DNA from: a phage
DNA: 64,000 bases
Reading direction: 5' to 3' (one strand)
Sequence record: PZ452612.1
The translations under genes and the position numbers were made by a program. Under the pieces are notes generated by a model. The model was not told where the DNA came from. It ran no database searches and worked only from the letters and a program-made list of their open reading frames with translations. Positions 1-64,000 of the stretch are shown here, in pieces (the first letter of the stretch is position 1; the number at the start of each line of letters is the position of its first letter).

Positions 1-826
1 CTGTGCTACCTGTACGTCCTGAAACTTTGAATTGAGTGATACCAATATCATTATAAAGTTTCAAATCTTGAGGACGAACAAAACGAGTTCTCAACCAGTT
101 AAATGGGTCTGTATCACGAGCTTTAATACAGTGCTGCATAGGATATCCGTTTAAGGATTTAGCATCATCAGCTGTAACATCAGTACTATGGAAAATATAG
201 CAAGAGTCACGATAGCTACAATGTGTTGTATACCCTTTACCAGCATTAGAACAGAACTCATTTACAAGAACTTCAAATATTATATTGTTCTTATTGCAAA
301 ACTCTGCTGCACGCTTCAGGAAAGAAACTGAACGGTTCTTATGAATTCCACAGCAGACCTTTTTGATATTATACTGGTCATGCAAGTATTTGATTTGAGT
401 TACAGCATCGACATGTAGAATTGTTGAAACTTCAATCTCAATGTCTTTATTGACTTCACGAACAATTTCCATAACAACAGGGTTAGCGATAGTAATACGC
501 CATACGCCTATTGACCAAAGATACTGAACATAATCCTGAATAGCTTTCTTCTTCCACCCAACTAGTTCTCTTTTTGAACCAGGATTTATCGTGTTGAGTG
601 TATAGTTAAAGCAAATACCTAATTCGTTACAACGTTTAACGTAATCTTCTAACATCTTTTTGTCAACGTCAGGAAGCCTAAAATCAGGTCTGGCTGCTAC
701 AAAAGCCATTTCTCTTGTAGAGCCGTATACTTCGTTTATCAAGCTATTAGGATAAGTTTTATTGAGCTCTACGATTTTATCAAGAAGAGCTAAATCAAAA
801 TTCGTTCCAATTTTAAAAGTATTCAT
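1..826 (-). CDS. Peptidase-U32-family-like protein, N-terminal ~275 aa (3' end lies beyond window start)
   Basis: Minus-strand ATG at 826 with open frame to position 1 (MNTFKIGTNFDLALLDK...). Motifs resemble U32 family: YTLNTI, Cys-containing EVLVNEFCSNAGKGYTTHCSY, FKVSGRTGS. Called from memory only. Confidence 0.45.
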   Translation of the reverse strand, partial: MNTFKIGTNFDLALLDKIVELNKTYPNSLINEVYGSTREMAFVAARPDFRLPDVDKKMLEDYVKRCNELGICFNYTLNTINPGSKRELVGWKKKAIQDYVQYLWSIGVWRITIANPVVMEIVREVNKDIEIEVSTILHVDAVTQIKYLHDQYNIKKVCCGIHKNRSVSFLKRAAEFCNKNNIIFEVLVNEFCSNAGKGYTTHCSYRDSCYIFHSTDVTADDAKSLNGYPMQHCIKARDTDPFNWLRTRFVRPQDLKLYNDIGITQFKVSGRTGST

Positions 827-882
827 TTTTTTGCATCTCACGTTAATTGATGCGATGGTTTTTGCAGGTCTTACTTAAATTA

Positions 883-1269
883 TTATAGATTCGGTTTATA
901 TGATTTAAATGTTTCGAATTCGCCTTTATTCATAAGAGCTTTGAATTCGTCAGGACGCATAGCTTTGTCGTCGATAATCCAATCATATACTGGTTTATGT
1001 GTTAGCAAATTATGGTACTTCAAACCAATGTTTTCCAAGTTCTGAATCAGACTTGGGAGAATGTCAATTGCTATACGACCAGGACCTACTGACTTCATAC
1101 CGCGAGCAGTGTAAAGCGTTATGGTATGCCCTGCATCATACAGGGCATTAATAGCAGTCACCATTTCGACGTCTGGTTTGAAGTTCACGTAATCACGATT
1201 GTTATTCCACTCTGTTATACAATCATCGACATCAAAACAAAGATTAAGCATGTTTTCTACACGGTGCAT
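883..1269 (-). CDS. HAD-superfamily phosphatase (putative sugar-phosphate phosphatase)
   Basis: HAD motif I DxDxT (FDVDDCIT) near N-terminus; ATG at 1269 overlaps the stop of the upstream gene (TAATG). Track ORF 883..1284 trimmed to this ATG. Confidence 0.6.
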   Translation of the reverse strand: MHRVENMLNLCFDVDDCITEWNNNRDYVNFKPDVEMVTAINALYDAGHTITLYTARGMKSVGPGRIAIDILPSLIQNLENIGLKYHNLLTHKPVYDWIIDDKAMRPDEFKALMNKGEFETFKSYKPNL

Positions 1270-2954
1270 TAGATTCGTTCCCATTGATGAGTGATATCGC
1301 CACCGATTGGACGATAAGAAACACCAGTTTCTTTATCAGTTAGTACCCATTTACCAGGATTTTTTGTAATCAGAGTAGCCGTTACAGGTTCTGCTACGTC
1401 ATAACTAATAGAGCCGTCCTGAAGTACACGGCCCATGTTACGTAATTGCTTAGTCAGAAGTTCCATACCTTTATAATATGCGGCTACCGCTTTAAGTGGA
1501 TTATTCTTGAAATAACCACCTAATGCAATCCAGATAATTGCTACAGCCAAATGATGATACTCGTTAAACGAACTCATCTTTCCATATTTGTAAACTAATG
1601 GATTGATGTTAATAGTCACATTACAAGTTGTTTCGTCAATAGTAAACTGTCCCCAGGTCGGATTAGCGTTGAATTCATCATAACCTGAAACAGCATAAAG
1701 CACTTTAGCTTCATCATACAATTTTGGCCCGTAAATCTTGGTTTCGCCAAAATATCCACGAGGGTCGATAAACTTGACTTCGCCGTTATCAGTAATCATA
1801 GTATTACTGAAGTTCGGGTCACCGTGAATAACAGAGTACTGTCCCTGAGAACGGGTATGATAACGAATAAGATGTTCTAAAGCTTGCTTCAGCATTGGCT
1901 TCAGACGTCCAATCTTAGTGTAGTTCACGTGTGTGATTTTACCAAATGAATCAATCAATGGCTGAATGCTTTCACAACGATCAATAACTTTCGTATAGAA
2001 CTCTTTAGTGAAATCACGGCGAACAGTTTCAGGACTTACAAAATAAGTGTCTGTGCTGAATTTCAGTGCATCTAAAATTGCATCAACAATTTGTGGACGA
2101 GCAAGACTTGATTTGGATTTAATATATTCAAATGCTGGCTTACCTTTAATACGTTCCATTTCAAAATTATTTTCATTTACCGAAACTAACTGAGGAACTG
2201 AATCTGATTTCACTTTCAAATACCATGAAATCTCATCTTTTTGAAGAGCTCGACCTTGTTCGGTTAACGCGAATTTAGTTACAGTTTCTTCGCCAATTTC
2301 AACTGCATTAAAACTACGATTAAGTTCACGAACTTCATGAGCTTTTTCAAGTTTAGGCATATCACCTAAATCAATTAGATTCATAAGCTCTGATTTATTG
2401 AATGCACTGCCGTAAAGGAATTCTACGAAATCACGTCCTTTGCAGTATTCATGAATTTCCTCATCAGTAGAACCCATGTAGAATTCCCAGTCTTTGAACT
2501 GATAAATTCCTACAACATTACCGCCTGTTGAACCTACGTTAGTGATATTTTCACCATCGAAATTATATCGACATTCATCACCCTTAACATAGATTGCGTT
2601 AACATTCCAAGACCATGAACCAAAATCAGGAATAATATCACACCAGTTAACAATTACGTTATGGCCATCTAAATCTTTGTATAATTTAGCAAGAGCATAA
2701 GCAGAACCATACGCTTCATCAACTGTACGAATAGTCACATTGAACCCTTCTTGCTCGCAATAAGCTCGAACAGTTTCAGCAAATTTTGAATGAACTACTA
2801 CAATAATTTCATCTGCGCCAAGGTCAGAATAAATTGTATACAAATTGCTCAGAATAGTGTCTTGTTTATAGTTAACAAGAACTTTTGGAATATGATGCGT
2901 TATTGGATACAAACGAGTTGCCAGTCCAGCACCAAGAATAACAGCTTTTTTCAT
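1269..2954 (-). CDS. Bifunctional sugar-1-phosphate nucleotidylyltransferase (N-term) / APH-fold anomeric sugar kinase (C-term)
   Basis: 561-aa ORF. N-terminus MKKAVILGAGLATRLYPIT resembles RmlA-type G-x-G-T-R-L motif; C-terminus HGDPNFSNTMITDNGEVKFIDPRGYFG resembles APH/choline-kinase-like HGD..N...D motifs. SD GAGGA upstream. Confidence 0.7.
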   Translation of the reverse strand: MKKAVILGAGLATRLYPITHHIPKVLVNYKQDTILSNLYTIYSDLGADEIIVVVHSKFAETVRAYCEQEGFNVTIRTVDEAYGSAYALAKLYKDLDGHNVIVNWCDIIPDFGSWSWNVNAIYVKGDECRYNFDGENITNVGSTGGNVVGIYQFKDWEFYMGSTDEEIHEYCKGRDFVEFLYGSAFNKSELMNLIDLGDMPKLEKAHEVRELNRSFNAVEIGEETVTKFALTEQGRALQKDEISWYLKVKSDSVPQLVSVNENNFEMERIKGKPAFEYIKSKSSLARPQIVDAILDALKFSTDTYFVSPETVRRDFTKEFYTKVIDRCESIQPLIDSFGKITHVNYTKIGRLKPMLKQALEHLIRYHTRSQGQYSVIHGDPNFSNTMITDNGEVKFIDPRGYFGETKIYGPKLYDEAKVLYAVSGYDEFNANPTWGQFTIDETTCNVTININPLVYKYGKMSSFNEYHHLAVAIIWIALGGYFKNNPLKAVAAYYKGMELLTKQLRNMGRVLQDGSISYDVAEPVTATLITKNPGKWVLTDKETGVSYRPIGGDITHQWERI

Positions 2955-2995
2955 GTTGTGGTCCTCATTGGTAAGTAGGTGTATTGTACACTATT

Positions 2996-3139
2996 CTAGT
3001 TAAAGCATTCATACTTTGCTTGTAGTCCAATCATAATCCATCCAATTACAAGTGTTGGAATCATTACTGGAGCCGTTAAGCTCCAGTAGATAGTCATGAC
3101 AAGCATCAATAGTAAAAGTCCTATTGTTATTGCTTTCAT
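2996..3139 (-). CDS. Candidate small hydrophobic membrane peptide (47 aa), not in ORF track
   Basis: ATG at 3139 overlaps the isomerase stop (ATGA); translation MKAITIGLLLLMLVMTIYWSLTAPVMIPTLVIGWIMIGLQAKYECFN is strongly hydrophobic. Confidence 0.3.
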   Translation of the reverse strand: MKAITIGLLLLMLVMTIYWSLTAPVMIPTLVIGWIMIGLQAKYECFN

Positions 3140-3771
3140 TGTTCGCCTCGTAACATGGCACCTAGTGCACCGCCTGGATGGAACTTAAGAAAGTCATTAG
3201 AGGTAAATCCACGTTCAGACGAAAGGTTGATAGCAAACGTATCGATAAGCGCTAACAACAATGTAGTGGACATAGTCGGAGCCAGAGAATTCTCATCAAC
3301 CTCTACCGCGATGCCTGTACAGAAAGAGTAATCAAAAAGGGCTTCATTTTCTTGCGGAATGTCTGGGTTACAATGCAACAGAATCTGTTTGACATTTGGA
3401 CGAATCATTTTAAGATGCTTAGCCACGCCTATCATTTCTTCAGTCTTACCAGAACGACTAATATGAATCAACACATCATTAGGCGCAATGAATCCTGCAT
3501 CACCGTGAGAATAATGCCCAGTGTTCAAGTACATACTCGGGATACCGAGTGAAGCAAATGTCTCAGAAGCTTTAGTTGCAATATTAGCATTCTTACCAAC
3601 ACCTGTAATAATTACTCGGCTTTCATAATTACTAAGTCCAGGGCGTCGAAGAGTTTCTAGAATAGCATTATAACGAGCAGGGTTTTGACTAATTACTTTG
3701 GCCATAGCGGCCAAAGAAGAAGCTTGTTTTATGATTGCGTCAATAGCGATAGTAATAGGAGTAGTTTTCAT
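3136..3771 (-). CDS. SIS-domain sugar-phosphate isomerase, KdsD/GutQ-type (arabinose-5-phosphate isomerase-like, no CBS domains)
   Basis: 211 aa; motifs ITGVGKNANIATKASETFASLGIPS, HISRSGKTEE, LAPTMSTT and FHPGGALGAML resemble KdsD SIS domain; lacks the GNGGS pattern I associate with GmhA. Confidence 0.7.
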   Translation of the reverse strand: MKTTPITIAIDAIIKQASSLAAMAKVISQNPARYNAILETLRRPGLSNYESRVIITGVGKNANIATKASETFASLGIPSMYLNTGHYSHGDAGFIAPNDVLIHISRSGKTEEMIGVAKHLKMIRPNVKQILLHCNPDIPQENEALFDYSFCTGIAVEVDENSLAPTMSTTLLLALIDTFAINLSSERGFTSNDFLKFHPGGALGAMLRGEQ

Positions 3772-3811
3772 ATTTCTCTCATTTAATTAGTTTACCGTCC
3801 ATGACATTATA

Positions 3812-6523
3812 TCAAAAATCGAACATATCGAACAGAGATGCTTTCTTCTCGTAATCGAGTTTCGCTGCTGATGTGAATCCTTCAAGTGGTTTAATAAATG
3901 TCTTCTCAAGGAGAACAGTGTAGTCCATCCAATGAAGTACGTCATCTTTAATTAAATCTGTGATTTCAGTACCAGAAGGCCATGCGATACATTTATCACC
4001 GAACGGGTTTCCTTCACGTAAAGGCAGAACATATACTTTTTCACCTTCTACAACTTGTGGAGCATCAATATTACCTTTGATAGCTCTGTTATATGTCAGA
4101 ATTCCACGAATATGGAACGGACATTTAGGACCAGGGAATCCACCTACATCATATTTAGCAATGTTATTCGCAGAAGATACCGACGCGATGCTAATATAAT
4201 TCAATTGACGGAATTCTTTTTCAAACTCTTTAAAATATTCTTGTAATGATTCTTCACCTTCTTGAAGCATACGACGAATACATTCTTTAAGAGCTTTCTG
4301 TACTGCTTTAGGGGTCGAAGATTTCTGAGTCTCTAGACCCATGATTTTGAGTTTAGGCTCAGCGTAACGAGTACCTTCCATATCCCACACGTTTAATGCG
4401 TAACGTTTCTTACCAGTCCAGAATCCACCAATACCTTTAGAACCGAGCGGAGGACCAGCGATAGCTTCTCGGTCCATGAACATTAAGTGTTGTTTATTGT
4501 TCATGTATTCACACATTTCACGGAAACCTCTATCAATAGCAGGTTCCATACGTTCACGAGCGAACTTATCTAAGAAGTCTACCCAATGGTTGGTATCACG
4601 GAATTTAGATTCACCAACCTTATCGATAATTTTATCAGCAGATACGTAAATAGAGTCTGTATCACCATAAAGAACGAAAGCTTCACCTTCTGTACCACAA
4701 ACTTCGTTCAGATATTCATTAACTTTACGTTCAATCCACTGTAAAGCCATTTGACCAAATGTTGTGATTGCAGTAGCATTACGCAAATCGTAATAACGGA
4801 ACCAAACGTTGCCAAGTGCACCATAAAGTGAGTTGATAAGCAATTTACGGTTAATTTGTGCAGTCATACCTGCAACTTCAGTACGTTGAGCTCTAAACAA
4901 CATTTCATTAAGAGATTTAGCAGACAACTTTTTAATCTTTTCTTTAATCTCGTCAGTGAAGTCGAAACGATAATCAACATCTAATGGTTCGTCAACAGAA
5001 AGATTAGGATTATGCAACGCCTCTTTAATTATTTCACCATTACGTTGAGCCGCAAGCATATAACCTTTATGTTCTTTACGTTGATTAAAGACCTTAGTGA
5101 TTTCAGTTGGAACTACACCATCACGGTCTTTATAATACATCATGCCATTAGGAGAACAACTGTACACATCTGAAGGACGTTCAGCGATTGCGTTAATATA
5201 ATCATGCAGTGGAGCTACTTTAAACGTTCCTGCTATTGTTTCCGGGCTAATATTCACTTGGCGAATAATACTTGGATACAGAGATGTAAGGTCGAAACTC
5301 ATTACATATTTGTATCGATTTGGAATAGGTTCCTTAACAAAAGCGCCAGGATAAGGTTGAACCGGGTGAGAACGACCTTGTGGAATCACCTTGTTCTGCT
5401 CTTTAAGGCTATTAAAAATAATAGCATCCCATGTTTTAATTGGGCTAAACACAGATTGAATCTGTATCTTAGCATAATAACCCATGTCCAAACTCAAGTT
5501 GATGAACTGACGCTTAGCATCAATTTGCAATACACGATACACGTCGATAATGTTATAAGAAATATATCGTTGGTGATTGCTTTCACGAAGCTTAGAAATA
5601 GGGCCGTCATATTTCAGTTTACCAACGTTCAATTCAAATTCTGAAATGTAATCTAGAGAATACGACGGTTGATTGGTAAAAGAGAATTTTTTGTAAAGGT
5701 CGATATAATCAAGAACAGAGATACCGAACAATGTAATGATTTCACGAGAACCATACATGTTTTCGATAACTTTAACACGAGTTTTACGATGCGGTGATAA
5801 ACGTTTCGCAGTAGATTCGCCAAAAATATTCTTGATTCGGTTATACACATATGGAATATCAAATGACTCAACGTTCCATCCAGTCAAAATGACAGGAGTT
5901 TTCTGTTGCCAGAAGTTGAGATATTCCATCAACAATTCTTTTTCGTTATCGAACGGCATATAAATGATTTTATCGATAATTTCAGATGGAACTTCATCAC
6001 CGCCTTGTTCTTGAAGCTTAGCAGCGATTTCAATAGACCATTCTTCTACATTACCATATGGAGAATTCAATAGATCAAATACGTAGAACCTGTCGTCAAT
6101 TGAGTCATAATGGGTGATAGCATCAATCGGATGTTTTGCTTGTGATGGCTCAGGGAACCCATCCGGAGATGTTACTTCGATGTCGAAGTTAGCCACACGA
6201 ATTTTTGTATGGTCGTATTTGATTTCATAGTTATAAGTGTCAGACAAATACGCCAATTTGAAATCGTCCATGCCAAGTGCTTCAAGTCCGATATCTTCCA
6301 TGCGTTTAATCCATTGGGAGGCATCACGCATATTAGCGAACAACTTACGAGTACACGGCTTACCGTAGATATCGAAATATTTCGTAGCCTGACTTTCCGG
6401 ACAATGAGCAAACAGTGATGGTTTATATTCTACTTCACGAGTACGTTCACGGCCATTAGAATCGATGTAACGTTCAAAAATTGAATCACCAATCTGTTCA
6501 ACCGTTAAGTAAAATTCTTTCAT
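3812..6523 (-). CDS. 43: DNA polymerase gp43 (family B, with 3'-5' exonuclease)
   Basis: 903-aa ORF; motifs FDIEV (exo I), YGDTDS (pol motif C), KLLINSLYGALG; sequence matches my recollection of RB69 gp43. Confidence 0.97.
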   Translation of the reverse strand: MKEFYLTVEQIGDSIFERYIDSNGRERTREVEYKPSLFAHCPESQATKYFDIYGKPCTRKLFANMRDASQWIKRMEDIGLEALGMDDFKLAYLSDTYNYEIKYDHTKIRVANFDIEVTSPDGFPEPSQAKHPIDAITHYDSIDDRFYVFDLLNSPYGNVEEWSIEIAAKLQEQGGDEVPSEIIDKIIYMPFDNEKELLMEYLNFWQQKTPVILTGWNVESFDIPYVYNRIKNIFGESTAKRLSPHRKTRVKVIENMYGSREIITLFGISVLDYIDLYKKFSFTNQPSYSLDYISEFELNVGKLKYDGPISKLRESNHQRYISYNIIDVYRVLQIDAKRQFINLSLDMGYYAKIQIQSVFSPIKTWDAIIFNSLKEQNKVIPQGRSHPVQPYPGAFVKEPIPNRYKYVMSFDLTSLYPSIIRQVNISPETIAGTFKVAPLHDYINAIAERPSDVYSCSPNGMMYYKDRDGVVPTEITKVFNQRKEHKGYMLAAQRNGEIIKEALHNPNLSVDEPLDVDYRFDFTDEIKEKIKKLSAKSLNEMLFRAQRTEVAGMTAQINRKLLINSLYGALGNVWFRYYDLRNATAITTFGQMALQWIERKVNEYLNEVCGTEGEAFVLYGDTDSIYVSADKIIDKVGESKFRDTNHWVDFLDKFARERMEPAIDRGFREMCEYMNNKQHLMFMDREAIAGPPLGSKGIGGFWTGKKRYALNVWDMEGTRYAEPKLKIMGLETQKSSTPKAVQKALKECIRRMLQEGEESLQEYFKEFEKEFRQLNYISIASVSSANNIAKYDVGGFPGPKCPFHIRGILTYNRAIKGNIDAPQVVEGEKVYVLPLREGNPFGDKCIAWPSGTEITDLIKDDVLHWMDYTVLLEKTFIKPLEGFTSAAKLDYEKKASLFDMFDF

Positions 6524-6536
6524 TTAATTTCCTTTA

Positions 6537-6550
6537 GACGAGTTATTGTC
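6537..6550 (-). promoter_or_regulatory. Gene 43 translational operator-like hairpin (GAC-AAUAACUC-GUC) just upstream of SD AAGGAAA
   Basis: Minus-strand GACAATAACTCGTC, 3-bp stem with 8-nt loop AAUAACUC, about 10 nt upstream of SD. T4/RB69 gp43 autoregulates via a hairpin operator at this position. Confidence 0.4.
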
Positions 6551-6581
6551 TTTTGTTTGTTGATGAACTTATTATACTCCA

Positions 6582-6601
6582 AATGGGACCGAAGTCCCAT
6601 T
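6582..6601 (-). other. RNA stem-loop with UUCG tetraloop between regA and 43, followed by TATAAT
   Basis: 8-bp perfect inverted repeat AATGGGAC/GTCCCATT around cgaa (UUCG on minus strand), 3 nt after regA stop; no U-run follows. Confidence 0.45.
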
Positions 6602-6604
6602 GCT

Positions 6605-6973
6605 TTAATTACCAATTGTATATTTTGCTTTCAAAGTCCAGTCATCTTTCTGTTTAAAAGAGATAACACGGAAGTTATTAGTCAGGCCAAACAGATCTTC
6701 ACGAGCAGAGTCTTCAATAACAATCAATCCCCAGTCTTCAAGCAACTGAGCAATCGAATCACGTCGCTGATAGTCTTCACCATCAATATCAACCTGACGT
6801 CCGTCCATACGCAGCATTTCTTTAAAGTGGACGATGTAATATTTACCTTGCTTTTGGAGGATATGACAAGACTGGTAAAGGACTTTATCCTTGTTATTAG
6901 CGATGCCCATACGGGTTAGAGTCTCTTTGACTTTCAGAAAATCTTCAGGGTTCTTCAATTTAATTTCAATCAT
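6605..6973 (-). CDS. regA: RegA translational repressor
   Basis: 122 aa from internal ATG (MIEIKLKNPEDFLKVKETLTRMGIANNKDKVLYQSCHILQK...); position between 62 and 43; overlaps gp62 stop. Confidence 0.9.
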   Translation of the reverse strand: MIEIKLKNPEDFLKVKETLTRMGIANNKDKVLYQSCHILQKQGKYYIVHFKEMLRMDGRQVDIDGEDYQRRDSIAQLLEDWGLIVIEDSAREDLFGLTNNFRVISFKQKDDWTLKAKYTIGN

Positions 6974-6975
6974 TT

Positions 6976-7539
6976 TTACCATTCCAATGCTAATTTTTTA
7001 AATTGTTTTTGTTCTTTTACGTTTTTAGTAACTTCTTTGAGAAATTCATCAGTGACCATGGCCTTCAGTTCTTTAAGGACTATTGGCAGCTTGTTATTTT
7101 TTTCAAGGAGCCGCTTATACTCGGTAGCATCATTCATGTTGATTGTGTAATGTTTCATCAACAGTTTGATAACTAGTAACTCTGAAGTGTCTTCGACTAG
7201 TTTAGCCCATTTAGAGAATCGACGACCACGCGGAATTGCCGCCATCATATAGTTGAAGTGCGCTTCATCACTTAATTCAGAACCGACTAAGTTCATCATG
7301 TAAACGGCTGGCATACATTCTGGAAACTGGGATAACGAGTTCTCAACCATAAATTTTGAGTAGTCGACCTGAGCAATTGACATAGATTTCTTTTCATTAA
7401 TAGCATTAATGATTTTAAAGAATTCATTCTCAGGTTTTTCTTTAAACATATCAGCACATTTTTGAATCGCATCAGCGTCATTAGACTTCCATGCAATTTG
7501 GTGCTCGTTAAGCTGGACGTCATCATCGAATAAGTTCAT
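6976..7539 (-). CDS. 62: Clamp loader small subunit gp62
   Basis: 187 aa, T4 order 44-62-regA; start overlaps gp44 stop. Confidence 0.9.
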
Positions 7540-7540
7540 A

Positions 7541-8503
7541 TTATTTCCAAGTCAGTTCACAGGTCAGTTGAAGAAGCATATACATAACATGTAATTCAAT
7601 ATTACTTGCTAGTCCATGAAACTTATTATTTTCGCCTGCAATTTCGTAAAGCGAAATAATACTTTTACCAGGTGCAACTTGGTCATAACATTCTGAAACT
7701 AATTTATCTATGAACCATGAATAATCTGCAGCATATTTTGGAGCTAATGCACGAAGTTGTTTGATATCTTTGTTCTTCATTGCTTCGATAACATCAGAGA
7801 CTGTGCCACGGTCATTAGTTACGATAGACAGAATACCTGCATCAAGAACACCTTTAGACGAGTACTGGTCTAATTGGCCAATTGTACGACGAAAGTCTGG
7901 GAAGTTCTTTTTAACCAGAGCTGCAACAACTTTCATATCAGCGATTTCGATATTTTCGTTCTTACAGATTTCAACCATACGATGAATCATTTTCTTCATC
8001 ATCGAGATTTTATCTTCTTCAGTCGGACGACCGAATTCTATAACTCGACAACGGCTACGTAATGGTTCAATAATTCCATCAATGTTGTTGGCAGTAATAA
8101 TAATAGAACAGTTACTAGAGAATTCTTCCATAAACGTACGAAGGTGACGTTGTGATTCGGCGAGGCCACTACGGTCAAATTCATCAATAACAATAACTTT
8201 AGGCTTGCCTTCCATTGAGACTGAACGAGCGAATGCAGTTAACGGACCACGCACAAAATCAATCTTACAATCAGAACCGTTGACGAACATCATTTCGGCA
8301 TTGATATCATTACATAATGCTTTTGCTACGGTTGTTTTACCTGTACCAGGAGAAGGAGAGTGCAAAATAATATGAGGAAGTTTTCCTTTAGATACTAAAG
8401 ACTTGAATGTTTCATGGTCATACGCAGGCAGAATACATTCGTCAATGGAAGAAGGACGATATTTCTGTTCTAGAATGTGTTCTTTGGAATTGATAGTAAT
8501 CAT
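7541..8503 (-). CDS. 44: Clamp loader ATPase gp44 (AAA+)
   Basis: 320 aa; Walker [11 protein letters not shown], Walker [12 protein letters not shown] motif (LRSRC). Confidence 0.95.
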
Positions 8504-8578
8504 GTAATTTTCCTCATTATCATTAAACTGGAGGATTTCTCCTCCATAATCGTATCACATTAAACGTAAATCTTTGTC

Positions 8579-9265
8579 TTAGAAGTCGTGAGTAGAATCG
8601 GCTTCCATTGCAATAACATAACTTACTTGAGAGCTTTCAAACTTGGCTGCAACTTTATCACCAGCTCCCCACAACATTACTTTATAGTTACCTGGCTGGA
8701 TTTTCATATTAGCCATATTGATTACAAAGTTAAAGTTATTAGAACCATCATAATCGGTAAGAGTCAAAGAATACTTAGGACGAGTTAGTCCGGAATCTTC
8801 AACTTTATTGTAACCGTTGATAACAATTTTACCATCTTTATTTGTAATAGCAATTGTATCAATCTGGAGACCACGTGAAACTCGAAGCAATTGTTGAAGG
8901 TCTTCAGCTTTAATTTCAGTAATCACAGAAGCCACCGGGAATTGAATTGGCTTATTAGGAAAAACAATGGTGCTCTTGTCGGCAGCAGGCCAATAAACTG
9001 TGGAACGTGTATCTGCAATTTTAATATTGCCATCGGTGTGCATTGAAATTTCAGCATCATCAGACACTAGACTCAAAATGCTTAAGAAGCTATTCAAATC
9101 ATAAAGTGCTACGTCAAAATCAATTTCATCGGAGATATTTGCTTCTGCATAAGTGGTGCCATTAACTGCACGGGTCATAATAAATTTACCTTGACTCAGC
9201 AGAATGCCGGAGTTAATAGAGGCAAAGTTTTTCAGAATAGCGATAGTATCTTTAGACAGTTTCAT
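8579..9265 (-). CDS. 45: Sliding clamp gp45
   Basis: 228 aa from internal ATG (MKLSKDTIAILKNFASINSG...), ends ...EADSTHDF; T4 gp45-like. Confidence 0.95.
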   Translation of the reverse strand: MKLSKDTIAILKNFASINSGILLSQGKFIMTRAVNGTTYAEANISDEIDFDVALYDLNSFLSILSLVSDDAEISMHTDGNIKIADTRSTVYWPAADKSTIVFPNKPIQFPVASVITEIKAEDLQQLLRVSRGLQIDTIAITNKDGKIVINGYNKVEDSGLTRPKYSLTLTDYDGSNNFNFVINMANMKIQPGNYKVMLWGAGDKVAAKFESSQVSYVIAMEADSTHDF

Positions 9266-9307
9266 TTTATTTCCTTTCAAGACAATTCAAAGTTTATAAC
9301 AAATTTA

Positions 9308-9724
9308 TTATGCAGCAACCATCTGCTTTTTAATAGCTTCAGGCAGTGATTCAATATATTCTGGAATTTTAGAAGCAACAATTTCGCCAGCTGCAATTAA
9401 TTGTTCATCGGCATCAACACAGTAGAAATCTTCCAGACGCTCAGAACCATCTTTATCAAGAACGATTTTTCCACCTGCTTCAATAGAATCTTTATAGTGC
9501 TTACGCATCAGATGAATCCACATATCAGATACATCGTTATCAATAAAACCATAAATCATAAAACGAGTTTCTTGTGGCAAAGATTGAAGCTTTTTAGCAC
9601 TTGCGTCATCACAATGCAGGACCCATGCTTTACGAACACGATTATGGTTATGCGGGTTAGCGTCAGTACGGATAGAAGTAACTTTCAGATCAGCAGCAGT
9701 GAAACCTTTAGCAGTAGTAAACAT
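9308..9724 (-). CDS. rpbA: RNA polymerase-binding protein RpbA-like
   Basis: 138-aa ORF at the T4 rpbA position between 45 and 46; assignment by synteny and size. Confidence 0.55.
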   Translation of the reverse strand: MFTTAKGFTAADLKVTSIRTDANPHNHNRVRKAWVLHCDDASAKKLQSLPQETRFMIYGFIDNDVSDMWIHLMRKHYKDSIEAGGKIVLDKDGSERLEDFYCVDADEQLIAAGEIVASKIPEYIESLPEAIKKQMVAA

Positions 9725-9736
9725 ATTATTTCTCTC

Positions 9737-9937
9737 TTATTCGTAGAAGTCAGTAACTGTCCATGCGGAATTGCGATTAGACATTATTTTATTATACTCA
9801 TCTTTAAAAGCAGATTTGAGCATTTGTTCAGTAACAATATGTTCTTCACCTGAAAACGTATTGGTCAAAACATATTTTTTAATTTCAGGGACAACAAGAA
9901 GATGTTGTCCGGTTGAATACTCCATGTTGTTCTCCAT
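9737..9937 (-). CDS. Hypothetical small protein (45.2-like position)
   Basis: 66-aa ORF between rpbA and 46. Confidence 0.5.
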   Translation of the reverse strand: MENNMEYSTGQHLLVVPEIKKYVLTNTFSGEEHIVTEQMLKSAFKDEYNKIMSNRNSAWTVTDFYE

Positions 9938-9979
9938 TTAATTTGATGTGGTCATTATAACCACATCGTGTTAAAGCGT

Positions 9980-11668
9980 TTATGAAACAGTCATTACAGT
10001 AAATCGTCCAACTTTGCTCATTTGAAGATGTTGTCCATAACGTTGAGGGTCATGGTCTCTATGAGAAATAATGAACACGTTAGTATTTTGTAAACTTCCA
10101 AGAATGGTATCTATAGCCTTAACAGCCTCAGAATCTACAGCGCCGTCAAAAACTTCGTCAAGAATAAGAGTGTTGATTTTAACACCAGAGACCTTTTCAG
10201 CAATATCTCGCCATGTAAACAACAATGCGATATCGATACGTGCCTTTTCACCTTGACTAAATGAAGCATAACTAAAATCTTCACGACCACGTGATTTTAT
10301 AGATTCATTGAATTCTTCATCAATAGAAAACACGTAATCGGCTTCCATGATTTTAAGATAATGGTTAATCTGCTTGTTGAACAGAGGCACATATTTTTTA
10401 ATGATAGCACCTTTAATACCAGAATCTTTTAACATATCTGTGATAATACCACGATGGTATTTTTCAAGAACGATATCCGATTTTGTTTTAATGATTTTAT
10501 CAAGTTCTTTTTGAAGCAAAGCTATCTCATCGGCATGGTCGATAAATTCCGCCGAGGCTTGTTCTATTGCAGCTTTAACTTTCTTAGCTTTATCAATAGT
10601 GGCAATCATTGCTTGTTTCTTGGTACGAATATCAGATGCAAGGTCCTGCTTAGTCTTAACATTAGCTCTATATTCGTCCACTAGGACACTCAGATTATCT
10701 CTGTGGCAGGTAAGTTGCTCGAATGAGTGATTACATTCATGAAGCTTATCGGTAATCTTAGAGACAATAGGGTCACCCTGGTGCAACTGTGATGCGCAAG
10801 TAGGACATGTACCGCCATCATGATACATCTTAATAACTTTGTTATATGAGTCAATTTTAGATTTAATCAAGAATGCTTCTTGTCCTATCTTGTTGAATGC
10901 CTCAGTAGGGTCTTCGTCAAGAACGATATTAAGTAGACGCTCGTTAGCTTCTTCGATTTCTGCTTTTAATGACCGAGCTTCTTTGGCTAGGTCGTCGTAC
11001 ATATTCTGTAGACGCGCTACATTATCACCAGATAATTTCTTTTGACGTTCGATGTTCTCATTATAAATCTTAATTTGTTGGATAATACCATCTTTCTTGG
11101 CATCGAGAACTTGTCCCTGGGAATTAAGTTCTCGAACTTGAGACTTATTGATTTTATCCATTTCAGCGAGTGTGCCAACTTCTAATAAGTCTTCAACAAG
11201 CTTTCTGCGAGCAGGGGTGCTAAGAGCCATGAAAGGGGTATACCCTGCCGTCCCAAGCACAACGATTTGTTTAAAAGACGCGTATGACATTCCGATGCTA
11301 CGTTCAAATTCTTCTTGGAAGTCACGACTGCTGGCAGATTCATCAAGACGAACACCGTCAACGGAGATTTCGAAAATATTGGGCTTTTGGCCACGTTTAA
11401 TGAAGTATTTTTTACCATCGAATTCCATCCAAAGCTCAACTAAGAGCTCTTTCTTGTTCGTGCTATTAATGATTTGTCCTTTCTTAACATCACGAAATGG
11501 TTTACCGAAAAGTCCGAAAGTGATGGCTTCTAACATCGTAGATTTACCACCGCCGTTTTTACCAGTGATTAATGTCTTTTGGACTTTATCTAATTGGATA
11601 TCAATAGGATTCCCACCTACCGACATGATGTTTTGATAACGAACACGATTTAATTTAAATGATTTCAT
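9980..11668 (-). CDS. 46: Recombination endonuclease subunit gp46 (Rad50/SbcC-like ATPase)
   Basis: 562 aa; Walker A GKNGGGKST, central coiled coil, CPTC zinc hook-like motif, C-terminal ILDEVFDGAVD. Confidence 0.95.
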   Translation of the reverse strand: MKSFKLNRVRYQNIMSVGGNPIDIQLDKVQKTLITGKNGGGKSTMLEAITFGLFGKPFRDVKKGQIINSTNKKELLVELWMEFDGKKYFIKRGQKPNIFEISVDGVRLDESASSRDFQEEFERSIGMSYASFKQIVVLGTAGYTPFMALSTPARRKLVEDLLEVGTLAEMDKINKSQVRELNSQGQVLDAKKDGIIQQIKIYNENIERQKKLSGDNVARLQNMYDDLAKEARSLKAEIEEANERLLNIVLDEDPTEAFNKIGQEAFLIKSKIDSYNKVIKMYHDGGTCPTCASQLHQGDPIVSKITDKLHECNHSFEQLTCHRDNLSVLVDEYRANVKTKQDLASDIRTKKQAMIATIDKAKKVKAAIEQASAEFIDHADEIALLQKELDKIIKTKSDIVLEKYHRGIITDMLKDSGIKGAIIKKYVPLFNKQINHYLKIMEADYVFSIDEEFNESIKSRGREDFSYASFSQGEKARIDIALLFTWRDIAEKVSGVKINTLILDEVFDGAVDSEAVKAIDTILGSLQNTNVFIISHRDHDPQRYGQHLQMSKVGRFTVMTVS

Positions 11669-11913
11669 ATGTATTCTCTTCGAATGAAGTCCTCTACATA
11701 TTTTAACATGTCATCTCTATCAGCAAAATACTCATCTAGTTCTGCATACATAACAACACCCGGTGCGTACTCACAGGTAACATACATTGTTCCAAAGAAA
11801 CGAGGAGTTGTCTCCTCATAATTCTCAGTCCATTCAACGATACCAATATAACCGTCACCAATACTAAATTCGTGACGATGGATTTCATAGTCAGTCTTCG
11901 TCATTATACGCAT
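11665..11913 (-). CDS. Hypothetical protein (46.1-like position)
   Basis: 82-aa ORF overlapping the gp46 start; synteny. Confidence 0.55.
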   Translation of the reverse strand: MRIMTKTDYEIHRHEFSIGDGYIGIVEWTENYEETTPRFFGTMYVTCEYAPGVVMYAELDEYFADRDDMLKYVEDFIRREYI

Positions 11914-12148
11914 CCTCGATACATGCTTCAGCCATTTTAAGAATAGAGCCAGGAGTATCGTTGTCCATTATATTAAAGCTAAATTCAATAGCCCAGTCGG
12001 TACAGACATGAACGGCTTTAACTTCATTGCCTTCAACGCGTAATGGCTCAATCCAATACTTGATAGTGTTCTCGAATCCATCATCATCTTTAACGTCTAT
12101 TTCAACTTCAAGCCCAAGCCCGGCATTGTTAAATTCATCTAAAGTCAT
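11891..12148 (-). CDS. Hypothetical acidic protein (46.2-like position)
   Basis: 85-aa ORF between 46.1-like and 47. Confidence 0.55.
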   Translation of the reverse strand: MTLDEFNNAGLGLEVEIDVKDDDGFENTIKYWIEPLRVEGNEVKAVHVCTDWAIEFSFNIMDNDTPGSILKMAEACIEDAYNDED

Positions 12149-13164
12149 TGTGTTGCCTCAATATAAAGTTCGTTAGAATATTTGACCAGCGCTTCTCTGT
12201 CTTCGTCTGAGATATCTGGAATCGCGTCAATATATTCTTTAATGATATCTTGAAGTGATTTAATCTCGATTTCCTGGTCGTCATCAGATTCAACACTGTT
12301 ATCAACTTTAGAAACCATACGAAGAGAGTGAACTACTTTTTCAAGTTCAGATTCAAACTTAGTCAACTCTGAATCAATTTCTGATACTATAACACGTACG
12401 GCTAGATTAGTATAATCAGAATAATTGATTTTGCCTTTAAACGGATAAGTGATTCTTCGATGCCATGTTGTTTCATTAGGAATAAATTCCATACGTTCAA
12501 CATCAGTGTCAAATACCCAGAATCCACGCGGGTCGTTCTCATCACCTGCAGTAAGGGTCCACGGTGTTCCAATATATTTGACGTTAGCAGCTTCAGAGAT
12601 TGTGTGGAAGTGGCCTGACCAGACTTGTTTATAAGTCTTTAAGAAATCAGGTTCAAGCCCATGAGACTTCATCCCTTTATAGAAATAAAAGCCGTTCAGT
12701 TCCCAGTGCCCAACACAATACGCAGCAGAAGAAGTCTTGATGTGCTCTAAGATTTCACCTGTATTTTCTTCACACATCCATGGAACGATATCAATCAGAC
12801 ATCCGTCAAAATCTACAGTAGTCGGATGCTCATAAATAGTAAAGTTTTCAAATTGAGTTAACAATTCAGAAACAGTGTTAGGTGTTATTGTATTCTTAAA
12901 CGCCATGTCATGGTTTCCTATCGTGACATGAACGTGAATGCCTGCTTTAGAAATCATATCAACGATTTCACGATTGAATTCCATTGTACGATGTGTTATT
13001 GCTTTACGGACGTCAAACCAATCACCGTACTGAATCCAAGTTTTAATCCCGTGTTTCTTAGAGTATTCAATTGCTTGTCGAATACCATCACGTTGAATAT
13101 CTTGAACCCATGGGTCGTCTTGTTTGACTCCGATATGGAAGTCGCCTAAGTGCAAAATTTTCAT
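12145..13164 (-). CDS. 47: Recombination endonuclease subunit gp47 (Mre11/SbcD-like phosphoesterase)
   Basis: 339 aa; calcineurin-like motifs HLGDFH, GDWFD, GNHD, GHWE. Confidence 0.95.
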   Translation of the reverse strand: MKILHLGDFHIGVKQDDPWVQDIQRDGIRQAIEYSKKHGIKTWIQYGDWFDVRKAITHRTMEFNREIVDMISKAGIHVHVTIGNHDMAFKNTITPNTVSELLTQFENFTIYEHPTTVDFDGCLIDIVPWMCEENTGEILEHIKTSSAAYCVGHWELNGFYFYKGMKSHGLEPDFLKTYKQVWSGHFHTISEAANVKYIGTPWTLTAGDENDPRGFWVFDTDVERMEFIPNETTWHRRITYPFKGKINYSDYTNLAVRVIVSEIDSELTKFESELEKVVHSLRMVSKVDNSVESDDDQEIEIKSLQDIIKEYIDAIPDISDEDREALVKYSNELYIEATQ

Positions 13165-13208
13165 ATTATTTCCTCATTAGTTAATTCATTTTATCATCCG
13201 TTTATAAA

Positions 13209-13235
13209 GCAAAAAAGGAACTCCGAAGAGTTCCT
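13209..13235 (-). terminator. Rho-independent terminator (minus strand), UUCG tetraloop plus U6
   Basis: Stem AGGAACTC/GAGTTCCT around cgaa; minus strand reads hairpin followed by TTTTTTGC; lies between a small ORF and gene 47. Confidence 0.6.
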
Positions 13236-13407
13236 ATCCACATAGTACACCGTACAGAGGCTCATTTGAACTTTTAAATCGAATTGGCTTGTACGTAATA
13301 GTTCCTTCGGCTTTAGCTTTATCATAAGACTCTTTAAAACGTCTCATTCTTTCTGCTTTGCCTTTACGGATTTTATCGAAATTTTCAGAAGTCGGGATGT
13401 TCGTCAT
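13234..13407 (-). CDS. Candidate small basic protein (57 aa), not in ORF track
   Basis: ATG at 13407 preceded by GAGAGGTG SD-like; MTNIPTSENFDKIRKGKAERMRRFKESYDKAKAEGTITYKPIRFKSSNEPLYGVLCG; stop inside terminator stem. Occupies the T4 alpha-gt region. Confidence 0.35.
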   Translation of the reverse strand: MTNIPTSENFDKIRKGKAERMRRFKESYDKAKAEGTITYKPIRFKSSNEPLYGVLCG

Positions 13408-13446
13408 GCATAAGCACCTCTCAGAAAATGCCTAAATCAATTTCTC

Positions 13447-13653
13447 TCATCGTTTCCACCATTTCTTAACTTGAAATGAATCGGCCCACACGAGTTGTTT
13501 TGGGTCTGCCTTTACAATAGGCGGACAAATTTCTGTAATAGAACCGTCGTGATATTCCTTTTCAGAAATTTTAACACAAAGAGGACCTCCCAATTTAAGG
13601 GTGAACCCTGCGTTCAGCTTCAGACGTTTAAACTTTGTTTGAACTAGCGCCAT
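13447..13653 (-). CDS. Hypothetical small protein
   Basis: Track ORF 13447..13668 trimmed to second ATG; start uncertain. Confidence 0.4.
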   Translation of the reverse strand: MALVQTKFKRLKLNAGFTLKLGGPLCVKISEKEYHDGSITEICPPIVKADPKQLVWADSFQVKKWWKR

Positions 13654-13951
13654 TAATGATGTCCTCAATAGCCTGACGAGTAGTAACCCACTGGATTTTA
13701 ATTAACTTGTCATTGTATGGTTGTCGTAGAATATCCCGAGATTTCTTAATAGCATATTCGTAAGCTTCGAAGTTGTTTTGAATTGCTGCTTCTTGAGCAT
13801 GAGCATAAAGACGGTTTAGTTCAAAACGATTCTTTTTAAGAATCTTTTCGGATTTTTTACGTGCTTCAGCTTCATTTTTCTTTTGGATTTCTTGTAGCAT
13901 TTTAGCTACTGCATCTTCTGCTTCTTTATTTTCAATAATCTCGGTAGTCAT
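13628..13951 (-). CDS. Hypothetical protein (107 aa, Lys/Glu-rich)
   Basis: ORF track; located between 47 and 55 where T4 has alpha-gt. Confidence 0.5.
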   Translation of the reverse strand: MTTEIIENKEAEDAVAKMLQEIQKKNEAEARKKSEKILKKNRFELNRLYAHAQEAAIQNNFEAYEYAIKKSRDILRQPYNDKLIKIQWVTTRQAIEDIINGASSNKV

Positions 13952-13952
13952 A

Positions 13953-14168
13953 TTATCTCATTAAATTAAAATAAAAACGTCCATCCTCTTCAATACAGAA
14001 CTCATACTCAACTGGAGTCCCATTTATCGAAAATGACACGTCATGTGGGTTCAAAGGGTCGATGTCAAAATTAATTTTAAATTCACGACCCAACAGTTTT
14101 ACCAAATAAGGGATTGCTTCGTCAAAAGGTTCTTCTAAGTAGTTAGAGATGTCAATTGTCATCCTCAT
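13953..14168 (-). CDS. Hypothetical small protein downstream of gene 55
   Basis: Track ORF 13953..14246 overlapped gp55 by ~95 nt; trimmed to internal ATG just after the gp55 stop. Confidence 0.4.
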
Positions 14169-14709
14169 ATAAAAAATCCAAACTAGGCGAATCGCTAACA
14201 ACTTCCTTCTTTTCAGCCCCAGGAGCTTTATAAGCGGATTCTTCATAATGCGTCATTTTATCGTAGATGTCTTGAATAAACGTTTCATCTACTAACGCTA
14301 CCATATCATCGTCATGACTGTCGTAGACATTATGAACGAAGTAACTATATTTCTTTGCAACTTCCTTACGTTCTTTTTTGATACGTTGGACAAAAGCATT
14401 AAAACAAGCTCGAGTTATGTATGCATGTGGGTTATTGTACTTAGTTTCGTCGAAATTATGAAGTCCCTTAATAGAGGCTTCAATCCCATCTGCAATCATC
14501 TCCTGCTTCCAAGACTGGGTATATCCTGAAAAGTTGAAACGTTTGGACAGGCCTTCGGCGATAAGCATAATTGCTAAACCGATGGTATCATTCTGACGAA
14601 TAATTTTGTTTGGGTCTTTATTATTTAAGAGCTCCTTTTTCCACTCGATTATAGCGGCGAGAAGCTCTTTATTATTCACATAGTTATTTTTAGGTTTTTG
14701 TTCAGTCAT
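14152..14709 (-). CDS. 55: Late-transcription sigma factor gp55
   Basis: 185 aa from internal ATG ([35 protein letters not shown]...); T4 gp55-like. Confidence 0.95.
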
Positions 14710-14781
14710 AAGTACCTCTTGGCTCAATTCATAGGTCTATTATATCATAATATTTAGAGACCTATCTTAAAGCACGAGATA

Positions 14782-15051
14782 CTATCGGAGCAAACAATAA
14801 GCCTGAAACACTTTTTCCATTAAACGTTTGAACTCATGGATATCGATATAAAGCTCAGTAAGACCTGCATTATAAAGAAAATCTAAAAAGTTCTCATGTG
14901 TTTCGTTATAGTCGCCTTCGTTTAATTGAGATACATGAGTTTCCCAAAAACCAACACCTTTAACGAATGGAAAATACGTGACTTTCATGTATTCGTCAAC
15001 ATAAAATTCGCCCAGCTTTTCTTCAGTTATACTGATTCGAGTTAATTTCAT
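14782..15051 (-). CDS. Hypothetical protein
   Basis: 89-aa ORF in the 55-nrdH small-gene cluster. Confidence 0.5.
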   Translation of the reverse strand: MKLTRISITEEKLGEFYVDEYMKVTYFPFVKGVGFWETHVSQLNEGDYNETHENFLDFLYNAGLTELYIDIHEFKRLMEKVFQAYCLLR

Positions 15052-15275
15052 TCTAGTTCCTTTGCTGCTTCAAGAGCAGCATCCAGCGAATCAAATTGGT
15101 CAACGAAATCAATATTCAACGCATCGTCAACCGTAGCATATAACCACCATTGTTTGAATTCGTATTCAAGAATAAATCCAGGACCTTCAATCTGAGGAAG
15201 ACCTAGGCTATTTGTACCAACTTCGTAACCAGCTAGACGCAGGTCATTAATCAAAGTTTCTGTTAATACGCTCAT
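15048..15275 (-). CDS. Hypothetical protein
   Basis: 75-aa ORF, 4-nt overlap with neighbours. Confidence 0.5.
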   Translation of the reverse strand: MSVLTETLINDLRLAGYEVGTNSLGLPQIEGPGFILEYEFKQWWLYATVDDALNIDFVDQFDSLDAALEAAKELE

Positions 15276-15604
15276 TTTGCCGCCTTAACAATTTTCAGGT
15301 CAACGAATTTTTTCTTACGTTGATTTTTCATACGACGGATAGTCTTTTCAGAGATTTCATGTTTCTGATAAGCTTTAGATTCAACACCAAATGCAGCAAC
15401 GTCAAATTCAGAAAGAATATATTGTACTAGAATTTCACGAATAGAATTACGTCCAATTTTCTGGTCGTGTTTTTGCATGATTTCATAAAGACGGAATTCC
15501 CACGCATCAAGAACTTGAGGAGTAACAATATTGCCAGATTCCAGAAGAGCAACAACTTTATCGAAAGCGAAAGAATTAACTACGTTTTTGATTTTAGTAG
15601 ACAT
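15272..15604 (-). CDS. Hypothetical protein
   Basis: Track ORF 15272..15643 trimmed: its first ATG is part of the TATAATG promoter element; internal ATG (MSTKIKNVV...) has SD GAGGAAAA. Confidence 0.5.
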   Translation of the reverse strand: MSTKIKNVVNSFAFDKVVALLESGNIVTPQVLDAWEFRLYEIMQKHDQKIGRNSIREILVQYILSEFDVAAFGVESKAYQKHEISEKTIRRMKNQRKKKFVDLKIVKAAK

Positions 15605-15641
15605 ATTATTTTCCTCGGTTATTTTATTATCCAACGAGGGC

Positions 15642-15670
15642 ATTATACTCTGCTCTCAAGAGTCTGTACA
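15642..15670 (-). promoter_or_regulatory. Early (sigma70-type) promoter: TGTACA-17 nt-TATAAT on minus strand
   Basis: Minus strand reads TGTACAGACTCTTGAGAGCAGAGTATAAT about 37 nt upstream of the ATG at 15604. Confidence 0.5.
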
Positions 15671-15910
15671 CTATTTTTTAAGCATGAAAAGCAAGTAATT
15701 TGTATCGCGTGGGCTGATATCGACACCCATATCAAAGATACCTTTATATATTGGGTATTTGTTTTCGGTTGTATCGAAGCTGAAACTATTTCCATCACAA
15801 CTAACAGTAATAGCATCTGTTAAAATGTCATACTCAATCCTAACAATTGAATCCCCAATTTTAACGTCGAGGTGTTTTTTGAATTTGATAAAATCTAATT
15901 CTTGGGCCAT
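15671..15910 (-). CDS. Hypothetical protein
   Basis: 79-aa ORF. Confidence 0.5.
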   Translation of the reverse strand: MAQELDFIKFKKHLDVKIGDSIVRIEYDILTDAITVSCDGNSFSFDTTENKYPIYKGIFDMGVDISPRDTNYLLFMLKK

Positions 15911-15973
15911 GATATTTTCCTCATTTTAAGACGATAGGAAGTCATGTTATTATCTTCCTATCGTTGTATATTA

Positions 15974-16174
15974 TTAACCGAACTTTTTAGCGCCTTTCCA
16001 GCCTTCGTACATAACTGCGCAAGTCAATAGCACGGCATGTTGGCATTCTTTGTATTTGTAAATCCAGAACCAGCGTAAAAAGTCTTCATCCTCAACACCG
16101 TTGAGTTTCATATTGGCAAAGAATTCGGCACGTTCTTCACGAAGTTGCCATGACACAATATTTTCAGGATTCAT
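15974..16174 (-). CDS. Hypothetical protein
   Basis: Track ORF trimmed to internal ATG (MNPENIVSWQL...) that overlaps the upstream stop (ATGA). Confidence 0.45.
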   Translation of the reverse strand: MNPENIVSWQLREERAEFFANMKLNGVEDEDFLRWFWIYKYKECQHAVLLTCAVMYEGWKGAKKFG

Positions 16175-16305
16175 TTTGTGTTCCACGCCCCATTTTCATC
16201 GATGAACTTAATCCAGTCATTTACAGACCATTTAGTTGTATCACCCTTTGGATTAACATTTAAAGTATATAATCCCTGCTTAAAAAGCATTCGTTTGATA
16301 TTCAT
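16171..16305 (-). CDS. Hypothetical small protein (44 aa)
   Basis: Track ORF 16171..16398 trimmed to internal ATG after the upstream stop; weak. Confidence 0.3.
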   Translation of the reverse strand: MNIKRMLFKQGLYTLNVNPKGDTTKWSVNDWIKFIDENGAWNTK

Positions 16306-16312
16306 AATTTCC

Positions 16313-16606
16313 TCAACTGTAACGATAACATTCGTTAGCTTTACGTTTGGCTTCAGTATGAGAAGTATTATAATCATACTCTTCTTTACTGTAAACATCT
16401 TTTTTCAACTTACGAACTTCTTTGCGGAGTTGTCGATTCATTTCGTTCTTGACTTCAGAATCAACGCCTTTCATACGCTTCCATTTATCAGAGCGGAATA
16501 TGTTTTCAACCATGTCTTTGTGGCTAACACCGTCAGGAGCTTTACGTTTACCAAAATAGTCATAATCGCGAACTTTCAAATCTTTACGACGATACGTTTT
16601 ACCCAT
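16313..16606 (-). CDS. Hypothetical highly basic protein
   Basis: 97 aa from internal ATG; Lys/Arg-rich (MGKTYRRKDLKVRDYDYFGKRK...). Confidence 0.5.
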   Translation of the reverse strand: MGKTYRRKDLKVRDYDYFGKRKAPDGVSHKDMVENIFRSDKWKRMKGVDSEVKNEMNRQLRKEVRKLKKDVYSKEEYDYNTSHTEAKRKANECYRYS

Positions 16607-16613
16607 AAGTACC

Positions 16614-16862
16614 TCAGAGGTTGATTGATACAACGCGTTTGATAAAATTCACTTCACTTACTGAAAGGTCTTTAAGACCGATTGATTCTAAACGCTGAGT
16701 AAGCGTCAACATCGGGATATAATCCCAATGAGTTTTATTTGCTTGATAAGTACGAACGCCATTAGCAATTTCAACATGCAAATCGGAAATGGTAACGAAT
16801 ACCGGACGTTCGTCATTAACTTTAAGGGTTAGAACAACTTTCTTTGAATCTAAACTAATCAT
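16614..16862 (-). CDS. Hypothetical protein
   Basis: 82-aa ORF. Confidence 0.5.
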   Translation of the reverse strand: MISLDSKKVVLTLKVNDERPVFVTISDLHVEIANGVRTYQANKTHWDYIPMLTLTQRLESIGLKDLSVSEVNFIKRVVSINL

Positions 16863-17080
16863 GACTTAATTTCCTTCGCAATTGAACAGAAGATACCACG
16901 GTCACAAAGCATTTCACCAATTTCTGGATATTTGATTGAACGGTACCAAACATCCAGGCTTGAAACTCTGGTTATCTGTACTGCATTACCGTTGACAGAA
17001 TAGTACTGGTCAACCTTAATTTCTTTATCTTCAATTGTCATTTTATTTTCCTCTGTGGTAGATGGTGTTAATCTTAACAT
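16859..17080 (-). CDS. Hypothetical protein
   Basis: 73-aa ORF; GTTTAC...TAAGAT promoter-like element upstream at ~17085-17102. Confidence 0.5.
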   Translation of the reverse strand: MLRLTPSTTEENKMTIEDKEIKVDQYYSVNGNAVQITRVSSLDVWYRSIKYPEIGEMLCDRGIFCSIAKEIKS

Positions 17081-17191
17081 ATCTATCGAGGATGTAAACT
17101 GGTTTTATGAAAATATTTTTGATTTGAGAGGGGCACAAGGAGATAGTGAAGTGAAGATTCCAATGGATTATATTAGAAATGAGATAAAGAA

Positions 17192-17210
17192 GACCAGGCG
17201 GCACCTGGTC
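17192..17210 (-). terminator. Terminator-like hairpin overlapping nrdH-like stop
   Basis: GACCAGG-cggca-CCTGGTC 7-bp stem; minus strand is followed by a T-rich run (TTCTTTATCTCATTTC). Confidence 0.45.
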
Positions 17211-17532
17211 AATCTTCTATGATATCAGAGTCGTATCCTAATGAAATCAAGGACTTTTTAAACTCTGCAATATTCTTTTGTTTCTTATCATTTAAAAATA
17301 TGACAGGATAACGAATATTAAGTGAAGTGAATCCTGCACGTTTAGCAAGAGATACGATTAAAGGTCGGTCATATTCAATCTTACCATTATTAGTGAGGAC
17401 TTTATAAAATGTATAAGGAGCATTGAGCTCCTTTAAAAGTTTTGTAACAGTATAACATCCTGGACAACGTCCTACTTCTTCAGGGATGCCATAAATTTCA
17501 ATCTTGTTCTTTAAGTTCGAGTTTTGTTCCAC
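17209..17532 (-). CDS. nrdH: Glutaredoxin/NrdH-like redoxin
   Basis: CPGC active-site motif in KIEIYGIPEEVGRCPGCYTVTKLL; position upstream of nrdG; proposed GTG start at 17532 with SD AAGGAA; the track N-terminal extension is out-of-frame overlap. Confidence 0.55.
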   Translation of the reverse strand: MEQNSNLKNKIEIYGIPEEVGRCPGCYTVTKLLKELNAPYTFYKVLTNNGKIEYDRPLIVSLAKRAGFTSLNIRYPVIFLNDKKQKNIAEFKKSLISLGYDSDIIED

Positions 17533-17815
17533 GAGAAATAATTCCTTGGTAAGCCCAATAAGGAGGATTAACAGAATCCTCGCCAGAGTTTTCTTCAGGA
17601 AAATAAACCTGGATAACAAATCCAGATGCATCAAAGGTAAAATAAACCGTAGGCAGTTCACCTAACAATTCGGCACGAGCATTAATTTCTTCGAGATCTC
17701 GTTCACGTCCAGCCCAAAAACTAGGATTTAGATTACATTCGTAAAAATAATAGTCATTACCGAACATATCAAACCCCTTCCAACTCTCTACCACATACCG
17801 CTCAAAACTAATCAT
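17498..17815 (-). CDS. Hypothetical protein
   Basis: 105-aa ORF upstream of nrdH-like. Confidence 0.5.
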   Translation of the reverse strand: MISFERYVVESWKGFDMFGNDYYFYECNLNPSFWAGRERDLEEINARAELLGELPTVYFTFDASGFVIQVYFPEENSGEDSVNPPYWAYQGIISRGTKLELKEQD

Positions 17816-17817
17816 AA

Positions 17818-18033
17818 TTAAGCCTTTTTATCAAGAACAGAATTCAGTTTATTAGTAATTTTGTCCAAACGTTCATTGAATTCGCTGGAGGATAAACCCT
17901 TTTCCGGAGAAATTAAACTAATCACGAAAAATACACCAGTAAAAGGAATAAGAAAAATAGCTCCAACTGCCATAAACAAAAAGAACGTTACAGTTGTAAG
18001 AAAATCAGCTAAACCTTTACGAAATTTATACAT
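17818..18033 (-). CDS. Small membrane protein (predicted TM helix)
   Basis: 71 aa; hydrophobic stretch TVTFFLFMAVGAIFLIPFTGVFFVISLI. Confidence 0.5.
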   Translation of the reverse strand: MYKFRKGLADFLTTVTFFLFMAVGAIFLIPFTGVFFVISLISPEKGLSSSEFNERLDKITNKLNSVLDKKA

Positions 18034-18144
18034 ATTTACCCTTAATTAATTAACCAAGCATTGATAAGCAAACCATATTGCGAATAAAATTCTGGACCAA
18101 AATGAAAAATCATATCATTTATAGTATCCATAATGTAGTTCAAT

Positions 18145-18615
18145 TTAATCATGTTTCCACACCCCATTGGTATTCGACCAAAGTCGCTGATTATCTGATC
18201 CTCGCCACAGTTTTTTGGTCGGAAGATTTTTCTCATACTTCCCATCAATAATAACATCAACATATTTAAGCATTTCTAGTTGTTTAATATCTTCAAACTT
18301 ATATCCTGTCCACAACCAAATGCTTTTATTGGGATAAATATTTTTTACTGTTTGAACAATGCAATGAACAACATCTCTATTATCAGGATAGAGAGGGTCG
18401 CCTCCGGTTATAGTCAATCCTTCTATATAATCATTATTCAAACATTCAATTAATTGTTCTAGTGTCTCTCCAGTGAATGGAGCACCATTTCTAGCGTTCC
18501 ATGTTGATTTATTATAACACCCTTCACATTTATGCAAACAACCTGTAACGAAAAGAACGACCCTGCAACCAGGGCCATTCACAAAATCGCAAGGATAAAA
18601 TCTATCATAATTCAT
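18145..18615 (-). CDS. nrdG: Anaerobic ribonucleotide reductase activating protein NrdG (radical SAM)
   Basis: 156 aa; Cys cluster GCLHKCEGCYNK; immediately downstream of nrdD. Confidence 0.9.
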   Translation of the reverse strand: MNYDRFYPCDFVNGPGCRVVLFVTGCLHKCEGCYNKSTWNARNGAPFTGETLEQLIECLNNDYIEGLTITGGDPLYPDNRDVVHCIVQTVKNIYPNKSIWLWTGYKFEDIKQLEMLKYVDVIIDGKYEKNLPTKKLWRGSDNQRLWSNTNGVWKHD

Positions 18616-20429
18616 TGGTGTTTAACCCTATGCATGATTTCTTTATTTTTACCGAGATTAAATCCGCGTTCGTTCGGATTTCCCAAATAACCGCATGTTC
18701 TTCTTATGGTGTTCATCTTTTTAGGATCAGTTTCTCCGCAAACTGAACAAACAAATCCGTTTTCAGTAGGAGTCATTTCATGGGTACTTCCACATGTAAA
18801 ACATTTATCTACTGGCATATTAACACCAAAATAATCTAAATGTTGTGCAGCATAATCCCAGACAGCCTCAAGTCCCTTTAAATTGTTTTTCATATCTGGA
18901 AGTTCAACATAAGAAATGTGACCACCTGTCGCAATGAAATGATATGGCGCTTCACGAGAAATCTTTTCAAACGGAGTAATATTTTCTTCTACTGAAACAT
19001 GGAAACTATTAGTGTACCAGCCTTTATCTGTAACATCTTTTACACTTCCATATTTTTCTGTGTCTAGTTTACAGAAACGATAACAAAGGTTTTCAGCAGG
19101 TGTAGAATACAAGCTAAAAGCAAACCCAGTTCTTTCAGTCCATTGTTTAAGAAGAGCATTCATTTTAGTTAAAATTTCTTGTCCAATATCACGTCCGACA
19201 AGAATATTCAATTCGTGGATACCAATGTATCCTAAAGACACTGAACTTCTACCGTTTTTAAATAACTCAATTATGTCGTCATCAGGTTTAAGACGAACCC
19301 CGAATGCACCTTCTTGGTAAAGAATAGGAGCAACAGTCGCTTTAACTCCTTTTAAGGAACTAATTCTACACATCAAGGCTTCAAAACACAGATCCATACG
19401 TTCATTGAATAATTCAACAAATTTCTGTTCATTGAACTGTGTTCCAATATAAGAATCTAATGCGATACGAGGAAGATTCAGTGTTACAACACCGAGATTA
19501 TTACGTCCATCAAGAATTTCATTACCAGTCGAATCTTTCCATACGCTCAAGAAACTACGGCAACCCATTGGAGAAACTGGAACTGAAGAACCAGTAATAG
19601 CTTTATTATTCTTAGCTGAAATAATATCAGGATACATTCTTTTGCTTGCGCACTCTAGAGCAAGCTGCTTAATATCATAGTTCGGATCGTCTTTATAAAG
19701 ATTAACACCTTCTTCAACGAACATAACAAGCTTAGGGAAAATAGGAGTTATTCCATCACGACCAAGACCTTTAATGCGGTTTTTAAGAATTGCCTTCTGA
19801 ATCATTCGTTCAGTCCAATCGGCCCCCGTACCAAATGTAATTGTTACAAAAGGCGTTTGTCCGTTTGAACTAAAGAGAGTATTTACTTCATATTCATAAG
19901 CTTGGAACGCGTCATAGACATCTTTTTCTGTTTTGGATTGAGCATAATTCAACGCATCAGCGATTTGCCATTTTTCCGCATCTTCAACATGTTTAGCGTA
20001 TGTGCGTTTAACATAAGGAGAAAGAACTTTATCGACATTTGCAAATGTAGTTCCGCCATACTGATGTGAAGCAACTTGTGCAGTAATTTGTGCCATAATT
20101 GCAGTAGCAACACCAATCGATTTAGGCGTTTCAATTTGAGCATTGCCTAATTTAAATCCGTTCTCAAGCATCCCCTTTAAATCGACTAAACAACAATTAG
20201 TAAACGGAAGAGCAGGAGAATAATCAATATCATGCATGTGGATAATTCCACTTTCATGCGCATTCATAATAAAAGACGGGACCATATTTTTGGCAATGTG
20301 CTTAGACACAATACCAGCCATAAGGTCCCGTTGAGTTGGAAAAACACGAGAATCTTTATTAGCATTCTCGTTTAAAAGGTCTTTATTAGTTTTATGAATT
20401 AATCCTTCAATTTCTTTTTCAATTTTCAT
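18612..20429 (-). CDS. nrdD: Anaerobic ribonucleoside-triphosphate reductase NrdD
   Basis: 605-aa uninterrupted ORF; C-terminal Zn-ribbon cysteines (CFTCGS...CSVCG) and glycyl-radical motif RRTCGYLG. Confidence 0.95.
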   Translation of the reverse strand: MKIEKEIEGLIHKTNKDLLNENANKDSRVFPTQRDLMAGIVSKHIAKNMVPSFIMNAHESGIIHMHDIDYSPALPFTNCCLVDLKGMLENGFKLGNAQIETPKSIGVATAIMAQITAQVASHQYGGTTFANVDKVLSPYVKRTYAKHVEDAEKWQIADALNYAQSKTEKDVYDAFQAYEYEVNTLFSSNGQTPFVTITFGTGADWTERMIQKAILKNRIKGLGRDGITPIFPKLVMFVEEGVNLYKDDPNYDIKQLALECASKRMYPDIISAKNNKAITGSSVPVSPMGCRSFLSVWKDSTGNEILDGRNNLGVVTLNLPRIALDSYIGTQFNEQKFVELFNERMDLCFEALMCRISSLKGVKATVAPILYQEGAFGVRLKPDDDIIELFKNGRSSVSLGYIGIHELNILVGRDIGQEILTKMNALLKQWTERTGFAFSLYSTPAENLCYRFCKLDTEKYGSVKDVTDKGWYTNSFHVSVEENITPFEKISREAPYHFIATGGHISYVELPDMKNNLKGLEAVWDYAAQHLDYFGVNMPVDKCFTCGSTHEMTPTENGFVCSVCGETDPKKMNTIRRTCGYLGNPNERGFNLGKNKEIMHRVKHQ

Positions 20430-20899
20430 TTTAAACTCTTTCTAAGCTGCTTTTTGAATGAAGCTATTAATTGTGTTTTAGTATCAGATTCATTATATTC
20501 AAATCCTCTTTGAAGCATCTCAGTCATCATTTCCTCTTTACCTAGTCTTGAGAACTCTTTAGTTTTGTCTGGAACAAAATTAGGATGGATATTATTATCA
20601 GAATAATCTTGTTTCAAATAAGCAAGAAGAGCTTCAAGCCATTCGAGGTAATCAACGTTTTGACCTTTAAGACCAGAACGGTTGAACTTATGCTTCATTT
20701 GACCTTCTGCTGCATTGCACAGGTTACATAGTAAACCACGAACCTTACCAGCTTTTGGCCCGTTTAATTCATGGTCGTGGTCAAGATGGTTACCTTGAAC
20801 ATCAGGGTCTAATTCACGGTGGCAAATAGGACACTTACCATTCTGTGCATCATAAAATTTTTGTTTTTCTTCTTTATATTTTGCGCCTGATAATAACAT
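20426..20899 (-). CDS. 49: Endonuclease VII (Holliday junction resolvase) gp49
   Basis: 157 aa; MLLSGAKYKEEKQKFYDAQNGKCPICHRELD...HLDHDHELNG matches T4 endo VII as recalled. Confidence 0.95.
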   Translation of the reverse strand: MLLSGAKYKEEKQKFYDAQNGKCPICHRELDPDVQGNHLDHDHELNGPKAGKVRGLLCNLCNAAEGQMKHKFNRSGLKGQNVDYLEWLEALLAYLKQDYSDNNIHPNFVPDKTKEFSRLGKEEMMTEMLQRGFEYNESDTKTQLIASFKKQLRKSLK

Positions 20900-20928
20900 G
20901 ATAAACCCTTACCTTAAATAGATAAGGG

Positions 20929-20936
20929 TATTTATA
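20929..20936 (-). promoter_or_regulatory. T4-type late promoter TATAAATA (minus strand) upstream of gene 49
   Basis: Plus-strand tatttata = minus TATAAATA, ~30 nt upstream of the gene 49 ATG. Confidence 0.5.
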
Positions 20937-20938
20937 AT

Positions 20939-21031
20939 TTAGTAAACGTTATAAAAGTCTCGATGGAAACGCTTATACTGACGAATCATTCTTTTAGTAG
21001 GACGAGTTTCTGAAATAATTGAAGTCCTCAT
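20939..21031 (-). CDS. Candidate 30-aa basic peptide, paralogous to C-terminus of ORF 21542..21739
   Basis: MRTSIISETRPTKRMIRQYKRFHRDFYNVY; shares the RPTKR..R..KR.HR.FY..Y pattern with the other ORF. Confidence 0.3.
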   Translation of the reverse strand: MRTSIISETRPTKRMIRQYKRFHRDFYNVY

Positions 21032-21126
21032 ATTTGGATTGTTTGGGGCCCAATCATAATAAATTTCCAGGATTTTTGCCCATTTTTTCTTTCGCCATAA
21101 AATAGTTCAGTTTTCATAATAAGCCC

Positions 21127-21540
21127 TTAACTTAAACGTCTTTCTAAATATTCAATGTATTCCGCGGCGGCTTGCATCAGATTACCTTCATAACCGTCAT
21201 TATTTTCTTGACCGGCTAATTTAGCTAAAGCATAAGAAATACGTTCACCTTCGAATTCGCCAAGACCACCATCACAAACTACTTGGTCAATTTCTTCGAG
21301 TTCATCTATTGAATGGGATTCCCAGAAGCACCAAAGAGAAGTATCACGGTCATAGATGCAAAGTTTCTCACCTGTGTTCAACATCACTTCGATAATGCCA
21401 TGGTCGCCATAACCATCTTCGGTAGTAGTACCAATTACCTTGATGATTGTTCCTTTCTTTAATTCAGGAAACTTGACTTGTAGTTCTTCATCTTCTTTAA
21501 CAATCTTGAACCATTTACCGCGAGTTTCAGAAATATTCAT
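21127..21540 (-). CDS. Hypothetical protein (at the T4 pin position; identity not established)
   Basis: Track ORF 21127..21678 trimmed to internal ATG (MNISETRGKWFKIV...) adjacent to the upstream stop; acidic C-terminal half. Confidence 0.4.
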   Translation of the reverse strand: MNISETRGKWFKIVKEDEELQVKFPELKKGTIIKVIGTTTEDGYGDHGIIEVMLNTGEKLCIYDRDTSLWCFWESHSIDELEEIDQVVCDGGLGEFEGERISYALAKLAGQENNDGYEGNLMQAAAEYIEYLERRLS

Positions 21541-21541
21541 A

Positions 21542-21739
21542 TCAATATTCTCTATAAAAGTTACGATGAGAACGTTTAGCTTTGCGAAGCTGACGTTTAG
21601 TAGGACGAACTGTAAATGGTTGTCCAGAGAAAAAATTCGGATCGGTTTTAATAAGCAAATACCAATCATGTTTGCCATTTTTTAATAAACGGTACAATAA
21701 TTTAACTTGCATAATAATCTCTTCCCATTTCCATATCAA
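21542..21739 (-). CDS. Small basic protein
   Basis: 65-aa ORF ending ...RPTKRQLRKAKRSHRNFYREY; start may be the internal ATG (MQVKLLY...). Confidence 0.4.
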   Translation of the reverse strand: MIWKWEEIIMQVKLLYRLLKNGKHDWYLLIKTDPNFFSGQPFTVRPTKRQLRKAKRSHRNFYREY

Positions 21740-21840
21740 TTAATTCATTTATTGAAGGTTCATCATAACACGTTTCTTCGTCGTTGTAAACTGTTTCGAC
21801 GTCTGGCTCGACCGTCTCCCATCGAGCCGAATACCACGGT

Positions 21841-22197
21841 TTAACCGCGGAGTTTATTGATCTCTTCATAATCAACCCAGGATTCTAGCCCAGATGGCAA
21901 ATCAGATTCAATTTCCCAAAGAAGCTCTTCAATGGCTTGCAGGCGATTATATTCTTCAACGGTAATGGTAACCATTGGTGCAACCGGTTCTGCCTTTTTA
22001 ACAATCATATCGTTCATCAGGATGTAAAGGTCATCACGAACGACAGTGTCGTTCCAACCCCATGATTTGGCTTCATAAGCTAATGATGAAGGGAGCACAT
22101 TTAAAACTTCAATAATAGTTGGAGCATCAGGACCAAGTTCATTGGCACAAACTTCGTATACATCTTGGAAATCTTTAAGATTTAATGAATATGTCAT
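21841..22197 (-). CDS. Hypothetical acidic protein
   Basis: 118-aa ORF upstream of nrdC. Confidence 0.5.
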   Translation of the reverse strand: MTYSLNLKDFQDVYEVCANELGPDAPTIIEVLNVLPSSLAYEAKSWGWNDTVVRDDLYILMNDMIVKKAEPVAPMVTITVEEYNRLQAIEELLWEIESDLPSGLESWVDYEEINKLRG

Positions 22198-22457
22198 TTA
22201 AAATATTCTCGTAGTTGGTCAAAGCCACCGATCGAAGTTCCATCAGGAGCAAACACTTGAGGCATAGTCAATCCAACTTGTGATTCACGTCCAAGCTTAA
22301 CCAGAAGCTCAGCAATTTTCTCATCATCAAAAACACCTTTTTCTGGCATAACGTTAATGAATTCGAATGGTTGTTTCTTAACAGTCAGCAATCGTTTCGC
22401 ATTATCACAATAAATGCATTTATGAATAGTAGAGTCATACCCGTACACTTTAAACAT
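22194..22457 (-). CDS. nrdC: Thioredoxin/glutaredoxin NrdC
   Basis: 87 aa from internal ATG; MFKVYGYDSTIHKCIYCDNAKRLL with CxxC motif. Confidence 0.9.
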   Translation of the reverse strand: MFKVYGYDSTIHKCIYCDNAKRLLTVKKQPFEFINVMPEKGVFDDEKIAELLVKLGRESQVGLTMPQVFAPDGTSIGGFDQLREYFK

Positions 22458-22863
22458 TATTTTTCCTTTCATCGATTAAATATGCAACGCCAAATACAAT
22501 ACATGTAATAAAACCTGTGATACAGATAGAAACCAACAACACTGTACCAAAGAACCAAATCAGGTTATCTTTAGTAGTTTGTTTTATATCCATCTCACGA
22601 ATTTCTATAGCTATAGTATCACCTTTATTCAGAAGCGTATAAAACGACGGTGATACATGCCTGTCAAAAACTCGTCCTTGCTCATCTTTATAGACTGCAA
22701 TAAATTCTAATTTAGAATATTTTCCTGTAGATTGACCTGAGATTAATTCCACTACCTCCACAGGAATTACTTTAGTTTCCATGTAAGTATTCTGACTGTT
22801 CCAAATGAATGGAATAATAGCAAAAACTAAAGCTGCGATAAAACAACGAAGGCTATATCTCAT
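22450..22863 (-). CDS. Membrane protein (N- and C-terminal TM segments)
   Basis: 137 aa; hydrophobic N-terminus CFIAALVFAIIPFIW and C-terminus FFGTVLLVSICITGFITCIVFGVAYLI. Confidence 0.5.
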   Translation of the reverse strand: MRYSLRCFIAALVFAIIPFIWNSQNTYMETKVIPVEVVELISGQSTGKYSKLEFIAVYKDEQGRVFDRHVSPSFYTLLNKGDTIAIEIREMDIKQTTKDNLIWFFGTVLLVSICITGFITCIVFGVAYLIDERKNNV

Positions 22864-23168
22864 TATAATGTTCTCTCAAATTTGTGGAAGCATTTACGGC
22901 ATTTCAATTTCAAGTTATCACTGGTCCAGTTAACCAGTTGGACTTGGATAGTTCCACATTCCGGACATGGATGTTTTGCTGCCGATTTGGCAGCATTTTC
23001 ACGTCGTTCAACCATTTTCATGATTTCGTTCCATGCTGGAGGAACGAACTCTTCTTCACCGTGGATTTTATCTCGCTGAACAAATTCAATCTTTGAACTA
23101 TCGTCAATAAACTTAACCAAGCGGTGATTAGTGTTCATATCAATATCCTCTAAAAGACGTAGTTTCAT
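22863..23168 (-). CDS. Zinc-ribbon protein
   Basis: 101 aa; CPECG...CRKC four-Cys motif. Confidence 0.5.
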   Translation of the reverse strand: MKLRLLEDIDMNTNHRLVKFIDDSSKIEFVQRDKIHGEEEFVPPAWNEIMKMVERRENAAKSAAKHPCPECGTIQVQLVNWTSDNLKLKCRKCFHKFERTL

Positions 23169-24112
23169 TATAACACCTCAATGGCATTTCGTAAACCATC
23201 CGCTTTCGCATTCAGAGCTTTTAACGATTTAGTCTGTTCTTTAATCTGGGCTTCGACTTCTTTCAGACGAGATTTGAGATATTCGCGTTCTTCGGCCATG
23301 ATATCGACCTTTTCTGCTTTAGGTTCTTTAATAGGCTTAAACACATTAGGGTTCTTCAGTTTAATTTTAATTCGAGAACTGAATAACATTGAACCGTTAT
23401 CTTCGGTTTCGTCGAACATTTCAACAACATCCATAGTCTGTAACATCATGCGAAGTTTATAAGACAGAGAACGAATGGTTTTGTTGCGCTTATTAATTTC
23501 TTCGGCTTTCATGGTACCGAGATTACGTGAGTAATAATAAGGAACCTGGATATCAATTGATAACGATGCGTTACCATTACCAGTTGGTTTGAATACTGCA
23601 GTAACCCAATCTTTAACATGAACTTTATTTGTACGACCATCGCCGCCTGTGAATAATTTACGTGAATGTTTAAAAAGCATATTCACTTGGTTATTGAATT
23701 CACAAGCAAATTTATCAGCAAATTTAGTTTCAGGAATGGTGGAGAACCAATCAGCTAAATGAGTCTTTTTAACATCATTAACAATAGTGAATTCAACCAA
23801 ATCGGTTTTAGATGTCACAGATTTAATAAAGCTCGGTTTCATAAAGTTTTTAATGTTATCACGAGCCACAGTAGAAGATAATAAACGAGAACGTTTGAAC
23901 CATTGAAGCAACGTCCCTAATGAATGAGAATATGCATTTTGAGTATCTTTACAGATATGATTTTCTTGGCCTGTGTATGTACCAAAATCGCGAAGAATAC
24001 CACTTACTACATCTCGGTGTGGAACATCAAATCCTAATGAACCAGAAGCACGTTGGGCATGAACGTTAGCGATAAGACCTGCAAAGTATTCAATGTAATG
24101 TGAACGTGTCAT
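23168..24112 (-). CDS. Hypothetical protein with C-terminal coiled coil
   Basis: 314 aa; C-terminal ~60 aa heptad-like (EEREYLKSRLKEVEAQIKEQTKSLKALNAKADGLRNAIEVL); own promoter. Confidence 0.5.
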   Translation of the reverse strand: MTRSHYIEYFAGLIANVHAQRASGSLGFDVPHRDVVSGILRDFGTYTGQENHICKDTQNAYSHSLGTLLQWFKRSRLLSSTVARDNIKNFMKPSFIKSVTSKTDLVEFTIVNDVKKTHLADWFSTIPETKFADKFACEFNNQVNMLFKHSRKLFTGGDGRTNKVHVKDWVTAVFKPTGNGNASLSIDIQVPYYYSRNLGTMKAEEINKRNKTIRSLSYKLRMMLQTMDVVEMFDETEDNGSMLFSSRIKIKLKNPNVFKPIKEPKAEKVDIMAEEREYLKSRLKEVEAQIKEQTKSLKALNAKADGLRNAIEVL

Positions 24113-24140
24113 AATATTTTCCTCTCGTTAAGATAGATTC

Positions 24141-24170
24141 ATTATACTCCAACCATCCTTGGTTGTAAAC
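24141..24170 (-). promoter_or_regulatory. Early promoter GTTTAC/TATAAT with palindromic spacer CAACCAAGGATGGTTG
   Basis: Minus strand GTTTACAACCAAGGATGGTTGGAGTATAAT; 27-nt core identical to copy at 25161..25187. Confidence 0.55.
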
Positions 24171-24174
24171 TATT

Positions 24175-25134
24175 TTATGATTTTAACGCATTCATTGCGT
24201 TAAAAAGTTTAGAATACTGCAACTGGAGATTCGTTACAACACTTTGAGCATCACGAAGCTTAGCTTGTGCTTTGTCAAGTTCAACAGACAGTTGGTCCAT
24301 AGTGGCCTTGATTTGATTGTAATGGTAATCTTCGGCCGGAAGAAGGTCATTAGAAACATTTAGTTTTACTGCAGACAGTTTGCACACATTTGGCAAACCT
24401 TTAAACATTGATTTACCCGAAGTAGAATAAGCACTTAGGACTTCGGCCTGTTCAATTGGGGTCCCAGTAAGCGATGCTTCAAACAATGCATTTTCCTTTT
24501 TAAGATTTTGATAATATTCGGAGTCTTTGTGCCACCATGGCGCAGGAACCTTTTTACCAATAGATACACGAGCCTGGATAGCGATATGGCCCTTATTCTT
24601 GATAAGGTCGATAATATTAAGCTCACGAGAATAAATCGCTTTAATCTGGTGGATATTATCACCTAAAACTTCCAACGCTTGGTGGAATACACGAGCGACA
24701 TTATCATTCTTAGGTTTATACGTAAGAGTGAACTCATTCTCACTGATAACCATGATTTCCAACTTATCGTAAGTATATTTCAAATGTTTCATGTTAATTG
24801 CTTGAGGACGAATACGAGAAGCAATGGCCATCAGATTGTTAAGGTTATTCCGGAACTGCTTAGCGAAATATTGTCCTTCACCGCCAATACAAAAATTACG
24901 AAGTTTCTGTTTGGCCAATAAACGGCTGAACTCACCATTTTTAATGAACTCTTTAACGGGTGTGTTAGTAACGCATTCAAATTGAGTAAACTTACGAGAA
25001 GTAATCCCATAATATGAACAGATTTCCTCAATCTCTTCAGGAGTCTTTACAGGCATACGGATAGGATTAGGTCCTGGAGTATATGCGTTCGAGGTAAATT
25101 CTTTGATAAGTTCTCTACGTGTAATAAAAGCCAT
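24175..25134 (-). CDS. Hypothetical protein with C-terminal coiled coil
   Basis: 319 aa; coiled-coil-like C-terminus (MDQLSVELDKAQAKLRDAQSVVTNLQLQYSKLFNAMNALKS). Confidence 0.5.
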   Translation of the reverse strand: MAFITRRELIKEFTSNAYTPGPNPIRMPVKTPEEIEEICSYYGITSRKFTQFECVTNTPVKEFIKNGEFSRLLAKQKLRNFCIGGEGQYFAKQFRNNLNNLMAIASRIRPQAINMKHLKYTYDKLEIMVISENEFTLTYKPKNDNVARVFHQALEVLGDNIHQIKAIYSRELNIIDLIKNKGHIAIQARVSIGKKVPAPWWHKDSEYYQNLKKENALFEASLTGTPIEQAEVLSAYSTSGKSMFKGLPNVCKLSAVKLNVSNDLLPAEDYHYNQIKATMDQLSVELDKAQAKLRDAQSVVTNLQLQYSKLFNAMNALKS

Positions 25135-25160
25135 TTTATATTCCTCATGTTGAAAAATTT

Positions 25161-25190
25161 ATTATACTCCAACCATCCTTGGTTGTACAT
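25161..25190 (-). promoter_or_regulatory. Early promoter, second copy of the palindrome-containing 27-nt element
   Basis: Identical 27-mer attatactccaaccatccttggttgta (plus strand) as at 24141..24167. Confidence 0.55.
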
Positions 25191-26185
25191 CATTCCTTAA
25201 GAAGTTTTACTACCTGAATAAGATTAGCTCGTTCTGTTTTATTTTTACCGTTTAAGCCTGCTAATCGTGAGATTTCATCGTCAGTCTGTTGAATAGTTAC
25301 ATTAAGTTCGTTAATCAAAGCTTCAAAGTATTTGATTTGCTCAGCATGTTTTGATTCAAATTTCTGAACCGGAATAACGTCTTGGTTCAGTTCATCAATA
25401 AGGTCTTTAAGAGCATCTTCTTGGTTGATATCATATTCAACTTCTTTTATTTCTTCAACGAGCTCGTCTTTATATCTAACGTCTTTTAGTCCTGGAGCTG
25501 GTCCTGAAATCTCTTCTTTAAGAGTACAAACATACCCAATACGGTATCCAACGCCGTCTCGCTTGATATCAACTTCGTCGATAAATCCACAATGTTTAAG
25601 TCCAGAGCCGATTATGTCAAAATATCCTTGACGTCGTCCTTCAAACGTTACACGAACTACTAAGACGGTTTTGCCACCGACCTTTTGAAGCTCACATTTA
25701 TAAAAGTTTGTTGAACCTGAATAACATGGATGAGTTTTAAAGTTCATCTGACGATCTAGGCCCATTTGTAAACGTGCTGTTACGGCCATAAAACGTGTTT
25801 GGTTCTCGTTAAGATGAGCAACAATCCATTTCAAAGGCATTTTACCCTGTTCACGGCCGAACAAATCAGTACGTCCTAGATTACGCAGGATGTTGTTAGA
25901 GTTAATCATCGACAGAACGTTAAGTTTATTCAGCGCGCTGAAGATTCCATCAGCCATTGATTTTCCATAACCTTTACACGCTTTAATAAGTGCTCGCGGC
26001 AGATTAGTATAGATTTCAGACGGCATATGAAAATCAAATTTACTAGTCAGTAATTGATGAACTTGGATAGCAATTTGCTCATAATTAAGTGCTCTGCGAT
26101 CGTTATGGTCTTTAAACCATACTTTAATCTGTGAAGCACATAAACCGTTAATTTCATGTTTTACCGCATCAGATGTAATGCTCAT
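25190..26185 (-). CDS. Hypothetical protein with acidic coiled-coil C-terminus
   Basis: 331 aa; upstream element resembles a MotA-box (CGCTTTA) plus TATAAT middle promoter. Confidence 0.5.
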   Translation of the reverse strand: MSITSDAVKHEINGLCASQIKVWFKDHNDRRALNYEQIAIQVHQLLTSKFDFHMPSEIYTNLPRALIKACKGYGKSMADGIFSALNKLNVLSMINSNNILRNLGRTDLFGREQGKMPLKWIVAHLNENQTRFMAVTARLQMGLDRQMNFKTHPCYSGSTNFYKCELQKVGGKTVLVVRVTFEGRRQGYFDIIGSGLKHCGFIDEVDIKRDGVGYRIGYVCTLKEEISGPAPGLKDVRYKDELVEEIKEVEYDINQEDALKDLIDELNQDVIPVQKFESKHAEQIKYFEALINELNVTIQQTDDEISRLAGLNGKNKTERANLIQVVKLLKE

Positions 26186-26247
26186 AACTATTTCCTCGGA
26201 TTGAATTGGAACTCAAAACCATTATAACCCGTCCTTGGGTAAAGCGT

Positions 26248-26775
26248 TTATGCGTGAACCGACTTTAAACGTTCTTCAAATTTCCGAAGAGTACTAATAC
26301 GTTCTGCTTTCTGTTTTGTATAGTTTGCAATACGTTCTGAAGTGAGAGCGTATCGTTCGTTTACTGTTTCTTTCATGAAGTCAGGGATTTCACGAGAAGC
26401 TTTAATTTCATCAAACTTATCGAGTACTGCCTGGTCTTCAGCAATTAAATTTTCGTACATCTCGATATCTTTCTTGATGAAGTCGATATCTTCCTGGGTT
26501 ACTTTGGATAAACGAGATGCTTTATCCTTTTTGTACTGCTCGTTAGTTTCACGAGACCAGAATAATGTACGTTTTTTGTTAGTGTTTTTGTAGACTTCCA
26601 CAATTCCAACTGAATCGATGATAACAATCCAATTCCAGCGAGATTTGAAAATCTGACCTCCGTCCACGGTAATCTCGTTACCATAAGCAATGTCATTAAA
26701 GAACTTACTTTGTGCTTCGGATTTAAATTTACCGTCGTTATAATTTACCAGGTTGAAAATATCTTTAGCGTTCAT
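26248..26775 (-). CDS. Hypothetical protein
   Basis: 175-aa ORF. Confidence 0.5.
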   Translation of the reverse strand: MNAKDIFNLVNYNDGKFKSEAQSKFFNDIAYGNEITVDGGQIFKSRWNWIVIIDSVGIVEVYKNTNKKRTLFWSRETNEQYKKDKASRLSKVTQEDIDFIKKDIEMYENLIAEDQAVLDKFDEIKASREIPDFMKETVNERYALTSERIANYTKQKAERISTLRKFEERLKSVHA

Positions 26776-26833
26776 GTTTTACCTCCAGTAGTTGATAGGT
26801 CTATAATAACATAACCATAGACCTTGTAAACAA

Positions 26834-27121
26834 CTAAAAGAAACTTTTTTCGGTATTTTTTCCACTGAACCAAACAGACTTCGGGATTTTTTGTAATTTT
26901 TCAGATTTAAGTTTCTCTTCCTGTTCTTTCTTATATACACCCTTGTCGTACTGGAGCATCTCTATGACATTCTTTTGCAAACGATCTAAGGTAATTAAGG
27001 CTTTAGTTTTTCCTTTCAAGGAAGAGTCCTGGCGAACCTCCTCGCTATATTGCATTGTAGAACTAACCATACGATGAGCATAGAGTTCGACTGCGGCTTT
27101 AATTTTTTGCATAAAATCCAT
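26834..27121 (-). CDS. Hypothetical protein
   Basis: 95-aa ORF. Confidence 0.45.
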   Translation of the reverse strand: MDFMQKIKAAVELYAHRMVSSTMQYSEEVRQDSSLKGKTKALITLDRLQKNVIEMLQYDKGVYKKEQEEKLKSEKLQKIPKSVWFSGKNTEKSFF

Positions 27122-27259
27122 AACATATCCTCTTTGATTTGTACATCATTATTTTTAAATATTTCTATGCCCTCAGTAGGTTCCTGGTGTCCTTCTTTGA
27201 GGTAAGCCATATGATTATTCATCTTTATGGCTTTTGTTACCTCAGAACTTCCTATAAGC

Positions 27260-28261
27260 TTATTTCAGTAAAGTAACTTCCGAGATTTCTTCCCAACCAT
27301 CTTTATCAGTTGAAATAAAATCTGCTACATAAAGAGCCGTACGTAATGATACATTGCGAAGACGAGATACGTTAGCCTTCATCCAGGACAATGCTTTATA
27401 CGTTTCTGCATCCGTCAGACCACGTTTCTGCATCATGTCAGTAGATAATATTACATCTTCAACTCGAACCATAATCTCTTCATTAGAGTGTACTCCAAGG
27501 TCGAGATACACTGAACGAGATACTAAAGCTTGAAGGTGTGGAGCAAGTTTCGAACCCCGTTCTAACTCTTTATCGATATCAACGTTTGTAATGAAAACGA
27601 TAGTACCTTCAAACTCAAATTCTTTATCAATACCCTTATCCTCGAGATAAGATGACGCAGTGCTCCAACAAACTTTGCGTTTATCTCCGGTATCTAATGC
27701 TGCTTTAAGAAGGTTCAGGATGTCCATATCTGAGAATACGTCAACGTCATCGATTAAGAGAACGCTGTCTTCATCACGGTTGAGCCAAAGTTGTTCGTAA
27801 AGGCCAATACCAGAGATTTTACCATTAATGCTTTTGTATTTGATGAAACCATTATCATTAGCATTATTAAGTGCTTTATCCAGAGAATACGTCTTACCAA
27901 TACCAGCTGCACCTGAAATAATGAGTGAACGAATTTTGCCATCGATAATGCCATTCGTCATCATGTTCATTACTTTAAAGCGTTTGTTGATACGGGTTTT
28001 CATATCTTCAGTGCTTTCAACAACTGCAACTGGTGATGTCTCAACTCCTTCCATTACGATGTCTGATTTGAAGACCCATACTCCACGTTCAGAACCATCA
28101 ATCATAACGAAAATTTTACCATCACCTAAGTGGGAACATTCAGGATTAAGCTTTGCCGGGAACCAGGTCTTTGTGGCAACATAAGAACCAGAGATTTCGT
28201 TATTACGATAGATACCTTTTTTGATTTGAACGTTGAACATTTTATTCTCCAATTTACTCAT
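27260..28261 (-). CDS. P-loop NTPase (Walker A/B) of unknown function
   Basis: 333 aa; Walker A GAAGIGKTYS, Walker B VLLIDDVD. Confidence 0.6.
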   Translation of the reverse strand: MSKLENKMFNVQIKKGIYRNNEISGSYVATKTWFPAKLNPECSHLGDGKIFVMIDGSERGVWVFKSDIVMEGVETSPVAVVESTEDMKTRINKRFKVMNMMTNGIIDGKIRSLIISGAAGIGKTYSLDKALNNANDNGFIKYKSINGKISGIGLYEQLWLNRDEDSVLLIDDVDVFSDMDILNLLKAALDTGDKRKVCWSTASSYLEDKGIDKEFEFEGTIVFITNVDIDKELERGSKLAPHLQALVSRSVYLDLGVHSNEEIMVRVEDVILSTDMMQKRGLTDAETYKALSWMKANVSRLRNVSLRTALYVADFISTDKDGWEEISEVTLLK

Positions 28262-28337
28262 TTCGTTTCGATAGGTCTATAGTATCATATCCTAAAAGCA
28301 TGTACACTACTTTTTAAAAATATTTTAACCCCCTAAA

Positions 28338-28353
28338 GGGACCCGAAGGTCCC
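28338..28353 (-). terminator. UUCG-tetraloop hairpin downstream of the secreted-protein gene (minus strand)
   Basis: GGGACC-cgaa-GGTCCC perfect 6-bp stem; U-containing tail on minus strand. Confidence 0.45.
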
Positions 28354-28358
28354 CACAT

Positions 28359-28625
28359 TTACTTATCACACTTAGCAACATAATTAGGCATATCACAGAA
28401 TACAGAGCGAGTAACTACTCGACCCTTTGACCATGCTTCAGTTGCTTGTCCGGCCGTGCTATTAATATAGCTTGATTTAATGTTCTCAATACCCTGAGAA
28501 TGTGATGCATTTACCGAACCGTTAGAAGGCCCAGAAGACTGGTTACCACCAGCTCCTGCGCCCGTGGTAGCACCAACAGAGAATGCCATCATTACTGCGA
28601 ATAAACCAATTACTAATTTTTTCAT
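28359..28625 (-). CDS. Small secreted protein (signal peptide, Gly/Ser/Asn-rich, C-terminal Cys pair)
   Basis: 88 aa; MKKLVIGLFAVMMAFSVGA signal-like N-terminus; late promoter TATAAATA immediately upstream. Confidence 0.55.
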   Translation of the reverse strand: MKKLVIGLFAVMMAFSVGATTGAGAGGNQSSGPSNGSVNASHSQGIENIKSSYINSTAGQATEAWSKGRVVTRSVFCDMPNYVAKCDK

Positions 28626-28656
28626 ATTTACCTCAAGTTAATGGTTATTTATCTAT

Positions 28657-29646
28657 TTATTTATAGTAAGAATTATGATTTTCGAGATAGACTTGCTCAA
28701 GGAAGTCATCCCAGAAACTCATATCTACTTTTTGTTGCATACCGTTCTTAGCGGCTTGTTCTGACGCATGTTCAACTTGGTCAACGATATCTTCTAGGAA
28801 TTCTTGCACAGTTTTAAACGTATGTTTACCAAGCTTAACATCGAGAATAAATGGAGCATCCTGAAGTGGGTAAACCAGGTCGCCGGTTTTGTAAATTTCC
28901 AATAATTGAAGTCCACCACGACATGCATGACTCAATGCTTTCCAGTCAATACCTTCGTTAGCTTCTGCCTTACGAGCACGTTCGCCATAGTTCTCTTCCA
29001 GTTTAACCAGGATGGCATTGAACTCTTTATTGGTTAACGTATCTTGGAATTTACGGTCTAACAGATTATAGAATGTTTGCTTACCTGTTTTCTCGTTTTC
29101 GGTTTCAACCCATGAAGCAAATTCACCTACAGGCAGAACATTCTTCATATGTGATAAACGAATTACTGCACCATTATCAAAGTATTGTCCCCATTCATTA
29201 GAACGTTTAAGGGCTTGACGAAGAACAGCCAGTCGAGAACCCTTGACACCGTATTTAGAAGCTTGCTTACGGACATACCCTAAATAAGATTTCATGTTAG
29301 TGGTATAGAAACGAGACCTGTTATCTTGAATATACTTCCATACATCAGGCAAATCAGATTTAACTACTAGACTTTGTGGAGTGTGAAGCATATCTAATGC
29401 GACGGTTTCACCATCTGCAGCTAGTTTAAAGAAATATTTGAGACTATATAACTCATGGTCCACGTCGTCTTTTGTGTTCTTAGAAGATGTGTTATTAGTG
29501 TTCTTGCTCATGTGTTCTTTAACGTTACCGGTCAAGATATCACGAGCATGAGGGACATAAATTTCTTTAAAATCGACGTCAGATTCAGGAGTAGACGTTC
29601 CATAAAGGTGGCTACCAAAGTAGCCTTTCATAATTGTTTTCATCAT
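28657..29646 (-). CDS. Pol-beta-superfamily nucleotidyltransferase-fold protein
   Basis: 329 aa; N-terminal GSHLYGTSTPESDVDF fits the G[SG]x9-13Dx[DE] nucleotidyltransferase signature. Confidence 0.5.
   Translation of the reverse strand: MMKTIMKGYFGSHLYGTSTPESDVDFKEIYVPHARDILTGNVKEHMSKNTNNTSSKNTKDDVDHELYSLKYFFKLAADGETVALDMLHTPQSLVVKSDLPDVWKYIQDNRSRFYTTNMKSYLGYVRKQASKYGVKGSRLAVLRQALKRSNEWGQYFDNGAVIRLSHMKNVLPVGEFASWVETENEKTGKQTFYNLLDRKFQDTLTNKEFNAILVKLEENYGERARKAEANEGIDWKALSHACRGGLQLLEIYKTGDLVYPLQDAPFILDVKLGKHTFKTVQEFLEDIVDQVEHASEQAAKNGMQQKVDMSFWDDFLEQVYLENHNSYYK
28658..28665 (-). promoter_or_regulatory. T4-type late promoter TATAAATA (minus strand)
   Basis: Plus tatttata = minus TATAAATA, ~33 nt upstream of the ATG at 28625. 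Confidence 0.45.
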
Positions 29647-30116
29647 TTAGCCTTATATTCAAGAGTAGGACAGACTTTTTCTTTACGAGCTTTAAGGTAT
29701 TCGCCTATTAATGATTTCTTACGTTCAATAGGCTCAAGTCCATTTTTAATTCGTTCTTGGTTTTGCGCAATGAGCTCAATTTCTTTATAATATTTTCTGT
29801 CGTTATATTTGTCTAACAACCAAGACGGACCAATTACCAACCCGGTAGCAATAAAAGCCATGACTGCTACAATTAAAATGCCTACACCAATTGAGGCTGG
29901 AACTAATGTCCATAGACTGCTAAAAACAAAGAATTTAGTTAAAATTTCCTGGCCAATGATTGTGACTGCTGCTAAAATCGCAAATCCAATAATTGAAACA
30001 GCCAATACCGGGATTAACGTTTTCCAAAAATAAGCACACAACGTTTTCGGACGATTCCATGTACTATTGAACGCGGCATAAATTTTAAAGTGCCAAGAGT
30101 TTTCATTGATAATCAT
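29643..30116 (-). CDS. Integral membrane protein
   Basis: 157 aa with two long hydrophobic segments. Confidence 0.5.
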   Translation of the reverse strand: MIINENSWHFKIYAAFNSTWNRPKTLCAYFWKTLIPVLAVSIIGFAILAAVTIIGQEILTKFFVFSSLWTLVPASIGVGILIVAVMAFIATGLVIGPSWLLDKYNDRKYYKEIELIAQNQERIKNGLEPIERKKSLIGEYLKARKEKVCPTLEYKAK

Positions 30117-30125
30117 AATAATTCC

Positions 30126-30656
30126 TTATTTCAAAGTTGGGATAATAGAATCGAGATAAGCTTTAAGAGCAACTGCTTCATCTTTGTCTAATGTAACGAT
30201 ATGTTGACGAAGGTCATCAATTTGACGAATAACTACAACATCGCCATCTTCATAAGAAGGATTAACGCCTAGGACCGTTGTATAGTCAGGGCGGTCCTGA
30301 TTTGTAATAAAAGCATTACGGCATTTAGCCCATTGAAGTTTGGCCTTTTTGGCTATTTCAGATTCCATTAATTCTTTCACCTTAGTGACGAATGTTTTCC
30401 AATTATTGATAGAAAGGCATTCATCTTCTGTTTCGATATTAACCCCACTATAAAGACCGTGATAAAAACGAACTTGAAGGTCTTCATCGATGTTAATTAC
30501 AGATGCATGGCCTGGCGGATTGAGTTTCAAAATCTTGTCCAGTTCCATAGGAAGAATAGTAACAGAATCATCTTCTTGTGTCAGAACGTAAGCATAACCA
30601 CGTTTTTCGATACATAAATCACCAAACAACTCGGTTGTTTCAATTACAATTTTCAT
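30126..30656 (-). CDS. Hypothetical protein
   Basis: Track ORF begins with TTG; trimmed to ATG (MKIVIETTELFG...). Confidence 0.5.
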   Translation of the reverse strand: MKIVIETTELFGDLCIEKRGYAYVLTQEDDSVTILPMELDKILKLNPPGHASVINIDEDLQVRFYHGLYSGVNIETEDECLSINNWKTFVTKVKELMESEIAKKAKLQWAKCRNAFITNQDRPDYTTVLGVNPSYEDGDVVVIRQIDDLRQHIVTLDKDEAVALKAYLDSIIPTLK

Positions 30657-30657
30657 A

Positions 30658-30837
30658 TTATTCACCAATTAAAGTTTCAACAAAATTCACCAAAGCATTC
30701 TGGCACGCATCAACCTGATTTTCATAAAAGTCTCCGTTATCATTTACCGCGTGATAAGCTACATCATTCAAATCTGAATCGGCTTCACGTAGGTCACGGA
30801 TAAGGTCCATCAATTTATTAGCTTGTTCACGGGTCAT
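30658..30837 (-). CDS. Candidate small acidic protein (59 aa), not in ORF track
   Basis: MTREQANKLMDLIRDLREADSDLNDVAYHAVNDNGDFYENQVDACQNALVNFVETLIGE; stop abuts the next ATG. Confidence 0.35.
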   Translation of the reverse strand: MTREQANKLMDLIRDLREADSDLNDVAYHAVNDNGDFYENQVDACQNALVNFVETLIGE

Positions 30838-30944
30838 TTTACCATACTCGTTTCAATAAGATTCACTATGCCGTTTACCATGTTATAAGTAAACATCGGA
30901 TAATTGTATTGTACTACAACATAAGCGATAAGCAAAAGTTTCAT
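30834..30944 (-). CDS. Candidate 36-aa hydrophobic peptide
   Basis: MKLLLIAYVVVQYNYPMFTYNMVNGIVNLIETSMVK; SD GGAGAA; ATGA overlap with the next ORF. Confidence 0.25.
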   Translation of the reverse strand: MKLLLIAYVVVQYNYPMFTYNMVNGIVNLIETSMVK

Positions 30945-30963
30945 TTTGTTCTCCGTTTGTTTT

Positions 30964-31002
30964 GGTAGGACTACTATAACATAGTCCTACCAAGATGTAA
31001 AC
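30964..31002 (-). promoter_or_regulatory. Early promoter GTTTAC...TATAGT embedded in palindrome GGTAGGACT/AGTCCTACC
   Basis: One of three copies of the core aggactactataacatag (others at 41046 and 41374). Confidence 0.5.
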
Positions 31003-31208
31003 TACCGATTGTGTTTTAAATGTTGATAAAGTTCTTCAACTTGTTTTGGGTCTAAAACAATTAGGTCATTTTCTTGGCGAAGATAAATCCATCCCTTATC
31101 CCCAGGACCATTTTTACAAAACATTGCCACCATATCATCATCTTCAGCGCTTTCAGGTAAAAGTTCAAGCACACCGTCTTCAGATTTTCTAGTATAATCG
31201 TAAAGCAT
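31002..31208 (-). CDS. Hypothetical acidic protein (rI.-1-like position)
   Basis: Track ORF trimmed to internal ATG (MLYDYTRKSEDGV...). Confidence 0.45.
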   Translation of the reverse strand: MLYDYTRKSEDGVLELLPESAEDDDMVAMFCKNGPGDKGWIYLRQENDLIVLDPKQVEELYQHLKHNR

Positions 31209-31215
31209 AATATCC

Positions 31216-31395
31216 TCACATAATCTCGTTAACATACATTTGCAATTCAGTGTGGGCGTCGGCCATCTTTTTCATAGCTCTGTTAATGTCGATGTCTCCA
31301 TCTTCGCACCCATGAGCATTTTCCCAATCAGATACCGCATTAGCATACTCTTCAATCAAAAACATCAACTTAGAAATCTTTTCTTTACGTGTCAT
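31216..31395 (-). CDS. Candidate small protein (59 aa), not in ORF track
   Basis: MTRKEKISKLMFLIEEYANAVSDWENAHGCEDGDIDINRAMKKMADAHTELQMYVNEIM; SD AGGAGAA; GTTTAC-17 nt-TATAGT promoter at ~31411-31455. Confidence 0.35.
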   Translation of the reverse strand: MTRKEKISKLMFLIEEYANAVSDWENAHGCEDGDIDINRAMKKMADAHTELQMYVNEIM

Positions 31396-31460
31396 AGCGT
31401 TCTCCTATAGTAAGTAAGGACTACTATAACACAACCTGAGGAGAAGTAAACTGATAGATG

Positions 31461-31490
31461 CCAAAAAGCCCCAACCATAAGGAAGGGGCT
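31461..31490 (-). terminator. Rho-independent terminator after rI (minus strand)
   Basis: AGCCCC-12 nt loop-GGGGCT followed by TTTTTGG on minus strand. Confidence 0.55.
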
Positions 31491-31496
31491 AGTAAA

Positions 31497-31799
31497 TTAG
31501 ATAGATGTAGGCTCTAATTTTATTTTCATGAACTCGGCAAATTGTCTGGCAGTTTTTATGCCTTGTTCATGACATTCAAATGCATCATCACAGGGACTAT
31601 TTTTGTAATGCTTTGCCATATACTTATAGAATTTTTCAGAATTCTCGACATTTTGAATTTCAAACAAAGTATATACGTTTTTAATCCCTGATTCCATAAA
31701 GTTATCAAAATATGGGTCGATATATGCAGTACCAACGATAGGAGTTGTTGCTGCAAAAAACCCCAGCATCGCCATGACAGCTATCGCTCTTAAGGCCAT
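31497..31799 (-). CDS. rI: Antiholin RI (lysis inhibition)
   Basis: 100 aa; signal-anchor N-terminus and motifs DPYFDNFMESGIKNVYTLFE, SPCDDAFEC match T4 RI as recalled. Confidence 0.8.
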   Translation of the reverse strand: MALRAIAVMAMLGFFAATTPIVGTAYIDPYFDNFMESGIKNVYTLFEIQNVENSEKFYKYMAKHYKNSPCDDAFECHEQGIKTARQFAEFMKIKLEPTSI

Positions 31800-31811
31800 A
31801 TAGGCCTCCTG

Positions 31812-32024
31812 TTAATTTTGGCCAGTATTTATTTTTCGCCTTTGGACGGCCTTAACATCTGTGAGGTATTTTTCCAGCTTGCGCTTGCGTGTATAATCAG
31901 CTTTAGAACCAGTTTGACGGATATCCTCGTTTAAATGAGAAATAGAATGTCCTAATTCTCTTCGGATTTCATCCAATTGGGTTACAGTAAGATTACGAAG
32001 TTGTCTTTCGTTTAATTGCTGCAT
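31812..32024 (-). CDS. Hypothetical basic protein (rI.1-like position)
   Basis: 70-aa ORF between tk and rI. Confidence 0.5.
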
Positions 32025-32051
32025 ATATACCTCTTGGTTAGATATTAGTAT

Positions 32052-32633
32052 TTATAACAACCCTGTCAAATCATTCCAATGCTTCCGGCATAATGACACG
32101 TATCTATCGGTATCACCAATTTCAATTTGACTGCCATCTGTAATTGGAAGTCCGTCTTCCGTGACTCTAGCTACCATTGTGGCCTTTTTACCGCAATGAC
32201 AGACACCTTTAAGTTCAACAAGCTTATCGGCAATAGCCATTAATGCTTGAGAACCTTCAAATAGATTACCTTTAAAATCTGTTCGTAGTCCATATGCCAT
32301 TACTGGCACATTGTATACGTCAACAATACGACTAAGTTGATACACCTTTTCAGTAGTTAAGAACTGAGCTTCGTCAACAAATACACAGTGAATATCCTTT
32401 TGTGCTGCAGCCCATTTATAGAATTCAAAGATATCCATGTCTTTTGTAATTATATTGGCATCCTGACGAATACCAATACGAGAGACTATTTCACCTTTTG
32501 AATCACGAGTATCAATAGCCGGTTTAAGAACTAATACACCCATGCCACGTTCTTTATAGTTATGTGCGGCAGTAAGTAATGAAGAAGACTTACCAGCGTT
32601 CATAGCGGCATATGTAAAAATTAAACTAGCCAT
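32052..32633 (-). CDS. tk: Thymidine kinase
   Basis: 193 aa; P-loop NAGKSS, zinc-ribbon cysteines, typical TK length. Confidence 0.95.
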   Translation of the reverse strand: MASLIFTYAAMNAGKSSSLLTAAHNYKERGMGVLVLKPAIDTRDSKGEIVSRIGIRQDANIITKDMDIFEFYKWAAAQKDIHCVFVDEAQFLTTEKVYQLSRIVDVYNVPVMAYGLRTDFKGNLFEGSQALMAIADKLVELKGVCHCGKKATMVARVTEDGLPITDGSQIEIGDTDRYVSLCRKHWNDLTGLL

Positions 32634-32642
32634 AAGAGTCCC

Positions 32643-32825
32643 TTATAGTGAATTCACGTAGTCAATGAGTTCTTGTTCTTTCCTGTCAAATGATTCCAAC
32701 AATGCTTGATATTCTTCATCTGTTAAAGGAGCATATTCATCGTACGCATTGGTGGCTGCTTGCTCATCCAATAGGTCATGGATAAGTTCGAATAGTTTAG
32801 CTTTCTCTTCTTTAGTTAATTTCAT
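32643..32825 (-). CDS. Hypothetical small acidic protein
   Basis: 60-aa ORF. Confidence 0.45.
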   Translation of the reverse strand: MKLTKEEKAKLFELIHDLLDEQAATNAYDEYAPLTDEEYQALLESFDRKEQELIDYVNSL

Positions 32826-33049
32826 TTAGGTTCACCTTCTTTAACGAAATCTGGGTAAGGGTAAAATCCTGAGTAAAACCCTTCACCTTTATGATTGCTA
32901 CAACCTTTGTTCGAACAGTAACACCAATAATCAAAATCACAAGCCATTTCGTCATTGCATAAAGCAAAAACTACAGGCCATTCGCATTTTTCGCATTTAG
33001 CACCTGTAAGAATTTTTGTTTGACTCATAACCATGTCACCTTTAAGCAA
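32822..33049 (-). CDS. Cys-rich small protein
   Basis: 75 aa with 9 Cys (CEKCEW...CNDEMACDFDYWCYCSNKGC). Confidence 0.5.
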   Translation of the reverse strand: MLKGDMVMSQTKILTGAKCEKCEWPVVFALCNDEMACDFDYWCYCSNKGCSNHKGEGFYSGFYPYPDFVKEGEPK

Positions 33050-33252
33050 TATTCTTCTACATGTTGTTTACGGCCTTTCTTATCAATAAAGGTATATTCA
33101 ACGAATGTTCCGATGTAGTCTTTATCTACATCATGTGGACTATTAATTGGACATTTGGTACGACAAATGCGTTCCCATTGACGAATAATTACTGCCTTAT
33201 TCTTTGGGTCATATGGATGTGGATAATGTATATTCATAATAACGGTTCCCAA
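33025..33252 (-). CDS. Hypothetical small protein
   Basis: 75-aa ORF. Confidence 0.45.
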   Translation of the reverse strand: MGTVIMNIHYPHPYDPKNKAVIIRQWERICRTKCPINSPHDVDKDYIGTFVEYTFIDKKGRKQHVEEYCLKVTWL

Positions 33253-33731
33253 TCAACAATCACAATTTCTAGTTTAGTGGAATACGTATCTAAAATCTCT
33301 TCGATGACATCCCAGTTTCCGCCACCGATACCTGCACCAATTCTTGGCATATAAATTACAGGCTTTGTTATCTTATTCTTTCCGAATTCATTTAATTCTA
33401 TTATACAATTCATTAAAGCAGAGTACTCAAAATTAGGTCCCGGCTCAAACTGCGTATAAAGATTAAAGCAATAAGCTTTATGGGTCTTAAAATATTTTTC
33501 ATAAACCGAATAAGTCCCGAGTTTAGACTCGTCTCCGAATTCGGTTTGAAGTTTATCGGCTTCCAGAATTTTTGGATAAGCCTTTGCTAATTGTCCTGCC
33601 ACACCGGCGCCCATTGTATGAAAACAATTACACCCATGAGCAATATTATTACCTTTAGAAAACAGGGCGACAATATCGCCCTTGATATAGTTTTTAATCA
33701 CTTGCTGCAAGTCCTCTAGTATAAGAGTCAA
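33234..33731 (-). CDS. Macrodomain protein (putative ADP-ribose binding / ADP-ribosyl hydrolase)
   Basis: 165 aa; GDI...NIAHGCNCFHTMGAGVAGQLAKAYP and PRIGAGIGGGNW resemble macrodomain motifs (cf. YmdB-like NAAN..GGGV and ISTGVYGYP). Confidence 0.6.
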   Translation of the reverse strand: MTLILEDLQQVIKNYIKGDIVALFSKGNNIAHGCNCFHTMGAGVAGQLAKAYPKILEADKLQTEFGDESKLGTYSVYEKYFKTHKAYCFNLYTQFEPGPNFEYSALMNCIIELNEFGKNKITKPVIYMPRIGAGIGGGNWDVIEEILDTYSTKLEIVIVDWEPLL

Positions 33732-34041
33732 CTAGACGGTCCACCATAGAATTGCATGCTGCCTTATCTTTAGGTTCCGCCACCGAGCATTCTAATATTT
33801 GCCATTTTTTATAGTATCTTTTAATTAAGGTAGACGCCTTGAACCTACTAGACGCCCCATCTTTTTCTCCGTCTTTATACGCGTATAACAATTTTTGTGA
33901 AAAATCTACTTTACACTCTTGACTTTTACCACAATAATCAGACGCCGTTCTGTTTGTATACTCCGTTACATCAGTATATGTAGTATTAGCAAGAGCGTTA
34001 AATGAAACCAAGCTAACTATTAAAGCCAACATTTTGGTCAT
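33694..34041 (-). CDS. Small secreted/periplasmic Cys-containing protein
   Basis: 115 aa; signal-like N-terminus MTKMLALIVSLVSFNALA; 4 Cys; ATGA-coupled to the upstream transglycosylase gene. Confidence 0.5.
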   Translation of the reverse strand: MTKMLALIVSLVSFNALANTTYTDVTEYTNRTASDYCGKSQECKVDFSQKLLYAYKDGEKDGASSRFKASTLIKRYYKKWQILECSVAEPKDKAACNSMVDRLVDSYTRGLAASD

Positions 34042-34580
34042 TCTTTTATTTCCAGTAGTTTATTTGATTTAAGGTAATTAGCCTTTTCTAGGACTTCAGA
34101 AGCATATTTACTTCCAGCACTTGTCTTCCATCCCGCATTATATGAGGATATGGCTTTTCTTATATCCCCGTTATGTATATTTAACCAATAAGAAAATTCG
34201 ATATAAGCCCATCTGGCTGAATTAGACCGCTTAGATAGCATTTTCTTAATTTGGGCATCAGTCATATTATAACCAAGCTGGTTAATTCTTGCCCTCATTG
34301 TTGGTAGATAGTTTTGGAACATTCCATACGCATGGTGACCTTTCTTATCTTTAAGATTAATACCGGCAGATGATTCTTGCCATAGTATTGCGGCCATTAT
34401 GTATCCAAGTCCTTTCTTATGCATATTTTCATGCGTTTTAAATTTTCCATCCTTAGAAAACTGTTCCCCAAACTGATAAGCATAATTCAAGTTATCGAGT
34501 TGGACATTACTAAAAGTATGCTCGGAGCTATGTGCTGATAACGAAAGAGCAAATAGACCAGCGAGTAGTGCTTTTCTCAT
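34038..34580 (-). CDS. Secreted lytic transglycosylase (SLT-domain)-like protein
   Basis: 180 aa; signal peptide MRKALLAGLFALSLSAHS; motifs LWQESS, GMFQ, SSYNAG resemble SLT family. Confidence 0.55.
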   Translation of the reverse strand: MRKALLAGLFALSLSAHSSEHTFSNVQLDNLNYAYQFGEQFSKDGKFKTHENMHKKGLGYIMAAILWQESSAGINLKDKKGHHAYGMFQNYLPTMRARINQLGYNMTDAQIKKMLSKRSNSARWAYIEFSYWLNIHNGDIRKAISSYNAGWKTSAGSKYASEVLEKANYLKSNKLLEIKE

Positions 34581-34588
34581 GTTTACCT

Positions 34589-35047
34589 CTAGATTTTAAT
34601 CACTGCTTTAGAAGCTTTTCCTGGTAGTCGTTTACTGTTAATAATAGCCATTCTGCATTGAAGAGTCTTCATTTTGAATGCTGGATTTTCGCGACAAACT
34701 GTAAGTCCTAACCAAAGATTTCCATCAGTTATTTCTAAACGGCCTGGGCGATATTCGACACCTTCGACAAAATCTTCATCAACATCTGGACGGGCTGGCA
34801 TTGATAAAAATTCTGCAACTTCTTTAACATGATTTTTTACTTTATGAAATAATTCAAAAACGTAATTCTCATCTATTTCTCTCTGGATGGCACGATCTAA
34901 GAGATGTTGAGAATACTTGATATGAAAGCCTGGTAGTCCAAGAGACTTTGCAGCATCTTTTATACTGGCATTTATTTTGCGGAACTCCGTTTCAAAGATT
35001 CGACGGAGTTTATTGCGGCGGATAAAAACGTCTGAATTGATAGTCAT
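34589..35047 (-). CDS. regB: Endoribonuclease RegB
   Basis: 152 aa; MTINSDVFIRRNKLRR...HIKYSQHLLDRAIQREID...RPGRLEITDGNLWLG matches T4 RegB as recalled. Confidence 0.85.
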   Translation of the reverse strand: MTINSDVFIRRNKLRRIFETEFRKINASIKDAAKSLGLPGFHIKYSQHLLDRAIQREIDENYVFELFHKVKNHVKEVAEFLSMPARPDVDEDFVEGVEYRPGRLEITDGNLWLGLTVCRENPAFKMKTLQCRMAIINSKRLPGKASKAVIKI

Positions 35048-35055
35048 TTTGATTT

Positions 35056-35104
35056 CTCCTCTAGTTGACAGGTCTATAGTAACACAACTAGAGGAGAAGT
35101 AAAC
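35056..35104 (-). promoter_or_regulatory. Early promoter (GTTTAC...TACTAT) inside a 12-bp inverted repeat whose 3' arm contains the regB SD
   Basis: Arms ctcctctagttg (35056-35067) and caactagaggag (35085-35096) are perfect reverse complements; gtaaac at 35099-35104. Confidence 0.5.
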
Positions 35105-35403
35105 TACTCTTTGAAAGGAATTAACTTTTTAACTGCTTTAGATACTTCGTCACGAACCTGGTGGAAGTTCTTGAGCTGTTCAAGGCGTTGTTCGTAATAC
35201 GCAATCTCATCTTCTTCAAGACAATCGTCAGCGTCTTCTTTCAGATATGCCTTGTACTCATTAAAGAGGGCCCATAGGCGGTTCTCAAAGTCATCAAGGC
35301 TTTGAATTTTCTTGTGCTTCGGAACAAGGCCAAAAGGATTGCTTTCAGTTATGCGTCGAGATGCTTCATAATGAGTTCCAAAGCCTGATAGGATTTGAGC
35401 CAT
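35104..35403 (-). CDS. Hypothetical protein
   Basis: Track ORF trimmed to internal ATG ([13 protein letters not shown]...) overlapping the upstream stop. Confidence 0.45.
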
Positions 35404-35648
35404 TAGTATTTTTCCTCTGGTTGAAATACCGCACGACAAGCCCACATACTAGCTTCCTTTAGGCGTTCTTTAGCACAGTTCAATTGGGACAAAGCTGTCA
35501 AAGCTTCAGGAGTATTCGCAGACAACGCTTCTTCCGCCAAGGCATCGAAAATAAGCCCTAATCGAACTTCTGCATCTTTAATAGCGTTCACTTTACCGAT
35601 TTTATCATCGGTATGCGGCTTGTAGCCTTTGATGTCTTCAATCGACAT
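35403..35648 (-). CDS. Hypothetical protein
   Basis: Track ORF 35403..35816 trimmed to internal ATG ([12 protein letters not shown]...) just past the upstream stop. Confidence 0.45.
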
Positions 35649-35862
35649 AAGGAATTTCCTCATCGGTGGCAAGGTCATATTCGACCAATTGGATAGGCTC
35701 ATTAATACCATATCCACGTACAGTGATATCGGTTGTCGGATATTTTCCAGTAATATCACCCATTCTAAATGCTTCAGTGAATGATTGCTCGCCTGAGCAA
35801 CTAAACCAGGCGGCAAAACATTTTAAAACATCTTCAGACCCTTCTATAATCAATTTAGCCAT
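35638..35862 (-). CDS. Hypothetical small acidic protein
   Basis: 74-aa ORF. Confidence 0.45.
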   Translation of the reverse strand: MAKLIIEGSEDVLKCFAAWFSCSGEQSFTEAFRMGDITGKYPTTDITVRGYGINEPIQLVEYDLATDEEIPYVD

Positions 35863-36224
35863 TATAGACTCTCAGTAAAGGTACGAGCGATAACGTCGCG
35901 CTGCTGTTCCGGGGTCAGAGAGTTAAAGCGAACTGCATAACCGGATACACGGATGGTCAGCTGTGGATATTTTTCCGGATGCTTAACTGCATCTTCCAGA
36001 GTTTCGCGACGCAGAACGTTAACGTTCAGATGTTGACCACCTTCAATTTTAACTTTAGGTTGATGTTCAATTTCAATTTCACGGGCATTCAAACCGTAGA
36101 AAATTTCCGGGTCTACAATAGCGTCTTCTTTAAAAGTCTTAGAGACGATAATCCGGGCTTGAGTACCGTCTTCAAAATAAATAGTGCCTTTATGTGCACC
36201 TTCAAGAATTTGATATGCTTTCAT
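35862..36224 (-). CDS. Autonomous glycyl radical cofactor GrcA/YfiD-like protein
   Basis: 120 aa; C-terminal ~64 aa ([61 protein letters not shown]) carries the RVSGY glycyl-radical motif and matches E. coli GrcA as recalled; this part is visibly GC-rich. Confidence 0.8.
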
Positions 36225-36230
36225 ATAACC

Positions 36231-36539
36231 TCAATTAGAAAATAAATTTATCCAAGTTTTTTCTTTAATCAAAAATGGGTCAGAACTAAACGCCATTAAA
36301 CTTTGAGTGATTAATCCCTTAAATGGCCCATCAATAAATTCCATTTTGAAATGCGGAATACTAGTCATCAACCGTGCGTTAGGAGCAGTACAAAGAACCT
36401 GCTGCCCTGCGAACGGACCTTTAGTCAAACGGTATCGTTTAGGTTTAAAATGGTAAATCTCGTAATTTTCTACAAGAGCCCTTTTATTGCATACTGGGCT
36501 GTTATAACAATATTCAAAAACTTCAATAGTGGTCATCAT
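36231..36539 (-). CDS. Hypothetical protein
   Basis: 102-aa ORF. Confidence 0.45.
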   Translation of the reverse strand: MMTTIEVFEYCYNSPVCNKRALVENYEIYHFKPKRYRLTKGPFAGQQVLCTAPNARLMTSIPHFKMEFIDGPFKGLITQSLMAFSSDPFLIKEKTWINLFSN

Positions 36540-37075
36540 TGCATTCCAATCACAAAAAATTGAGGACGAGCATTACCGCCGATGCAATATTTGCTTTTGC
36601 AGCAGTACTGTACTGTTTTAATATGGACATTGTAAATCTTATCCATATCAGGAGCTTTAATAGGCTCGTCAATTATATACAGAATACGAGAAAGCGTTAA
36701 TCCACGGAATTTAGAACCTTCATTGCCAATAAAACTACGAACAGAATCAGTAAATAAACGGAATCGAATATCATCGCTAGAATAACGAGAAAATTCTTTT
36801 TCAATGTTACCAGCAGAAATTTTAGCATAAGCTGAAGTATTAGAAAGAACAATAACTGTTCCGCCATCATACAGCCAATTAGCAGCAAAGTTAGTCACAG
36901 CAATTGATTTACCGGATTGTCTGCCACCGTCTAAACGAAGTGTACAGTACTGCTTGAGTACGTCTTCAAACGGTGGGATATAACCGTTCTTACAAATTTC
37001 TTCTACTCTAGCATCAGAATGGTGTGTAAAAGCATTCATCAGGGATAGATAAGGTCCAGTTAAAAATGTTCTCAT
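36536..37075 (-). CDS. Hypothetical protein
   Basis: 179-aa ORF. Confidence 0.5.
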   Translation of the reverse strand: MRTFLTGPYLSLMNAFTHHSDARVEEICKNGYIPPFEDVLKQYCTLRLDGGRQSGKSIAVTNFAANWLYDGGTVIVLSNTSAYAKISAGNIEKEFSRYSSDDIRFRLFTDSVRSFIGNEGSKFRGLTLSRILYIIDEPIKAPDMDKIYNVHIKTVQYCCKSKYCIGGNARPQFFVIGMQ

Positions 37076-37248
37076 TTAGTTTCTCTTTTATGTTGGGCCA
37101 TTCCGTGGCACATGTTAGGTCCTTCGACTCGCTATGTAAACCCATTACCGCACTTGGGCTCGACATTATTACAGGTTGGAAAAGGTACATCACTCAGAGG
37201 ACTCGACGTTCATGAGGAGAGGTTGCGTTTCCCTTTATTAGGCAAGAA

Positions 37249-37578
37249 TTATACTCTAGGCTTTTGAGCTTGTTTGGTATTGGATTCCCATGCGGCTTTG
37301 GTAATTTTGTTAGTGGCATAACCAAAGGCATTAGATAGAACACCTTTAGAGTTGAATACATCCAATCCAATAAGTACACCGGCTGTGTTAAATTTAGGAG
37401 CAAAGTACGCATTAGTTTTAGAAAGAGCTTTTTTCAATTCAGGGTCTTGAACCAAACCATCAAAAACGCCTTTACTATTTACTTTATATGTTACTTTGGG
37501 ATTTTTACCTTCTTCGATAGCAGCTTTCTGTTCCGCAGATAATGTAACTTCAGTGATAAACTCCTGATATGTTTTCAT
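37249..37578 (-). CDS. Internal-protein-like (capsid-targeted) protein, ipII position
   Basis: 109 aa; N-terminal MKTYQEFITE matches the T4 internal-protein capsid-targeting leader; Lys/Ala-rich. Confidence 0.6.
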   Translation of the reverse strand: MKTYQEFITEVTLSAEQKAAIEEGKNPKVTYKVNSKGVFDGLVQDPELKKALSKTNAYFAPKFNTAGVLIGLDVFNSKGVLSNAFGYATNKITKAAWESNTKQAQKPRV

Positions 37579-37586
37579 TTTGTTCC

Positions 37587-38000
37587 TTAGTAAATTGATT
37601 TACCATAGTATTTGTACCAAGTCGGACGTTGAGCAATTTTTTCATCTAAGCGTGCTTGACTTATCGCAATGGACGCTTCGGACGGGACGTAATTATTACG
37701 AAATTCTACAGGAATGTCGGAAATATCCTGGACTGTCGTGTCCTTGATTTTGAAACCACGTTTCAAGCATTCGGCGATTAGCTCGATTTGACGTAAACGT
37801 AAAAATTCGAGTTTGTCGTAAAAGAATGTTACGTGACCTGTGCCTAAGATAAATGTTGGAGAGATTTTAAAATCCTTTACACGTTTACCGTTTTGAACAT
37901 GTTTACGGACTGCACCAAATACGCGTGGTAATTCACGATACTCAGCCATAAGATGTTGGTCGGACAGTTCAGAAACAAGTGTTAAATTGATACGAGTCAT
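37587..38000 (-). CDS. denV: Endonuclease V (pyrimidine-dimer DNA glycosylase) DenV
   Basis: 137 aa from internal ATG; [35 protein letters not shown] matches T4 DenV as recalled. Confidence 0.9.
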
Positions 38001-38005
38001 AATTT

Positions 38006-38057
38006 CCTCCAAGTAGTTGATGAATGTATAGTATCAAAACTCTTGGAGGAAGTAAAC
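38006..38057 (-). promoter_or_regulatory. Early promoter GTTTAC with inverted repeat CCTCCAAG/CTTGGAGG; 3' arm contains the denV SD
   Basis: Arms at 38006-38013 and 38042-38049 are perfect reverse complements; gtaaac at 38052-38057; the -10 lies in the loop. Confidence 0.45.
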
Positions 38058-38058
38058 A

Positions 38059-38340
38059 CTATTTTTCTGAAGCGCCTGAAATATATTTTTCAAGACGTTG
38101 TTTCATCAGCGAGCCGTTCTTAGCGATTTCTTCCGGTTTATCGCACATACGCAACAAGGCTTCAAGCTTAACGATATCACTGGTGCGCTCAAATTTGCGA
38201 GTATCTATCTTACTGGCAAGTTCAGAAATACGTGCTAATAGACTTTCAGCTTCAACCAAAGCTGCACCTAGCTTAGTTGCAAATGTGTCAGTAGCTTCGT
38301 TAAGAATAGATTCTGATAAAAATTCACTATATGTTTTCAT
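38059..38340 (-). CDS. Internal-protein-like protein, ipIII position
   Basis: 93 aa from internal ATG; [10 protein letters not shown] leader; ATGA overlap with the e stop. Confidence 0.55.
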
Positions 38341-38825
38341 ATATACGCTTTCCAAGTTCCTGTTTTAAATGTTGAGATTACGCGTTTCGCTCGATTAGGT
38401 GTCTGACGGTACCATTTAGATTGGGCTAGATTTACTGCCGCTTCATCCCAACGTTTCTGTTGAAGCATACGAAGAGAATTAGTAAAACCAGCGACGCCTG
38501 CTACACCCATTTGGAAGACCATATTGACCAATGCACATCGACGAACCGCATCTAAAGAATCATATACCGGTTTAAGTTTAGCATTACCCAAGATTCCGCG
38601 AACGGCTTTATCAACGTCTTCATTAAATAGCTTTTCAGCCTCATCAAGGGTAATTGTACCGTTGCATTTACGTCCGATCATTCTGTCAAGTTCAGCTTTA
38701 GCTACGGCTAAAGACGGGTTCTTTGTTACTAAATGGCCTATGCCAATCGTCCAAAAGCCTTCAGTGTCTTTGTATAAAGTCAGTCTAAGACCTTCGTCAT
38801 TACGAAGCATTTCAAATATATTCAT
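38337..38825 (-). CDS. e: Endolysin (T4 lysozyme, gene e)
   Basis: 162 aa from internal ATG; [32 protein letters not shown] with catalytic E/D/T context as in T4 lysozyme. Confidence 0.95.
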
Positions 38826-38828
38826 AAT

Positions 38829-38857
38829 ACCTCCCACGTTTATAGGAGGTATTTATT
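38829..38857 (-). promoter_or_regulatory. SD-sequestering hairpin upstream of e (ACCTCC-10 nt-GGAGGT) with adjacent late-promoter-like AATAAATA
   Basis: 3' arm GGAGGT is the SD; mirrors the known T4 e arrangement. The AATAAATA (minus 38857-38850) deviates from TATAAATA at position 1. Confidence 0.45.
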
Positions 38858-38859
38858 AC

Positions 38860-39318
38860 TTATAGGATGGTAGTGAGCACCTTATATAATGATTTACCCA
38901 TTACATATTCCCATTGAGAAGGTTTAATTAAAGCGAATGCATCAAATTCAGGAATCTGTCGTCCGTCTGGGAATGTATGATAGGAATTACAAACACTGTT
39001 TCTGAATTGCTCGTGCTCTACAGGGATGGTATATAGGAACAGATGAATATTCTTATTGTCTGAGTAATGATGTTCACCTAGGTCTTTCAGGAAGGCAGGG
39101 TCATATTGTGTAAACCCAGTTTCTTCTTCGCATTCACGAATAGCGGCTTCAATAGGAGATTCGCCAGGTTCGACACGGCCTTTAGGAATATCCCACCGAT
39201 GAGTTAATGCACCTTTAGGACGAGAACCAGTTACACGCCCCATGAATAACTCTTTATCTTCGGTAAGGAAAATAATACCGGCTGATAGCTCTTTCACTTT
39301 ATTTTTCTTACTCATCAT
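38860..39318 (-). CDS. nudE: Nudix hydrolase NudE
   Basis: 152 aa; Nudix box GRVEPGESPIEAAIRECEEETGF. Confidence 0.85.
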   Translation of the reverse strand: MMSKKNKVKELSAGIIFLTEDKELFMGRVTGSRPKGALTHRWDIPKGRVEPGESPIEAAIRECEEETGFTQYDPAFLKDLGEHHYSDNKNIHLFLYTIPVEHEQFRNSVCNSYHTFPDGRQIPEFDAFALIKPSQWEYVMGKSLYKVLTTIL

Positions 39319-39559
39319 CTCGGTCCCATGATTTGGCCATTAATTCGGACATAAATTCTTCAATGCGCGTTTCTTTAGATGGACTTTCACTATTAGAGAC
39401 CGCAAGTTTGTAATCTGCAATAGGACAGAACATATCAAGGTCCGTATTAAGGTCGTCTTTGATTTTTTCTTCTGACACATCTTTATCGTATGTGTACAGA
39501 TAACTATCACATGATTCTGATTTAATGTAAATTGCTATACTCATCTCAAATTCCTGCAT
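39308..39559 (-). CDS. Hypothetical acidic protein
   Basis: 83-aa ORF. Confidence 0.45.
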   Translation of the reverse strand: MQEFEMSIAIYIKSESCDSYLYTYDKDVSEEKIKDDLNTDLDMFCPIADYKLAVSNSESPSKETRIEEFMSELMAKSWDRDDE

Positions 39560-40032
39560 TCGGTAATAAAACGTTCAACTTCATTATTCTTGGCCTTTAT
39601 CTTGTCTTTATGTTCTTGTAAACTACTTTTAATAAGATTAATAATGATGGCGGCGGTACCGCCGCCAATGATGCCACCAACAACACTTATGATACTAGAT
39701 GCTAATAAGATAGCAATAATATCAACAAAACTGAAAGAACTCACCTTAGTACTAAAAAACCATACCGACGGTGCAAATATAATCCATCCTGTTATCCATT
39801 GGCACTTATTGAAAAACTTTTCAAGATCAGCTTGAGTTGTTCGTATTACTTCATCGATAGGTTGATATCCATTAATGTATCTGTTCACAATAATACCTGC
39901 TGGCTGGTCGATTTTAAATTCTTGGCAAATACGTTTCACTAAGTAGGATGGACATCCTGTCCAATCTACTGAATAGTATGAAATACCTTCATTGCCATCG
40001 TCTATATTAGACCAATATGTTTTGTTAATCAT
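39541..40032 (-). CDS. Membrane protein (C-terminal TM helices)
   Basis: 163 aa; hydrophobic WITGWIIFAPSVWFF and IIAILLASSIISVVGGIIGGGTAAIIINLI. Confidence 0.5.
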   Translation of the reverse strand: MINKTYWSNIDDGNEGISYYSVDWTGCPSYLVKRICQEFKIDQPAGIIVNRYINGYQPIDEVIRTTQADLEKFFNKCQWITGWIIFAPSVWFFSTKVSSFSFVDIIAILLASSIISVVGGIIGGGTAAIIINLIKSSLQEHKDKIKAKNNEVERFITECRNLR

Positions 40033-40718
40033 TACCAGCCTTCCATAGGGAATTCCAGATAAACTTGGGTATTGACACGAATTTCATTGGTAATCTTTTT
40101 AACTCGGTCTGTATTACGAGATACACGTCCGAACCAACGCCATCCATTACTAATTGCACGAGAACCAGTGTGCCATGTTTGCCAATCAAACTGAAGAAGA
40201 GTACGATCTGGAGCTTCCCATTTCTCTAGTTCGCCTTTTTCGATTTTTTCGAGGACTTCTTTGTGCCACTGGCGATAGATAAGTTCGCCATCAGGAATCT
40301 GACTGAACTCTGCAGTTCCTGTTGCAAAATGAGTAGGACACACATCAGCGTTAACAAGACCAAGAATATGTTCAGACAAATAGCGAGGATTGTCATAGTC
40401 AGGTTGTCCTGCAGTAATAAAATGTTGACCAACCGGAATATCCGGGCGTGGTACGTCATCATGGTGATAACCAGGAATAGCAGGATACCAACCAGGCATC
40501 AGCATATGGACTCGTGAATCAAATACTACATCCGAGTCTTTCCAATCGTCAGGGAGATTTTGGATAAAGCTACGAGTAATTGGACCGCCGTTATCAAAAG
40601 CAAAATTCAAATCGCAATTAAAGAACATAGGCTCGTTTTTAATCTGGTCATTTTTAATCGCATGAGCAAAACCACCTACTGCACGAGCTTGACTATTAAA
40701 CACTTTAGAACTATTCAT
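40032..40718 (-). CDS. Hypothetical protein (228 aa), His/Trp-rich
   Basis: ORF track; GYHHDD and later His residues; no confident family assignment. Confidence 0.5.
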   Translation of the reverse strand: MNSSKVFNSQARAVGGFAHAIKNDQIKNEPMFFNCDLNFAFDNGGPITRSFIQNLPDDWKDSDVVFDSRVHMLMPGWYPAIPGYHHDDVPRPDIPVGQHFITAGQPDYDNPRYLSEHILGLVNADVCPTHFATGTAEFSQIPDGELIYRQWHKEVLEKIEKGELEKWEAPDRTLLQFDWQTWHTGSRAISNGWRWFGRVSRNTDRVKKITNEIRVNTQVYLEFPMEGW

Positions 40719-40719
40719 A

Positions 40720-41025
40720 TTATTTTCCTCGACATTCTTTAATGAAATTTTCTAGATTGGTAGATTCAATAGCTTTTTTACGAGCTTCTGCGTGTTCTTC
40801 TTCAGACAATTTACATTTATAATTGACCCAGACGTTATGGTCGAAACTAGTCGTGGCATATAATAACAATGCTCCAACGAATAGCAAAAACGGCGATAAG
40901 AATACAAAACCAGGAACACCATCCATACTGTAAGCCTTTTGTAATACTGCAACAGAAAGAGCTGCGTAAAAAAGTGATACAAATATTGTTAAAAGACCAA
41001 TTCGGTTGGTTTCGCCTAATTTCAT
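40720..41025 (-). CDS. Small membrane protein
   Basis: 101 aa with two hydrophobic helices; own GTTTAC promoter upstream. Confidence 0.5.
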   Translation of the reverse strand: MKLGETNRIGLLTIFVSLFYAALSVAVLQKAYSMDGVPGFVFLSPFLLFVGALLLYATTSFDHNVWVNYKCKLSEEEHAEARKKAIESTNLENFIKECRGK

Positions 41026-41045
41026 AATATTCTCCTCATGTTTTA

Positions 41046-41083
41046 ATAGGACTACTATAACATAGTCCTATCATCATGTAAAC
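41046..41083 (-). promoter_or_regulatory. Early promoter GTTTAC...TATAGT within palindrome ATAGGACTA/TAGTCCTAT
   Basis: Repeat copy 2 of core aggactactataacatag. Confidence 0.5.
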
Positions 41084-41085
41084 TA

Positions 41086-41349
41086 TTAAATACCAGCTTC
41101 GCGTTTAACATAATCGACGTAAGCTTGGATAGCTTTCTTGCTGGTAATTTTTACCTGGCCACGACCATTGCCTTCTTTAGAGTTTTTCTTAACAACTACA
41201 TTACCATCTTTAACACCCCATACATGGACGTAAGTACCGATGTTTCGGTCGTAGAACATTGCATGGTCATTGTTGTAAGAGAATGATTCATAGTTCTCTG
41301 TCAAAGCAAAAGATTCGGATTCTGCGATAAATTCTTTATACGTTTTCAT
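41086..41349 (-). CDS. Internal-protein-like (capsid-targeted) protein
   Basis: 87 aa; MKTYKEFIAE leader; own promoter. Confidence 0.55.
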   Translation of the reverse strand: MKTYKEFIAESESFALTENYESFSYNNDHAMFYDRNIGTYVHVWGVKDGNVVVKKNSKEGNGRGQVKITSKKAIQAYVDYVKREAGI

Positions 41350-41373
41350 TTATTTTTCCGTTTGGTTGTTTTG

Positions 41374-41411
41374 ATAGGACTACTATAACATAGCCCTATC
41401 AAGATGTAAAC
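41374..41411 (-). promoter_or_regulatory. Early promoter, repeat copy 3 (one mismatch)
   Basis: ataggactactataacatagccctat plus gtaaac at 41406-41411. Confidence 0.5.
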
Positions 41412-41414
41412 TAC

Positions 41415-41702
41415 TTACAGAAGAGTTTTTGCAATAATTTTAAGCTGAGCTACAGAAATATGCTTAGCTTTAAACAGTGCGGTCTCTTCAGCCGGAGAGA
41501 TAACAATAGTAGCGCCATCTTTCTTAGCAGACCATCCATCCCCTAAGTAAACAGTACCTTTTACTTCTTCGCCGTCAACCAGACTAATCATTGGTTTACC
41601 CTCACGTCCTTTATTTGCTTTAATAACTTCGGAAGTAAGGGTTGCTTCGGTCAGAGTAGAAACGTTAGCAACAGGTGATATAAATTCTTTATAGGTTTTC
41701 AT
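41415..41702 (-). CDS. Internal-protein-like (capsid-targeted) protein
   Basis: 95 aa; MKTYKEFISP leader; own GTTTAC promoter upstream. Confidence 0.55.
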   Translation of the reverse strand: MKTYKEFISPVANVSTLTEATLTSEVIKANKGREGKPMISLVDGEEVKGTVYLGDGWSAKKDGATIVISPAEETALFKAKHISVAQLKIIAKTLL

Positions 41703-41779
41703 TTTATTTCCTTGAGGTTGTTTATTTGATAGGATGATAGTATCACACCATCATACTTATGTAAACTGTTTTGTGAAAA

Positions 41780-42465
<686 letters not shown>

Positions 42466-42469
42466 TTTA

Positions 42470-43204
42470 TTACCTTAAGATTGTTTCAATTTTAGAATAA
42501 AGCTCTTCTAAAGAGCCGTCGTTTGTAATAACTAAATCGCCTTCTTCAATAGGCAACCCAGCTTCTGTAATATGTTTATCAGTGGATTCCGTACCAGAGC
42601 GAACCACATGAATAACTGTAGCACCCATCGCTCTAGCGGTTTCCATTTCATGGACTTGGCGTGTATCGGTTACAACATAGTAATCGAAATCACTTCCAAT
42701 ATAATCCATATAGTTTAATGCAAAAAGTTTAACCCAATACATACGGTCAAATAAATTAACGACAACATCCGTACCGAGGGCTTGCATAAGACGGCGGATT
42801 GACCATGTGTCGTTGATATTATTTATAGCTTCACGCAGGGCTTCATACGGTTTAATATCTAGATATGAATACCCACCTTCTAAGGATGATAATACTTTAA
42901 CATTATTAATTGGTAAATATTGACTTTGTAAATAAATTAGCGCTTCTTCCAATAATTCAATAACATCCAACTTATTGAGATTTAATGGTGTTTCACGGTC
43001 ATATCCGACACCTTCAAAGTATTCGTATTTCAACTCTGTGAATACATTAGGGTTTTCGGCATGTTTACGTCCCCAGGCTATTGCTAGAGCGTCTTTAATC
43101 GGATATGCCAATTGGTATTTTACGGATTTAAAGTTTGAATTGATGTAATCAGCAGTGGTGTCTTTACCACTACGTTTGACGCCACTTAAAAAGATTAGCT
43201 CCAT
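42470..43204 (-). CDS. 1: Deoxynucleoside monophosphate kinase gp1
   Basis: 244 aa; P-loop FLSGVKRSGKDT. Confidence 0.9.
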   Translation of the reverse strand: MELIFLSGVKRSGKDTTADYINSNFKSVKYQLAYPIKDALAIAWGRKHAENPNVFTELKYEYFEGVGYDRETPLNLNKLDVIELLEEALIYLQSQYLPINNVKVLSSLEGGYSYLDIKPYEALREAINNINDTWSIRRLMQALGTDVVVNLFDRMYWVKLFALNYMDYIGSDFDYYVVTDTRQVHEMETARAMGATVIHVVRSGTESTDKHITEAGLPIEEGDLVITNDGSLEELYSKIETILR

Positions 43205-43257
43205 AGGTTTTCCTCATATAATTTATGAGTGATTATAACATACGGAGCTAGAAGCGA

Positions 43258-43848
43258 TTAACGCAAGGAAGGGTGTCTAGAAATGGATTTAGATTCGACT
43301 GCTTGACGTGGTTGTTGAGATACAATGACTTCACCATCCTTTTCTATCGTCATATACGCATAGTGAATAGTTGCTACGCACGTAACGGCAGGGTCAGAAT
43401 CTTCAGTGTAACTAAATTCAATTTCGCTCAGATCGGAAATCCATGGTTTATAGAAATTTGCCGTCAAAACTACTTCTGTCTTATTGTTATTTAAAATGTG
43501 CAAAGTAACAAACTCAGGACCATCGGAGTGGGCAGTATTATGTCCGGTTATATAGTTATTAGTGCTGAGCATCCATTTATACATGTTCATCCAGGACGTC
43601 ATGTCTTCATCAACTATAAATCGTACAATAAAAGGGTCGTATTCAAATGTGGTGCCTGCACGCATTGCACGTCCTAACCCCATTGTGCCTGTCACAGTTT
43701 CAACAACAGGAATTCTCACACCTGGCAACGGTGCCGTTTGAGCATTGAGCACAAAACCCGAAGTTCGTGTACTATCTGGGATATCCACAACAAAGTTTGT
43801 TATATTTGTTTGGTTAAAAATCTGTCTCGTTGGACGAGTCATAAGCAC
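43258..43848 (-). CDS. 3: Tail completion / sheath stabilizer gp3
   Basis: 196-aa ORF at the T4 gene 3 position; start may be slightly internal. Confidence 0.7.
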   Translation of the reverse strand: MLMTRPTRQIFNQTNITNFVVDIPDSTRTSGFVLNAQTAPLPGVRIPVVETVTGTMGLGRAMRAGTTFEYDPFIVRFIVDEDMTSWMNMYKWMLSTNNYITGHNTAHSDGPEFVTLHILNNNKTEVVLTANFYKPWISDLSEIEFSYTEDSDPAVTCVATIHYAYMTIEKDGEVIVSQQPRQAVESKSISRHPSLR

Positions 43849-43944
43849 CTCAAAAACGCTTTAATAAAAATGCAGTATAATGGTTTTAGGTCTCTTCCAT
43901 TAATCTGGTTCAACAGAATATCAGAAGAACGGAAGAGAATAGAA

Positions 43945-44766
43945 TTAAGATTTCCAAACAGTATTCGCAGAGAAACGTTTTCCTTTTGACATAAATTGCT
44001 GAGTAGGTAACATGATTATGTTAGCCCAGTCTTTAGGAGCTATTTCTGTTATTGTTCCTCTAATGTGGCCTGGCAGGTATGCTTTAATCATTTTGTCCGC
44101 ACCTTGAAATCCTTTCACCTTGCTCCAGTCTATCTTCAACTTTGTGTTATTAGTAATAGTAGTTGTGCTAGCATATTGCTTCAGCAATTCTTCAAGAAAC
44201 TGTTGTCGTGCTTTAGGTGGGATATAGTGCAAGTTTAACCCATACATCAAATTATGTTTACCTAATCCTAAATAAATAATCAAAGGATATCTGTCCCAAT
44301 ACGGCAGAGTATCTTTATGTTTAGCATCATACACGTAAGTATAAATTTTGCCTGGCGTAGGCTTGACTACTTTATGACCTTTTACACTTTTCTTAATTGT
44401 TTCAACAAACCACTTAGATGATTTGTTGTTTACTGCTGCGCCTTCATTTCTAATCTTTTCTCGTATTGAACTGCGAAACGAGTTTATCATCAGAAGTTGA
44501 CGTTCTTGCTTATTGAGTTTATTTTTAGGTTTAGATTCAAGCGTTTCAATTTTCTGTGCAGTCTTAATAGATGATGCATATCTAGACATTGCAGATGTAA
44601 ACGACGAGTATTTTATTCCTTTTGATTCTGCAAATGCTTTTGCAGTGATTCCTTTCTCTTTAGCTTTCTTGTATTCTAATCCTATCTCAATCCATTTTCT
44701 TTCATTCATAGACTGAGCAATCTTAGGGGCTTGTACGCCTTCAGATATAATTTGGAATATGCTCAT
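43945..44766 (-). CDS. 2: DNA end protector protein gp2
   Basis: 273 aa; size and position match T4 gp2. Confidence 0.8.
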
Positions 44767-44768
44767 AA

Positions 44769-45218
44769 TTACCCCTTGTATCCGAGTTTTCTAAGACCAT
44801 CTTCGGTTAGAACTCGAAATTTTATATTTCTCTTTTCAGCAACAGCTGAGGCAGCTTTCCATTTGTCACAGTTCACAGACCAGGTATATATTTCATTCAT
44901 ATAACGTTTCTTTGCTGCGGTAGTAAGATTTGCGGGCTTAATAGGTGGTTGAGTTTCTTTCTTTGGTTTTATTTCTACAAAGAACTCTTGACCTGATGCA
45001 TCTTTCATCCATATGTCCATATAGTATCGACGTTTCTTACCTTCAGCATTACAAAAATATGGAATTACTGCTGTTTCACTACCCCATGCAATAATTTCTG
45101 GATTTTTATCCAACCATTCGAAAAAGAATTTTTCCCAGTTTGAACGATACGTTATTTTGGTATGGTCTCCACGGTATTTTTTTAAATTTTTTGGGACCCA
45201 TTTACCAGAGTAGGCCAT
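44769..45218 (-). CDS. 4: Head completion protein gp4
   Basis: 149 aa from internal ATG ([18 protein letters not shown]...); minus-strand late promoter upstream. Confidence 0.85.
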
Positions 45219-45229
45219 GTTGTCCTCCT

Positions 45230-45237
45230 TATAAATA
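45230..45237 (+). promoter_or_regulatory. Late promoter TATAAATA for gene 53 (plus strand)
   Basis: Exact TATAAATA ~43 nt upstream of the gp53 start. Confidence 0.55.
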
Positions 45238-45244
45238 GTATTAT

Positions 45245-45252
45245 TATTTATA
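45245..45252 (-). promoter_or_regulatory. Late promoter TATAAATA for gene 4 (minus strand)
   Basis: Plus tatttata; divergent from the gene 53 promoter 8 bp away. Confidence 0.55.
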
Positions 45253-45279
45253 CCAATTTCATATTGGAAGGAGACTATC

Positions 45280-45855
45280 TTGTTATTTACATTCTTCGAC
45301 CCAATAGGATATAGTGCTAAAACAGTTGATAAGAATGCACCTACTATTCCTATGACAGACATATTTCGTAACTATAAAGAGTACTTTAAGCGTGTGGCTG
45401 CCAATTATAGATTACGTTCTTATTATATTAAAGGCTCTCCGCGTCCTGAAGAACTAGCGAATATCATTTATGGCAACCCTCAATTATACTGGGTCCTTTT
45501 GATGTGCAACGATAACTACGACCCGTATTATGGTTGGATTACATCTCAGGAAGCAGCGTATCAAGCTTCTATTCAGAAATATGCTAATGCTGGCGGCGAC
45601 CAAGTTCTTTATCATATTAATGAAAATCGTGAGAAATTTTACAATTTGGTTTCATATCCGGACGAGCCTTTAGTGTGGTATGATAAAGGTGATGAAGCTC
45701 GTAAGTATCCGCAATATAAAGGACCTTTAGCTGCAGTAGATACTTATGAAGCTGCAGTATTAGATAATGAAAAACTTCGTAAAATAAAAATTGTTGCAAA
45801 AGAAGATATAAACTCGTTTATCACAGATTTGATTCGTGAGATGGAGATTGCATAA
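45280..45855 (+). CDS. 53: Baseplate wedge protein gp53
   Basis: 191-aa ORF; apparent TTG start with SD GGAAGGAG 7 nt upstream (first in-frame ATG is at codon 25). Confidence 0.8.
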   Translation: MLFTFFDPIGYSAKTVDKNAPTIPMTDIFRNYKEYFKRVAANYRLRSYYIKGSPRPEELANIIYGNPQLYWVLLMCNDNYDPYYGWITSQEAAYQASIQKYANAGGDQVLYHINENREKFYNLVSYPDEPLVWYDKGDEARKYPQYKGPLAAVDTYEAAVLDNEKLRKIKIVAKEDINSFITDLIREMEIA

Positions 45856-47588
45856 TGGAAATGATTAGCAGTAGCCTTAATTGGTTCGTGGGTGTTGTCG
45901 AGGACAGAATGGACCCATTAAAACAAGGGCGAGTTCGAGTTCGAGTCGTTGGTCTTCATCCAGCACAGAGAGCACAAGGTGATGTACAAGGTATTCCTAC
46001 AGAAAAACTTCCATGGATGACTGTTATTCAACCTATTACGTCTGCATCAATGTCAGGTATTGGTGGTTCTGTTACAGGTCCTGTTGAAGGAACTCGAGTA
46101 TATGGTCATTTCTTAGACAAATGGAAAACAAACGGGATTGTACTTGGTACATACGGCGGAATCGTACGTGAAAAGCCTAATAGACTTGAAGGTTTTTCAG
46201 ACCCGACAGGCCAGTATCCGCGACGTTTAGGTAATGATACGAACGTATTAAACCAAGGTGGTGAAGCTGGTTATTATTCAAACTCTAACGTAATTCAAGA
46301 TAACAACTTGGATTATGGTATAAACCCGGATGATACAGATTTAGCAAATATTCCGGAAGATGATGACCCTAATTTTACAATAACAGAAATGTTACGTCGT
46401 GACGAAGGTCTTCGTGATAAAGTGTATTGGGACCATCTCGGATATCCTACCGTAGGTATTGGACACCTTATAGTAATGGAAAAAACCCGAGATATGTCTA
46501 GAATTAATAAATTGTTATCCGATCAAGTAGGGCGTGAAGTAACAGGAAATCCTGGGACTATTACATTAGAAGAAGCAACAGCGTTATTTGAGAAAGACCT
46601 TGCTAAGATGCAGAAAGACATTCGTTCTAATTCTAAAGTAGGTCCTGTTTATGCTAAAATGAACAGATCTCGCCAAATGGCATTAGAAAACATGTGCTTC
46701 CAAATGGGCGTTGGTGGTGTAGCAAAATTCAATACTATGCTTAAAGCAATGGCCGAAGGCGATTGGAAAACTGCATACAAATCTGGACGCGATTCATTAT
46801 GGTTCCAACAGACTAAAGGGCGTGCTTCACGTGTAACAACAATTATTTTAACCGGTAACATGGAATCATACGGTGTTCCTGTTAAAACACCGCCTTCACC
46901 AGGAGTTGGTGCTGATTTAGTTACTAGAAATACCGATCCGGAAGACCCTGCTGGTCCTCCTGTTCCATTAGATTCACGTATCCTTTTTAAAGAACCTGAA
47001 TCAAGTTATCGTGGTGAGTATCCATACGTTCATGCTATGGAAACAGAAAGTGGTCATATCCAAGAGTTTGACGATACTCCAGGTAATGAACGTTATCGCT
47101 TAGTTCATCCAACAGGGTCATATGAGGAAGTTTCTCCGTCTGGGCGTCGTACTCGTAAAACTGTAGAAGACCTTTTTGACATCACTAATGGTGATGGGAA
47201 CTTCTTGATTTCTGGCGATAAGCTTGTTAACGTTGGTGCTAATGAAATATATTATAACATGGCAGACCGCCTCCATCAAATAGACGGCAATGACACAATC
47301 TTTATTCGTGGTAACCAATCTAAAACTGTTGAAGGCGATGGAACTCTTTACGTTAAGGGTAATATCAAAATAGTTGTTGACGGAAATGCAGATATTCTTG
47401 TTAAAGGTGATGCTAAAACTCAGGTCGAAGGGAATCATGATTACACCGTCAACGGAAACGTTAAATGGACTGTTAATGGTAATGTTGATATGACTGTTGC
47501 CGGTGATTGGGCAGAAAGAATGTCTACAATGAGCTCAGTAGCTTCAGGACAATACACTGTTGACGGATCTCGTATTGATATTGGGTAA
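45855..47588 (+). CDS. 5: Baseplate hub / tail lysozyme gp5
   Basis: 577 aa; OB-fold N-terminus, central lysozyme domain resembling gene e (MLRRDEGLRDKVYWDHLGYPTVGIGHL), C-terminal VxGxxxxx beta-helix repeats. Confidence 0.95.
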   Translation: MEMISSSLNWFVGVVEDRMDPLKQGRVRVRVVGLHPAQRAQGDVQGIPTEKLPWMTVIQPITSASMSGIGGSVTGPVEGTRVYGHFLDKWKTNGIVLGTYGGIVREKPNRLEGFSDPTGQYPRRLGNDTNVLNQGGEAGYYSNSNVIQDNNLDYGINPDDTDLANIPEDDDPNFTITEMLRRDEGLRDKVYWDHLGYPTVGIGHLIVMEKTRDMSRINKLLSDQVGREVTGNPGTITLEEATALFEKDLAKMQKDIRSNSKVGPVYAKMNRSRQMALENMCFQMGVGGVAKFNTMLKAMAEGDWKTAYKSGRDSLWFQQTKGRASRVTTIILTGNMESYGVPVKTPPSPGVGADLVTRNTDPEDPAGPPVPLDSRILFKEPESSYRGEYPYVHAMETESGHIQEFDDTPGNERYRLVHPTGSYEEVSPSGRRTRKTVEDLFDITNGDGNFLISGDKLVNVGANEIYYNMADRLHQIDGNDTIFIRGNQSKTVEGDGTLYVKGNIKIVVDGNADILVKGDAKTQVEGNHDYTVNGNVKWTVNGNVDMTVAGDWAERMSTMSSVASGQYTVDGSRIDIG

Positions 47589-47591
47589 TAT

Positions 47592-48107
47592 ATGGCACAA
47601 ATACTTCCTTTAAATACCGACTTAGGAGAAGACATGGAAGGGGCGTCTATTGACGTCCTTTTTACTCCACAGTTAGAAACAACCGAAACTTTAGTGTCAA
47701 TAAATATAACAGATTATGAACCGACACAAGGCATTACGGTAGACGGCAATCGTTTATATGGAACATATGAAAGTGTGTTTAGCTTTTCTTCGGATGCATT
47801 GAAATACCGATTAAATGATGATTTTGAAACAGCATCTTCATGGGATGATTTACCAAAAGATGAATCCACACAGTTATATTTGTGGAGAGCTCCTCAGAAT
47901 CTTCGTAAAGTGTTTAGTTATACGGTTGAAATGATTTATAACTACCAAGAAGAAAGTTCATCAGGCGGTTCTAGAAGTGACTCTGGTACAGAACCTCCAC
48001 CGGCTCCAGTACAAAAAACTCTTACTAAGGTTTATACAAAAACTATAGTAGGAAATTGGAGCAAATGGGCTCATCAATTACGAAACTATGTTTATGTGAG
48101 GCCGTGA
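47592..48107 (+). CDS. 5.1: gp5.1 baseplate-associated protein
   Basis: 171 aa; synteny after gene 5. Confidence 0.7.
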
Positions 48108-48109
48108 AA

Positions 48110-48403
48110 ATGTCTGGCTTAAGTTACGACAAGTGCGTTACAACAGGTCATGAAGCATGGCCTCCTACTGTAATAAATGCTTCCCAATCTAAAGTATTCA
48201 CCGGCGGTATTCCTGTTCTTGTAGCAGGAGACCAAATAACACCTCATACAGAAATTAAAAAACCATACGAGACTCATGGAGGTGTTACTGAACCTCGTAC
48301 ATCTAAAGTATACGTCACCGGTAAAAAGGCCGTTCAAATGGCTGACCCAATTTCATGCGGGGATACTGTTTCTCAGGCCTCGTCAAAAGTCTTTATAAAA
48401 TAG
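48110..48403 (+). CDS. 5.4: gp5.4 PAAR-repeat spike tip protein
   Basis: 97 aa from internal ATG ([14 protein letters not shown]...); conserved Cys/His; synteny. Confidence 0.75.
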
Positions 48404-48411
48404 GAATTAAA

Positions 48412-50385
48412 ATGGCAAACACTCCTGTAAATTATCAATTAACCCGAACAGCGAATGCTATTCCCGAGATTTTTATCGGGGGCACATTTGCCGAAATCAA
48501 ACAGAACATTATCGAATGGCTCCATGGACAGAATGAATTTCTTGACTATGATTTTGAAGGTTCACGCTTAAACGTATTGTGCGACCTTTTAGCATATAAC
48601 ACTCTTTACATCCAACAGTTCAGTAATAGTGCAGTGTATGAAAGTTTTATGCGCACTGCAAACTTGCGTAGCTCTGTTGTACAAGCGGCTCAAGATAACG
48701 GATATCTGCCTTCATCTAAATCAGCAGCACAAACAGAAATTATGCTCACATGTACGGATGCGTTAAATAGAAACTATATCACCATTCCACGTGGCACTCG
48801 TTTCTTAGCATATGCTAAAGATACTTCTGTTAACCCATATAACTTTGTTTCTACTGAAGATGTCATTGTAGTTAAAGACAAAAATAACCAATATTTCCCA
48901 CGTCTTAGATTAGCTCAGGGACGTATTGTTCGTACTGAATTAACATTTGATAAATTAAAACCTATCATTATTCGTGATAAGAACATTGACCGTAATTTAG
49001 TTAAGTTGTACGTTGATGGAGCAGAATGGATTAACTGGACTCGTAAGTCGATGGTTCACGCTGGTTCTACGTCAACAATCTATTATATGCGTGAAACAGT
49101 TGATGGGAACACCGAATTTTATTTTGGTGAAGGCGAAATCTCTATTAACACATCAGAAGGTGCGTTAACATCCAACTATATTGGTGGCCTTAAACCTGTT
49201 CAGGGTTCTAAAATCGTAATTGAGTATATTTCTACTAATGGCGCAGATGCTAACGGTGCTGTAGGATTTTCTTATGCTGATACATTAGCTAATATCACGG
49301 TAATCGATATTAATGAGAACCCTAGCAATAACCCAGACTTTGTCGGGGCCGATGGCGGCGGCGACCCTGAAGATATTGAACGTATTCGAGAATTAGGCAC
49401 AATTAAACGCGAAACTCAACAACGTTGTGTAACCGCTTCCGACTATGACACATTCGTCTCTGAGCGGTTTGGTTCTATTATTCAAGCAGTTCAAACATTC
49501 ACAGATTCGTCTAAACCTGGGTATGCATACATTGCTGCTAAGCCTAAATCTGGATTGTATTTGACTTCTGTCCAACGTGATGATATCAAAAACTATTTGA
49601 ATGATTATAACTTAGGGACTATTACACCTGTTGTTATTTCGCCTGATTATTTGTTTATCAAAATGAATATCAAAGTTACGTACGCGTTGAATAAACTCCA
49701 AGAATCAGAACAATATCTTGAAGGGCAAATTATTAATAAAATTGACCGATATTATATTGAAGATGTAGAAATTTTTAACTCATCGTTTGCAAAATCTAAA
49801 ATGCTAACTTATGTCGATGATGCAGATATTTCTATTATTGGTTCTTCAGCTACTATTCAAATGGTTCGCGAAGTACAGAACTTTTATAAAACGCCTGAGG
49901 CCGGTATTAAATACAATAATCAGATTAAAGATAGATCGATGGAATCTAATATATTCTCGTTTGATTCGCACAGACCTAATCCAGAAAATGCAAACGAAAC
50001 TATTAAATACGGTGTTCGCATAGTATCTTCTGACCGTAATGACCGTGGCATAGGTCAAGTTATTATTGGTCCATTTGCAGATGGCGATGTTGTTGAAAAC
50101 GAAAATATACAACCTTATACAGGTAATGATTTTAATAAACTTACTGTTACTGACGGACGAAACAAATACTATTCAATTGGTGAGGTGAATTATCCTGCCG
50201 ATTCGATTTATTGGAACATTGCTAAAATTGACCTCACTTCAGACCGTTTTGAAGTTCAGACAATTGAACTTTATTCCGACCCTGCAGATGATATTATTTT
50301 TACAAAGGATGGTTCTTTAATCGTATTCGAAAATGACTTACGTCCTCAGTACTTAACTATAGATTTGGAGCCTATTTCACAATGA
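48412..50385 (+). CDS. 6: Baseplate wedge protein gp6
   Basis: 657 aa from ATG at 48412 (MANTPVNYQL...). Confidence 0.9.
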   Translation: MANTPVNYQLTRTANAIPEIFIGGTFAEIKQNIIEWLHGQNEFLDYDFEGSRLNVLCDLLAYNTLYIQQFSNSAVYESFMRTANLRSSVVQAAQDNGYLPSSKSAAQTEIMLTCTDALNRNYITIPRGTRFLAYAKDTSVNPYNFVSTEDVIVVKDKNNQYFPRLRLAQGRIVRTELTFDKLKPIIIRDKNIDRNLVKLYVDGAEWINWTRKSMVHAGSTSTIYYMRETVDGNTEFYFGEGEISINTSEGALTSNYIGGLKPVQGSKIVIEYISTNGADANGAVGFSYADTLANITVIDINENPSNNPDFVGADGGGDPEDIERIRELGTIKRETQQRCVTASDYDTFVSERFGSIIQAVQTFTDSSKPGYAYIAAKPKSGLYLTSVQRDDIKNYLNDYNLGTITPVVISPDYLFIKMNIKVTYALNKLQESEQYLEGQIINKIDRYYIEDVEIFNSSFAKSKMLTYVDDADISIIGSSATIQMVREVQNFYKTPEAGIKYNNQIKDRSMESNIFSFDSHRPNPENANETIKYGVRIVSSDRNDRGIGQVIIGPFADGDVVENENIQPYTGNDFNKLTVTDGRNKYYSIGEVNYPADSIYWNIAKIDLTSDRFEVQTIELYSDPADDIIFTKDGSLIVFENDLRPQYLTIDLEPISQ

Positions 50386-53300
50386 CAGTAAAAGCGCCAG
50401 CAGTCACAAGTCTCAGAATATCCAAGTTGTCCGCTAACCAAGTTCAAATACGCTGGGATGACGTTGGTGCTAATTTCTACTATTTCGTAGAAATCGCTGA
50501 GACTAAAACGGCAGACGGGGAAATAATTCCCCCTGCCAGCTACAGATGGATAAATTTAGGATATACCCCTAATAACAACTGGTTCGAAAGTAGCTTAGAC
50601 CCATTAACTTCTTATATTATTCGTGTATCAACTGCCGCTGAAGGCTTCGAGAGATCTGATTGGGTATATACCGAAATATTTGAATCATTTCAGACTAACG
50701 CGTATACATTTCAACATATGATTGAAATGCAATTGGCTAACACTTTTATTAGAGAAAAATTTACAAATAACAACATGGCTTATGTCGATTTTAATAACGA
50801 CACTATAATGGCAGCTCTAATGAATGAATCGTTCCAATTTAGCCCTGCTTATGCAGATATTTCATCTATTAAAAATTTCATTATTGGCGAAAATGAGTAT
50901 CATGAAATTCAAGGTTCGATTCAACAGGTGTGTCATGATATAAACCGTGTTTATTTGATGGAATCCGAAGGAATTCTTTATTTGTTTGAACGGTATCAGC
51001 CTGTGGTTAAAGTCTCTAATGATAAGGGACAAACCTGGAAATCGGTTAAATTGTTTAATGACCGTGTAGGGTACCCTGTATCAAGAACAGTGTATTACCA
51101 GACAGATTACACCACGTATGTTCTTGGGTATGATAAATTATTTTACGGCCGTAAATCAACTGACGTTCGTTGGTCTGCTGATGATGTGAGATTTAGTTCT
51201 CAAGATATAACATTTGCTAAAATTGGTGACCAGTTAAATTTAGGATTTGATGTAGAAATATTTGGTAACTACGCATCATTACCTGCTAACGTGTCACGTA
51301 TTGCAGAAGCTATCGTTTGCAATGACGATTATGTGTACGTCGCTGCTCGAGATAAAGTTCGTTTTATTAAAACTAGTAATGCCCCTATCGATTCAGACCC
51401 GTTATCTCCGACGTATTCCGAACGTTTGTTTGAACAAGAAACATTTAACATCACAGGTAACCCTAAGGCAGTTTGTTATAAAATGGATTCTGTCGGCGGT
51501 AAAATATTTGCACTGATTATCGGTGAAGTTGTTAATCTTAATGACGACCCGAGGACCACTCCTATTGTTGATTCTGCTGATAAGGGTATTTACGTTCTAG
51601 ACCATGATGCTGGCACATTTAAACGTGTGTTTGGTAATACTGAAGAAGAACGCCGTCGTATTGAACCTGGGTACACCAGTATGTCTACTGATGGTGTTGA
51701 GTTATCTATTTCATCTAGTAATTTTAAATTTCTAGAATCGGATATTGTTGATGACCCAAAAACGCAAATCAAGTACGGTTTAATCGGTGCTGTTAAATAT
51801 GAGTATCCTCGCGAATGGTTGGCTGATAAACATTATCATATGATGGCATTTATTTCAACTGAAGACTCTCAATGGGAATCGTTCACTCCTCAACCGATGG
51901 AATACTATGCTGAGCCATTCTTTAGTTATTCTAGAAAGTCTGGTACTCGTTGTTGGATTAATAACTCAGACAAGGCCGTTGTAATTTATTCTGATTTACT
52001 TTACACTAAGGTTATTGAGAATCATCCACTTAGTTCTTCAGACCGTGAAGTTCATGAATATTGGAAGGACGGTGACTGTACAATAGTGATGCCTAACGTG
52101 GATTTCACCGGATTTAAAAAATATGCATCCGGCATGATTTTCTATAAATCATCAGGTGAGATTATTTCTTATTATGATTTTAGTTATCGTGTTAGAGATA
52201 ATGTTTCTATAATTTGGAAGCCTACTAATATATTCTTAACAGCATCATTACAAAACCAAGAAAAAGATACCACATGGACTCCTGTAGAAGAGAATGGTAT
52301 TGCAGACCCAGATTTACGTCCATTGCTCACTACAATGATGCCGGAGTCTTATCTTTTAGATAATACAAACTTTGAAGCGTTCTGCGAGGCTTATATTCAG
52401 TATCTTTCTGACGGTTATGGGACCCATTATAACAACCTTTTGAATCTTATTAAAAATCAATATCCGCGCGAAGAACATGCGTGGGAATACTTATGGTCTG
52501 AGATTTATAAACGAAACATTTACTTAAACGCCGAAAAACGCGATTTAGTGTCTCGTTTCTTTGAATCAAGAAGTTATGACTTCTATTCAACTAAAGGAAC
52601 TGAAGCATCATATAAATTCTTGTTTAAAGTGCTTTATAACGAAGATGTTGAAATTGAAATTGAATCTAGTTCCGGGACCGAATATGATATCATCATTGAA
52701 TCTGATTCGTTGACAGAAGATTTGGTCGGACAAACCATATACACCGCTACAGGACGTTGTAATGTGACGTATATCGAGAGAAGTTACTCTAAAGGTAAAT
52801 TACAATGGACTGTAACAATTCACAACCTCTTAGGTCGTTTAATCCAAGGACAGGAAGTTAAAGCTGAAAGACTCCCTGGTTTTGAAGGTGAAATTGTTCG
52901 TGGTATTAAAGGTAAAGAGCTTTCTCAGAACAACATCGATTACATAAATCGTGGTAGAGCATACTACGTAATGAAGATTAAATCTAAACTTCCGTCATCT
53001 CGTTGGAAATCAGACGTATTACGTTTTGTTCATCCGGTTGGATTTGGATTTATCGCAATTACCCTTCTCACAATGTTTATTAACACCGGATTAACACTTA
53101 AACATGTTGAAACCATTATTAATAAATACAAAAACTATAAGTGGGATTCTGGATTACCGACTAAATATGCAGACCGAGTGGCTAAATTAGACCCACAAGG
53201 AAATGTTGAGTTTGACCCTATTACAGGTAAAGCGATATATGAAATAGGCCCTATGGCTGGTCAAGATTATCCATTGCCTGAAGATTATAACGCTGAAAAC

Positions 53301-53480
53301 AATAACTCCATATTTCAAGGTCAACTTCCATCGGAACGACGTAAACTGATGAGCCCATTATTTGATGCGTCCGGAACAACATTCTCTAGATTTAGAGATT
53401 TGGTTGAACAACGGTTAATCGATAATGTAGGAAATCCAAGAGACCCCGTGAATCCACCACAGGTTAAATTAGATGAATGA
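50382..53480 (+). CDS. 7: Baseplate wedge initiator gp7
   Basis: 1032 aa, same length as T4 gp7; synteny. Confidence 0.9.
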   Translation: MTVKAPAVTSLRISKLSANQVQIRWDDVGANFYYFVEIAETKTADGEIIPPASYRWINLGYTPNNNWFESSLDPLTSYIIRVSTAAEGFERSDWVYTEIFESFQTNAYTFQHMIEMQLANTFIREKFTNNNMAYVDFNNDTIMAALMNESFQFSPAYADISSIKNFIIGENEYHEIQGSIQQVCHDINRVYLMESEGILYLFERYQPVVKVSNDKGQTWKSVKLFNDRVGYPVSRTVYYQTDYTTYVLGYDKLFYGRKSTDVRWSADDVRFSSQDITFAKIGDQLNLGFDVEIFGNYASLPANVSRIAEAIVCNDDYVYVAARDKVRFIKTSNAPIDSDPLSPTYSERLFEQETFNITGNPKAVCYKMDSVGGKIFALIIGEVVNLNDDPRTTPIVDSADKGIYVLDHDAGTFKRVFGNTEEERRRIEPGYTSMSTDGVELSISSSNFKFLESDIVDDPKTQIKYGLIGAVKYEYPREWLADKHYHMMAFISTEDSQWESFTPQPMEYYAEPFFSYSRKSGTRCWINNSDKAVVIYSDLLYTKVIENHPLSSSDREVHEYWKDGDCTIVMPNVDFTGFKKYASGMIFYKSSGEIISYYDFSYRVRDNVSIIWKPTNIFLTASLQNQEKDTTWTPVEENGIADPDLRPLLTTMMPESYLLDNTNFEAFCEAYIQYLSDGYGTHYNNLLNLIKNQYPREEHAWEYLWSEIYKRNIYLNAEKRDLVSRFFESRSYDFYSTKGTEASYKFLFKVLYNEDVEIEIESSSGTEYDIIIESDSLTEDLVGQTIYTATGRCNVTYIERSYSKGKLQWTVTIHNLLGRLIQGQEVKAERLPGFEGEIVRGIKGKELSQNNIDYINRGRAYYVMKIKSKLPSSRWKSDVLRFVHPVGFGFIAITLLTMFINTGLTLKHVETIINKYKNYKWDSGLPTKYADRVAKLDPQGNVEFDPITGKAIYEIGPMAGQDYPLPEDYNAENNNSIFQGQLPSERRKLMSPLFDASGTTFSRFRDLVEQRLIDNVGNPRDPVNPPQVKLDE

Positions 53481-54477
53481 TTCAAGTGTTATCTATCGTG
53501 CAATAGTTACATCAAAATTTAGAACAGAGAAAATGCTGAATTTTTATAATTCAGTTGGGGATGGAGATGATAAGAACTCCATTTATATTACGTTTGGACG
53601 TTCAGAGCCTTGGGCGTCAAATGAAAATGAGGTGGGCTTCGCCCCACCTTATCCTACAGATTCTGTTCTTGGTGTTACTGATATGTGGACCCATATGATG
53701 GGTACCGTTAAAGTTTTACCTTCAATGTTAGATTCTGTTATTCCTAGACGTGATTGGGGAGATGTGCGATATCCAGACCCTTACACGTTTAGAATTAACG
53801 ATATAGTCGCATGTAATACTGCTCCGTACAACGCGACAGAAGTTGGAGCTGGTTGGTTAATTTACCGTTGTTTAGATGTCCCTGACGTAGGGCTCTGTTC
53901 AATAGAATCTTTAGATAATAAAGATGAATGTCTTAAATTAGGTGGTAAATGGACTCCGTCTGTTCGTTCTATGTCTCCTCCTGAAGGCAGAGGCGATGCT
54001 AATGGGGTCATCGAAACAGGTGATGGATATATTTGGGAATATCTTTATGAGATTCCTGCTGATGTGTCAATTAACCGTTGCACTAACGAATATCTTGTAG
54101 TTCCATGGCCGGAAGAAATTAAAGAAGACCCCACCCGTTGGGGATATGAAAATAACTTAACTTGGCAACAAGATGACTACGGTTTGATTTACCGTGTTAA
54201 AGCTAATACGATGCGGTTTAAAGCATATTTTGATTCTGTTTATTTCCCTGAGGCAGCTTTGCCTGGTAACAAGGGTTTTAGACAGATATCAATTATCGCA
54301 AACCCGTTAGAAGCTAAGAAAAATCCAAATGACCCTAATGTTAAAGCAGAAAAGGATTATTACGACCCTAGAGACCTGCAACGTCATTCCGGTGAAATGA
54401 TTTATATGGAAAACCGACCACCTGTTATTATGGCAATGGACCAAACAGAAGAAATTAACATTTTGTTTATGTTTTAA
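53473..54477 (+). CDS. 8: Baseplate wedge protein gp8
   Basis: 334 aa, same length as T4 gp8. Confidence 0.9.
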   Translation: MNDSSVIYRAIVTSKFRTEKMLNFYNSVGDGDDKNSIYITFGRSEPWASNENEVGFAPPYPTDSVLGVTDMWTHMMGTVKVLPSMLDSVIPRRDWGDVRYPDPYTFRINDIVACNTAPYNATEVGAGWLIYRCLDVPDVGLCSIESLDNKDECLKLGGKWTPSVRSMSPPEGRGDANGVIETGDGYIWEYLYEIPADVSINRCTNEYLVVPWPEEIKEDPTRWGYENNLTWQQDDYGLIYRVKANTMRFKAYFDSVYFPEAALPGNKGFRQISIIANPLEAKKNPNDPNVKAEKDYYDPRDLQRHSGEMIYMENRPPVIMAMDQTEEINILFMF

Positions 54478-54480
54478 TTA

Positions 54481-54504
54481 GGGAGCCTTCGGGCTCCCAT
54501 TTTT
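54481..54504 (+). terminator. Rho-independent terminator after gene 8 (UUCG tetraloop)
   Basis: GGGAGCC-ttcg-GGCTCCC followed by ATTTTTG. Confidence 0.6.
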
Positions 54505-54509
54505 GTATC

Positions 54510-54517
54510 TATAAATA
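54510..54517 (+). promoter_or_regulatory. Late promoter TATAAATA for gene 9
   Basis: Exact TATAAATA ~33 nt upstream of the gp9 ATG. Confidence 0.55.
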
Positions 54518-54549
54518 GAATATAATATCGGACAACAAAAGGCAGAATT

Positions 54550-55422
54550 ATGGCATTTTTTAAGCAAACTCCTAAACAATTAATCGATACCGGCGAAATT
54601 GGTAATGCCTCAACAGGTGATATCTTATTCGACGGTGGTAATAAAATAAATGACGATATCAACGCTATTTACAATGCATTTGGCGATCAACGTAAAATGG
54701 CCGTAGCAGATGGAACCGGACCTACAGGTCAAACTATTCATGCCACAGGTTATTATCAAAAAGGAAAGGCAGCCGATTATCAAACTCCTATTAAACCCGG
54801 CACCATGCATGATATTGATGCTTCTGATGGCGGTGTGATTGTTATTATTGACCGTCCTGAATTAGGTGACTCTGTAGAATTCATAAACTCTAATGGGTCT
54901 ATTTCTGTTAACAATCCTTTAAGTATCCAAGTAACTGATGGTTCGATTAAAGGTGTTCTTAATAATCTTGTTATTTCCACCCCTTATACCCATGTTGTTC
55001 TTCGTTGTGTTGAACTTAATGGGCCAACTTCAGTATGGAATTATTCTACTGATAGCATGTTTGGGCAGAAAGAATCTCCTGTCGATGGGACTTGGAGTCT
55101 TACAGGAAACACAGTTTCTATTCCTCTGTTTTATCGCACGGATTATAACATGGCCAAATTGCTTGTTACATGCCAATCCGCCGACGGTAGAAAAATAAAA
55201 ACATGCGAAATAAATATTCTAATAGATACAATTAACTCAGAAGTTCTTTCTACCGAATTTGCAGTAATGCGAGTTGGTAATGTAGATGAAACCGACGAGA
55301 TTGCTAATATTAGCTTTAGTATTATTAACAACTTTGCTACTATGACGATTACATCCGATATTATTGGATTACGTTCGGCAGTTAAAATTATCTCAACTCA
55401 GAAAATTGGGGTCGCTCAATAA
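54550..55422 (+). CDS. 9: Baseplate wedge / long-tail-fiber socket protein gp9
   Basis: 290 aa; synteny. Confidence 0.9.
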   Translation: MAFFKQTPKQLIDTGEIGNASTGDILFDGGNKINDDINAIYNAFGDQRKMAVADGTGPTGQTIHATGYYQKGKAADYQTPIKPGTMHDIDASDGGVIVIIDRPELGDSVEFINSNGSISVNNPLSIQVTDGSIKGVLNNLVISTPYTHVVLRCVELNGPTSVWNYSTDSMFGQKESPVDGTWSLTGNTVSIPLFYRTDYNMAKLLVTCQSADGRKIKTCEINILIDTINSEVLSTEFAVMRVGNVDETDEIANISFSIINNFATMTITSDIIGLRSAVKIISTQKIGVAQ

Positions 55423-57227
55423 TGAAACAAAATATTAAAATTGGTAACGTCGTTGATGACGGACAAGGCGATTACCTTCGTCGAGGTGGTGAAAAAATAA
55501 ATGAGAACTTTGACGAAATCTATTATGAATTAGGTGATGGTGAAGTTCCTTATGCAGCTGGTGCATGGAAGACTTATGATGCGGCTGATGGTCTTAATCT
55601 TAAGGCTGCTTGGGGTAAATCTTATGCAATTAATACTACTTCTGGGCGAGTTTCGGTAAATCTTCCTAAAGGGACAATTGCAGACTATAATAAAGTTATT
55701 CGTGCTCGTGACGTATTTGCAACTTGGAACATTAACCCTGTTACTTTAATTCCGGCAAACGGAGACACGATTAAAGGTTCTTCATCTCCGGTAGAAATTA
55801 ACGTTCAGTTCTCTGATTTAGAATTAGTTTATTGTGCTCCTGGACGTTGGGAATACATCAAGAACAAACAAATTGATAAAATAGTTAGCTCTGACATTAG
55901 TAATGTTGCTCGTAGAGAATATCTTGTTGAAACCCAAGGTCAGACCGATTTCATGGATGTTTTTAACGGGACCTCTTATAACGTTAACAACATTCGCGTA
56001 AAACATCGTGGCAACGAATTGTATTATGGTGATGTATTCAGTGATAATAGTGATTTTGGTTCTCCGGGCGCTAATCCTGGTGAACTGGTTGCACTCGATG
56101 GATTTAATATTAGATTACGCCAACCATGTAATGTTGGGGACACTGTACAAATTGAGACATTCCTAGACGGTGTTTCTCAGTGGCGTAGTTCATATACTCG
56201 TCGCCAAGTTCGCATTTTAGATAGTAAATTGACTGCTAAAAAGTCTATTGACGGAAGTATTTACGTCACTGATTTGAGTACGTTCAGGTCTATTCCATTT
56301 ACAGCATTTGGTATTAATCCTACGGAACCACCTAACCCGAATTCATTAGAAGTTCGCTTCAATGGTATTCTCCAAGAATTAGCTGGTACTGTTGGAACTC
56401 CTATTTTCCGTTGTGAAGGTGTGGATGCTGATTCTGAAGAGTCATGCGCTAATCTCGGTGGGACATGGACTCAATCGTATACAGATTATGCGATTGAATA
56501 TACTGATAATATCCCTAGCGCAATTCTGTTTGACCGTCAATTTGAAGACCAAGACATTATTACCATAACATGGTTTAATAACGATTTAGGAACTCTTCTT
56601 GAAATGGAAGAAATTCTTGATGTCGCTGATGAGAAATATGTTTCTCAAGGGTCTAACATTGAAATTACTGGTGACGTTGCATTAACCGATTTCGATAAAA
56701 TTGGATGGCCTAATGTAGAACCTGTTCCTAAGTATGAACGTGAATTCTCGACTATCTCAGCAATATTTGACACAATTTATCCTGTTGGGACTATTTACGA
56801 AAATGCTGTTAACCCTAATAATCCGGCCACTTATTTAGGTTTTGGTTCATGGAAAATTTGGGGGCAAGGCAAAGTATTAGCAGGTTGGAATGACGACGCG
56901 TCGGATCCTAATTTTGCATTAAATAATAATGACCTTGACGTCAATGGTAACCCTACTCATACCGCAGGTGGTACCGTTGGTGTAACAACCATCACATTAG
57001 AAAATGCTGATTTACCGGCTACACAAACCGATGAAAAGGTTCTTATTTCTGATGATAATGGTACAGTAATTATAGGCGGCTGCCAATATGACCCGGATGA
57101 AGAAGGTCCTATTTACACTAAATATCGTGAAGACCATGCAAAGACTAATGGATCTCATGTTCCAGCGCGTTCTATAACTAATATTCAGCCATCTATAACT
57201 GTATACCGTTGGGTAAGGATTGCATAA
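55422..57227 (+). CDS. 10: Baseplate wedge protein gp10
   Basis: 601 aa; TAATG coupling with gp9. Confidence 0.9.
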
Positions 57228-57886
57228 TGACTGTACTTAATACAAAGGCGGGAGTTATTTCCCGTCATGCTGATTTTTTGAATTACAGAAAAAATCCAGA
57301 TCAAATTGATGTTTTAAACAACCAAGCTGTAGGTTCCGTGACTATTTCTCAGTTAGCTCGCGGTTTTTATGATGCTAACGTAGAATCTGCAATAAATGAT
57401 GTCCATAATATGGCACGAGCTGATATTGGTACTGTTGTCACAAACACTTCAGGCGTATCGCCTGAAGGTACAGCACAAGTTGATTATTGGACTTTTTCTG
57501 GTGATGTTCTCGACGATACTTTGGCCCCTGGAACGCCGGTCGTTATTAACGTATTTGGACTTGCTGTTAAAGCAACAATCGGTATGACTGATAACGAATT
57601 AACGGCACAAGTTCGTATAGCTTTACAAGAAGCCATTGCTAATCAAATCGCTATTTCTTCTTATAAAGACCATCCGTCCGAAGGTAATAAACTTCAGGTG
57701 ACATATTTAGATAACCAACGTCATGTGTTGCCAACATATGCTTCGTTTGGTGTAACAATTTCGCAAGAAATTTTGTCTGAAGCAAAATCCGGATACGGAA
57801 CATGGAATTTACTGGGTGCCCAAACGGTTACTCTTGATAACCATAATACTCCTACCGTTTTCTACCACTTTGTGAGAGCCTCATGA
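57227..57886 (+). CDS. 11: Baseplate wedge / short-tail-fiber-associated protein gp11
   Basis: 219 aa from ATG at 57227, matching T4 gp11 length; the track start 57209 is a TTG extension. Confidence 0.9.
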
Positions 57887-59466
57887 GTAATAACAATACA
57901 TACCAACACGTTTCAAACGAATCCATTTACGTTGAATTCGACCCTACGGGGTCGAATTTTCCAGATACAGTCACTAATGTCCAAGCCGCATTAGCTGCTA
58001 TTTCTCCTTCAGGTGTTAATGGTGTACCGGAAGCAACAACTACTACACCAGGAATTATTCAAATAGCTACTCCACAAGAAGTTATTGATGGACTAGATAA
58101 TAGTAAAGCTGTTACTCCGGCATCACTGAATGCTCGTCTACAATATCCTAATGCAACCGAAACTCAATATGGCTTAACTCGTTATGCTACTGAAGATGAA
58201 GCAGTAACAGGAACTATTGACGATGCATCAATTACTCCGCTTAAATTGAATCAAAAAATAGACAATGTATTCCAGACAAAAGTGTCAACAGAAGCATCAA
58301 ATGGTGTAATTAAAATTTCGACTTCTGCTGCGGCATTAGCCGGTTCTGACGATACGACGGCAATGACTCCGTTAAAAACGCAACAATTGGCAATTAAACT
58401 TATTTCGCAAATTGCTCCAAATAATAGTGACGCCACTGAATCTATTACCGGTGTTGTTCGTTTGGCTACAGTTGCTCAAGCGCAACAAGGCACCCTGCGT
58501 GAAGGCTATGCAATTTCACCTTATACCTTTATGAATTCAGTAGCATCAGAAACTAATAAAGGTGTCGTTAAACTAGGGACACAGACTGAAGTAAATAGTA
58601 ACAACTCTTCAGTTGTAGTGACCGGCGCAACATTAAACGGGCGTGGGGCTACAACTTCTTTACGTGGAGTTGTTCGTTTAACTACACAAGCTGGTAGCCA
58701 ATCAGGTGGTGATGGTTCTTCTGCCCTTGCTTGGAATGCTGATGTTATCCACCAACGAGGCGGACAAACTATTAATGGCACGCTTCGCATTAATAATACG
58801 TTGACTGTTGGTTCTGGTGGCGCTAATATAACGGGTAATGTCAATATGACCGGTGGTTATATTCAAGGCAATCGTATTGTGACTCAAAATGAATTAGACC
58901 GAATTCTCCCAGTTGGCGCTATTACAATGTGGGCTGCAGATAGTTTACCGAGTTCTGACTGGCGCTTCTGTCACGGTGGGACCGTTTCTGCTTCAGAATG
59001 TCCGGTATATGCTTCCAGAATTGGGACACGATATGGCGGTAGTTCTTCTAACCCAGGCTTGCCTGATATGCGTGGATTATTTGTTCGCGGCTCAGGTCGT
59101 GGCTCTCACTTAACAAATCCAAATGTTAATGGTAATGACCAGTTTGGTAAGCCTAGATTAGGTGTAGGTTGTACCGGTGGATATGTCGGTGAAGTGCAAA
59201 AACAACAGATGTCATATCATAAGCATGCTGGCGGTTTTGGTGAACATGATGATTCTGGAGCATTCGGTAATACCCGTAGATCAAATTTTGTTGGTACACG
59301 TAAAGGACTTGACTGGGATAACCGTTCATACTTCACCAATGACGGATATGAAATTGACCCGGCATCACAACGAAATTCCAAATATACATTAAATCGTCCT
59401 GAATTAATTGGAAATGAAACACGTCCATGGAACATTTCTTTAAACTATATCATTAAGGTAAAATAA
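57883..59466 (+). CDS. 12: Short tail fiber gp12
   Basis: 527 aa, same length as T4 gp12; Ala/Thr/Gly-rich repeats. Confidence 0.9.
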
Positions 59467-60914
59467 TGGCTGATATAACTCTGGTAGATTTACCATATGT
59501 TGACGGCCCGCCAGACGCGGGTCAGAGTCGTATTGAATGGATTAAAAACGATGAAGAAATAACAGGTGCTGACACAAAATACGGTTCTGAAGGTGTAATG
59601 AACCGTCCTATTGTTGAAGTTCAACGTAACGTAGAAGCGTTAGATGTTAATATTAAAACTATAGCATCTTCTTTGAATACGGCCAATGAAGATATCAAAG
59701 CTATTCAAGGTATTTTAGATGTTTCTGGGGATGTTGATGCTCTTGCACAGATAGGCCAGAACACCCAAGATATTGATGTCATTAAAGTCACAGTTCAAAC
59801 CCATGCTAGTGAATTGAATGATTTGAATGAACATATTGATGCGAATACTGATGATATTGGTGTTTATAATCAGGAAAAAGATTCAGTTTATAGAACGGTT
59901 CGTAACGACCTGCTTTGGATTAAAAATGAATTAGGACAATATACTGGTCAAGATATTAATGGGGTTCCTACTCCAGGAAATGATAGCACTGGTATGAAAC
60001 GCCGTATTATGACTAATAGCTCCGTAATTGTTGACCACGGTGTTCGATTAACTGATCTAGAAACTAAATTTGCTGATTCTGACGTCGGCTCTTTAACTAC
60101 TGAAGTCGAACACTTGCGCGAAGAAATGGGACCTCGCACTTCTTTCACTACTCCAGTGTTTAGTCGTCTTTCCAGTATTGATTTAACTTTGTCGCGTCAA
60201 AATGCTGACTTGGATGGCATTAAACAGTCTATTGGGTATCCTAATACGACTTCTATTATTACTACCACTAATGCAAATAGTTCAGCAATAAACGACATTA
60301 ATCTTGAGCTCAATCAATCAGGTGGTATTAAACCTCGTTTGACTACAGTAGAAACTGCCATTGGCGCTGATGATTTGCCTACTACAATCCAAGGACGTAT
60401 TAAACTCAATACTGATGCTATCGGAGCATTGAACACTGTTGTCGGCTCTGATTCTTCGTCAGGACTGCGTTTTAATGTGTCATGGTTAAATAACGTAGTT
60501 GGTGTTGACGCTTCAGGCGGAAAACCGGAACCAGACGGCTCTTTGCTTTATCGTACTCGAGAGCTTGAAGGAACTATCAGTGGGATGAGTAATGACATTC
60601 AGAACATTCAAACTGATGTTGGGACTACTTCCACAGGAATTAAGGGTTCTGTAAACACATTAAATACTCTTATAAATGGCACCAACCCAAATGGTTCGAC
60701 TGTTGAAGAACGCGGTATATTGCCTACAGTTAAAAGTCATGATACGACAATTAATGGTTTAACTTCTAGAATTGCTACTCTTGAAACTGACTTGGCCGCT
60801 GCAGAAGCTGAAATCCAAACTCTTAAGGACGCTGGATATATTGAAGATGCTCCTTCAGACGGTAAATTCTATGTTCGCAAAGATGGTGCATGGGTTGAAC
60901 TTCCTACAGCTTAA
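59466..60914 (+). CDS. wac: Fibritin (whisker antigen control, wac)
   Basis: 482 aa; long segmented coiled coil; C-terminal foldon-like GYIEDAPSDGKFYVRKDGAWVELPTA. Confidence 0.9.
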   Translation: MADITLVDLPYVDGPPDAGQSRIEWIKNDEEITGADTKYGSEGVMNRPIVEVQRNVEALDVNIKTIASSLNTANEDIKAIQGILDVSGDVDALAQIGQNTQDIDVIKVTVQTHASELNDLNEHIDANTDDIGVYNQEKDSVYRTVRNDLLWIKNELGQYTGQDINGVPTPGNDSTGMKRRIMTNSSVIVDHGVRLTDLETKFADSDVGSLTTEVEHLREEMGPRTSFTTPVFSRLSSIDLTLSRQNADLDGIKQSIGYPNTTSIITTTNANSSAINDINLELNQSGGIKPRLTTVETAIGADDLPTTIQGRIKLNTDAIGALNTVVGSDSSSGLRFNVSWLNNVVGVDASGGKPEPDGSLLYRTRELEGTISGMSNDIQNIQTDVGTTSTGIKGSVNTLNTLINGTNPNGSTVEERGILPTVKSHDTTINGLTSRIATLETDLAAAEAEIQTLKDAGYIEDAPSDGKFYVRKDGAWVELPTA

Positions 60915-60920
60915 TGAAAA

Positions 60921-60934
60921 GGGCCTTCGGGCCC
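60921..60934 (+). other. UUCG-tetraloop hairpin after wac
   Basis: GGGCC-ttcg-GGCCC, 6 nt after the wac stop; no U-run. Confidence 0.4.
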
Positions 60935-60946
60935 TAAAGGATTTAT

Positions 60947-61873
60947 ATGTCAGGTTATAATGCACAAAACCCTAAAGAATTAAAGGATGTAATATTACGT
61001 CGTTTAGGCGCTCCTATTGTAAATGTTGAATTAACTACGGACCAAATTTATGATTGTATTTCACGAGCGTTAGAACTTTATGGCGAATACCATTTTGACG
61101 GGTTGAATAAAGGTTTCCATGTATTTTTTGTTGATGACGAAGAAAAATACCGTCACGGCGTATTTGATATGCGTGGTTCTAATGTATTTGCCGTAACAAG
61201 AATTATAAGAACAAATGTTGGCTCTATTACTTCAATGGATGGTAATGCAACTTATCCATGGTTCACCGATTTCCTTTTAGGAATGGCTGGTGTTTCAGGT
61301 GGTATGGGTAGTAATTGTGGTAAATTCTACGGTCCGAACGCTTTTGGCGCTGACCTCGGGTATTATTCTCAATTAGTATCTTATATGGGTATGCTTCAAG
61401 ATATGATTGCTCCTCTTCCAGATTTTTGGTTTAACTCTGCAAACGAGCAATTAAAAGTAATGGGTAACTTTAGACAAAAAGATGTCATTATCGTTGAATC
61501 GTATGTTCGCTCTTATATCGAGACCCATAAGATGGTAGGAAATACAGTAGGGTACGGACAGGTCGGTCCTCGTGATTCATGGTCTATTTCTGAACGTTAT
61601 GATAATCCAGACCATAATTTGGTCGGACGTCGAGTTGGTGAAGATCCTGCAACTAAACAAGGCGCATATAACAACCGCTGGGTTAAAGATTATGCAACTG
61701 CATTAGCTAAAGAGCTTAATGGACAAATTCTTGCTAAACATCAAGGTATGATGTTACCGGGTGGCGTCACTGTTGATGGTGTTCGATTAATTGAAGAAGC
61801 TCGTTTAGAGAAAGAAGCTTTACGAGAAGAGTTATATTTACTGGACCCTCCTGCAGGTATTTTGGTAGGTTAA
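60947..61873 (+). CDS. 13: Neck protein gp13
   Basis: 308 aa; synteny. Confidence 0.9.
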
Positions 61874-61874
61874 T

Positions 61875-62639
61875 ATGGCAACTTATGATAAAAATCTTTT
61901 CGCCAAACTAGAAAATCGTGGTGGGTATTCTAAAACTAATGAAACCGAGATTTTAAACAAATATGTGAATTTTAATAATTACGAGAATAGTCAGACATTA
62001 GCTGATGTTCTAGTGGCAGAAAGCATACAGATGCGCGGTATTGAATGTTTTTATGTTCCACGTGAATATGTTGCCGTGGACCTTATCTTTGGTGAGGACC
62101 TTAAAAATAAATTTACTAAAGCATGGAAATTTGCTGCATATCTGAACTCTTTTGAAGGTTATGAAGGAGCGAAATCGTTCTTCAGCAACTTCGGAATGCA
62201 AGTTCAAGACGAAGTTACATTATCTATTAACCCAGGTCTTTTCAAACACCAGGTCAACAATCAGGAGCCCAAGGAAGGTGATTTAATATACTTCCCAATG
62301 GACAACAGTTTGTTTGAGATTAACTGGGTTGAACCATATGACCCATTCTATCAAGTAGGTAAAAATGCGATTCGTAAAATTACTGCAGGCAAGTTTATTT
62401 ACTCTGGCGAAGAAATCAATCCGGTGCTTCAGAAAAATGAAGGTATCAATATACCTGAATTTAGTGACTTGGAACTTAACCCTGTTAGAAATCTTGACGG
62501 TATCCATGACATTAATATCGATGAATATTCTGAAGTTGAGCAAATCAATTCAGAGGCAAGTGAATACGTTGAGCCGTATGTAGTAGTTAACAACCGTGGT
62601 AGACAAAATTCACCATTTGACGATGGGTTTATGAATTAA
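61875..62639 (+). CDS. 14: Neck protein gp14
   Basis: 254 aa; synteny. Confidence 0.9.
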
Positions 62640-62691
62640 TAAATAGATAAGATAAAGCAAACACCGGTCGAAAGGCCGGTTAGGAGAAATG

Positions 62692-63513
62692 ATGTTTGGT
62701 TATTTTTACAACTCGTCGTTCAGGCGATATATCACAATGATGGGCGATTTGTTTTCAAATATCCAAGTTAACCGTCAATTGTCTACAGGCAATAAATTAA
62801 TTAGAGTTCCTATCACGTATGCATCTAAAGAGCACTTTATGATGAAACTTAATAAATGGACCTCTATAAACTCACAAGAAGATGTGGCTAAAGTCGAAAC
62901 TATCCTACCACGTATAAATCTCCAAATGGTAGATTTCGTTTATAACCCGACGTTTAAAACGAATATATTGAATAACTCTCTTTTGAGTAAATCGACTAAG
63001 GATATTGTAGACCAATACAACCCATCACCAATTAAAATGATTTTTGAACTGAGCATCTTTACTCGTTATGAAGATGATATGTTCCAAATCGTTGAGCAAA
63101 TTATTCCATATTTTCAGCCACATTTTAATACGACTATGATTGAGCAATATGGGCAGGATATTCCATTTGAAAGGGATATTAAGGTCGTATGGATGGCTGC
63201 GGCAATGGATGAACAAATAGATGGTGATAATTTATCCCGTAGACGTTTAGAGTGGTCATTAACATTTGAAGTAAATGGATGGATGTATCCTCCGGTAGGC
63301 GCAGCAGAAGGTCTTATTAAAACGACTTATCTTGATTTTCATGCTAATGAACGAGACCTTCAAACAGCCGAAAGCGTTTTTGAATCAGTTGATACAGAAA
63401 TTAAACCGAGAGACGTTGAAGTACAAGATTGGAATGGTGAAGTTGAACAAACTTATACTCATGATATTCCAATTCCGACTCCACCAACCCCTCCTGGTCC
63501 TAGAAAACAATAA
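62692..63513 (+). CDS. 15: Tail sheath stabilizer / tail terminator gp15
   Basis: 273 aa from second ATG (MFGYFYNSSFRRY...); synteny. Confidence 0.9.
   Translation: MFGYFYNSSFRRYITMMGDLFSNIQVNRQLSTGNKLIRVPITYASKEHFMMKLNKWTSINSQEDVAKVETILPRINLQMVDFVYNPTFKTNILNNSLLSKSTKDIVDQYNPSPIKMIFELSIFTRYEDDMFQIVEQIIPYFQPHFNTTMIEQYGQDIPFERDIKVVWMAAAMDEQIDGDNLSRRRLEWSLTFEVNGWMYPPVGAAEGLIKTTYLDFHANERDLQTAESVFESVDTEIKPRDVEVQDWNGEVEQTYTHDIPIPTPPTPPGPRKQ

Positions 63514-64000
<487 letters not shown>

Follow-up and report, generated by a model that had tools for sequence, protein, structure and literature searches.

The window, a 64-kb stretch of the genome of Escherichia coli O157 typing phage 6 (an RB69-like Mosigvirus), carries four minus-strand genes that belong, by their sequence, to the long-known T4 internal-protein (ip) class, one being IPI, already known to inhibit restriction, and three being uncharacterised variants. 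We consider it highly probable that these T4-type ip genes encode proteins that are packed, processed by the prohead protease gp21 and injected, that the mature form of IPI (IPI*) blocks GmrSD while the others likely hit variants, and that the repertoire recombines. The original prediction of injected anti-defence effectors named the right class, in line with the published view of injected anti-restriction effectors (Repoila 1994, as cited in later papers; Silas 2025, PMC12373910); among the four genes, IPI is the one whose role is established, and it had not been spotted as such.

The leader motif ATGAARACNTAY has four matches in the window where 0.40 would be expected, a count reached by none of 100 shuffles, and each match is the start codon of a minus-strand ORF (109, 93, 87 and 95 aa, with ATGs at 37578, 38340, 41349 and 41702, respectively). 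Exactly four ORFs in the 64 kb, all on the minus strand, begin with MKTY[QSK]EF, bearing out the predicted set, and no others emerged when every ATG, GTG and TTG on both strands was scanned for at least five of eight matches to MKTYQEFI. An independent repeat search recovered the four leader and ribosome-binding-site stretches as one 30-nt family. Y4 and F7, the capsid-targeting determinants, are present in all four leaders, as is the prohead-protease site [LI]xE, at residues 8–10 or 17–19; these positions agree with the mutational map of Mullaney and Black, as summarised in PMC9026906, for targeting (Y4, F7) and processing (positions 8 and 10). Predicted gp21 sites are ITE10 in the gene at 37249, LSE10 and LNE15 in that at 38059, IAE10 and LTE18 in that at 41086, and LTE19 in IPI. 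The leader codons differ synonymously among the genes (ACA/ACG/ACC, GAG/GAA, ATC/ATA/TTA), which points to purifying selection on the peptide. A Shine-Dalgarno sequence precedes each ORF, and the ORFs are conserved in 36 to 497 phage genomes. Past approximately residue 11 the four proteins have no relationship, either among themselves or with T4 IPII/IPIII. The computed mature proteins are of 7.9–10.7 kDa, three of them with a pI of 9.0–10.0. Comparison of gene order with T4, RB69 and T2 places the four genes at both classical polymorphic ip loci, denV–e and 57B–tRNA. The same genome (NC_041864) has gp20 (portal), gp67, gp68, gp21, gp22 and gp23 annotated, and its gp21 protease is 88% identical to that of T4.

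The ORF at 41415–41702 (95 aa, minus strand) is ipI, encoding the internal protein I precursor. Residues 20–95 match Pfam PF11634 (IPI_T4) at 1.3e-50, with 169.7 bits against a gathering cut-off of 25, and align with residues 1–76 of PDB 2JUB, the solved T4 IPI*, with 72/76 identities; from its MKTY start onwards the sequence matches RB69 IpI without a difference. The leader comprises residues 1–19, and predicted gp21 cleavage at LTE|ATL would yield a 76-aa IPI*, whose first residue falls precisely where the solved IPI* begins. The claim that all four proteins diverge completely past the leader thus holds among the four themselves but overlooked an IPI orthologue, whose RefSeq label is ‘internal virion protein’, so only three payloads are unknown. 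T4 IPI shares with it the 19-residue leader architecture, the cleavage point and the locus beside 57B, and differs at four residues of the mature part and in having F4 in the leader where the window protein has Y4; with the other three window genes T4 IPI has only the first ~10 residues in common. Directly adjoining ipI is the anti-CBASS gene acb1 (57B). The window phage carries arabinose on its DNA where T4 carries glucose, and the payloads had been expected to be tuned to this different sugar. For IPI this was not borne out: the mature form differs from that of T4 at 4/76 residues, and GmrSD CT596 is reported to cleave RB69 DNA too and to be blocked by RB69 IPI, which is reported to prevent GmrSD restriction of RB69 (PMC6024577). 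BrxU, of the GmrSD family, also cleaves the arabinosylated DNA of Mosigvirus (PMC13390438).

The gene at 38059–38340 (minus strand, 93 aa) belongs, judging from homology, to the Ip5 family. It matches phrog_3499 ‘internal head protein’ at 1.2e-46, carries that same RefSeq label, and shares ~48% identity with the annotated ip5 genes of T2, RB32 and VR26 (47–49% over 90% of the length for T2 and RB32 Ip5, and 49% across the payload for T2 Ip5). Its start is the ATG at 38340 rather than the upstream TTG of the original ORF list, and it overlaps the stop of the lysozyme gene e (38337–38837, minus strand) as ATGA, an arrangement of translational coupling. The leader has a predicted cut after residue 10 and is followed by SILNE with a second predicted site, and the mature protein is near neutral (computed pI 6.3–8.1), unlike classical basic IPs. 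T2 Ip5, in contrast, has a long IPI-type leader (MKTFKEFATKTTITE) and lies in the ipI locus, whereas the window gene has a short leader and adjoins, and is coupled to, e. The RB69 copy has an altered leader, MKTYMNFYQN. Polymorphism of the ip set has been described by Repoila 1994 and, as ‘more than 30 variants’, by Comeau 2007 (as quoted in PMC2839356). RB69ORF156c, which resembles T2 Ip7, is missing from typing phage 6.

The ip gene at 37249–37578 (minus strand, 109 aa), of the RB69ORF123c family, starts 9 nt past the denV stop, with leader MKTYQEFITE| and a mature protein of 99 aa (pI 9.7). It occurs in 91 phage records, from Mosigvirus (>95% identical) and from Dhakavirus-type phages (~35%). 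An exhaustive search with the mature protein as query against 1.84 billion representatives gave P0012, in which the leader is also present, as the only real distant relative. The protein is without a named family. Giant repeat proteins (MBG_2, cadherin-like/Big_9 and collagen) were considered as a clue to its fold and rejected, since their scores sum over 10–18 repeats and a profile–profile test against MBG repeats gave a probability of only 9%.

The rarest of the set is the gene at 41086–41349 (minus strand, 87 aa), with leader MKTYKEFIAE|SESFALTE| and a basic payload of ~69 aa. It is present in 36 of 50,697 phage records and forms only two clusters among 5.8 billion proteins; phrog_13302 matches it at residues 16–87 only. 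In the Dhakavirus IME08 a leaderless 73-aa homologue of the payload, 66% identical, adjoins motA and sits behind an early promoter, which supports action in the cytoplasm. Aligned as proteins, the forms with and without the leader seem to differ by a clean gap; an exact 12-codon indel was rejected, the DNA alignment being too diverged to fix boundaries or direction. We put forward, as a speculative reading, that this unnamed internal protein carries a payload that switched delivery, injected with a leader in Mosigvirus and made early without one in Dhakavirus, and that it may inhibit a first-response defence such as a subtype of GmrSD or some other system that senses DNA with arabinosylated cytosine.

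Searches with the three non-IPI proteins gave no Pfam match, only noise at E > 0.3 for their payloads in the PDB, and two to five close clusters per payload in the 5.8-billion-protein index. AlphaFold2 models of the 41086 and 37249 proteins were unreliable (pLDDT 51.6 and 46.9) on three-sequence alignments, the only depth available. T4 IPII and IPIII share with the window proteins a 10-residue leader (MKTYQEFI.E, cut after E10), the denV–e locus and small, mostly basic mature proteins, but no payload similarity: homology of the 37249 or 38059 protein to IPIII or IPII was rejected because BLASTP likeness is confined to residues 1–13, and phrog_2667 matches at the N-terminus only. A search of the available literature returned nothing on the named RB69 ORFs, and no virion proteome or genetics for Mosigvirus ip genes other than IPI.

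Of the two early promoters predicted to be near-identical, both exist, although the pair is only similar. That of ipI (41737–41765, minus strand) is of T4 early type, GTTTACA-17-TACTAT with TG before the −10, and that of the 41086 gene (TTTACA-17-TATAGT, 41410–41382) lies in a cassette at 41367–41413 (minus strand) whose −10 box is enclosed by a 13-bp hairpin (RNA fold −18.9 kcal/mol, z = −5.0). Near-identity instead links this cassette to a second copy just downstream of the 41086 gene, at 41085–41039 on the minus strand (91% over 47 nt; −18.4 kcal/mol, z = −5.1), which drives the non-ip ORF 40720–41025. The window holds three such cassettes, with hairpins of −18 to −21 kcal/mol and z about −5. 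They resemble the promoter-early stem-loop cassettes (PeSLs) through which T4-type phages shuffle modules (Arbiol 2010, Comeau 2014), in being repeated ~47-nt early promoters with a strong hairpin that flank a variable ORF and mark the endpoint of a natural deletion, and ip-locus elements have already been termed PeSL analogues in earlier literature. Unlike in PeSLs, the hairpin encloses the −10 box rather than lying beside the promoter; it may itself be a regulatory or recombination element, and with no U-tract a terminator function is not evident. Neither the 37249 gene nor the Ip5-like gene has a promoter of its own, given their positions 9 nt after denV and ATGA-coupled to e, and all four ip genes are readable from early transcripts.

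A search directly upstream of each ip gene yielded no late promoter. Upstream of the 57A–57B–ipI–41086 group, the sole exact T4 late-promoter box, TATAAATA at 42827–42820 on the minus strand, is a candidate source of the late transcripts that packaging would need. Directly upstream of the e–ip5–denV–37249 group there is no exact late promoter; boxes with one mismatch lie at the start of e, which itself falls in a hairpin sequestering its Shine-Dalgarno sequence.

The most useful result beyond the prediction is cassette shuffling at these promoter/stem-loop repeats. A three-way alignment that included typing phage 3 revealed an 8.2-kb deletion in typing phage 6 whose junction is the 41039–41085 cassette. 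Between typing phage 6 and RB69, homology is interrupted 23 nt inside the leader and a second time at the promoter repeats. The ip genes show presence/absence polymorphism between near-identical phages, and Ip5, at the ipI locus in T2, lies beside e in typing phage 6.

We infer packaging, processing and injection of the ip proteins in typing phage 6, by the following route. The precursors would be made late as well as early, and the leader MKTYxEF, with Y4 and F7 as key residues, would bind the gp22/gp67/gp68 scaffolding core, so that the protein is enclosed in the prohead. There gp21 would cut past [LI]xE, after residue 10 in three proteins and residue 19 in IPI, with possible second cuts after 15, 18 or 23 in the three residue-10 leaders. 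The small, mostly basic mature proteins would remain in the head, enter the cell with the DNA and act ahead of any phage gene expression. IPI* would then block GmrSD-type modification-dependent (type IV) nucleases, for which the arabosylated cytosine DNA of Mosigvirus is a substrate too, and each of the other three would most likely neutralise a different variant of first-response nuclease. Homologous recombination in leader-coding DNA and in the early-promoter/stem-loop cassettes would shuffle the repertoire between phages and ip loci. Alt of T4, gp7/16/20 of P22 and the vRNAP of N4 likewise travel in the head and reach the cell together with the DNA. Alt, however, is an enzyme that undergoes processing at each terminus, and the P22 and N4 proteins form an ejection conduit, whereas ip proteins are very small, hypervariable and dispensable.

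For the three non-IPI genes, an anti-restriction role and its targets are proposed by analogy: T4 Ip1, Ip2 and Ip3, which share only the leader, each block a different GmrSD (Silas 2025, PMC12373910), Ip2 and Ip3 inhibiting the variants of ECOR21 and ECOR17. It is doubtful, though conceivable, that the three are injected effectors with non-type-IV targets, directed at other immediate-early defences or at host takeover in the manner of the packaged ADP-ribosyltransferase Alt. Their payloads are unrelated to Ip1–3 and nothing points to nucleases specifically, while the anti-CBASS neighbour indicates that anti-restriction is not the only purpose of the locus; yet the three T4 Ips that have been characterised all target variants of GmrSD, an argument their authors extend to both ip loci (PMC12373910), and proteins of about 70–100 aa and free of motifs are too small for enzymes. 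A mainly physical role after packaging, as scaffold-core filler or in neutralising DNA charge, seems improbable. The mature 37249 and 41086 proteins are indeed small and basic (pI 9.4–10.0), as are the T4 IPs, for which DNA binding was long assumed, and T4 IPIII/IP0 mutants show head-assembly aberrations (PMC9026906). However, T4 Ip2 and Ip3 were once seen in the same way and have now been shown to inhibit GmrSD specifically (PMC12373910), the polymorphism among near-identical phages fits arms-race accessory genes and not a structural need, and the 41086 payload also exists as a leaderless early gene.

That same leaderless form, together with the altered RB69 leader, the use of leader DNA itself as a recombination substrate and the early transcripts that can cover all four genes, could instead mean that one or more leaders are recombination relics on proteins that are unpackaged or uncut and act after synthesis in the cell. 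We regard this as very unlikely, because the four window leaders retain Y4, F7 and [LI]xE and vary synonymously, as expected of purifying selection. That the motif recurs by chance in ORFs that are not genes, for which short ORF length is the entire case, is refuted by the shuffles, by the Shine-Dalgarno sequence and conservation attached to every match, and by one of the four being a Pfam family with a solved structure.

The preferred reading, of packaged and injected inhibitors, leaves the established picture unchanged. Host immunity encounters internal proteins before any other phage product, and the window offers three cheap-to-test candidate inhibitors from an arabinose-DNA phage used for O157 typing. 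Typing phage 6 and its sibling provide a clean natural example of recombination joints, in promoter/stem-loop repeats and leader-coding DNA, reshuffling the repertoire, and the 41086 gene, if its payload did switch delivery, would be a natural test of whether it matters that an inhibitor is pre-loaded.

The region matches Escherichia coli O157 typing phage 6 (NC_041864, 160,570 bp; Straboviridae, Mosigvirus, RB69 group) at 100% identity. In the 64-kb window the leader DNA pattern ATGAARACNTAY occurs four times against 0.40 expected, a count reached by 0/100 shuffles, and all four matches are the start codons of minus-strand ORFs (37578-37249, 109 aa; 38340-38059, 93 aa; 41349-41086, 87 aa; 41702-41415, 95 aa; hereafter the 37249, Ip5-like, 41086 and ipI genes). 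Just the same four ORFs were recovered when each potential start codon on either strand was scanned for at least 5/8 matches to MKTYQEFI, and a blind repeat search grouped the four leader-plus-ribosome-site stretches into one family. Past about residue 11 no alignment among the four proteins is possible. Taken together, the motif counts, start-codon scan, blind repeats and divergence therefore establish that the four leader-bearing ORFs of the original prediction are real, with three corrections to the observation. The second gene had been started at an upstream TTG; its correct start is 38340. The fourth gene carries no novel payload, its product being IPI. The third correction concerns the pair of near-identical promoters (see below).

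The first 10 residues of T4 IPIII suffice for packaging, the T4 leader acting mainly via residues 4 and 7 in targeting and via residues 8 and 10 in processing, and the IPI leader is a longer variant of 19 residues (PMC9026906). Tyr4 and Phe7 are present in all four window proteins, and [IL]-x-E at residues 8-10 in three (ITE, LSE, IAE). IPI of the window has ISP at these positions, while its LTE at 17-19 matches the T4 layout (ITE at 17-19). Cleavage is predicted to yield mature products of 7.9-10.7 kDa, with computed pI values of 9.0-10.0 for three proteins and 6.3-8.1 for the Ip5-like protein. Synonymous differences between the leader codons (T3 ACA/ACA/ACG/ACC; E6 GAG/GAA; I/L8 ATC/TTA/ATC/ATA) argue for selection on the leader peptide and against recent gene conversion as the sole cause. 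The machinery that the leader requires (portal, gp67, gp68, gp21 protease, gp22 scaffold and gp23) is encoded in the same genome, outside the window, and gp21 is 88% identical to T4 gp21. The best-supported reading is that the leader would direct co-assembly with the scaffold core, the prohead protease gp21 would cleave the leader-bearing precursor, and the cleaved protein would stay in the head and be injected together with the DNA. All four are very likely internal proteins that undergo packaging and processing.

By its sequence, the 41415-41702 product is IPI: it matches Pfam IPI_T4 (1.3e-50, residues 20-95), its residue 20 aligns with residue 1 of the solved mature protein IPI* (2JUB; 72/76 identical), and RB69 IpI is identical to it from the MKTY start onward. 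RefSeq labels the gene internal virion protein. RB69 IPI reportedly differs from T4 IPI at four residues and prevents GmrSD restriction of RB69, and arabinosylated DNA, too, is reported to be a substrate of GmrSD CT596 (PMC6024577; also PMC13326640). The window copy is very likely a GmrSD inhibitor. Payload tuning to a different DNA sugar, as had been suggested, finds no support in IPI, which hardly differs from its T4 counterpart. Directly upstream of ipI lies gene 57B (41780-42235, minus strand), labelled 'RNA ligase' in RefSeq; it encodes an Acb1 anti-CBASS phosphodiesterase (Pfam PF23474, 1.3e-58), and an anti-defence gene therefore adjoins the ip cassette.

The Ip5-like gene (38059-38340) falls in phrog_3499 'internal head protein' (1.2e-46), the label that it also carries in RefSeq, and its product is 47-49% identical to those of genes annotated ip5 (T2, RB32 and others). 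In T2, ip5 occupies the ipI locus beside 57B, whereas the window gene follows lysozyme. Its RB69 copy (6222-6503 of RB69 stretch L002) is 92% identical overall and has the leader MKTYMNFYQNLSLNE, a natural variant in which Y4, F7 and the LNE15 site are kept and the E6 and [IL]xE10 positions are lost. The 37249 gene (37249-37578) is the orthologue of RB69ORF123c and is found in 91 phage records, from Mosigvirus and from Dhakavirus-type phages whose copies are about 35% identical; no function is assigned to its family, phrog_3966. When the mature protein was searched exhaustively, one real distant relative emerged (protein P0012, leader MKTYQQFITE). Giant repeat proteins were rejected as relatives, their scores being repeat-summed artefacts (profile-profile probability 9%). 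Both the 37249 and 41086 genes are 'hypothetical protein' in RefSeq. The note 'Endoribonuclease RegB T4-bacteriophage encoded', attached in NC_041864 to several unrelated ORFs at about 34500-37075 (vs.1, vs.7 and vs.8 homologues), looks like annotation spill-over.

The 41086 gene (41086-41349) is rare, occurring in 36/50,697 phage records, and its protein has two clusters among 5.8 billion proteins. Dhakavirus phages (IME08, IME341 and others) encode a 73-aa homologue of its payload, 66% identical and without a leader, between gene 52 and motA; the homologue's gene follows a terminator hairpin, has an early promoter of its own, and in IME08 (2495-2716 of stretch L006) is unannotated. In the 41086 protein, the second of the predicted cleavage sites (LTE|NYES) coincides with the start of the region common to both forms. 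The domain would thus be delivered by injection or by early synthesis, and these two modes favour a cytoplasmic task at the very outset of infection rather than a structural one in the head. The same leaderless early gene weighs against a purely physical role for the three non-IPI proteins, which we consider improbable.

Analogy lends the anti-defence mechanism strong support. T4 Ip1, Ip2 and Ip3 have the leader alone in common and each inhibits a different GmrSD, and the same role has been proposed for every gene in the two ip loci (PMC12373910), IPIII is active in trans without its leader (PMC9391042), and BrxU, a GmrSD-family enzyme, cuts Mosigvirus DNA (PMC13390438). Once injected, IPI* would block GmrSD-type nucleases, and the other three proteins may each block some other first-response defence. 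We put the chances that each of these three is an anti-restriction protein at about even; it is rather unlikely that they are effectors which are injected but have other targets. Their payloads showed no Pfam domains and no PDB relatives, and AlphaFold models of the 41086 and 37249 proteins (pLDDT 51.6 and 46.9) are too weak to use.

The ipI and 41086 genes each have a T4-early-type promoter (41765-41737 and 41410-41382, respectively, minus strand). These are alike only in the -35 region and the stretch after -10. A near-identical pair of early promoters does exist, as predicted, but the partner of the 41086 promoter is a second copy at 41085-41039 (91% over 47 nt), not the ipI promoter. This copy precedes and drives a non-ip ORF (40720-41025, minus strand; RB69ORF133c family, 101 aa), conserved and probably a membrane protein. 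Beside it, 40032-40718 (minus strand; RB69ORF132c family, 228 aa, phrog_1843) is also conserved; one related record gives it the label '2OG-Fe(II) oxygenase'. The start of the 37249 gene lies 9 nt past the denV stop, and that of the Ip5-like gene overlaps the lysozyme stop (ATGA), probably coupling translation of the Ip5-like gene to that of lysozyme gene e. Head-core proteins must be made late as well. The only exact late box on the minus strand, TATAAATA at 42827-42820, is upstream of 57A-57B-ipI. One-mismatch boxes (TATAAGTA and AATAAATA) occur at the start of e, just upstream of or inside a hairpin (ACCTCC...GGGAGGT, 38819-38864, minus strand) that would sequester the e Shine-Dalgarno, an arrangement similar to that behind early/late translational control in T4 e. 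We therefore infer that late expression of the ip genes is plausible.

Points of recombination in the locus emerged from comparison with RB69 and with typing phage 3, a sibling. From 57A/57B onward, the window phage and RB69 are homologous across the promoter and the first 23 nt of the leader; at that break RB69 goes on with ORF156c (Ip7-like) and the window phage with ipI. Homology returns for ipI and stops at the next start codon, where RB69 has tRNA.4; in the window phage, the 41086 gene stands there, and after it the second promoter cassette copy. Over 62 nt, the leader and ribosome site of the 41086 gene share 90% identity with the beginning of RB69ORF124c, a gene of the other ip locus. 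The cassette (TTTACA-17-TATAGT) encloses its -10 box in a 12-13-bp perfect hairpin (-18 to -21 kcal/mol, z about -5) and is present at 41367-41413, 41039-41085 and 30965-30991 (minus strand), the last copy preserving the pairing despite changes in both arms (GATAGG/CCTATC to GGTAGG/CCTACC). Typing phage 6 is without about 8.2 kb present in typing phage 3 (e.3-e.8, two tRNA genes, tRNA.2-tRNA.4). The junction lies inside the 47-nt cassette repeat at 41039-41085, its left flank corresponding to one typing phage 3 copy and its right flank to the other (1931-2045 and 10100-10215 of stretch L005), so that the deletion probably arose by homologous recombination between the two. Such recombination is the behaviour described for promoter-early stem-loop (PeSL) cassettes, which the window cassettes resemble, except that the stem-loop overlaps the promoter and there is no U-tract. 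Elements of ip loci have been called PeSL analogues before, and "more than 30" ip variants noted (PMC2839356; PMC4122927). RB69 also has three leader-bearing genes absent here, ORF124c, ORF125c (whose leader is MKMYQEFIIE) and ORF156c, which resembles T2 Ip7 (L002 5147-5419 and 5483-5743; RB69 stretch L004 3784-4110), so that the set of ip genes varies between phages whose flanks are about 96-97% identical.

The finding is correct but rediscovers a well-described system, two of the four genes being already annotated as internal proteins. The leader and IPI were reportedly described by Black and colleagues, and the polymorphic ip loci by Repoila and Krisch. The anti-GmrSD functions of Ips were described by Silas et al. 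(PMC12373910). The new elements are modest: two ip members that lacked annotation, of which one is rare; one payload that occurs both with and without the leader; and a clean natural example of cassette recombination.
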